NCBI RefSeq assembly: GCF_035594765.1
Contig: NC_085846.1
Span: 93,297,190 to 93,361,189 of the forward strand
DNA from: Anolis carolinensis
Taxonomy: Eukaryota
DNA length: 64,000 bases
Direction: 5' to 3'
Shown here in pieces: positions 1-64,000 of the stretch. Position numbers and translations under genes: made by a program. Every line of letters starts with the position of its first letter. Within the stretch, counting starts at the first letter, position 1. The notes below the pieces were generated by a model, which was given only the letters and a program-made list of their open reading frames with translations, did no database searches and was not told the DNA's origin.

Positions 1-1651
1 CACCTTGCCCATCTGTGATATGCTGTGACAGTCATCATTATCTCACAATCTTAAAAAAATCCTTTACAGTGTGCTTCTAATCTTCAGCATCTAAGGAATA
101 TATTCTTGAGTTTGTGTGTGAATTGGGAAAATAAATATATAGAGAGAATATATAGAGTTTCCGCCCCATACCGGATGACAGCTGTTTCATCTTGCTGCTT
201 AGCAAGATGAGATATAGTGTTGGATAACCAGGGCTGTAGTAATGAAGGACCTAGAATTTCATGACAGATAACAAAAATATTGCAATTTTGTATGTGTAAT
301 TGCAAGGTACAAGGTATCTGAGCAAACAGGTGGTGTTCTATTGAAAATAAATCTCTGTTGTAGAAATGGAGAGGAACACAGGAACATTATAGCATGTAAC
401 TGAACTGCAGCCATATAGTACTAACAGTGACACAATCCAGATATTTATATTTATTTCTCTTGGTTTTATTATCTGGCTTCCATCCCAGAATTTGAGGCTG
501 CTGTATTGGCAGTTCAAAAGTTTTCACGTGGCTCTCTGTAGTGTATTTGGATTAAAAGTGGGAGGCCTTGTTTTTTTCTCCTGCACACCAGTTTCCCTTT
601 CCTACTTTACATATTTGGTGAATTTTGTCATGCTGTGAGGTGCTTTCCAATGAGTTAATCTGTTGAAAATGCTGTGAGACTAGTCATTCTTAAGGAACTA
701 GAATGAGCCAGAGAAATAGCCTTTCCCAATTTTAGTACAAATGGTTTTGTTTGTTAAAAAAAAAACCAACAACCACAAAGCTATAGAAACATAGGATGGA
801 AAAATGCTCTAAAGTATTTTGCTCGGCCTAAAGCTCATCTAGTCCAATTTCTACTGAAATAGGAAACTCATAGGTATAATATCCCTGACAGATGACCATC
901 CAACCTGTTTAAAAATCAAAAGAGAAGACACTCTCCGGGAAAGGTGGCTGCTGCTAGATCTTTGTTTCTGACTTGCAGCAACCCAGAGAAAAATTTAGCA
1001 TGGGATATTTTCTTGGCAAGATTTGTTTGGATGGGGTTTGCTGAGGCTGAGAGAGAGTGACTTGCCCATGAGTTTCCATGGCCAAGTGCTGATTTTATTA
1101 TGGTCTCCAAGAATCATTTTCCAACATTCAAACTGCTATCCCATGCTGGCTCTCAATGAGCGAGATGTCTTTCTCATATTCATATTCATGAACAATTTAG
1201 TGACTGCGTTTTGGATAAGGACTGTCCATCATATTGGCTTCATGGTGGAGCTCAACTCTTTTTAAATGCACAACTGCTGTCAGTGGGTATTATTTAACCG
1301 AATACATTTGTTTAGTCATACGAGGCAGATCTTTTCAGCTTTCTTTTGGAAGGAAACTATCATGCTGGAAATGGCTTTAAAATGGGTTGTAACAGCCAGG
1401 GGTTTTTATCCCTCAGTGAACATGGATTTTTACAGTCCGCAGGTGGTGGGAATTGACTGAAAACTTGGAAAGGTCCGACCAGCAGTGAGCCCTGCAGCTA
1501 CCACACGCTGGACAGATTTCAAAATATATGCTTTGGGGGCAGTGAAAATTGAAGCCAAAGCCACCAAAATTAGAAAACACGTGGGAAAAAATCTAGATGA
1601 ATAAAGTTAACCCTCCTTTTAAAAATATTTCCCCTTTTTTCTCTTTTTCAG

Positions 1652-4600
1652 AGCACTTTTTCGTGGAAACTCAGATGTTGATCAACTAGGAAAAATCTTT
1701 GAGTAAGTAATAGCTTCTTGCATTTTCTTCTCAAAGTATGCCCTTCTGCTTCACTTTTAGTGTACTGAAGGTACAGTCTTCACACATTTGTTACACAAAA
1801 ATCCAGATATCTTCGTTTTGGTGTAGTTTCTGTCTCACTATCCTACTAATGATTATGGTAGATTAGATCTAGACTTAGGCCAGGGCTGCACTGCCATATA
1901 ATGCAGTTTATATGTACATTATAAGTACATTATATGGTCAGTGTAGACCAGTATTTCTCAAACTCTGCTCCTCCAGATGTTTTGGACGTCACCTCCCACA
2001 ATTCCTAACACCTGGTAAGCTGGCTGGGATTTCTGGGAGCTGAAGTTCAAAACACCTGGAAGAGCAGAGTTTGAGAAACACTGGTGCAGACTCATGTACT
2101 GCAGTTTAACTGCATTGAACTGCATTCTTTGAGTCCGCACTGACCATATGATGCATTTTCAAACTGGAATTTCATTTTTGCTGTTTCACATCTATATAAA
2201 GATTTCATTTCTTGTCTGCTTATAGTAACTTGTTGACTCAGAATGTTGTACCAGAACTAAGTGGAGCAAATGAGAACCTTATATCAGTGAAAGCTGTTTG
2301 CATGAAAAGCAAGGGATGCAATTTTCCTCACATTGTGTCACACCTATTCCTAGACATTTTCATTTTGAGCTACACATTTTCAGTAGCTGGTTTTTCTTTG
2401 ACTCAAGTTGGCTTCCATTTCCTGTGCTGTGCCCCATTATAGATGACTCATCCGCATGGTTAATTCGTCATGCCACCAAATAGCTTTTCCCTGCACAATC
2501 TAGAAAGAAAATCAACCTTCCGTGGTTTTGTTTTTTCTGGCTTTGACAGTTGTGTCTCTGGTTCATTTATATCTGGCTTGTGCTAGATAAAGAATGTTCT
2601 GATGTATGTATTACTGTATCTATTTTCATAGTATCAGAATCATGGCAATCCCCCCTCCAAAGACCATGACAACGAATAAGATTGAGCTGCCAAAAACTGA
2701 CTTTTCTAACTGTTTCTAGTGGGTACAATTTGCTGTGTAGAGAAGAATTTCTAATCAGAAACAGGAATGATAACGCCTGCCTGAGCAAGCCACAATACAT
2801 TAATTATTATGTAATTTGTTTGGGGTTGAACTGTATTTTAATATTTCTTTTATTCTTTTATCTCCACAATAGGCTTGCTATTACATTTCCCTTTTCACAC
2901 CTGGGAGTTCAAAAAGATTAATTGCTTTTAGGAAAATGATACTTTCAACTGTTCTAGGATACAGATGAAAGGGAGAGTTACTTTTTAGACTACAAATTCT
3001 GGAATCCTTCACTAGGGGCATGGGTTTTTGATCATTCAAAAAAGTAACATTTCCTTGTTCTGATATTAGAAAAGGTTTTACATGTTCTTTGGCAAGATAT
3101 GAAGAAAATCTTCATCATCACTACTATTCTACTGTACTCTGCTCTTCTTTCTTTCTTTCCTTTTTATGTTAAGAGGAGAAACTAAAACACCACCAATCTC
3201 CCATTGTTTCTACAATTAGATACAAATACTCAGAAATTCTCTTTCACTTCCTTGTCCTACAGTTCCCCACAATGCTTTATTATGGGCTATTTCTGCACAT
3301 CTTCTCTTTTAGTGATGTGCATCTTTTAGTGCATCCCCAAGGCAAGTGAAACTGTGAACCACTCCCAAGTTAGCAGGCTGAATAGCCATTCCCAGAGCCA
3401 TTTGAAAGAGAGGAGAGAGAAAAGCAGCCATTTGGGAGCTTAGAATCATAGAGTTTTAAGGAACTAAAAGGTTATTTCGTCCAACTTCCTGCTGTGATGC
3501 ACCCTCCATCCACCACTGTCTTTTTTATTTCTGTGCACAGACAGAAAGGCAAATGTATTACCAAACGTACTGAGCACTTAAGAAAAGTGTCATGCAAATA
3601 CTGAGGCTGAAGTCCAAAGGACTCTCAATGGATAGGAATTCTTTTGCCATCAGTGAGAAGTTATATTTTTCAGTATTTTTTTATTTATTTCCCATACTTA
3701 TACCCCGCCTTTCTCACCCCAAAAGGGACTCAGGCGGCCTCACAATAGGCAGCAATTCAATATATAGTTTTGGTCAGTTGGTTTTAGTAGACCTACATAT
3801 GATATGGTTCCAGGACCCTTCACATAATATAATTTTTCCATAAATTAGAACTGTATTTTTCTTACCTGAATTGAACAGATAATAAAACGTGGGTTGCTGT
3901 GAGTCTTTCGGGCTGTATGGCCATGTTCCAGAAGTTTTCTCTCTTGACATTTCACTCATATCTGTGGCAAGCAGCCTCAGAGGTTGTGAGATATGTTGGA
4001 AACTAGGCAAGGGAAGTTTACATATCTGTGTAAGGTCCAGGGTGGGAGAAAGAACTCTTGTCTGTTGGAGGCAGGTGTGGATGTTGTAATTAATCACCTT
4101 AATTAGCATTTGATGGCCCTGTGATAATAAAAAATCACTCTGAAAGACCTAGACTTTCAGCTGAATGTCTGGGCAAAGTTGTCCATAGACTCACACCGGA
4201 ATTCTTGAGAAAACACTTCTCTACGCATTTTCTAGATCCTCCAAAGCGACTCTATAGTATTCAAAGCTCTTCGCATTCAACAGGCTTGGGTAATAAGTGT
4301 ACAGCAGTGGTTCCTAACCTTCAACTCCCAGAAATCCCAGCCAGCTTACCAGCTGTTACAAATTGTGCGTATGTAATGTGTTCCTGGGATTATCTTCTGT
4401 GGTAGCAGATGGGGAAGTGGGACAGTGTCATACCAGTTTTCAAAAAGGGATTTGAGGATCCTCGTTAACACAGCATCAGTTCCAGTTTTATTGGTAGAAA
4501 GTATTAAGAATAAAATTAAACCAGGCTGTGGCGCAGCTGGTTAGTAGCCAGCTGCAAAAAATCACTACTGACCAAGAGGTCATGAGTTCGAAACCAACCC

Positions 4601-7600
4601 GGGTCGGATTGAGTGCCCATCATTAAATAGCCTAGCTTGTGGTTTGCCTAAGCAGCCCAAAAGACAGTTGCATCTGTCAAGTAGGAACATTTAGACACTG
4701 CTTATGTGGGAGGCTAATTTAACTAATTTAGATCACCATAAAAAAGTCCAGCAGCGTGCGTGCGGAAGAATGAGTAAGTACTCCATCAAGGACTCAGTGT
4801 CACAGTGGATGATGAAGGAGCAGCTCCCCCTGTGGCCGGAATTGAGCATACCCTCATGAAGCTGGAAGCTGGAATGTTAAATAGCCTCTGTGTCTCTGTC
4901 TATATGTCGTATGTCTAATGACATTGAATGTTTTCCATGTATATGTACATTGTGATCTGCCCTGAGTCCCCTTCGGGGTGAGAAGGACGGAACAGAAAAA
5001 GTAAATTCTATCTTGTTAGGGTTTTTTTTTTTTAAAGATGTCAATAAAAATGTGGACAAGTGTAATCAAATAGACATTACTTATTTGGACTTCCCAAATG
5101 GTTTTGATACAGCCTTGCACCAAAAATCCCTAAGCAAATATTGTCATGGGACAAAAAGAAAAAGTCAGCTTAAAGACTTAACCTGAGGAGGAAGCAAACA
5201 TTTCTCACCATGAATAGACTGCCGGATTGATTAAAATATTTACATCTGGCTCTGTATCACAAGATCTTAGGGCAGCAGAGAAATGGCTCACATGGGGACC
5301 AAGCCCAGCAATACATAATAAAATACAATCACATAAATACATTTAAAACATATAGACATAAAATCATAAAACATATAATACATTGAAACATACTCAAAAC
5401 CAATAGCTAATAGTCAGGAGTAGTGAACATATTCCACTGGGGGCAAGGCAAATGTTGTCTGTCTACAATATCTTATAAACCTCTACTGAATGGACCAGAA
5501 GAAGTGCAGTAGCTAGTTCTAGGTGGAGGTAAGGGACAGTTGTCAATTTATGCTAATTTGGTCAAATGCACATTTAAATAGCCAGGTTGTTCAGTTAAAC
5601 AATATAAATTATTTCCAAAAATGTAAAAGAATAAGGAATTGTTTAAATGGGTTATCAGACTTGAGCTCTCAATAGAAACCAAGATGACAAAACTGGGGCT
5701 GTCATACCTTGGGTAGGTCATGAAATAATATGACTTTTTGGAAAACCCCATAATCTTCATAAAGTAAAATGCTGTAGAAAAGGAGGAAAAGGAGGAGGAG
5801 GAAGGACTGCATCGGAAGTGGATTGATTCAATCAAGAAAAACATGGTCCTGATTTTGTAAGACATGAACAGAGAAGCTGATGGCTGTTGGAAATCTCCCA
5901 TTCATAGGGTCACTATAAGTCAAAATCAACTTGAAAATAAATAACAACAATAATATATTGACAGTTTAATTGTTTAAAACATATTTATTAGAGATCTAAG
6001 GCTTTAATTAATGTTTTAACTTGGTATTGGAGTGAAAATGTGAATAGCAGGATCCTACAGGAATCAGTACTCAGGTTGGTGTTGCTTGACTTATTCCTAA
6101 ATAGCTAAAGTGGAGTGAGCAGTTGGGTCCAAATTTACTAATGTCACTATATTATTTAGGGTCATGAGAACAAAAATGGATGGTAAAGATTGTAAAAAGT
6201 ACCTTTCCAAACTGGAAGAAGGAGCAGTAAAAGGGCAAATGAGAAAGAGGCAAAGTAATGTGTGGCGTGGATCATCCCCTGAAGTTAAATGATGAAAAAT
6301 ACTCATTTTTCACACAGTGTGTAGCCAAATCATAGAATTCATATTTAGATGTAGTTGCAGCTGATGATTTGGATGGTTGATTGATTTAGGGAGGTCCCTG
6401 ACTAATAACAACGTAAATGTGTATCACTTGCCATGACTGGCAGTATTTTGGGAAAGAGGAATGTTGGTGCTTTTGAGTCAGTGTTCAGCTTGGAGATGTT
6501 CCATAGGCCAGATGGATAGTATTCAGTCTAATGCAGAATGCCTCTTTTTTCTTCTTTCACTGAAGAACCAAAAAACAAATACAGTGAATAGGGTTGATGG
6601 GATATTATAATTTCTTCCTAATGCTGTATTCAGAAAATTGCTTTATTGCTGGATGTATGATTTAGTATCAAAACAAACATGCAAGATACAGAGGTAGGAA
6701 AGGAGGTTGAGAGTGAGAGGAAGGTTACAAGAGTTTACATATACAACAATCATAGCCTTCCTACTTTCCCTTCTTCTTGCCTTTAGTATTGGCAGTGGCT
6801 CTAACAATGAAGAACCCTCCACTTGGTCTTGCCCTCGCAGAATCATCATTGCAGCACCCTGGGGAAAAAAACTATTTCTTGGAAATTCAGAGTAGTGCTG
6901 CACTCTAGCGGCACAGCATTAACATTTCCTTTTCATTCAGATCTATCCAGAAAGATGGTTGTTCTGAAGAAATACTAAATTCATACTTGGATCTTGTATT
7001 TAATGTGGAATGAAAGCTAAATATCTCCATGATTCATTTGACACTAAGGTTCCTCAGACTTTCAATTTTCAACAGTTTGTTTTTTGAAAATATTTAAGTT
7101 AAGTTTTCAAGTCTTGTTTCTAGCAGCAATCAGACTTTTAGACAGGCATCTCTCCCTCTTTTTGTCTTTTCCATCTCTTTTTGCATGATTTTCCCATTTT
7201 CTGTCTTTGAACCTGTCTGTTTGTACTCATGGAACTATAAGTTGCAATGTTTAGTTAGTGATGGATCATGTATGATTGTTTTGTCTGTTGTGTTGCCAGG
7301 TTGTCTGTTGACTTGGGGTGATTCCATAGATTTCACAGGGTTTTCTTAGGCAAAGAATACTCAGAGGTGTTTTTTGCCAGTTCCTTCCTCTGAAACAAAG
7401 TGTACGGGACCTGGTATTCATTGGCAGTCTTCAATAATTACCAGGTACTGAATACCAATTACTAACCAGGTCTTACCCTGTTTAGCTTCCAAAATCAGGT
7501 GGGATCTGGTGCCTTTGAGGTAATTAGACCAGACTATTGTATATTTATGGAGTCCCGGTGATGCAACAAGTTAAACCACTGAGTTGCTGAACTTGCTAAC

Positions 7601-9346
7601 CGAAAGGCCGGCAGTTCGAATCTGGGGAACAGGGTAAGCTCCCGCTATTGGCCCCAGCTTCTGCCAACCTAGCAGTTCGAAAACATGCAAATGTGAGTAG
7701 ATTAGTAGGTACTGCTCCGGCGGGAAGGTATTAGCGATCCATGCAAGGTCATGTCGGCCACATGACCTTGGAGGTGTCTACGGACAACACTGGCTCTTCG
7801 GCTTAGAAATGGAGATGAGCACCAACCCCCAGAGTTGGACACAACTAGACTTAATGTCAGGGGGAAAACCTTTACCTTTATTATATAGTTTGATATTCTA
7901 CCATTACCTGTGATGATTTCTGATAACAGATATAAATGTTCTGGTGTTGAATCTTATTATTTAAATGAAAATAACAGTTTGTGGGTTCTAAGGAGTCATC
8001 TGTACTCTGTAAAGTTTTTGTTATGGCAGAAGAAATTTAACAAGCTCTTACCTGTTGGGTTCACTTCCTTAATATGTCAAACGCTTCAGTGATATAAGTG
8101 ACTGGAGAACAGAGCTTGTAAGTAATAAGTATCATATAACCCTTTTTGCACCTTAGGTATAAAACAATCATGTTTCAAAAGTAATGGAAAGAGTCTGAAC
8201 AACGTTATTAGTGTAACAAGCCAGAGTTTTTAAGTCATATTTAAACACTTAAATACATTAAAATGGTGAAAGGAGAATTTCACTATTTTATGCCATTCAC
8301 ATATTCTTTTTTTAACATTTTATTTGCATTATAACTAGTTCTGTTCTACAGCAAAAAAAGGTTCATGTAATAAACCATTCACTTATTCTTATCCACCCAT
8401 GTTTTTTTAACTACTGAAAAAGTAGTGGAAATCAGCTACAGCATAGTTACTGCATTCCTCAAGTGAGTAAGAGATGTCATCAGGTAGTTAAAAATGCAAC
8501 AGTGTGAACGAAGCAGTAAATAATTCTGGTTTTACCTGAAATTAAACCTCCTTGTTTTTCATACAGTGTAATTGGGCTTCCTGATGAAGAGGACTGGCCA
8601 AGTGATGTTGCTCTCCCAAGGAATGCTTTCACTTCTCGGACTCTTCAGCCTATTGAACGTTTTGTAACAGATATTGATGAACTAGGCAAAGACTTCCTAC
8701 TTGTAAGTGCCAACTACATTGGAGCCTTTGGAGCAAGATATTTGTCAGTATTGCATGATAAAAAAAATACAGTATACTATGTTTGCATTAATAGTACAGG
8801 TTTAGTATCCCTTATCTGAACCATTTTGATTGTTGGTTTTTCTGGATTTTATGTACCTAACAAGACTTCTTGGAGATGAGTCCCAAATCTAAACACAAAT
8901 TTTGTTTATGTTGCACATACACCTTGTAGCCTGAAGGTAATTTTATACACAATATAAAGGTGTCACTGTCTTAGGGAGCTGTGTGGACAATTGTGGATTT
9001 TGAAATATTTTTGATTTTGGAATTCCAGATAACGGATACTCAACCTATACAAGCGATAATAGGTGCAAATAACAAAATCTTTGGTTGCATTTTAGTTACT
9101 TAAAGTAGTGTTTCTGTTCATTATCAAGGACCTATTTTTCTAGACCTAGTTCAGTTTTGCCTCTGTTTGTAATGGTCTAATTTTTCCCTCTATTTACAGA
9201 AATGCTTGACATTCAATCCCACAAAGAGAATATCTGCTTATGATGCATTATCTCACCCTTATTTTCATGATCTGGAGAGATGCAAAGAGAATATGGATTC
9301 GGATATGTCATCCAGTCAGAACTCCACTGAGATGAATACACCATAA
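1652..9346 (+). CDS. CDK6: Cyclin-dependent kinase 6, last three coding exons (5' part outside window): join(1652..1702,8567..8702,9200..9346)
   Basis: AG/GT-bounded exons translate in frame to (K)ALFRGNSDVDQLGKIFD-VIGLPDEEDWPSDVALPRNAFTSRTLQPIERFVTDIDELGKDFLL-KCLTFNPTKRISAYDALSHPYFHDLERCKENMDSDMSSSQNSTEMNTP*, matching the CDK6 C-terminus. Neighbours FAM133B/RBM48/PEX1 match human 7q21. Confidence 0.97.
1949..2083. mobile_element. hAT MITE nested in a Harbinger-like palindromic MITE (~1879-2165)
   Basis: TIRs CAGTATTTCTCAAAC...GTTTGAGAAACACTG; 8-bp TSD gtgtagac/gtgcagac; flanks are the ctgccatataatgcagtt family. Confidence 0.75.
3890..4123 (-). mobile_element. Penelope-like element pLTR fragment
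   Basis: Shares gggttgctgtgag...gtatggccatgttccagaag...ttagcatt with the GIY-YIG-bearing copy at 57098-57685. Confidence 0.75.
4521..4995 (+). mobile_element. tRNA-derived SINE with L2-type tail (AnolisSINE2-like)
   Basis: A box (tggcgcagctgg) and B box (gagttcgaaacc); 3' gccctgagtccccttcggggtgagaagg stem-loop shared with the L2 end near 46720. Confidence 0.75.
5640..5950 (+). mobile_element. Degraded RTE/Bov-B LINE 3' end
   Basis: Decayed RTE ORF end plus cattcatagggtcactataagtc...aacaacaa tail. Confidence 0.5.
7285..7525 (-). mobile_element. 5S rRNA-derived SINE (5S-Sauria-like)
   Basis: acctggtattc...actaaccaggtcttaccctgtttagcttccaaaatcag is a degenerate reverse complement of 5S rRNA, joined to a cacagggttttcttaggcaa body. 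Confidence 0.7.
7549..7880 (+). mobile_element. Sauria SINE, full length
   Basis: tRNA head, cagcttctgccaacctagcagttcgaaaacatgcaaatgtgagtaga core, (ACCTTT)n tail. Confidence 0.9.
8797..9047. mobile_element. Tc1/mariner-pogo (Tigger-like) MITE
   Basis: TIR CAGGTT(T)AGTATCCCTTATC...GATAACGGATACTCAACCT, TA flanks. Relatives at 30177-30383, 39160-39560 and ~42930-43180. Confidence 0.7.
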
Positions 9347-12300
9347 GGCTGCTTAACCTATAGATGAGCAAAACAACCAACTTGTTAAAGTCATCACCGA
9401 GGGTAATTAAAAAAAACACCACTGTTCAATTGATGGTTATTCTTTGGAGCGTCTCCTCGTCTCCTCTCGTACCATTTGTGTACGTCTACAGAGCAACCTT
9501 CTCCAAGGACAAGAACCTAGTTACCTTCAAAGCAATGCAAGAGGCAAGGTGTCAGATGATTCCCACTGTGACTTGATGTTTGTTTAGTTCTATCTAGAGA
9601 ACTTCAATTGCTGCTGACCAGTTTTGCTGCCATTTCCTTCCGCTTAGAGCAAAGGGTGCCGCCATGGATTACAGCAGTCCATTCTCGCTACCAAAACATG
9701 ACTTAACTTCTGTCTCTAGGTGCTGAAGTCTGGTTTGGTATTACTTCGAGTTAGGATGATAAGATTGCCTGTTTATTTGCTTAATGTGATTTCAGGAAAA
9801 AATTCTTAAAGCAATATTTAAAAGACAGACACCAAAACGCTGAAGCTCTGTAGTCTACAGTTAAAGCAAAATGTGTACAAACACATCTGGTGATTGTAAT
9901 CACACAGGAATGTCCTTCCCCAAAAGGAAACATGAGATGATAATTGCAGCATTTCATTGCTCTTTGTCATAAGTTCTTTCTCTTTGATTTTATGAACAGT
10001 GCTATTATGAACAAAATTACACTCACGTGGTAGAGGAAAAGGTGGGTTAAACAAATAATTTATACAGATCTCTTGTTTGGCGAGCATATGTCAATCATTG
10101 CATAAGGTATCTTTAGTCTTGTCAGACGTCGCACTCGTGGTCCTTAGAGAGTGATATATATTTAGACTATGATACCTAGCAAAAAAAAGGTGATGAGAAA
10201 GAATTAAAATCAAATGTTCCTTTCGTTTCGCTTCCATATAATTTCCAATGAGCAATGAATACTTGTTTTTAATAGACTTGCCATTACTATATCCATGTAC
10301 GTAAGGGTAAGCCCCACTGACCTGCTTCTAAATAGTCCATATAGAATTTCACTGTCAGGCTGCAATCCTGTGTAGTTTTTCCTGGGAGCAAGCTATAGTG
10401 AAAACAGTAGGCTGGGGCATATTTAGCCATAGCAGAGCAATAGATTTTAATGACTCTCCTGTAAATATTACTAAATCTGGATGCAGTCCAGTGAGGCTTA
10501 CTTCTGAATAAACAAGGATAAGATTATGCTATGAGGAAGGAAGTATTCTTTGCTGTCATACAACCTATGTGCCATGCCTATAAAAAACCAAGGCATGGAC
10601 AGCTAATTGTCACCAAGCCAACCTTGGTTCTTAGATATTTCTTATAATCAGATCTCATATTTTTATGTATCATAATGTATGAGGTGCCCTCGTGTAACAC
10701 TGCCACTTAGACTGATTATTCTATTGATGCTGTCTCTTTTAGAGTTGCTACAAATGAAAGTAATCTTTGATCAATTTGTCGTAGCACAATTATTTTGATT
10801 TTCAATTAAACTGTGTACATATTTTAAAATGTTTTTTTTAAAAAAAGAATTAGAATTTTTAAAAGAATATTTTATTTTTGTAGTACAAGTTAATGAAATA
10901 TTTTTTAATCTTTGGAAAGAAAAACTATACATGTAACCACAGGTTGCACTGCAGTGACCTAAATGTAGTTCTGGAGAAAATTGCCCCAATGTATTCATAG
11001 CTGCAACAACCTTGGTCACAACAAAAGAATAGGTTCTATTGGAATTATTTGATGGCTATTACAATACGACTTCATGTGGACATGTGAAACTACAAAAAAT
11101 AGAGATTACATATTTTGTTGGAGAATAAATGAGACTGCAAATATTGGTCCTGCAGATACGGGAGTCATAATGTACCTTTAGCATCCCACTATAATATTTG
11201 TTATTTCTGTTGAGCAAGAACTGGGGGACTTATGGCTCTCTCAACATACAACACCAGCAGTGCCTTACCATTGGCTATACATGTTTGGGGCTTTTGGAAA
11301 TGGAAGTCCAAAACATCGGGAGGGCTGAAGGCTCCTTGTCCCTGTATTATCCTGTTGTATTCCTTCCAGCTTACAGAGCTATATTAGCCCTTCTCTCTTG
11401 CGCTTTTTTTTTTTTTGCATGTCCACTCCTTGAAGTCATGCTGAATATTTTCTTTCCTTCGAGTTTCCCATGGCAAAGTCATATGAAGCCCATGTGATTG
11501 AAGGATTTAGGTGTGTAAAATGTCTACATTACAGCAGATTTAGTTTTCTCCAAGTGCTGCTTTTCAATATTTTTGCACCAAAGCATGGAAAAACAAGTGA
11601 TTTGTCTTAGCACCATGTGATGCAGTCTTAGCATCATATAGCTAAGACCATCAGCACATGCTAAAGCTAATGTGTATTGTCTGTGAGGACAGCTACGCTG
11701 CTGGAGCAACTCTGATCCCTAAGGTTTACTGGAGAGGTAATGACAGATTTGTGAAATATACATAGATGCCTAGACTGGTTTGAAAGCCTTCTTGACTTTG
11801 CCTATATCTTACTGCCATGATAATAAGTGTTTCAAAAGATTGCTTTTTTGGACTGGTCATGGTGGTTTGGAAATGTGGGAGTAAATCCCAAAATGTTGGT
11901 TTCCCCAACTTAGCTGTTGAGGCAACCCAAGTGAGCAATTTGAGGTGGACATCCAAGGATATCTTGCATTCAGGGTTTTTCAGAGAATTTATGGGGAATG
12001 GGACAGAAGTAATTCTGGGGTCATTATGATATCCTTCAATGACACATGTGTAAGGAGGGACTGGAGTGAGAAATATGGGATTGTCAATGATACACATGGG
12101 CTGGGGAAGGAAACCTTGTCTTTGGGAGAGGTCAAACATTGCATTTGGAAGAGTCATATTGTCCCTATAGTCCCCTTTACTGGGTAATCCTATTTGCAGT
12201 GACCATCCATTTCCCCGGTGGAAGGTATTACCATGAGGTCTTCTTCATTCTTAGTGCTTATGGCTGCAAAAAGGCATTGTGGTGTTCTGATTTGTACCCA

Positions 12301-15300
12301 TATTGTTCTTGCTATTATTATTATTACTTTTGGCTAGGATTTATCAAGATCTGTTTTTATGTAGTGTGTTTACTGTTCTGCTTCTCCTGGTTCATGTAAA
12401 AATAATTAATATTCCCATGTGCTAAGGACATAATTCTCGGCTTCTGGAAGCTAGGCCTGCTTAGAAATGTAAATAATCTAGAAATGCATTCAGTCAAATA
12501 ATGTAACAGCTAATAATTATGGTCTTAGAAGCTTAGAAATGTTACTCAATGTGTATAGAAAGTATTATTGATCAAAACTTTCACATTATGTTTGAAAAGG
12601 GTATGCAAGTGAACTGTTTATTCTCTAGGTGAAAATGAGTAGGACACAGGTTCCTTCTATGGAATCTACTTTTTGAAATCTTTTTAGCTATTATTCCTCT
12701 CTTGTTCTGAGTTATGGATGAGATTTGCTATTCTGGGATATGTGTTGGACATTTTCTACCTTGTGCCCTGTCAGAATAGACGAGCTTTGTATTTTGTGAG
12801 CTGTGACAGAAATATTAAGTGGCTTTTGCTTTTCCGTTTTACTGCAGACATAATTTTTGATGCAGAATACAAGGATTATAACATAAATGTAATACATAAG
12901 GGTTACAAATATAAACAATTGAAGCCCAGAGCTTCCAAAGTCAGTGCACATCCTCCAGAGATGTTCTAATAAAGTACTACTGAAATTAGTCAATTTTTAA
13001 GCAAAATATTGCTTCAGTGCAGGCCTTGTGACCATCCCAGACCTCCTTTGCTCCCAACCCAACCGACTGGGGTTCCTCAGGTTTTGCTAACATTTATATA
13101 GCAACCCCCCCCCCCCCAACTCTAAAATGTTGAAAGGTCTACTCTAAGGCTTAGTTACTAGCAATAACAGCTTCAAGCTAAAATATCCCACTGGTTTCTG
13201 CTCTCACCCCTTTTTTGCTTTGCTCCTGCCTCTCACGCCCCTTCCATTTTAGTTTGTCTTCCTCAGAAGATGAAGAAGACTTACGGCAACTGAGTTTAGC
13301 ATAATGAACAGCCAAAATCTTCCTCCAGTTCATCAAGATGGAAACTGAAGGAATGAATATGAATTAAGCTTTTGAAACAGATCCTAAAGCTATGTGAAAA
13401 GCTATGCGCTCTCCTTATACTGTCGGAAATGTGAGCTCTCAAGAAGCAGAGTAGCTGGTACTGAAAGCAACTTCAGCCCACCTCAGTTGAATACCTTGGA
13501 TTTCCAACTCTTAGGCCCCTTCTTGGGTTACCTTCTTGGACTTTGTTTTGAGTTATAGCTTCTTGACTTCAAACTGTTTATCATTTCTGTTTTGGCTTCT
13601 GAACTCTGGTAAGAGCGGGGTGCTACCCACCACTGGAACCCTCACCCCTTGTACTTATTGAAAATTGGATTCATGCCTCAGACTCAAAGAGGTGCCTTAC
13701 CCTTTTGTGAAAGCACTCACCTGATAGCCATCACCATTCCCTGAGGTCTAGAGCAGAAACCAGCCATGTTACTATAGAAGGCTATGCAGTGGGCTATGCT
13801 GGAAAACAGCTGAAGCTCTTCCCCTTCCAACAGGTTAATACAGTTGCTTTCAGACTATTTTCTATGGATGTATTTATAAGGCTGAATTAGCACAAAAACT
13901 GTATGGACACATCTCATCATTTCTTCTCCAGTGTACCAAGCATATCCAGTTTCTTAATGTTATGTAATATATCCCCCCAACACCCAATTACTGTATTATA
14001 GGAAACCAACTGTGTGTAGTAGTGAGTAGTGAGGCTCTTTAGCAGCTATTTAAAGTTTTCATTACTCATACCAGTGAATTATTTTTGTTCCTTATTTACC
14101 GGCCTCTTTTTTCTTTTAAAAATCAAGTGGGAGGGGACCGTTTTAGGTTCCTGTTGACTTCAGGTTCAGAGTAGTGCATGTATACTAAAGTTATACATTC
14201 CAAGCAGCTATTGCTGTTTGCCTGCATTTAGATTAATTTGCTCTGAATGAAGTAGCTTTGGGAAATGTTTGCTGGGGACATTGCTAGGATACAAATAGTT
14301 GAAAATGTATACCTTTGTAATGTCTTAGAAACATATATTTGAAGTTTTGTGCAGACCAGTTCATTGGTTGTTTCTGCTGCTACATCGAGAAAGTAATTAC
14401 AGTCCTAAACATACCTAAAGAATGCACAACCTATTAATACCAATGGCCCCTCCAAGTACTGTATTTAGGATCTGGATGTTCTAGAAACATGATACCCTCC
14501 AACAATTCACAGAGAAAAATCGGGATTCAAATGGCCAAACAATATCAGAGTGTGATGAAGATAGTAAAAGTTATTAATGAGGCAGCAACAGTTTTCTTTT
14601 GCTTAGCTGACAAGAAGAGCAAGATTATGCCCACTCCTCTCCCCGTGTTGAGTCGATTAAATGCACCCTACTTTTGGATTTTAAATTCAATTTGCAGCAA
14701 TTGAAGTAAGCTGAGGAAGTAGGAAGAGGAGAGAGAAACTAAGACATTTTAAAAGCAGCTGAGAAAGTGGGACTAATTTGGGGATCATGAAGCATTTCTC
14801 ACATTAGCCACAAGATACCTCTGTACATTGTGGGTAGAGTATCACAAACCAGGGGTAGCACACTCTCTTTTTCATTGAGAGCCACATCAACCTTATGGTT
14901 GCCTGCTTTCAAAGGGCCATTTAATCCATGGATGGAGAATCTGTGGATACAGAAGGCCAAGTATAATTTTTTACATAGTGTTTGGTTCACTTTTGTTTTC
15001 ACCCAATTTGGATTCCTAGATATTATGGAATGACAACTCCCATCACTTTTGATTATTTATCATACAGGCTGGGGAGAATGGGAATTGTGATCCAACCGCC
15101 GTTGTGGCTCTGAGGCTGGGGAAAGGTTAAAGGACCTTTCAAAGTAATTTTATCTAAATTAAATCCCCACTATCCTGACTGAACAACTGCAGCTTCCCAT
15201 ATGTTCCTGTATCTCAACTCCCATCAGCTCTAGTCATGAGGAACACAGGGGTTGTCGTCCAGCATCTGGAGGGCCATATAAAATTATATAACAGGCCGCG

Positions 15301-18300
15301 GGCCTTGAATTGGACACATGTCATAAAAGGAATGTTTATCAGAAAATTATGTAGCCTTTTTATACAACGGACATTACAAATATCTGTCTTCACTAAGTAA
15401 CAGACAGATGAGAACTTACAAGTGTTACCATGTTTGGGGCTAGAGTTGTGATGGAGAATTAGAGAAGATCCTACAGCCAAGCTGGAAACGGGATGTAGAA
15501 AGCACAGCCATAGTTACGTAGCACAGAGAAGGCATACGCCAGGACCCAAGTTCTGAATAAGGTTAGGATGTAGGGAAGCTACAAGCGAAAGAAAGGTAAA
15601 TAGGTAGGGCAGATGAGGAAACTGAAAAACTACCAGAGAGGGAGACCCAGGGGTAGGAGAGTTGATTAATAAGATATAGACCCAAACTCTGAAAGCATTT
15701 CAAATGGGTAGAGCTTGAAATATAAGGTTTGCCTCTTCCTCTTTCCTCCCACTTTAACTTACAATAGATGAAACAAGGTGGGGCCAGGAATGGCAAATAT
15801 ACAGGATGACAGCACAACAGATCACAATTATTGAGTCAATGACATATTTCAGCTGTCTTCCTCCATGAAAATTATTCAGCCAAGCAGATGGAAGTTGCAC
15901 CTCCTTATACCAATAATAAAGCACGCAATCACTGTGATTCAGTCATAATTACAGCACCTTACTGTTCTTGCCTGTGCAATTTATTTTTACAAAGTTCATC
16001 ATTACACAGTTTTGGAGGTTCACAGTTTGGATAACTGACAAATACCAGAAAATAGAAATAGAAAAGACTTTTACATGCATACATACAAAAACTCTTGGAT
16101 AATGGCCATTGACTAGAACATAGGTATAAATGTTTCCAAAACAAAAAGACAAATAAGCAAAATATTAAAGCAAATATTAAAAACCTTTTAATAAGGGTTG
16201 AGGAAGATTTTATTAAGCACTATAGTTGATTTTAACTGAAATGTAACATGGATAGTACAGCTATGGAAAATTATGAGGCTTTGGAGTAAAGATAATATTT
16301 TTGAGGCAAAAACTCTACCTGAAAATAAAACGTGATTACAGTGTATGCAAGGGAGACTGAATTTGGAAACACAGCTTGTTCAAACTGACTGCTATAGAAA
16401 CTCTGATTTGATTATTTCAAAATAGCTCACAAAAAGAGAACCAAAATCAAGGAAGTTTTTTCATCTACATTTATAATGTACAATAGAGAGCCTTATTTTC
16501 CTGAATGGCAGCTGTAAACCCTTAAGCGCATCATAAATTAAGCTTTGTGTGTTTTGTGTAAAGCTACTGTAAGATAAATAGATATAAATATATAGCCTAT
16601 TGTATTAACAAATGGAAGCTCGTGATGAATAGTTTAATTAGTGCTGTTGTGCATCGAAAGGTTGGTTTTATAAAGCACTTTAGAACAAGCAAGTTCAAAA
16701 AAATTCAGGTCCAATCTGAAATACATATTGTGCCCATTTCTCATCAGCATGGTTTCTGAATTTGTATGGAAGGAAATCCTATGCCATTTTGGAGCCTGGA
16801 AACTCATCCAACATGTCATTGTTAGATTTTTAGAAGAGCAGTATTTGTACTGGGAACTCTCTAATCTTCATAACCTAGTCCCTAAATGCAAGTCAGCAAT
16901 GTCTTTTGGTAGGAGGTTCTCTAACTGGGTTGGTCCACATGAAACTATGGAAAGCCTTTTACAAAATCAGAGCTTGGAACATATATTTTGAGGGATTGCC
17001 ATTCCCAGAATACTTAAGTTATCAAGCTTAGAAGCCATGCTTGCTAGAAAACACTGGGAATTGTAGTCCAAAGCAGAAACCTTCCCGAGCTCTTAAAAAA
17101 TAGTCCAAGACTCGATGAATTGTACAGGACTGACAGTTTTGTATGTTTCTTCCATTCCTGCCTCATCGCTCTGAACGAAAGTGCTTAACATCCTAATTAG
17201 CAACCAGTTTCTGGAGGATGTCTTTGAAAATAACCCCTGCCCCAAGGCATGATAATAAATCATACTACTGCGGATGCTATGCACTCTCATCCTTCTTTAA
17301 ATCCTGATGAGCAATTTAGCACACCTGTGGACCCTGGATTTGCCTGGCAGCATCCAGTTGCTGATCTTTTTTTTATTTATTTTTTATTTTTTGAGTTTAT
17401 GGTTTCATCATCTCACTTTTGTTCCACTTAGATCTTTTGATTCCATTGTTTCACTGCTGATGTTTCGGGGATTATACTATCTACATAGTACTCTGCATCG
17501 TCATTGGTGCAAGTCTCTTCGCTTTTCCAGTGGTTTGTGTGCTGTGCTCATAAAAGTGAGCAATCTAAAATAGATAGCTATTGCACCATTACTTTTGGAC
17601 AGATTCCTATTCCTGGATAAACCTTTAATATTTGGGCACACACACTCTGTAAAATACTTTCAACTTACCGTAGTTACCTGCTGTTTAGGGGCTTTTACAG
17701 CATTTCTCATTGCTGCTAAAGGGGTTGTGGTTGCACACAAAGTTATGTGCATTTGGTGTCTCTGTGGGCACACTGCAGAGCCTGGGAAAGAGATTTTCCA
17801 AGTTTTGGTTCACTGTCTAAGCAGAGAGGTTGGTGACAGGGGCAGGGATTTGCCCGCCGGGAATCTGAGCTTCCAAGAAAGAAAGATAAAGAAAGAAGGA
17901 AGGAAAGATTCTGTAGTTTTGTAGAGCTGTTGTATAACTTGAAATGCATACTGTTGGGACTATTGTGTATTCTGTCATATTACGATACTTGTAATTTGTG
18001 CATGGGCCATTTAACTGTGTTTGTTTGTTATATATTGGCATGTATTTCTTATTTCCTCATGAGTTAATATTCTGTCAGTCCTAGGGCCTGAAAAATGGAA
18101 ATACACATACTTTGGGGAGGGTTGACTTTGTTGTACTCTGCGGTTAAACATTATTACAGTAATTTAGGAACATAGCTCTAAATATACAGAGGTCAGTGTA
18201 ATCAATGGGATTTATTTTGGCAACAACAGTAAGCTAACTGTGCCACTATGTATTGGTGAATTGCAACTTCCACCAGCCCTGGCTGTTGTGACCGATTGTG

Positions 18301-20945
18301 AAGGATAAATAGTACTATGCATCAGCAACATCTGGATGGCCATACCTTCTCTGTCCTACTTCTGCAGTCTAGCTTTAATTTCCTGGTCTCTGAAACCTTG
18401 TGAGCTCCACGTTCCCTGAATTTCTACATTTTCTGCTCCAAGCAAAAGTACACTGCGTACATTCAGTAAGGGCGCATTGGAGCCCTTGGAGAACATTATG
18501 GCTTGGATTTCTGGGTTGTGCTCCCAAGTCTAAGCTCCATGTTGCAATACTCAAACAAAACTCCCATGTGAAGTGGTTTCTCCTTTCGTCTTAATGGATG
18601 GGCAACAGTATTTCTCAAGTCCTTATGCATAAAGAAGCTCTTGCTGATAAAGAGCCTCTGCAGAACTTCTAGCATTTCACAAATGAAAACCAGGACACCT
18701 GCGGCCAAGCAGCACCACAACGTGATCAGGATGACAAGAATCTTCTTGCTTTAGCAAGAATCTTCAGGGAAAGACAAGATTCTGCCTTCCTGTCCTCTCC
18801 CCACCACTAAGTTAATTAACTCACTGAGTGCAAACTACTTTTGTGCTTTTAAGTCAGTTTGCACCAAATGGAGGAAGCTGAGGAGGAAGGGTGGAAATGG
18901 GTGGAAGAGGGAGAAACTGGGAATTTGAAAAAAGTAAGGCAACAAGATTAATTGGAACTCAAGGGTATGGCTCTGTATACACTCTACAGCAATGGTTCTC
19001 AACCTGGGGTCCCCAGATGTTTTTGGTCTACAACTCCCAGAAATCCCAGCCAGTTTACCAGCTATTAGGATTTCTGGGAGTTGAAGGCCAAAAACATCTG
19101 GGGACCCCAGGTTGAGAACCAGTTCTCAAAATCAATGGTTCCCAACCTATGAGCCTCCAGGTGTTTTGGACTTCAACTCCCAGAAATTTCAGCCAGCTTA
19201 CACGCTGTTAGGAACTGTGGGAGCTGAAGTCCAAAACACCTGGAGGCCCAAAGGTTGGGGACCACTGCTCTAGAGTTTAGGCACTTCAGTTTAGGCAAAT
19301 GGAATAATTTTAAAGGGTTGTCATTGTTCTCTTTTTTTGTGAAGCATCCCAACTACCATACAATTGGCCCTCCATATACATAAATCCTGTTTCAGTGGTT
19401 CATCCGCAACATGAAAATACCCCTCCCCACAAAAAAATCCCAAAACAAACCATTTTATATAAGAGATACTATTTTACTATGTCATTGTATAATAATGGGA
19501 CTTAGGCATCCATAGATGTTGGTATCCTTGCGCTGTCTTGGTACCAAACCTCAATGAATACGAAAGATCTGCTGTAACTATTATGATGAATTGCAACAGA
19601 TATGAAATATTTGCAAATGATTAACTATTCTGATGACCTGAATCTGAATTATTCTTGTAGTTGCTTTGCATATCTTCAAGTTATTCAGACCTACGCTGGC
19701 CCCAAGGAGAACCTATTGTGGTTTTCTTGCTAAGATCTGTTCAGAGAACATTTGCTTTCCTCTGATGCTGAGAGAACATGATGCATCGAAGGTCATTGAA
19801 TGGGTTTCCATGGTTGAGTGAAAATTCAGACCCTGGTTTACCAGTGTCTTAGCCCAAAGCTCAAATGACTACACCACATGGCTCTCTTGAATTATCCTAC
19901 CAAATGCAATTCCTCTGGCTCAACTGGTTTGGGTTGTGAAGGGGACAAAATTAGATCTTAGTCTATTTATTTCCCTCTGTGTTTTTGGAACCAACTAGGT
20001 TTTATACAGGACAATTTCAACACAAGTAATTTCTGGACTCTAGAAGGAGAATCTTGGCACTAAACAATCTGTTTTTGATCATCTTCCATTGAAACCAATG
20101 AGATTTGTTGGGAACAAGTGTGTTTACAATTACAAAGGTGATTTTAATTTTCCAGTCTCAGGTTCCTGGTTAGCAGCTGACTGATCCAATGAGGACACAT
20201 GGTTAGTAACAGCACTCAGACCCAATTAATGGGGTCGGCATTTATTGAAAAGATGGACTTTTATATCCAAGTTGTGTATATGCAATGCAAATGTTTGGGT
20301 TTTTTATTAATATGTGGATTCTTAACTAAAATAGATATCTCCCTCGGACTTAAGGTCAAGAGTGGAGTATTAACCTTACAAAAACATCACTAGCTGCCAA
20401 CTTTAGAAGATCTGTGCTTTTCCTATATAGTTTGCATTTTAAATGTTCATTTTAGATATGTGAGCTGCTAATATGATTAGTGGGGCTAAAAAGACGTCAG
20501 GATATAAAATAAAGGATCTGAATGAGCTGCGTAGTATAATATTTGCATTTTGCAACTAAAGAGACAAAGCTTATTGGATGTAGTATCTGTTAGGTCTCAT
20601 TCATGTATGTATGCGTGTGTGTTTTATTTTTAACATGTAAACTTGAATAATGTTTTGGTAGAATGAGATTTACCCAGTAGAGTGGGAAAAGATTTGCAGG
20701 AAATTAAAAACGGATAAAGTAGCTTGGATTATTTTCTTTCTTTGTTTCCTTTTTTATGTAATTGTCACTAGAAAGTAATCAGTGATGGATATATAAGACA
20801 CTGTCCCTGATTTCTGTAATTAGATTTAGCTTTGATAACATTGTATGGAATAAAGCTGTGTGTGTGATCCTGACTACCAATCATTTTTCTACATTTGCTG
20901 AACAGGACTGTGTGCCTAATAAACTTTGTTGAGACAATTGCTCTT
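9347..20945 (+). other. CDK6: Probable long CDK6 3'UTR ending at distal AATAAA signals (20849-20854, 20918-20923)
   Basis: Repeat-poor, AU-rich, non-coding stretch after the stop codon, carrying miRNA seed matches and two AATAAA followed by GT/T-rich sequence. Mammalian CDK6 has a ~10 kb 3'UTR. The true end is inferred. Confidence 0.6.
18990..19267. mobile_element. Two tandem palindromic hAT MITEs (18990-19124, 19133-19267)
   Basis: CA(A/G)TGGTT TIRs; three 8-bp spacers ctctacag / ctcaaaat / ctctagag. Confidence 0.8.
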
Positions 20946-21276
20946 CTATGACTGTTGAATAGGGTTACCAGGTAGCCATAAAAAATAGTATCAAGCCTAT
21001 TGCTGGGCTTGACTGCAATCCGCAGTCACTGTCTTTTACTACGTTAGGACAAGATCAGAACTTGGAAAAGTTACAATTTTGGACTACATTTTCCAGGACC
21101 TCCCAAAAGCAGCACAGTCCCAAAAAGTAGGCTTCAATATTGTGTATGAACATTAATATCAACTAATGTCTCCAGATCAAGCTGCTATTATGGACTTGTA
21201 AACAGCAGTTGCTGAACTCTTAGCAACCTACTTTTAATATTATAAATTAAGGAGAACCCTTAAAAATGTATATAGG

Positions 21277-21725
21277 ACCGGGCTAACACAGTGATTTAAA
21301 CCGCCTGCTTTAGAAGATCCCATCGACCAGAAGGTTGGCAGTTCAAGCCTGGGTTGGGGTGAGTTCCTGCAGTCAGCCCAGTTTCTGCTCACCTAGCTGT
21401 TCAAAAACAATGTAAGAAGATAAATAGGTACCACTTTGGCGGGGAGGTAAAAGGCGCCCTGAAAAACATGCCGGCAAAAATCCGACCAGGAAAGGAGTCC
21501 ATGGACGACAGGCTCCTCAGCGTGGAAAATGAAACAACAGCACCTCCTCATGGCTGAGTCAGGCACAGCTGGATGCTGGAGATGAAAAGAGGGAAGCCTT
21601 GCCTCTGTTTATGTAATGTCTGCCTTTGTCAATTGTATAACGGCATTGAATGTTTGCCATATATGTACCTGTAATCCACTCCTAGTCCCCTCAGGAAGAC
21701 AGAGCGGATTATAAATAAAGCATAT
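21277..21725 (+). mobile_element. Degraded tRNA-derived SINE with L2-type tail
   Basis: Head gaccagaaggttggcagttcaag; tail cggcattgaatgtttgcc...agtcccctcagg...aaataaag, as in the 4521 copy. Confidence 0.6.
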
Positions 21726-22450
21726 TATATAAAGGTTAGACTTTTTTTTTAAAAAAAGCTACTCTATGGATGATTTCTGTTTTAAGACTATTACAATGAT
21801 TGTGTAGTTGTAAAATTGTTTCCAACTTATCGCAACCCTAAGAAATAACTGAATTTTCTCAACCAGCTTTGTTCATAAGGGGTTTGCCCTTGCCTTCCTT
21901 TAAAATAAAGGTGCTACTGCTTAATGTCTTCTAAAATAAATGTTTAAGCGCAGCGCTAAATGTTTGGGGAGCAGTGGAAAATGTCATTGGGGAGGCAAGG
22001 CTCTTATTTGGGGCAGGGTTCTGGGTTGTCATTCCTGTCGCTATACCCCTGGCAACTCATTTCCTATCCCTGAACTGGACTCTATCTTACTGATGTTATT
22101 GTTTATGAAAATGCATTTATGATTTCAGCTGAAATAGTTCAATGTTCACCTAAGCCACAAACTGCTCCACCTACAGATTCTTTCTGTCATGCTGGACACT
22201 ATAATGTGAGCATGCAGTTCATCTTTACTAATTCAACCTGCGTCCTGTTGTTTCCATATCTGCATTCCTCAAAGTCTACCTGAAATGCTGTTTCCTTTTA
22301 CAGGTGCATGAATAAAATTGATGCAACATGTTTCCTTGTTACTGTTTTAATGTTCTGTATCAGGCATGGGCATAACTACCAAAATCACCTCATTCTGAAG
22401 TGAGCTTCCTGAGTCACCTGCACAAACGCTGAAAATATGCCGATGATATA

Positions 22451-22787
22451 CAGTGTTCCCTCACTTATCGCTGGGGTTAGGTTCCAGGACCACCCGCAAT
22501 AAGTGAAGATCCGCAAAGTAGGGACGCTACATTTATTTTAATATTTATACATTATTTTAGTAGTTATACACTATTTTAAGTCTTTATCAACCAATCATGT
22601 GTTGATGAATCACCTCCTCCTCCCGTTGCTGCTTGGGCTCCTTTTCTCTCCCTTTGGCTTCTTCCTCCCTTCCTTAGGCTGTAAATTGCAATTATTTATG
22701 ATTTATAATAGTCTTTTAGAGTTTATTGAAAAACCGCAAAACAGCAAATCTGCGAAATGTGAACCGCGAAGTAGTGAGGGAACACTG
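22451..22787. mobile_element. Tc1/mariner-pogo MITE
   Basis: TIRs CAGTGTTCCCTCACT...AGTGAGGGAACACTG with TA duplication. Confidence 0.85.
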
Positions 22788-23724
22788 TATATTGCATTTC
22801 TTTCATTCATCTTGGTTTGTCCAAATAAATTATCTTACATCCGTGGATTCCAGAAAATATGAATGGATCACTGGCCAACACACGTTTGTGCCTCAATTGA
22901 TTCCAAAAATGGCACTACTTCCCCCTATCAGCGCTAGTTTTTGAAATACAGAACATATGCTATATAGGAGTCTTCATCTGCTTTCCCATAGAAAATCATG
23001 ATAACCATATCTAAGAAACTAAAGCTGTGGTCTATTCAATGCAGTTTTCTGAATCAGTGCCTCAAAGAACCCCAGGAACAAACCAAAAAACAGAAACACC
23101 AAGAATTATTTTGTTGAGCTGTATAATTCATATGTAATACTCTATACCAGACCTGCACAGCGCATAGTTTGGAAATTCGATGTCATCTGTACGCAAACAA
23201 TGTCCAGCTCTATTGCGCCTTTCCACCTGCTGCTAAGGAGTCTGTCCAGGACCTGAACTGGTGCTTGGTAGCTGTGACAATATGGATGAGGGTGAACTAA
23301 TTGAAACTGAATCCAGATAAGATAGAGGTACTCCTGGTCAGTTAAACGGCCGAACAGGATTACAGTCTGTGCTGGATGGGGTTACACTCCCCTGAAGACA
23401 CAGGTTCACAGTTTGGGACTTCTCCTGGATTTCCTGGAACCCTTGGCAGTGGCCAGGGGAGCTTTTGCATAATTAAAACTTGTGTGCCAATAGCATCCAT
23501 ACCTTGAGAAGCCAGACTTGGCCACTGTGGTCCATGCTCTTATTACATCCCAAATAGACTACGCGCTCTACGTGGGGTTGCCTTTGGAGACTGTTCGGAA
23601 GCTTCAAGTGGTCCAAGGGGTGGCAGCCAGGTTCCTTACTGGAGTAGCATACAGGGAGCATATGACTCCCCTGTTGCATTGGCTCCACTGGCTGCCAGTC
23701 TGCTACTGAGCACAATTCAAAGTA

Positions 23725-24065
23725 CAGTAGAGTCTCGCTTATCCAACATAAACAGGCCGGCAGAACATTGGATAAGCGAAAATGTTGGATAATAGGAAGG
23801 GATTAAGGAAAAGCCTATTAAACATCAAATTATATTATGATTTTACAAATTAAGCACCAAAACATTCGTGCTTTACAACAAATGACAGAAAAAGCAGTTC
23901 AATACAAGGTAACATTATGTAGTAATTACTGTATTTACCAATTTAGCACCAAAACATTGCAATGTATTGAAAGCATTGACTACAAAAACATGACTACTAA
24001 AAGGCAGACTGCACTGGATAATACAGAACATTGGATAAGCAAAGGTTGGATAAGCAAGACTACTA
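23725..24065. mobile_element. Tc1/mariner MITE inserted in L2
   Basis: TIR CAGTAGAGTCTCGCTTATCCAAC...GTTGGATAAGCAAGACTACT, TA flanks; the L2 sequence resumes afterwards. Confidence 0.8.
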
Positions 24066-24465
24066 TACTGACTTTAGCTGATAAAGCCTTATACAGTTCT
24101 GGCCCAGCTTACCTGTCCAGATGTATCTCCCTCTATGAACCACCTTGGAGGTTAAGATCTTATGGGGAGGCCCTGCTCTCAGTCCCACCTCCTTTGCAGA
24201 AGTGGTTGATGGGGACGAGAGACAGGGCCTTCTCAGTGGTGGCCCCTGGCCTGTGGAACTCTCTCCCCAGCTAAATCAGATCCGTTCCCTCCCTCCTGAC
24301 CTTCAGAAAGAAATTAAAAATGTGGCTGTGGGACCAAGCCTTTGGACAGTAAATTTAGTGCAATAAGTGAAGACGGAGTAAGTGCAATTATGACCAAAAT
24401 GGCTCCTGGATTATGATTTTGGATTGTGTGGTTTTTAACAATGGGTTTTATTGCTAGATGTTTTT

Positions 24466-24755
24466 AAGGTAAAGGTAAAAGTTTTTCCCTGACATTAAGT
24501 CTAGTCGTGTCCAACTCTGGGGGTTGGTGCTCATCTCCATTTCTAAGCCGAAGAGCCAGCTTTTTCCATAGACGCCTCCAAGGTCATGTGGCCGGCATGA
24601 CTGCATTGGAGCACTGTTACCTTCCCGCCAGAGCAATACCTATTGATCTACTCACATTTGCATGTTTTCGAACTGCTAGGTTGGCAGAAGCTAGGGCTAA
24701 CAGCTGGAGCTCACTCCACTCCCCAGATTCAAACCGCCGACCTTTTGGTCAGCAT
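24466..24755 (-). mobile_element. Sauria SINE, 5'-truncated
   Basis: Reverse complement of the 7549 copy including the (AAAGGT)n tail. Confidence 0.85.
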
Positions 24756-25412
24756 GTTACTTTTTGGTTTTAATGTACTGGTATCTGTTTATTTTATGTC
24801 TGTTTATGTGGCATTGAATTGTTGCCTACTTGTAAGTCGCTCTGAATCCCCTTCAGGGTGAGAGGGTATAAATATCATCAATTAATTAATTAATCAATTC
24901 TATAGGATTCTGCCAAGGAAGTTAAAGTGGTGGAAGAGGAACCTTAGAGTAGAGTGGAGAGGATGAGACAATAATCAGCGTACAAACAGAAGAATTCCTG
25001 TTCAAAATTAAGTTCTTTTAATCCAACTGGTCAGATAGGAGCATATAGGATTGTGGTGGCAAAGTGTTTTTGTTTTTTTTAATCGCTGATGAAACAACTT
25101 TAAATCCAAGTCCTCCAGTTTAAGAGGATTAGTCAACAAAAGACTAAATCCTCAGACTTACGTTATTTATATAAGTCACTGGGAACTGGTCGTTTTTTAA
25201 TGTTTGCAGAGCTCAGTAGGTAACAAATTTATTCTTCAAAATCGAGCCATTTCCAAAATACAACTTTGCAAGAGGATGTCTCACAATAATATATTGTTGC
25301 AGGGGGAAATTATCTGCCCAAGACACTACTGCTTTACATTGGGAATCAATCACAACTCAGTCAAGCTGACATCAGCATCAGGAAAAATTCTAGAGCAGAC
25401 CAGAGTCTATAC

Positions 25413-25606
25413 CAGGTATGGGCAAACTTAGGCCCTCCAGGTGTTTTGGACTCCAACTCCCACAATTCCTAACAGCCTCAGGCACCTTCCTTTTCCCCCT
25501 CAGCCGCTTAAGCGGCTGAGGGGGAAAAGGCAAGGGCCTGAGGCTGTTGGGAATTGTGGGAGTTGGAGTCCAAAACACCTGGAAGGCCTAAGTTTGCCCC
25601 TTCCTG
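25413..25606. mobile_element. Palindromic hAT (Charlie-type) MITE
   Basis: Loopless palindrome centred on cagccgctt/aagcggctg; perfect 8-bp TSD gtctatac (25405-25412, 25607-25614). Confidence 0.9.
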
Positions 25607-25826
25607 GTCTATACAAAATGTACAGGTGCTCATGGGCGGGGCTTCTATTTGCCCCGCCCCTCGCCTACGGATTCTGAGAAAGGGGGCGGGGCAACTGGGG
25701 ACAAGGCTACTGCGCACGCTCGTCTCCGTTCCGCGCATGCTCGGTGGCATTCGCGATGAGAAACTTGCCGGAGAGTCCCGCGCGGGGTTGGAGCTAGGCC
25801 CGGCTCGGCGTCTAAGCGGGCGCGCC

Positions 25827-37273
<11,447 letters not shown>

Positions 37274-39257
37274 CATCAGTCAAGAGTCTTACCTTCTCAA
37301 AAAGTGCAATGAGACTAGAAAGAACTGCAACTGTGAACATTATGATGAACTCTATGAACCGCATGAGCTCTTCTGTGTGTGAACAATATTCTACACTTTC
37401 AGCTTGCCTGGTGCCATTCGGCTGGACATAGCCATTGATGTTGCCTGATGCTTAATGTATTACATGTAGTACCCTCCCCTCCAATAGTTTGTGTCAAATG
37501 TTTTGAAATAAGTCCTACAGAAAGTTTAAATGATTCAAAAGCAGACTCAGATTGGATTGATACAGAAAATGTTTTTCCCGTTCTAGAGCTTTAATGCACA
37601 CATGTAGCTCTTACAACCAGATGTCATCCTGTGTTGCAAGGAAAAGAACGTATTCACATATGAAAAGAACTCTGCATGTGGATAAGCTTCATGAGCTGTA
37701 ATAAATGAAGCAACACTCTGTATAGGCCTCAGAGCTCTTGGTAGATCCATAAGCAAGACATGGTTTGAGGCATTTCCTTTTTAATTCTCTGGCAATGAAG
37801 ATTTTCAATATGAAGAATTTTTGCAAAATCCCCTTCAAAAGTGATCATATGGCATATCAAATCCTATGATATTTTTGTTACTACTGATGCCATTTTTGAA
37901 ACAAGAACATACAAGTAACATCCAGATGTTACTTTTGTACATATGTGTTGTGTTTCTCAGGTGGGACATGGGATATTCATGCCTTCAGGGATTTAGAGGG
38001 CATATCTTGATCTTTGCAAATAGCAGTGTTTGTTGAGACTGTCAATGTGCTTTCCAGAGGTGTTTTCAGAAGCCTTTTTCTTCTGAATGCTAGATTCCCT
38101 GAGAACCTTTCCTATGCAGGCCTCGTTAAAAGCAATGGGAATTGCAGAAGAGTAGTTGTGTCAATATAATTCAGACAAGGATAGGTGGGTAGCCACGTTA
38201 CTTCGTTTATATAGCTGTCCTATTCATGTGTATAATTATGTCATTCCCGTCCTATCCCCGTGCTTTATGTCTGAACAGCAGGCGACACATCTGGCTACTT
38301 ATTCCTATCTAGTTTGGTTCTCAGTTTGAGCTGCTAGCAAAAACACCAACCTAATGCAGCATAAGTAACATCCAGAATGTGAGGTTTTCACTCCTATTGA
38401 TTTAAAATAATACTGAATACTGTGCTACTAATACACATAACCATTATTTGAAGTGGTGTTAAGTTTAACTGAACTTTTCTGGCATTTGTTTTCTTAAATT
38501 GTGTTGTCATTGAGGCATTTAGAATTGCATGATTTTGTACCATTTTAAACTTAACCAGTAGGGGAAGGCTGTTGTAATCAGTGGGTTTTTTAAATTATGT
38601 TCTGCATAACTGCATTACTTAACAGATATTCGTTCATATTGCATACGTGCTTATGTTTTAAATGCACACTTGCTGAAGATATTTAGCATGTAAAAAGCTG
38701 AGATGATTTCAAACCAGCTTCATATTGAAGCTGATTTAACTCTACGCAAGTTCAGTGGCAGACCTTGTTATGCAAACTATATCTCAGTATGCAAAATTAC
38801 TGCCAGACACTTAGTAAAGATCTGTTTTAAAAGGTTCCTCCTCTCTTGATTCTATGTGTGTGTTTTGAGCAACCAAAAAGACACTCGGTAGAGACAAAGT
38901 AATGTTAAGCATAGAATCGTAGAATAATAGAGTTGGAAGAGACCACTTCGGCCATCTAGTTCAAACCCCTGCCATGCAGGAAAAATGCACAAAGTATCCG
39001 GGACAGATGACCATCCAGCCTCTGCTTAAAAGTCTCCAAAGAATTAATGTGTCTGGTCCATATTATGGTGAGTCATTGACTATATTTGTACACTAATTTT
39101 GAGCTTCATTACATGATTACGCTGGTGTGTAAGTGAAGTGCCTCCCTTTCAAGAAACTGCAGGTTGAGTATTCCTTACTCAATTTTGAATTATTTCAGAT
39201 TTCAGCCTCTCTGTATTTGCAAATGAGAAATCTTGGGAAATGGGATGCAAGGTGTAT

Positions 39258-39465
39258 NNNNNNNNNNNNNNNNNNNNNNNNNNNNNNNNNNNNNNNNNNN
39301 NNNNNNNNNNNNNNNNNNNNNNNNNNNNNNNNNNNNNNNNNNNNNNNNNNNNNNNNNNNNNNNNNNNNNNNNNNNNNNNNNNNNNNNNNNNNNNNNNNNN
39401 NNNNNNNNNNNNNNNNNNNNNNNNNNNNNNNNNNNNNNNNNNNNNNNNNNNNNNNNNNNNNNNNN
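39258..39465. other. Assembly gap (208 N) inside a Tigger-like MITE
   Basis: Run of N. Confidence 0.99.
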
Positions 39466-39577
39466 ACACAATATTTTAAAAAATTGTGTGCATACAATTC
39501 AAGTTGGTGTGCATTGAATCATTGGGGGGGAAAGAGGTAACTGTCTCAGCCACCCTTGAGGACTATTTAGGGATAGT

Positions 39578-40082
39578 TGGGTAGCTGTGTGTTTTCCGGG
39601 ATATATGGCCATGTTCCAGAAGCATTCTCTCCCTGCATTTCTCCCACATCTATGGCAGGCATCCTCTGAGGTTGTGAGGTCTGTTGCTTGCAGCTTCAAT
39701 GCCTGGCTGCTTCCTGCTTGGGGGAATCCTTTGTTGGGAGGTGTAAGCTTGCCCTGATTGATTCCTGTCTAGAATTCCTCAGTTTTCCGAGTGTTATTCT
39801 TTATTTACTGTCCTGAGTTTTTTAAAATACTGATAGCCAGATTTTGTTCATTTTCATGGTTTCCTCCTTTTGGTCGAAAGTGTCCACGTGCTTGTGGATT
39901 TCGATGGTTTCTCTGTGTAGCCTGACTTGATGGTTGTTAGAGTGGTCTAGTATTTCCGTGTTCTCCAATAATACGCTGTGTCCAGGTTGGTTCCTCAAAG
40001 GCTGTGCTATGGCCGACTTCTCTGGTTGATTTGGTTTGCAGTGCCGTTCACGTTCCTTGATCCGTGTTTGGCCGCTGCGTTT
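39578..40082 (-). mobile_element. Penelope-like element with GIY-YIG endonuclease remnant
   Basis: Minus strand reads RIKERERHC...QPEKSAIA...NQPGHS...VRLHRETIEIHKH, followed by the pLTR. Confidence 0.85.
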
Positions 40083-40196
40083 TAGGGATATTTTATTATT
40101 AAGAGCGAGAGATGCTCAACTGATAATCCCAGGGATATATGAGGATGTGGATGATGCCACTCTCTGTTGAGGTAGAATTCGTGTATTTATTGATAG

Positions 40197-40393
40197 TAGG
40201 CCTGGGCAAACTTGGGCACTCCGTCCAGGCCTTTTGGACTTCAGCTCCCACCATTCCCAACAGCCTACCTCAGGCCCCTTCCTTTTCCCCCTCAGCCGCT
40301 TAAGCGGCTGAGGGGGAAAAGGAAGGGGCCTGAGGTAGGCTGTTGGGAATGGTGGGAGCTGAAGTCCAAAAGGCCTGGACGGAGTGCCCAAGT
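40197..40393. mobile_element. Palindromic hAT MITE, right TIR truncated; perfect 184-bp palindrome at 40210-40393
   Basis: The arms are exact reverse complements about 40301/40302; the ORF track gives identical peptides on both strands. Confidence 0.9.
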
Positions 40394-40431
40394 GCATTCT
40401 ATTCTTGGCCACGAGGAGGCCGGAGTTCTCT

Positions 40432-40445
40432 GTTGCCACGGTAAC
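40432..40445. promoter_or_regulatory. RFX X-box upstream of the calaxin ATG
   Basis: GTTGCCACGGTAAC fits GTNRCC-N(0-3)-RGYAAC, 22 bp before the ATG of a motile-cilia gene. Confidence 0.75.
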
Positions 40446-40467
40446 CTTGGGCCTCACAGAGCTCAAG

Positions 40468-43400
40468 ATGAACAGGAAGAAGCTGCAGGAGCTGGCAGAG
40501 TCCCTTTGCAAGACCGCCAAGCACTGTGAGTGAGTGAACGCGAGGCAGGCCCACTTCCAGCCTCTCGGTATCTTTCATCCAGAAAGGATTCCTATCTTTG
40601 CGGCTCTTTCCTTCCTAGGTTTCTCTCCTAACCTCCTCCCTCTCTTTCCCAGTCACATGACAAGAGGGCCACTTCACCTGGCCACAGCCAATTTGCTTTA
40701 TTCCTTTCTTCCCTGTTTTTAATCATCGTCATCCCTTGTTTCGTAGTCAATAAATTTGAAGTGGAATGCCTCATCAAGCTCTTCCACACCTTGGAAGTGG
40801 AGCCCAGCGACCGATATGCTGGCATTGGCTTGGATCGCAACTCATTTCGAAACGTTCTCCATGTCACGTTCGGAATGACAGACGATATGATGATGGACAG
40901 AGGTGAGACTGAATACCTTTCTTGTAAACCTGTCTGTATTTAAAATATGTTACAAGTAATCGTGGAATATAATAATTATAATTTTATTATTGTACCCCGC
41001 CTCCATCTCCCCAAAGGGACTCGGGGCAGCTTACATAAGAAAACAACCCATCCACAACATAAATTAGCATATAATCTATACATTTAAAACACAATATAAT
41101 GACATAATTATAAAACAACATAACATGACAATTATTAAAACCAAGAAATCAATTGCTATGTACAGAGGGTGATTAGTGCAAAAATTCTGAATAAGATCCA
41201 TTACTACGGTAAATAGGGATGGGCGCGGAAGGCCAAGAAACCAATCACGTTAAAACACTAAAACCTATGTAACGGGGGCAATAATAAAGTGCTGCATGAG
41301 TTTGTAAACAAGATACATGGCTGGTGGCCTCTTCATTCAAATGCGCACCGGAACATCCATGTTTTTAGATGGAACCCCTGGTGGCACAGCGGATTGAACC
41401 GCTGAGCTGCTGAACTTGCTGACTGAAAGGTTGGCGGTTTGAATCCAGGGAGTGGAGTGAGCTCCCGCTATTAGCCTCAGCTTCTGCCAACCTAGCAGTT
41501 CGAAAACATGCAAAATGTGAGTATATCAATAGGTATCGCTTCTGCAGGAAGGTAACAACACTCCATGCAGTCATGCTGGCCATATGACCTAGGAGGTGTT
41601 TACAGACAAACATGCAAATGTGGGTAGATCAATACGTATGACCTTGGAGGGGTCAATGGACAACACCGGCTCTTCGACTTATAAAAGAAGATGAGCACCA
41701 ACCCAAGAGTCGGACATGACTAGACTTAATGCCAGAGGAAAATCTTTACTTTTACCTTACAAATAATCATAGATAATACTTTTGAAAATGTTTCTATTAC
41801 ATGTCTTTTAGGTAGAGTGATTAATGAAATCAGTTGGTCACTTACCGGTAATACTTTACAGTTGTGTGCCTCCTAGTCATATCTGACTTATGGAAACACT
41901 ATGACAAACCTATCAGAATTTTGGGGGGTGAATGCCATCTCCCATCAAGTCTGGGGGCAGGATCAGGTCAGCAAAGATTACACTGACCAACATGCATTTT
42001 GCTGCCTTAAATATTAGACCAGCATCCTGTGCATATTTGATCTGCTGATTCCAAAAATGACACCATTTTCCCCTACCAGCTCTGAGTTTTGAGATACAGT
42101 GTAGGAGACGTAGTTTTAAAAGGGAATTTTCATAGATGCAATAGACTGCAAGTCCCATATCGCCCGTTCATAAAAAGCCTTTGTCTGCAGAATCACTGAT
42201 GCTGGGAGAAAGAGTTGACACTGAGGTGGTTACTCTCAAAGATGAATCTAATCAGAGCAGAACTGAGTGGAGAGCACCCCCTGAATTTCCCAGCTGCTTT
42301 AAGTTTCTGCGTGAAACAGGGAAAGATATAAGACAAAATGAAAGACTATAATTGAGACCACGTGTTTGCTTTCTGCTTGTTAGAGTATAGAAATTTTGTA
42401 TTGGTCAGTATGCTTGTGACTTAGTCAACTTTAGACCAATGAGATAATTGATTATGATGCTCCTATGAGAATATGTTTGTGATTTTCTGTGAAGTGATAA
42501 AAACCCTTGCAACCATTTTGAGGGTACAGCAGATTCTTTTTATGCTCAAGAAACTTACCGTCATTTGCTTTGGTCAGCAAATAAAGCTTTCTTCAGAGAG
42601 ATTCAACTGATTGGTATGTCCTTCTGTGCCGCCTTTCTAAGCCAGAAGGGGACTTTTGAGAATATGAAACATGCATGCCCCTTCAATAGAACATATGCCA
42701 TATACTGGTCTCCATCTGCTTGCCTATAAAAATCATGATAACCATATCTAAGAAACTAGAGCTGATGCAGTCTATCCAATGCAATTTTCTGAATTGGTGC
42801 CCCAAATAACCCCCGGCCTAAAAACCTAAAAACCAAGAATGTTTGTTGTTGTTGGGCTGTGTTGTTAAATATACTTTAAATAATACAGTCCAACAAAAAC
42901 AACAAACCTTCTTGTAGTCTTGGTTTGTAGGCCTGTTCTGATTCAATGCACACCAACTTGGTTTCATGCATGTAATTATTTAAAATACTGTGTATAACAT
43001 TACACATAGTTATGTGTATATATATGTATATATAAAGGAATTTTTGTTTCATGCACAGTTTATATACATAGCCTAAGGATAGATTTAGACTTGCGTCCCA
43101 TCTCCCAAGATATCTCATATGCAATTACAGGAAGTCCGAAATCTGAAATAATTCAAAATCGGATAAAGGATACTCAACTAAGTAGCTGATAGTGAATTCA
43201 GGCCATTGTTAGTTGATACGTTCACACTTAGAAGTAAGTTCTGAGAATTCAGTGGATCTTATTCAACAGTATTCACACAAAATTGTATTAACATATAATG
43301 GGGAAGTCGTGTACCCCATCTCTCATTGAACTAATCTCTGCCAAATAGGGCAACGTACAGCGTGACAAGCATGTTTTCATTGCTGTGATGAGGCGAGCAA

Positions 43401-46400
43401 GATGACTAACTGCTAAAATGTAAAGCACAACGCAACTGTTTAAAATGTCACCAGAAGCTGTGTTTATAGAACCTCATAAACATGTTTTCAAAACTCCCAC
43501 TTGGTGACAAAGAATTATTTCCAAATCTGGCTGAGATCCAAAGTTGCTACTTTAGGTTCTCGGGGGCTTGAAAAGGCTTACTGGGATTTGGTTTCATTTT
43601 GAACATATGATCTAGCTTGCATGCCATATTGGAAAACTATTTTTGAAAGTCTCATAGTTTAAAAGGAATTGTGCCACAAAATTGAGACAAACTACCTTTA
43701 AGTGCTAAGTTGTTCCCCTTTTCTCTCAAAATAACTTAAAAATAATATTGCTGTAAGGAATTAAACTAGCTTATCTTCATGACTGAATAATCATAATAAG
43801 TACATCAAAATTAGTAAACTGTTCCCGGGAAGGGGGGCGGAAAGCAAGAAGGGAAATAATGTAAAATGTGTTACCAATGTTTTGAATGCTTGTATGATTT
43901 TGTGTAGCACTATATACAATAATTTTGTGTAGCACTATATACAGTGAAAGATTTTGCTGGTTGATAGTATTCAGTATTCGATGGTGCAATGAATAAAGAT
44001 GTTTGTCATTATTAATTTCAGGAGATGCTCTTAAGACTAGAGGGTGGTTGAAGAGCACTGGAGTTGATAGAAATAAGAAACCAAAACTGAACGTTGCTTC
44101 TCAATTCGGAGTGAGGAGGCAGAAAAATGCTTTGCATATGCTCAGAGGCATTCAAAATAAATATATCCAGTTTAAGAATTCTCCTGTTTGATTCAATCAT
44201 TATTGCTCTAAAGTGGAACAGTAACCTTTAATTAGATGGAACACATTATTCTTTATTTAACTTTTCTAATCCAGACCTACAACTCAGCGTTTTAAATGTC
44301 AATAAAAACATATATGTAAGCATAGATTGAAAAAAAAGGTAAATATCAATTGCAAAAGATTAGATTCCAGGTGCCTTCCGAGGTATGGTGGAGCAATTCA
44401 GCAAGAAGTGGTGGGCAAAGAATTGGGGCAGTTTTTGCACTCCTCCTCAGTGAAAACACGTGGACCACCAGAATTGGGGCAGTTTTTGCACTCCTCTTCA
44501 GTGAAAACACATGGACCACCAATGGGCACCAATAGCTGTGAGGAATGCCCCAATTCTGGCTTGTCACCACTTCAATTTCTTCGTCTATCCCCTGGAAAGG
44601 TAACTGGTTTCTCATTTTTTGCCTGCCTTTTGGGGAGTCACTTTGCCAACAGCTGATAGGAGGAATTCAGCCAAAACTGTCTCTCCAAGTAATGGATAAA
44701 GAAAGAAAACAAAATGTCTTTTTTCTGGACATGGCTAATAATATCCCCATTAATCTCAACTAGTTTTACTTCTGATTAGCTATGTGTAGAATTTTCTTGC
44801 AGATGATCTGTTGATTTGGCACGAATATTAATAATGAAATGCACTTTCTTCACCATTTAGTGTTCCGTGCTTTTGACAAAGACAATGACAGCTGTATCAG
44901 CGTAACAGAATGGGTAGAAGGCCTATCGATATTTCTTCGAGGAACATTAGAAGAAAAGATAAAATGTAAGATTTATGTAATCGTAGCAGATTTCCATGGT
45001 TGTCATAAATTATGTCAATTTATAGGACAAATCAAAGTATTTTAAAAGTATACAAATCATTTCATTAAGAAATAAATTGTTGAGAAATTATCTTGGCAGT
45101 AGAAGGTTTACAGCAAACATAAAATAAATGTAAATGTCTAAATAAATAAAAAGTCAGGTTGTTACTATGGAAGTAAAAAAGTCCAGCTTTAGGGCAAAAT
45201 GCAGCTAACCTGATTAATATATAGCATATAAAACTATAACAGTGTAAGATAAAACACAAGGAAATCCTTAAAAATGGAATTTACTAGAAAAGATTTTTGC
45301 ATTTTTTTCTTTAAATATAATAATGTCTAACTTTTCTTCAGATTACTCAATAACTGTTTTATAGTAACTCAGCTATCTTCTCTAAAGACTGCTTTGAGGT
45401 CTATGATATGAATAGTGATGGATATATATCACGAGATGAAATGTTTCTTATGTTGAAGAACGGCCTGGTCCAACAGCCATCGGACGAAGATCCTAATGAA
45501 GGAATTAAAGATTTAATAGAAATAACATTGAAAAAAATGGTATGTACCATAATTGAAAGACATTTCTTTTCAGATAAGAGTTGAATCCAGACGTCCCGCA
45601 GGGGTCAGTACTGTCTCCCATGTTGTTCAACATATACATGAAGCCGCTGGGAGAGATCATCCGGAGTTTCGGGGTGCGGTGTCATCTGTACGCAGATGAT
45701 GTCCAGCTCTGTCACTCCTTCCCACCTGTCACTAAGGAGGCTGTTCAGGTCCTGAACCGGTGTCTGGCCGCTGTGTCGGACTGGATGAGGGCTAACAAAT
45801 TGAAATTGAATCCAGACAAGACAGAGGTCCTCCTGGTCAGTCGTAAGGCTGAACAGGGAATAGGGTTACAGCCTGTGTTGGACGGGGTCGCACTCCCCCT
45901 GAAGACACAGGTTCGCAGTCTGGGGGTCCTCCTGGACTCATCGCTGAGCCTGGAGCCCCAGGTCTCGGCGGTGGCCAGGGGAGCCTTTGCACAACTCAGA
46001 CTTGTGTGCCAGCTGCGCCCGTTCCTTGGGAGGTCTGACTTGGCCACGGTGGTCCACGCTCTGGTTACAGCTCGTTTGGACTACTGCAACGCGCTCTACG
46101 TGGGGCTGCCTTTGAAGACGGCCCGGAAGCTTCAATTAGTACAACGGGCGGCAGCCAGGCTTATAACTGGAGCGGCGTACAGGGAGCACACCACTCCTCT
46201 GTTGCATCAGCTCCACTGGCTGCCAATATGCTACCGAGCCCAATTCAAAGTGCTGGTTTTGGCCTACAAAGCCCTAAACGGTTCCGGTCCAACTTACCTA
46301 TCTGAACGTATCTCCTCCTATGAGCCCATGAGAACTTTAAGATTGTCTGGGAAGGCCCTGCTCTCGGTCCCACCTGCCTCACAAGTGCGGCTGGTGGGAA

Positions 46401-48380
46401 TGAGGGACAGGGCCTTCTCGGTGGTGGCTCCTCGGCTGTGGAACTCCCTCCCCAGTGACATCCGGCAGGCTCCATCCCTTCTGAGTTTCAGAAAAAAGGT
46501 GAAGACCCGGCTTTGCGAACAAGCGTTTAATGAATGAATTATTATGGCTTTAACTCGGTCCGGACTAAGGTTTACGTGCAAGGTTTATGTGGACGAATGG
46601 ATTAAGTATTTTATTATACTGTTTTAAATGTATTTATTGGATTGTTTTAAATTGATTGTTTTAATTGCTATGTTTATTTTTGTACTGTATACCGGCATCG
46701 AATTTGCCAGATTGTGAGCCGCCCCGAGTCCCTTCGGGTGAGAAGGGCGGCATATAAATGATGGAAATAAATAAAAATAAATAAATCAATATACCTACCA
46801 AGCTCCCATTGATACAACAGTCTAGCGTACGGCAACGGAACCATGGCAGTTTAAGTAAGATCAAAGTGCTACAATTCTGTAGTGTGGAAGGCCTACATCT
46901 TTAGAAACTGGAATATTGGTAACAGCAAATCAAAGTAGTTGTAACAACAATATCAAAATATTTTAAAAGAATCAGTAAAGCATAGTACTTTACAAGACAT
47001 AAATGCAGTTCTGTTATTATGGTCCATTGGATCAGTGAGGCTTGCTTCCACTTAAGTGTATGCAGGATCGAGCCTAAATGCAGCTATACTTTCACCTCTT
47101 TTGTAGGACTATGACCATGATGGCAAACTTTCTTATGCAGATTTTGAAAATGCCGTAAAAGATGAGAACCTCCTTCTAGAAGCATTTGGACCATGTTTAC
47201 CTGATATGAAGGTATTTGTATAACTTATAACTGCATGGAAAATTGCTGAACATAATAACTTATAGCATTTTCAAATAGAACAGTAAGTATATATATTTTA
47301 GAATGAACAGCCTAGCAGAGTGTAAAATGTGGTATGTATCCATGCACTTTAGAGATAGGTACAGCTGGTGGGAACAAGAGAGAGGGCCTTCTTGACGGAA
47401 TTCCCTCCCCAAGGACATCAGAATGGCTCCCTCACTGCTATACTTCAGAAAGCAAATAAAAACTTTTATTTGGAAGGAACCTTTTGGGGAAGACCATGAA
47501 TAACTGTGTTAAATGGCAATGGACTTTGACTATGGCAACAAGATAGTGCAGGTTTTTAATATAGCTGGTTTTAATACTGTTATTATCTACTTTTGTTTCA
47601 TATGAGTTGTTAGAAATGTTTTGTGTTACATGTAATTTGACTTTGTATTGTCCTAAGTTTGAATGGCACTGAATTGTTGCCAACCGTTAGCTGCTCTGAG
47701 TCCCTCAATGGGTATAAAACAAAGTAAATTAAAATAAAATAGATTTCCCTTTAAAGTTCATGATAGCAGCCACAATCTTGTGCCAATGAATCTCTGAAGC
47801 AAGTGAAAATTGGAAGTGTAAGCTTAAGCAAGCAACTACAACCAGTATCAGTTGCCTGTTTATATTTCCTTCTGTTCAGAGTTATCATTCCCAAATTGCC
47901 GCAGAGCTCAGTAGTGGGCTATTAGGAGGCCTGAAATAGTACTGGAAAACTTAATATCTCACTGGGTGTGCTCTAACTCTTAGGTATAATTCTTTGAATA
48001 TGAGCCATATTACAGGCTTCTTATAGGCTACTTGAAATGAAGATTCCTTCTTGAGCAGCAGGAGGAGCAATCCATTCATCAGAAGAAATTGGAAGTCCAT
48101 TTCTAGTTTTGAAAAAGTAAAGTGTTTCTGATGTTACACTGGGAAGAGGGCCATGTAACCTATTGTAAAAGGTGAATTGCCAGTCTTGGTGATTTTCAGG
48201 AAAGACAATTGTCCAGAACAGAGGTGGTCTGGGCATCCTGGAGGAATTGCAAAAACAGTACCACTGCTATTCTGTAACATTCACATTCCATTCTAACACT
48301 TTGCTTTTCAGTGTAGGTTGGCATTTGAAGCGCAAGCATTCCGAAATACAGCTGAGTGCTCTGCAAGCAAAAGATACTAA
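40468..48380 (+). CDS. CLXN: Calaxin (EFCAB1/CLXN)-type EF-hand outer-dynein-arm docking protein, 214 aa: join(40468..40525,40747..40902,44861..44965,45388..45539,47107..47211,48312..48380)
   Basis: [32 protein letters not shown]...[80 protein letters not shown]...[14 protein letters not shown]...[11 protein letters not shown]. Three recognisable EF loops; GT-AG introns; AATAAA at 48420. Orthologue versus paralogue not resolved. Confidence 0.92.
41371..41760 (+). mobile_element. Sauria SINE with internal duplication
   Basis: Full head/core/tail; the aaacatgcaaatgtg..tagatcaata segment occurs twice. Confidence 0.9.
42100..42685 (+). mobile_element. Solo LTR (586 bp) nested in an older repeat (~41975-42860)
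   Basis: TG...CA termini (TGTAGG/CCTTCA); 4-bp TSD acag/atag; CCAAT 42436, GATAAAAA 42496, AATAAA 42580. An uninterrupted copy of the host repeat near 22945 reads gaaatacagaacatatgc. Confidence 0.8.
44419..44520. repeat. 51-bp tandem duplication (2 copies)
   Basis: agaattggggcagtttttgcactcctc(c/t)tcagtgaaaacac(g/a)tggaccacc x2. Confidence 0.9.
45592..46790 (+). mobile_element. Young 5'-truncated L2 LINE; uninterrupted RT C-terminal ORF to 46537
   Basis: [43 protein letters not shown] motifs; 3'UTR stem-loop and (A)nT tail. Confidence 0.95.
47365..47735 (+). mobile_element. Degraded L2 3' end
   Basis: ctggtgggaacaagagagagggccttc...ctctgagtccctc, homologous to the end of the 45592 element. 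Confidence 0.6.
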
Positions 48381-48747
48381 TTGAATTCCTGTGAAAAGGA
48401 CACTGATCATCTTTCTTTAAATAAAAAGAAAGCAAGTCAGAAATTTACTTTTTTTCTTGTGAATTTTCAAAATGCGTTGATTTTGATATACTTCTCACTA
48501 GAGAGAATTGAGAAATTAATGGGAAATATTTTATATCTTGTGCTGAGAATGAATCCAAGGATTTCAAAAATAATGAGATTACGTATAATTTTAGTAATCA
48601 TATGACAGTGAAACTGATAATTTATTTTAAAACATGTATAAATATATACTGGTATTTTCAGATCAAGATGTATTACACTGTTTTATAAAATAGCAAGAAC
48701 TTTCATATCTCCCAAGTTAAATGCACAAAACATGCGACAAGTTGTTT

Positions 48748-51700
48748 TCATATCCGTCTCCTTTGCTTTATAGCTGGCTCTGTTTGACTGTTCATGGGTA
48801 TCCCCTCAGATTGCTTTGGAGTCTGAACAGAAGTCACAACCTGGATTAGAGAGAAAAATCTAAGCTTAGTATGCTGAATACATGCATTTTGCAAGTTTTC
48901 TAGACCAATGAATTAATTGCACAGGAGAGAGTCTGGGGGTTCGACTAGATAGCCTTTCAGATCATTTTCATCTCTGTAATCTTAAGTATGTTTAGACAAT
49001 TTAGTGCTGTCTCTAAGGGAAGACATTTTTGTGTTAAAAATTACTCTGCGAGCCACAAAAAAGAATCTAAACAATGCAGTTTTCCCATGCACTACTCTCT
49101 CTTTACGTGTCACACTGCTACACTTGACTTGTTGCTATATAGAGTGAGAACATATATAGCCAGTATATGAAAGGCAACTTGTAGTGGCAGCTCTCTGAAA
49201 AATAGATTTGGCTTATTTATTACAAGCTATCAATTACTAATTTACAGGAAATTAACAAGTATTCATGTATTTCAAGTAGCATTTCTTTTGGGTCTAATAT
49301 TTTTGCCATGTTTCAACTTGTTTTAGCTCCCATTTAACTATCAGTCCTCAGATGATGAAAGGCTAAAAACTGCTTCATGAAATAACCCTTTATATCTGAG
49401 AGCAGATTTCCAAATCTATAACATTACATGCACTGCTTCAGTTACATGTGGAGTGCAGCCACATGATACTATTAGATGTCAACCATGCAGGTTTATTAAA
49501 GGGCAGGAGCAGCAAGATGCACTATTGGGCGTGCTGAAGTCACTGGAAAAATGCACAGATTTCATACTGCTGAATTTTAACTATGACGCAAATGACTTAT
49601 TGTATGAAATGGCTTAAAATGGAATTCACTTGACTTGGGATTGTTCTCAAGTAAATACGCATTACTAGGATGCAAATATTATAGCATAAATATAATTGCT
49701 ATTTGCAACCAGAGTAGACCAACCGAGACAATGGAACTAACATAAATGCCGATTACCAATGTGCCCACTGAATTAAAATGGATTGCTCTGATTTGGACTA
49801 ACAATTGAATTTAAGCCTCTGGTACGTACACTTGAGTCTGGATAAAAACAATCTGATGCTTCAGTTTCACAATCTGTATTATTCAGCAGAACAACTCCTG
49901 ATAACAAGTTTCATTCTAGAAATTACATCCCTAATTACTTTTAAATCAATCTGAATATTTTATTTACTAAATTTATATCCAATTTTTTTCCAAGATGGGA
50001 TTCAAGGAAAAGGCAACTGAAGGCAACAATACATTCAAAAAGTTGTCTTAAATTGTACAACATGAAAAATTCTCATTTCCTGAATGAAGATGAATGTTAA
50101 CACATCTTTAAAGTCAACATGGAAGGAATGTATCCCCTCCAAACAATTTCCATTTAATTTTACATACACACATTTTTTAAAAAACCCTGAGTTTATTATA
50201 ACATACCTCCTTTAGTCTATTTCGAATTAAGTTTGCTGAAGCGTTCAGTGAATCGTCTTCCAAGTCTATCTTAGGTGTTTCTGGTAACCGTGGGCCAATA
50301 ATGACTTCTTTGCTATCACTGACACTTCCAAGAAGGGCAAGTTTGTTGTCTTCATTTCGCCTCCTCCGTCGCTCTTGCAGCTGAGTTGTTCGAGGCATGA
50401 ACCGGTCAAGTCCATTATCATACGGAAGCTTCCTTTGCCGGTTGCAGCAGGCTGGTGTGTTGTGTATTTCCTGCTGCAGACTTTGAGTGATTGTTGAGCT
50501 CTGACTGAAGTACTTGGGTCCTTTGGCACAGTCAGCAACATGCGGAGGTTGTACTAACACACTGTTACACTGCTCTCCTGATGGAGCCGCGACACTTCTC
50601 AAAGACCATTCATAGCATGATCGATCATGAGGATCATGAACATGCGCATATGAATTCCAGTTACTAGTAGATGCCTCAGAAGTATAAGATCCAGAAATGT
50701 CTAGTTGAAGGCTCTTTTGAAAACCTGTAGTTGAAGCCTGTTTCCTCACCAGCAATTGCTCTTAAAAATAAGATAGCAGAAACTGACATTTAGATTGCCT
50801 ATTTTTCTACAAGTTACTTTTATGCATATAAGAGCATTACAGTGGAATAGGTTGACATTAAGATTTGCAGTTGTTTCTTAACCTGGTGTTCACCCTCTTC
50901 CTTATGAAAGATGGATAATATTAGCTATAATAATTATAGTAATTTTTAAAAGTGGAAATAGGTTGGGCTAAATTGATCTAGTATAAAAGAACTCAACATT
51001 TCAGAGGTGATTTAAAGCCAAAGATATATGTATTTTCTCAACCCAATTTAAGTAACACAAGCAAAGGAGTCTAATTGATGTTGATAGTCATCACTGCTTG
51101 AGACTGCTCTCTGCATTATATCCAAATACGAAGACGAATAAATATAATGACACTAAAGCTCAGAAGAATTTGTAGTTTATAATCTCTAAATGCAAATTTA
51201 CTATCTGCCCAGATGTTTTCCAAAGGAAAGAAACCTAAGGCAGCTCCAATCCATTTTGCCAAGCATCATGAAATATTCTGATTTTTTGTTGGGGATTTCC
51301 TTGCATTTACATAATGTAGAGATCAACATTTATCTCTATGATTATTATATTCGTAATGTACTAGACAGGGGCCTTTACTCAATTGATCAGTAGAATTCCA
51401 AAGAAAAAAACATTTCCGGAAATCATTTTGAAAAACACATTTGGAAGCATTAATATCACAGACAAGTCCTTTATCCTATTAAAAGAACTGCCAATCCCAG
51501 ACATTTCTTGGGAAGGCAATTCACTCCTGGGGGGGGGGGGGGGGGGGGAGAGAGAGCTAAACAAAAAAAGTAGATTCCAAGCAGTCCTGAGTAGGGCTTC
51601 TTAAACATCTTCCACTCGCAATTCTTTTCTACCCAAGAAATGTTTATGTGACCACAGGTATTTAGATATGTATATAAAGTAGGCATAATAAGTGAAAATG

Positions 51701-53947
51701 CTTCAGCTGTACGCCACAAAAAGGAAAATTAGCCAAATGCCATTTTTAGTCACTGTCAAAAATATCTTTCTTGTTTAAAAAAAGGTACTTCAACCTACAT
51801 CTATCAATCTTCCGACCCTTTTTTTCCTCCTATGTAAAACCAGCAGTTTATCACACTGCTGTAGATGTGGAAGAATACTGCACAGATTCAGATTTTACTA
51901 GAATATACAAACCAACAAAACTTCCAAAGAAATGTATAGTCACAAACCTTTTTTGCTAGTTGCCTTTGCTATATATTTCCTTCTGTCTTGTAGTTTCTCT
52001 CTAGTTTCTTGCACACTTTCAAATTCTGGAGCATAGCAGACATGCAGCAAACTGCCAAAGAAAGACCGTTCGTCCAATTTTCTTTTGGCTAACCTGAGAA
52101 AGAGGATGTTATAGTCAAAAATTACAGTTACTGATCATTTTTGTAATATGATTTAAAATAATGACATTACAGAAACAGCTTTGTTAGTTTCACACACATA
52201 TCGTGGTGTTTGATGAAACACTCAACATTAAACAACCAAGGATTCTATAAGTAAATGCTATCCTCCCCAAATTAGAAATACCTTGCACTTTGTATTTTTT
52301 TGAACTTGATGAGGTAAACTTCTGTAAATTCTTCAGCCGGATAGTCATCTAATGGATTATATTCTTCAATGGCACCATACAAAGCAAATTGCTCCACTAA
52401 TTCTTTCATGACGCCCAAGGCAGGGACTCCTTGTATTAAGAGATATCGAGATTCTAAATTGACAGTATATACCTGGAAAACATAGCCACTTTAATACTTA
52501 TTCTGTAATAATGACATCAATTTCAAATATCTGCTTCTTTGAAACTTAATTGTGAAATGTTATGTTGAATGTAATTGTTCGCAGGGACAGGAAATGTGAA
52601 GCAAGTCATAAAAATTTTGTGTTTTAGCTTGATAAGAATAGAAACTGGATGTTCAAATTATAAAGCACATTTTCTAGTACAACTAGTACAGCTAATATGG
52701 GAATATGTGACACTGAAACTGACTCAAACCCAACTTGTAAACACATAATATCTAACATAAAATTAGAAAATAATATTAAGGTACTGTAATAGGCTATAGT
52801 AAACATGACACAGAAGAAAACAAAAGCAAATCTTGCCAAGAAAACTCTGATACTGAATGGGCGTGCACTTTGCACGTTCTCAGGAGTCCCCTTCTGACTC
52901 AGGAGGGAGGCGCAGAAGGAACACATTGAGAGTCGAATCTCTTCTGAAGATAGCTTTATTTGCCAGCCAAGCAAATGGCAGTAGTTGTGCTCTAGACATG
53001 AAAAGACTGCCGCGCCCCAAGATGGGGCTGTGAACTTTTATTGATTTATATAAATCCAAAAAGCACATTTTGATTGGTGTTAACACATTGTCCATTTAAT
53101 TGGTCTATGCTTACCTAATACATTTTGATTGGCTCTCTATTACTAAGCAAGTAAACAGGTGCAAAACAGAAACTGGAATAAGCTGGAACTTCCTATCTTC
53201 ACCAGCTTATCTTATTGTTATAAGTGAAAGCAAGAATGCTGTGTGAAAGTATAGGGAAGGCTTTGCAGGTGTTTGGGACTTCAGCTCACAGAATCCCTGG
53301 CCATTGGACAAACTGTCTAGGCCTTCTGGGAGTTGGAGAGCCACAAATACAAACATTATTATCCTCCCTAGATAACAACTTAAGGCTTTGTCGCATTACA
53401 TTATTATTGCACTATGATTACACTTTAATTGCAATACTTAAATCCTGTGAATCCTTGGGCATTTCGCGTTCAGTAGTCTGCGTCTGAGATGCTCAATACT
53501 TTTCCCTGAACTGCACATTCCAAAGAATGGAGCCATGGCAGCTGCAATGGAATATGATGCGATATGATACCATGTCTAGCTGTGATACGGCCCACAGCTA
53601 GACACCAAAAACACAGATAGGTGATTCTTCAGCACTGAATCCTGTTGCTAAGGTGGAGACAGTTGACAGTATTCATATCCAGACCTTAGATAATGTCATG
53701 GATGAAAAGGATTATCACAAGCAGACACTAATTATTAAAGACAATTTCCAGATCATTGGTTTCCCAACTCTAGTCCTCCATGTGATCTGAATTTCAACTC
53801 CCAGTAGCCTCAGCTGCCTTGAGCAATGGTTGCTGTGAGTTTTCTGGGCTGTATGGCCATGTTCCAGAAGCATTCTCTCTAGATGTTTCGGCCACATCTA
53901 TGGCAGGCCTCCTCAGAGGTGTGAGGTCTGTTGGAAACTAGGGTTTA

Positions 53948-54003
<56 letters not shown>

Positions 54004-55122
54004 TTTTATCTGTGGAAAGGCCAGGGTGAGTGAAATAACGGTTTGAGACAAGTGTGGATGTTACAATGGATCACCTTGATTGGCATTTAATGGCCCTGCA
54101 GATTCAAGGCTGCTTCGTGCCTGAGGGAATCCTTTGTTGGAAGGTGTTGGCTGGCCCTGACTGTATCATGTTTGGAATCCCCCAGTTTTCAGAGTGCTGC
54201 TCTTTATTTACTGTCCTAATTTTAGAGTTTTTTAAATACTGGTAGCCAGATTTTGTCCATTTTCATTGTTTCCTCCTTTCTGTTGAAATTGTCCACGTGC
54301 TTGTGCATTTCAGTGGCTTCTCTGTGTAGTCTGACATGGTGGTTGTGAGAGTGGTCCAGCATTTCTGTGTTCTCAAATAATGTTGTGCCCAGGTTGGTTC
54401 ATCAAGTGCTCTGCTATGGCTGACTTCTTTGGTTGAATTAATCTCCAGGCTTTGAAGCTGAAAGGCCATTCAATGCTAATCAAGGTGGCCAATTGCAACA
54501 TTTAGTTGCCTCAAGCAGAGAAGAGTTCTTTCTCCCACCTTGGACATTCCACAGATATATAAATTCCACTTGCCTAGTTTCCAAGAGATCTCACAACCTC
54601 TGAGGATGCATGCCATAGATGTGGGCGAAATGTCAGGAGAGTATGCTTCTGGAACATGGTCACAACAAACCAGTGATTCCGGCCATGAAAGCCTTTGACA
54701 ATACAACGAGTAGGGATTCTGCGAGTTGAAATCCGAAAACCTGGGAAGGCCTGAGATTAATAAACACTAAATTTAGATATTAGGGGTGCAACCACACTGC
54801 AGAATTATAACTCTTTGACACCACTTTAACCCCATGGCCTAGTGCTACAGAATTTTGGGATTTGTAGTCTTGTGTGAGAGGTGCCAAGAAACTACAATCC
54901 CATGATTCCATAGCCTTGAGCCATGGCAACGAAAGCGGTGTCAAACAGCTGCAATGCTTCGGTGTGGCTCTGCACGGAGAACGAATGCCGTTTCACCTTC
55001 ACTGCGCGGGGACGGCGCCCCTCGCGATATTTGGCCCGCGAAGCGCAAATGCCCAGCTGCGCGTGGTGCTGCTGGGCGCCCCCGACCTCGCCGCCTCCAC
55101 TCCTCTCAGTCGCCGCCGCCAT
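48748..55122 (-). CDS. RBM48: RNA-binding motif protein 48 (minor spliceosome factor), 369 aa: complement(join(48748..48840,50207..50760,51948..52093,52282..52472,54997..55122))
   Basis: MAAATERSGG...RAKYREGRRPRAVK-VYTVNLESRYLLIQGVPALGVMKELVEQFALYGAIEEY (RRM)...LLHVCYAPEFESVQETREKLQDRRKYI...DRFMPRTTQLQERRRRR...KQRRRI*. GT-AG introns; 1110 nt in frame; minus-strand AATAAA at 48621-48626. Confidence 0.96.
52854..53250 (-). mobile_element. Partial LTR of the same family as 42100-42685
   Basis: Minus strand gcaaataaagctatcttcagaagagattc...ccttctgcgcc...cagaaggggact...gcccattca aligns to the 3' half of the 42100 LTR; 5' boundary uncertain. Confidence 0.7.
53827..54705 (-). mobile_element. Penelope-like element with endonuclease remnant and inverted pLTR (~54445-54705)
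   Basis: pLTR at both ends in opposite orientations; GIY-YIG remnant ~54240-54440; (TAT)n expansion inside. Confidence 0.85.
53948..54003. repeat. (TAT)n microsatellite
   Basis: ~18 TAT units. Confidence 0.95.
54785..54975. mobile_element. Degenerate palindromic MITE next to the RBM48 exon 1 donor (relatives at ~26200-26360, 53385-53590)
   Basis: tttgacaccacttt...ccatggc / gccatgg...aaagcggtgtcaaa inverted arms. Confidence 0.6.
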
Positions 55123-55555
55123 TTTCCCCTCCAGCCCACTCCTTCAGCTGCCTTCTTCCGCCCGTCGTCAACAACTAATCCAATGACCAGCTTTCATTAG
55201 TCCCGCCCTCGAGGAGAGGGGCATTGGAGGAAAGAACTCGAGGCAGCCAATCACAAGCGAGGAGCAGGAGGCAGGTCGTCGCTCGTTCCAAACATCCCTT
55301 GCCTTCTCAGTACTATCATGACAACCAATCCGGTGGGCCGCTTTTATTTGCTCCACCCCCGAAGCGGAGCAAAGCCAATGAAAGTCATCAGAGAACTGCC
55401 TTCCGGCCAATCACAAGCGACGGGCGGGAGGGAGTCCACTGGATGTCATTGGCCTGAGAGGAGAAGCCGGAAGAGGAGTTTGGCGGCCCACTAGTGTGAC
55501 ACTCAGCGGTGTGTGGAGCGGGGGCTCCGAGGGGCCGCCCGGCTTGGAGGCCGCC
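55123..55555. promoter_or_regulatory. Bidirectional CpG-island promoter shared by RBM48 (-) and PEX1 (+)
   Basis: 433 bp between divergent ATGs; CpG-rich; CCAAT/ATTGG at 55180, 55223, 55247, 55325, 55375, 55407, 55448; GC boxes at 55202 and 55422; ETS CCGGAAG near 55400 and 55467; YY1-type GCCGCCATTTT over the RBM48 ATG. Confidence 0.88.
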
Positions 55556-58500
55556 ATGTGGGGAGCGGGCGGGCCTGGGGTCGCCGCCGCCAGCGCCTCC
55601 TTGAGCGGCGCCCGGGACTGCTTCCTGCACCTGCCGCCTGGCTTGGCTTCCAGCCTCCGTCTGCAGCAGGTACAGGAGGGCGGGGGCGGGGCGGCTGCAT
55701 CCGGGACTTCGCCTTCCATGTCCCTGAGGTGACATCCGGGCGCCCGTTTTGGGCTGACTCCTTCATAGCATCGCGTTGCCTTGGCAACAGGAAGGGCCTC
55801 TTCGTAGTGACCTTTCGTTTCCCACTTAGAGCAACTCTTTAAGGCAGACCTGGGCAAACTTTGGCCCTGTGTGTGTTTTGGACTTCAACTCCCACAATTC
55901 CTAACAGCCTCAGGCCCTTTTCTTTTCTCCCTAAGTTTAAGCGGTTGAGGGGGAAAAGGAAAGGGATTGAGGCTGTTAGGAATTGTGGGAGTTGAAGTCC
56001 AAAACACCCAGAGGGCCAATGTTTGCCCTTACTTCCTTAGGTGATCCGTTGTTGTCCGACTACGATGGCCTTCCAAGTGTAGTGTTTCGCTGGTGGGTAT
56101 GTAGGTGACTGTGGATCCCAATTCTTGACCTTCATGTTCTACCACAGTGAGGACATGGGTTTCCAAGTAAAAGGTCCCCGGTCAGGGTTGGCTTGATGCG
56201 CCTTCCACATGACACATTTCTCCATTTCGCCTTCCATTTGTGCCTCTTCGAACTCCACAGCACTGCTGGTCATAGCTGACCTCCATCCAGCTAGCGCACT
56301 CAAGGGCTTCCCATTTCTCAGTGTCTATGTCACAGTTTTTAAGGTTAGCTTTAAGCCCATTTTAAAATCTCTTTTCCAGTCCACTAACATTTTCCATTCT
56401 TGAGTTGGGAGTATAGTAACTGCTTTGGGAGACGGTGATCGAGCATTCGGACAACGTGGCCAGTCCAGCAGAGTTGATAGCGTAGGATCATTGCTTCAGT
56501 GCTAGTGGTCTTTGCTTCTTCCAGCACACTGACATTTGTCTGCCTGTCTTCCCAAGAGATTTGCAGGATTTTTCGGAGGCAACGCTGATGGAATTGTTCC
56601 AGGAGTTGAGTGTGATGTCTGTAGACGATCCACGTTTTGCAGGTGTATAACAGGGTTGGGAGGGCAATAGCTTTATAAACAAGCACCTCGGTATCCCTAC
56701 GGATGCCCTGAGCCTCAAACACTCTTGGAAAAATGCTGCACTCTCAGAGCTCAGGCAGTGTTGTATTTCAGTGTCAGTGTTGACTTTTGTGGAGAGGTGG
56801 TTACCAAGGTAGTGAACATGGTTGATATTTTCTAATATTATTTGCACCTGTAAAGCCACTGTCGGCCACCTCAGCCACAAAGGAACAGAACCTCTCAACC
56901 CAATATGGCATATTTCTTTACCAGTGTTCCCTTTTAACTAGTTAAAATCTTCTGTTTCAGTTTTTATTGCATACCAGTACTGGCTGTGCTATACTGAGCA
57001 ATGCAGTTCTGTAACATTTCCGAAAACAGGCCACACTAGTTCTATAATATTGTTATTGATTCAGTATCAAGTCTTAGTTCAAAACAAAGGACCATTAGGG
57101 TTGTTGTATGTTTTCCGGTCTGTATGGCCATGTTCCAGAAGTATTCTCTCCTGATGTTTCGCCCACATCTATGGCAGGCATCCTCAGAGGTTGTGAGGTA
57201 TGGAGAAACTAAACAAGGAAGGTTAATATATATCTATGGAAAGTCCAGGGTGTGAGAAGAACTCTTTGTCAGTTGGAAATCCAGTGTGAATGTTGCAGTT
57301 AATCACCTTAATTAGCATTAGAAAGGTTCATCTCCTGGCTATTTCTGCCTGGGGGCATCCTTCGTTCAGAGTCATTAGCTGCCCTTGGAACTCTTCTGTT
57401 TTCAGAGTGTTGCTTCCTATTTACTGTTCTGATTTTTGAGTTTTTTAATACTGGTAGCCAGATTTTGTTCATTTTCATGATTTCCTCTTTTCTGTTGAAG
57501 TTGGCCACATGCTTGTGAATTTCAATGGCTTCTCTGTGTAGTCTGACATGATAGTTGTTGGAGTGGTCACGCATTTCTGTGTTCTCAAATAATATACTGT
57601 GTCCAGGTTGGTTCATCAAGTGCTCTGCTATGGCTAATTTCTCTGGTTGAGTTAGTCTGCAGTGCCTTTCATGTTCTTTTCTCAAGTCATGAACAAGGTA
57701 GCATTTTTAAGTGTAACTCCAGTCAAATGTGCACAAACATACATACATATATAGAGAGGGGGGGGGGGAGAGATCTAGTGCTTTGGATAGATTAGGAAGG
57801 ATCTGAGACAGACACATATTCATTTGTATGCATAAATTTGCTTCCGCTGGTGAAAGGGATAGGCAATCTCATTGATAGAATCTGTAAGGAAAAGGTTCAG
57901 AGAAAACAAGAAAGCAGAAACTCTTCTGGAACATTAACATGTTCTGGGAAATGTAAATACTCAATAGATAATCATTCATAGACTCAATAAGTTACATCTG
58001 TACTGTGTCTCTAGTCACACATTGATGGCCAGACAAAGAATAGTGAGTGATGCATGCTGTTAATCTCCCTCTCTTTCTCTCATTTTAAATGGAATTAACA
58101 GGATCAAGCTGTGAAAACTTCCTGGGACAATCAGACTGTGTTCCTGGGCTGGACAGAAATCAGACGTTGTCAGTGTAGTGGCAACATTGTTGAAATAAAC
58201 AGACAACTAGCAGAGAAACTGGGCATCAAAGATGGGCAACAGGTTTGAAATTCAGAATATAATTTTTTGAAAGTTTGAATACTATCAATCGCTTTATCTA
58301 AGATCAGTTGACATGGCCTTGATTCAGGAAATCTAAAGAACAGTGTAAAGAATTAAGACAAAATGGAAATGGAAGAAATGAATAAATGACTTTGAAAATT
58401 GATCTGTATGTTCATTTGTTCTTTTTATTTATATGTAAGTCTTTCTCCTTTTGTATCCATTAAATATTCAGGTTCCAAACTGGAGATCCTTCTGTACAAT

Positions 58501-61500
58501 ATTAACATGTGCAGATGTAGCTGTTTACAAGAATTTCAATGGCAAACAGTGCTTGTTGCTAGCTTTGACATTTGTGATCATATATAATGGGGACAGTAAT
58601 AAAAGAGAAATGTCAATTTCATCATTGAAGATCAGAACTGAAAGCATTTAGAAGAAAGTTATTTATACAGAACTGAAAAGTCTCCCATTCCCTTGCCCCA
58701 ATCCAGAAAGAAATAAGAAATTTTGAGATCTGTTTCCATGAATGAATTATCCCTGATCTTTATCAGAGTAATTTCTCCATAATTCAGGAGTATATGAGCA
58801 AGAAAAAGAGTACATATCCCAAGGGTTCTAGCCATTTATTCTTCTTCAGTGTTCTGAGGTGAATTACCAATTGATTTTCAAACCAAAGAAGACTTGTACA
58901 TTTTCCAGATTGGGGGGAGAGGCAGAATGAACACTGTGAGAAAATAAATAAGCCACAATTGATGATGCCAGCCAGAGATGGCCCTAGGTAATTTTCAAAT
59001 GTAAGCAAACAGTATTTTGGCACACACACCCCCAAACCACACTGAAAAATAAAAGATGGAAGGTAGAGGTGAATAGAATAGATAAAAGAGTTAGCTTGCA
59101 AACTATGAATGCACCTCCAGCAAAGAATGGATGTAGAATGGCCAAAGCAGTACCTAGCAGCAGCAGCTACAGCAGCAGCAACGTGTTTGGAGGAGCCCTC
59201 TCGACCATAGAGGGCGCACTTCTGGCGTGATTGACACCTGGGTGGGCCAAAGGAAAGCCTGGCGAGAGTGTGGCTGATGTCATGTCACTGGCCCCTCCCC
59301 CACTTCTCAGGGAAGGGAAGGGAGCGGAGCTGCCTCCTTCCCTTCCCAGCTGAGCAGTCTGAGCCCAGTGGCGACGGCCAAGCTTTGGCGCTGAACTGGA
59401 ATGTAGGGGAATGCGCAGCTGGCCCAGGCAGGGACAGCCATCCCGGTTCAGCATCGAGGCCTGGCGATTGCCGCTGGGCTCAGAGTGCCGCTCCAGGCCC
59501 TGGCGCCTCAACGGCGCCCCTAGGAGATTTTGCGCCACCTACAATTGCTTACCTGGCTTATAGCTTCAGCCGCCCCTGGTGCCAGCACAGGTCTAGCATG
59601 ACAATACTCATGGTTTATTCCTATTGCCAGCATGTTTGTGTTTCCTTGAAAGGTCTTACCTATGCAAAGTGATACTGTTGTCAGAACTTTGTTATTTCTG
59701 CACAGATTGACAGTATTTTTTTCAATAAAATATTTGTTCTGCTAGGTATTCCTCCAGCCTTGCTCCCAAGTTTTGTCCTGTCAGCAAGTAGAAGTGGAAC
59801 CGCTCTCCGCAGATTATTGGGAAATATTGGTAATAAAATTATTTCAATTTTTTAAAAAAACATTCAGGTGCTTTTCATTTTCATCCCTCACTTCCCAACC
59901 TAATATTTACTGTGTACCAGAGTTTCCTATTGTTCAAATCCAACTTTGTGTGCAAACAGGTGAGGTTTAATATTAAATATTTCCTAATTTTCCCTTAAAT
60001 TATTGTAGGAGCTGCATGCTTCCTCTCTTGAAAGCCATCTTCTTGACCAAATTCGAATAGTGTTTCCTAAGGCTATCTTTCCAGTGTGGGTTGAACAGCA
60101 CACTTGTATATATATCCAGATTGGTAAGTCTTTGTTCTCACCTTTCTATAGCATGGAAAGAATAATCATAGTTATCATGTATATTAATGTTTTCTTCTTT
60201 TAATTTCAGTTGCACTAAAACCAGCTGCTCTTTATGGGAGACTTGAAGCTCGGACAGAGCTTTTTGTTCGTCCTAAACCGCGTGATCAGGGAGAACACTC
60301 CAACATGGGTCCTGACAAAAATGACGTTTTACAGGACAGTGTTCCTAAAACCACATTAGATCCAAGAGGAGCTACCAAAGAACTGGCTGCCAAAGAAACT
60401 AATTTAAATATGGGCATTCATGAGCATAACCTAGAGAAAAAAGCATCACTGGGGACAAATGCCCTGCCAAATATATGGAATTTTATTGGGAGTATTTTCT
60501 CTTATTCCTCAGACAAGAAACAGGACACTTCCTGTGGCACTGGTGAACTGAATTCTGTCAAAGACAGCCTGTTGAACTTGATTCATATGGATTCTGTATT
60601 CAGAGTATGCCACATTCAGCCCCCCAGTGTACAAACTGCATTGGCAGCATCTACATTTCAGAAATGTAACACGATTCATGTTTTTCCATGGCACCTAGAA
60701 TTCCCTTTTTTAGACAACAATATTAAAGTGTCTTATGGGAAGATGAGTAAATTGCTTTCTCCAACACAACAGCATCAAGAATCAAAGCAGAATCTAATAT
60801 TGAAGAAAGAAAAGCAGATGATCAATGCAGAAGATCAAAAGCAGCCCAGCATCAGTAAAAGTGAAGAATCCAATGAAATTGCTGTTGTACAAATAATATG
60901 GAGTGGATTTGAGGACCTAAAGAGTGCCATAATGTGCAGTAACAACGTGGAGCAATTACATATCGGAAGAGTTTGGGTTAGTCCCGTTTTAGAAATCTGC
61001 AAAAGTTTTCCATCAGGTTTAAATGTGGAAAAATTTGCTTTCTGATTAACATTACAATTTTAAATGCCTTCCCAGAGATCTAAGATTTATGGCTGGATTC
61101 ACCAGTCCAGTGCCCCCAAGCAGCCCTCTACTCCTCACAACCCATCCTTTGGAAATAGAAAGGGACCAACACCAGCCATGAAAAATAGACACAGCTGAGA
61201 GAGGGCCTGAGAAAATTCATTTATTCACTGTACTTTGTTGTGAATGTGTAGTTAAACTACTCTGTAAACATAATTTGACAAATATACTTTTGATTAATTG
61301 AAGGATTGTATTCTCCCACCCACCTCCGGGCAAATGTTGATACTTCAAACATTGTCGGACTCTTTAAATGTATAGAATTAAATTATTCTTCAAATGCGGT
61401 ACTGGAAGAAATATCTCAGTGGAATTTATAGAATGCTTTTAAGTATGTGCTCTTTCACAAATTTTGTTTTTGTATTCCAGATACCTGAACAGTTGAGAAA

Positions 61501-64000
61501 GAAACTACAAATAGAAATGCATGCAGCTGTCAGAATATCCTCAGTGAATTCAGACCCTAAAACTCCAACATATCTTAGACTTCATCCCGAAAGGAATTTA
61601 GTGAGTTTATAGTTTGATTTGTTAAGCTGGTTTTATGTCTTGTCCGTTTATAGTTAATTCATGTTGTGTTAACATTTGTTTGACTAAATTTATTCCTAAA
61701 GAATAATTAGTAAGACCTCGGGTAATGCGCTACCTTAGTTTTTGGTTTTTTGAACAAATATCTATTATGTAAAAAGATTAGGAAGATTTATTTCACCAAC
61801 TATCCTTTCATCCCTGCTTCTTTTTAGAATGAAGATATTGGTGAAGATGATATTAAAAAGGCCTTTACTTTGTGGCTACAGGATTACATCAACATTCCTT
61901 TAATTATAGGAAACACAAGCTATATACAATTAGCTCTTAAAGAGGGTAAGGAAAACACTAATTGTCTATTTCCTAAGTATCTATGGATCTGGTTGTCTCA
62001 GCTCAGATCACCTTTCATACCCACCTCCATTTTGCCTTGCTGTAAGAGCGCTATAGACAATGTATAGTCCCCTCAGGTGTATTCAACCACTTTCCCTTAC
62101 TTTTCCATATTTTCTTGTGTTACATCTTGGAATTGAAATAGATGTAAATGGCCTTGTTACCCATTGATGTACACAAGATACTCAGCAAAACACACATGCA
62201 TACAGAGAGAGGCACAAAATGTAAGCAAAGAATGTGGCGCTTGTATTTTGTTTTCATGGTTTATCCAAGTGAACAGCACACAAAGTGTTGGAAAAATGCA
62301 TCTGAGCATTTTGATGAGAGAAACTGCTTTACAATTACTATTTAGAATTAAAGTGTCCCTTGGTATCCACAGGACTTTGATTCCAGAAGCATCTGTGGTA
62401 TATTAAGGGCTTGGAGAATTTCAAATTCTCCCTAACATACTATGTAAATGTATACAACTTTAAAGTAACTATATATATTAAAAAAACATACTTACGTGAA
62501 TGTCCTCTCCTCATTTTTCTTCAGTAGCATTTTTCCCTTTTCCTTTTGCCTCCTTTTTTGTTCATTGTGAAATAATACTTTTTAAAAGACAGAAAAAGTA
62601 TGAAACAACATCATTAGGTGTGGTTGCAGTGAAATTGAACTTGATTTTTTTTAAAAAAAATGCTGTTCATTAATCAGATCATTTTAATTGGGGAACATCA
62701 AACCAGTTACGTAATCCTTAATGTCATGTATTGAGGTCAATGTGCTTATTGGGAAACGTGACCCTTTAAAGTGGGAAATAATTTATAGTGAAAGCATCAT
62801 CAGCTTCAACTGATATAGAGGAAAGGATAATTTTTACTATTTTCTTTTAGTAACATCAGATCAGACTAATCAATGTTGAAGAACCTCATCCTTAGCGTCT
62901 TCAAATTGGATCTCGCCAGTTAAGCAAGATATGATTAAAGTTTCTGATATTAAAAGGGCTTATTGACAGATCACAACCCTTTCTTTCTTTTGTATTATCT
63001 AGATTTTATTATAGGTTACTTTCATACAATGCAAAATTTGGATATAATAAAATATGGCATTTCACTTTCTGACACAGGCAAATTAATAATGCCCTTTGTG
63101 TTCTGAAAGGTAAGGAAGATTTTGTCCTCAGTGTAGTCACTTCTGAAGAGGAAAAAGCAAAGGACACTTTCATCTTGAGTCCTAGTTTGCTGCAGAAGGC
63201 CAATATACAAGTAAATATTACTTTTTCCAGGTATCCAATAGTTTAAATTATATAAATTCTTTTGTTTTATTCTTTGGATTTGTTTCATGTTAGTTCTTCT
63301 TGCTTTTTTGTATGAAGCATTGTGGGGAAATTCTAAGAGCATTCTCTATTTAAATTCCATCTCTATTTTAAATGACGGGATCTCTTATACTTTCAAAGAA
63401 GGAATTGTGAAGTAGCTCTCCCACTACTCTCAAAATAATTTTCCAACTATCTCTTTTTTAGGGTGAAATATTTATATTTTCTAACATTCAGGCTTTTTGA
63501 CAGCTTTAATCACTATAGAATTTATAAGATGAAAACTGTATCATCCAGAGGGATTTGTAATACAGTGTGAAATGTGAAAGTCATGTAGTAACTTTATATG
63601 TAGTACTGGATTCTTTCTTTGCCTTATTATTTAAATTTGGTGACAGCTTTAGCTTCAGGAAAAACTTGTTAAACTCACCTGCTTTTTTGAAAAGCGGATT
63701 TCTTTCTTCCATGACATTTCTGGTTGTTTGAACTTAGTCTGATATTATGCTCAACATCTGATAGGTCTGATCTTTACTAAAGTATATAGTCAGTATCACC
63801 CCAGCAATCACACTGTACTAGTGCAATCCTATATATGTCTTCCCAGCAAGTAAGTTTCATTGAGGTTAATAAAGCTTACAGAAGTTCTAGAGAAGTAAAT
63901 ACGTAAATACAAGATTATAGCTCAAAATTAATATTTTCATGTCTAAATAGTAACTTATGTTCTTTTGTACAGGTTTCAGTAAAGCCAGTGACTTCAGTAA
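55556..64000 (+). CDS. PEX1: Peroxisomal AAA ATPase PEX1, first nine coding exons (continues beyond window): join(55556..55669,58102..58242,59746..59829,60009..60123,60210..60976,61481..61600,61828..61945,63110..63210,63973..>64000)
   Basis: MWGAGG...[78 protein letters not shown], a 767-nt exon 5 ending [36 protein letters not shown]. Exon phases are consistent. Confidence 0.96.
55775..55788. promoter_or_regulatory. X-box (RFX) motif in PEX1 intron 1
   Basis: GTTGCCTTGGCAAC, a symmetric X-box inside the CpG island. Confidence 0.5.
55845..56034. mobile_element. Palindromic hAT MITE (diverged copy of the 25413 family)
   Basis: CAGACCTGGGCAAAC...GTTTGCCC; arms carry asymmetric mutations. Confidence 0.85.
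56040..56850 (-). mobile_element. RTE-clade LINE 3' portion
   Basis: [49 protein letters not shown] motifs, with frameshifts. Confidence 0.88.
57098..57685 (-). mobile_element. Penelope-like element: GIY-YIG endonuclease C-terminus plus pLTR
   Basis: ORF 57308-57685 [35 protein letters not shown]...[16 protein letters not shown]. Confidence 0.9.
57146..57192 (-). ncRNA. Minimal type I hammerhead ribozyme motif in Penelope pLTR (also 54596-54641 + and 53875-53920 -)
   Basis: ccu-CUGAGGA-u-gccugc(cauagau)gugggc-GAAA-c-AUC-agg: conserved core boxes, stem II and a short stem I. Confidence 0.65.
59158..59578. mobile_element. GC-rich hAT-like element remnant in PEX1 intron 2
   Basis: Right end GCCGCCCCTG with subterminal gcgccc motifs; abrupt GC step; left end degenerate. 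Confidence 0.45.

Follow-up and report, generated by a model that had tools for sequence, protein, structure and literature searches.

The palindrome located immediately upstream of calaxin in Anolis carolinensis is a copy, truncated on its right side, of a palindromic MITE of the hAT type that is 194 bp long. We consider it likely that the two arms of this copy were made identical in place by arm-to-arm copying, that the same process operates throughout the family, and that it is probably neutral for calaxin. Most likely, in-place copying of the arms reached a neutral end state in the calaxin palindrome, which deletion is at the same time removing. Copying in place had been proposed in the initial annotation, and it is supported by mirrored changes that are family-wide, private to individual loci and not tree-like.

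As annotated, positions 40210–40301 and 40302–40393 are exact reverse complements (92 + 92 bp, with no spacer), the palindrome ends 38 bp before an X-box-like motif and 74 bp before the calaxin ATG (40468), and the right TIR tip is missing; the TSD is missing as well. The second-longest exact palindrome within the 64-kb window (the whole stretch of DNA analyzed) has arms of only 21 bp. The DNA folding energy of the calaxin palindrome was –136.6 kcal/mol (z = –24), and none of 200 shuffled sequences folded equally well. The gene 3΄ of the palindrome was assigned to calaxin (EFCAB1/CLXN) by its coding exons, and exon 2 matched four PDB calaxin sequences (best E = 1.7e-15). The motif at 40432–40445 resembles the RFX X-box consensus. 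Table 1 lists these features together with the two sister copies in the window. Promoter-like DNA was observed beside all three full family copies of the window, and a second X-box-like motif (55775–55788), separated by about 56 bp from the 55845 sister, borders a CpG-island-like stretch. No family copy adjoins the CpG-island-like stretch at 45901–46300, and the calaxin promoter itself failed the CpG-island filter used.

Table 1. Features of the calaxin palindrome locus and family copies in the window (positions within the window)
Feature	Position	Strand	Support
Left TIR tip of the MITE, unpaired, partner on the right gone, first base off consensus	40197..40209	+	Alignment to family consensus
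Left palindrome arm, with two 4-bp insertions, five substitutions and symmetric site 74	40210..40301	+	
Right palindrome arm, reverse complement of the left; element truncated at 40393	40302..40393	-	Junction contigs in runs X1, X12, X18
8-bp direct repeat, copy 1, in TIR tip outside the palindrome	40198..40205	+	
Inverted copy of the TIR-tip 8-mer, completed by a double substitution	40225..40232	-	
8-bp direct repeat, copy 2, in right arm, mirror of 40225–40232	40371..40378	+	
173 bp absent from the second allele, joint 40197 to 40371	40198..40370		Runs X1, X15
RFX X-box-like motif (candidate), on both alleles	40432..40445		Motif match
Calaxin (EFCAB1/CLXN) coding exon 1 (putative)	40468..40525	+	Sequence, boundaries by eye
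Calaxin coding exon 2 (putative)	40747..40902	+	PDB calaxin match over 40755–40901
Sister copy, full length, exact 8-bp TSD, three mirrored substitutions, adjoins CpG-island-like stretch	25413..25606		
Sister copy, decayed centre, four mirrored substitutions, adjoins CpG-island-like stretch and second X-box-like motif	55845..56036		

We sampled the family with a two-anchor pattern, which gave 1,634 matches in the genome compared with 8 for control patterns, and with a single-arm anchor, which gave 3,555. Inspection by eye of the first 50 two-anchor matches showed five to be different elements and one to be chimeric. The fetched matches yielded 235 distinct two-arm copies; three with less than 80% identity were dropped, and 26 that had been selected by BLAST were excluded from most statistics, leaving 206. 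The family consensus is 194 bp long, a length that excludes a transposase, and is palindromic except at arm site 74, where one arm has C and the other T. Its TIR starts with CAGGC, which agrees with YARNG ends at positions 1–4 and has C at the fifth position. A recognizable 8-bp TSD (at most three mismatches) flanked 96 of 139 copies with intact ends, 20 of them exactly, with the preference N-T-C-T-A-G-A-N. The remaining 43 lack a recognizable TSD although their TIRs are intact. Mismatches at the outermost TSD positions are about twice as frequent as at the other positions, a pattern that suggests additional damage to the element ends. Sibling palindromic MITE families, represented in the window at 26040–26172, 1947–2083 and 19133–19272 and elsewhere by L035 and L038, have the outer arm in common and differ in their centres. 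Half units of the MITE also form tandem arrays (L288 at G000:C6:295,795–298,130, and on G000:C1 near 55,400 and 1,828,600), which represent a satellite growing out of the element.

Both arms of the calaxin copy have C at site 74, and both contain two 4-bp insertions as well as five substitutions. Each of two variant motifs matches only the calaxin locus in the 1.85 Gb genome, which argues against the distinct young subfamily that had been offered as an alternative. We rejected such a subfamily, as no dispersed near-identical copies with the variants were found; the one recurrence was that of the second 4-bp insertion, which four further loci also contain. An element-wide genome search returned other copies with 83–89% identity over most of the length and one partial match of 93% (40 of 1,741 candidates scored). 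No more than two of the five mirrored substitutions were common to any of 231 other copies, and the closest sampled neighbour was 8.2% distant. The sister copies had been described as asymmetric, and single-arm changes are present in both, although the copy at 25413 also has three mirrored substitutions and that at 55845 four. Among the variants annotated for the calaxin copy, ccaccatt is the family consensus, from which the sisters deviate. Exact arms of 96–97 bp were found in 2 of the 206 sampled copies, and arms exact over at least 65 consensus positions in 31; the calaxin copy therefore falls in the tail of this distribution, in the top 1–2% of sampled copies. The allele 31C at its double-substitution site (40225–40232) occurs in none of the 206, and the 8-mer copy at this site likely originated from a short local template switch out of the TIR tip.

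Mirrored substitutions were observed in 187 of the 206 copies, with 600 mirrored and 1,084 single-arm changes (anchors and site 74 omitted, and positions 1–25 masked in 34 damaged copies). When arms were permuted between copies (1000 times), the mean number of mirrored changes was 80 and the maximum 105. Even among alleles private to one sampled copy, 10 of 45 were mirrored, compared with 0.11 expected. The mirrored share differed strongly among copies (chi2 = 460, 205 df) and decayed little with distance (from 0.38 to 0.29). Together these results suggest long copied tracts, as template switching rather than stem mismatch repair would leave, yet site 74 is skipped in most contexts (see below). 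Mirroring was also more frequent for W>S than for S>W alleles (0.50 versus 0.27 per allele, P = 3e-4), and this excess hints at biased repair. None of the 30 commonest single-arm variants was in fixed phase with site 74.

We compared in-place copying with the possibility that mirroring occurs only at transposition, either through gap repair or through Angel-type fold-back amplification. Mirrored variants would then descend from numerous source copies, and the calaxin copy would be young, with its source lost. This is distinctly improbable. The 206 copies carried 179 distinct mirrored haplotypes, the distance to the nearest neighbour had a median of 6.0% and a minimum of 1.6%, and no closer, near-identical pair was found among 232 copies. 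After correction, only 1 of 207 allele pairs was in linkage, and 228 of 457 allele pairs were tree-incompatible, the level of column shuffles (231 ± 9). The family thus looks star-like, with subfamily structure nearly absent. The mean r2 slightly exceeded that of shuffles (0.0064 versus 0.0049 ± 0.0004), and this small linkage excess is in line with inherited mirroring, as is the rarity of mirrored changes in the TIR tip, which would be expected if source elements needed intact ends. The second 4-bp insertion also speaks for inheritance: L272 and L274 each have it in both arms, although the arms of L274 are otherwise diverged, and two half copies have it as well. A small source lineage probably passed on a few mirrored variants, this insertion among them.

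The ages of the copies and the state of their ends also argue against inheritance from transposition alone. TSD pairs differed at 124 of 768 sites (16%; 43 of 139 intact-end copies with more than three TSD mismatches left out), compared with 158 of 4,697 (3.4%) in the inner arms (positions 41–90), a contrast that faster mutation of TSDs and TIR tips might inflate. TSD mismatch and arm mismatch were not correlated. Moreover, 13 copies had no arm mismatch over positions 11–97 (site 74 aside), and the TSD was intact in only one of them; decayed TSDs in the most perfect copies are not expected if symmetry dates from insertion. In L176, both TIRs have been replaced by one and the same non-TIR sequence, so that this copy, like the calaxin copy, lacks working ends. 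Mirroring extends into 16 bp of flank at L110 and 13 bp at L094, which could be insertions into older palindromes. A conversion test on the first flank base gave 18 versus 7 at the first TSD position, and 9:9, 8:6 and 6:14 at the other positions. Duplicated copies with clean shared flanks, sought as stand-ins for orthologues, were absent among the flank matches listed, all of which were repeats of 74–87% identity.

The main rival to in-place copying, which can also act alongside it, is repair of central breaks from other family copies. According to this explanation, such repair overwrites the interior with sequence of the donor, which brings along the asymmetry at site 74 and alleles that are already mirrored, and arm-to-arm copying is rarer and only seeds variants. 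Several observations would fit: the mismatch between arms drops from 15–23% at the TIR tips to 7–11% at positions 6–32 and 3% in the interior, common alleles are near linkage equilibrium, central breaks are common (see below), and inter-element recombination has been reported in anole hAT families (in the available text of PMC3014272). The allele 59C, for example, was present in 50 copies, in 49 of them mirrored, and was associated with the first 4-bp insertion (18/35 versus 27/147); the few very common alleles and the small divergence of inner arms from the consensus suggest that exchange between copies or inheritance occurred as well. However, repair from other copies alone cannot create mirrored alleles private to one sampled copy, mirrored non-TIR ends or flanks, or the genome-unique motifs in both arms of the calaxin copy. 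As the principal cause of the symmetry, we regard it as unlikely.

Repair from other copies could also explain both the highly conserved interior and the persistence of the mismatch at site 74. This site was asymmetric in 134 of the 206 copies, including 9 of the 13 otherwise perfect ones (L176 among them), and such asymmetry is not predicted by uniform arm-to-arm copying. Site 74 lies 24 bp from the centre (position 25486 of the window and its mirror in the sister copy at 25413). Where symmetric, it was CC in 35 copies and TT in 36, with no G/C bias. It was symmetric in 13 of 17 copies with a mirrored variant at positions 66–73, and was otherwise skipped. We considered whether survivor bias could underlie the asymmetry and found no support for this, since symmetric copies were not enriched for other inner mismatches (none in 43/71 versus 76/135 of the remaining copies).

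The two-anchor sample favours converted copies, and we therefore also used the single-arm matches listed for the first 19.4 Mb of contig C1, which comprised 23 places in the two-anchor set, 46 others and 10 tandem-array units. Of the 46 places, 40 were fetched (L290–L329). In 33 of these 40, the match to the consensus stops at positions 93–103, at most 6 bp from the centre, so that 33 of 63 places examined were centrally broken. These 33 copies comprised half elements (arising by deletion or a long insertion), central deletions and central insertions. Both arms were present in 18 of the 40 missed copies; of the 127 changes counted there, 92 were single and 35 mirrored, and 16 of the 18 had one or more of the mirrored kind. 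Mirroring is consequently not a product of the anchors, although the main sample overstates it (35/127 versus 42%, over position ranges that differ). In addition, a 6-bp central duplication recurs in five sampled copies. L301 and L303 (G000:C1:1,619,963 and 1,658,391), located about 38 kb apart, contain a similar 71-bp central insert in opposite orientation and are probably an inverted duplication.

These observations point to a mechanism in which a MITE copy would form a hairpin or cruciform in germ-line cells, and one arm would be copied onto the other, with some G/C bias, by polymerase template switching or by stem repair. Cleavage of the hairpin tip would produce the central breaks, and slippage across the hairpin between 8-bp repeats would produce a short allele. 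In a broader form, which we advance tentatively and hold to be somewhat less probable than its negation, the thousands of spacer-less palindromes of about 200 bp are recurrent germ-line hairpin or cruciform hotspots, of which roughly half have been broken at the tip, and the survivors have been repeatedly self-corrected in place with a G/C bias, the mismatch at site 74 being specifically spared or restored. The rates of germ-line folding, breakage and self-correction are hard to measure for short vertebrate palindromes, and thousands of near-identical MITE substrates, each with a TSD clock, could allow such rates to be estimated within a single genome, along with positional gradients and the bias of repair. 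If the hotspot reading is true, the family amounts to a natural assay, on the scale of a population, of mutation driven by hairpins, and the calaxin locus stands between perfection and loss. Arm identity or divergence from the consensus would also underestimate the age of palindromic MITEs.

The palindrome stretch was present in 20 public runs from 7 studies, no RNA run being among those listed; the runs that we compared were contigs. In run X1, depth was 10.6 at the left junction and 8 at the right junction, and a single exact arm contig shared by both (40210–40261) had a depth of 18.2. A contig ends at 40239 in run X3 and another starts at 40364 in run X12, in each case 30 bp inside the palindrome end. 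Both these ends and the summed depth in X1 fit the merging of identical arms. For the outer 52 bp of each arm, the assembly artefact that the initial annotation had considered is thus unlikely, although X1 or another run may derive from the assembled sample. That symmetry was introduced by assembly or polishing could be argued from the facts that no listed contig spans the whole calaxin element, that the run with the best match may itself come from the assembled sample, and that read support was obtained at the calaxin locus only. Yet the outer 52 bp assembled in X1 as one exact contig at the summed junction depth, the contig ends in X3 and X12 fell as predicted, and polishing would have erased the asymmetry at site 74, which 134 of 206 copies retain, so that an artefact is scarcely credible.

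Contigs also pointed to a second, shorter allele. We scored the deletion in runs X1, X12, X15 and X18 (X3, X4 and X11 left out), and two of these four (X1 and X15, from two studies) contained a joint of 40197 to 40371 with eight shared letters. The joint was supported at a depth of 7.9 in X1, with 22 letters on the short side, and at 4.4 in X15, with 48 and 38 letters; this joint of the 173-bp deletion was not seen in X12 (depth about 38) or in X18, where a contig covers 40342–40460 and the left flank is absent. It is possible that the joint reflects library slippage. The deletion takes out the palindrome and spares the X-box. We rejected the idea that the short allele is the empty pre-insertion site, since 23 bp derived from the MITE are retained in it and the edges of the gap are not TIR termini. 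Hairpin-stimulated deletions typically occur between short direct repeats, one outside the palindrome and one just inside it. The 8-bp repeats at 40198–40205 and 40371–40378 are arranged in this manner. The second repeat owes its existence solely to the double substitution, through which the inverted copy of the TIR 8-mer became complete; in the order that we infer, mirroring followed.

We further considered whether selection maintains the palindrome for calaxin regulation, be it as a cruciform, a dyad site or a hairpin RNA. The X-box is only 38 bp away, the perfection of the arms is in the top 1–2%, and homogenization of inverted repeats can alter expression in yeast, as described in the available text of PMC13100816. 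In addition, mirroring increased weakly with the CpG count of the flank (rho = 0.20, P = 0.004; 172/336 versus 403/1,033), and a weak promoter effect on mirroring is possible. However, about 15 equally perfect copies are expected among about 1,500 two-anchor copies, CpG-island-like DNA was found near 32 of 65 long loci, so that proximity to promoters is common, and an allele without the palindrome was present in runs of two studies. An Rfam search of the palindrome, which counts against selection as RNA, gave 46 generic hairpin matches, none of which reached the gathering threshold. The selection for a hairpin or dyad site envisaged in the initial annotation, or any calaxin-specific role, is therefore very improbable, given that mirroring is family-wide, 2 of the 206 copies have similarly exact arms and a palindrome-less allele appears in two studies. 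In our interpretation, the calaxin palindrome records mutation that acts across the genome and is nothing peculiar to calaxin, and changes in such elements that look compensatory need not imply selection on a hairpin. The natural short allele offers a ready test of the effect of the palindrome on calaxin, which is probably neutral.

Finally, we compared the family with known systems. Non-autonomous hAT families of A. carolinensis (PMC3014272; for example, hAT-N1_AC, hAT-N5_AC and hAT-HT2N) are similar in having 8-bp TSDs with a NTCTAGAN-like preference, CAG termini (the ends of hAT-N5_AC are listed as CAGGS), no coding capacity and more than 1000 short copies. In contrast, no row of Table 1 in that paper combines a length of 194 bp with a matching TIR, and the word 'palindrome' is absent from its available text; the family may already be named in Repbase or Dfam. 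Angel and other palindromic MITEs, for which a fold-back model is described in the accessible portion of PMC5172404, are likewise hairpin-shaped and involve fold-back of a nascent strand. That model ties fold-back to amplification, whereas the data for the anole MITE point to copying after insertion, and its 8-bp TSDs point to ordinary hAT transposition. In Galileo foldback elements (PMC2775673, Table 2), TIRs within a copy are sometimes far more similar than those between copies, as in our family, but Galileo belongs to the P superfamily and has long TIRs, a spacer and few copies.

Long palindromes of the Y chromosome, Caenorhabditis inverted repeats and mouse transgenes, as covered in the available parts of PMC1803023 and PMC7999016, resemble the MITE in the concerted evolution of their arms, in extrusion from the centre and in stabilization by central asymmetry that arises through deletion. 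They are, however, a few kilobase-scale repeats, whereas the MITE has 97-bp arms, no spacer and thousands of dispersed copies. A parallel in mechanism is template switching between the arms of inverted repeats (the Ripley model; the available text of PMC13100816 and PMC10710096), in which one arm is copied onto the other, changes are clustered and mirrored, events occur near promoters, and copying occasionally extends past the original repeat. Our search of the literature, which lay mostly outside subscription papers, found no report of family-wide in-place mirroring in a vertebrate MITE. The studies of inverted repeats compare strains or species at single loci, whereas the MITE provides hundreds of copies, a G/C bias and one spared mismatch. 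The mechanisms involved are known, and their record at the scale of a family may be new.
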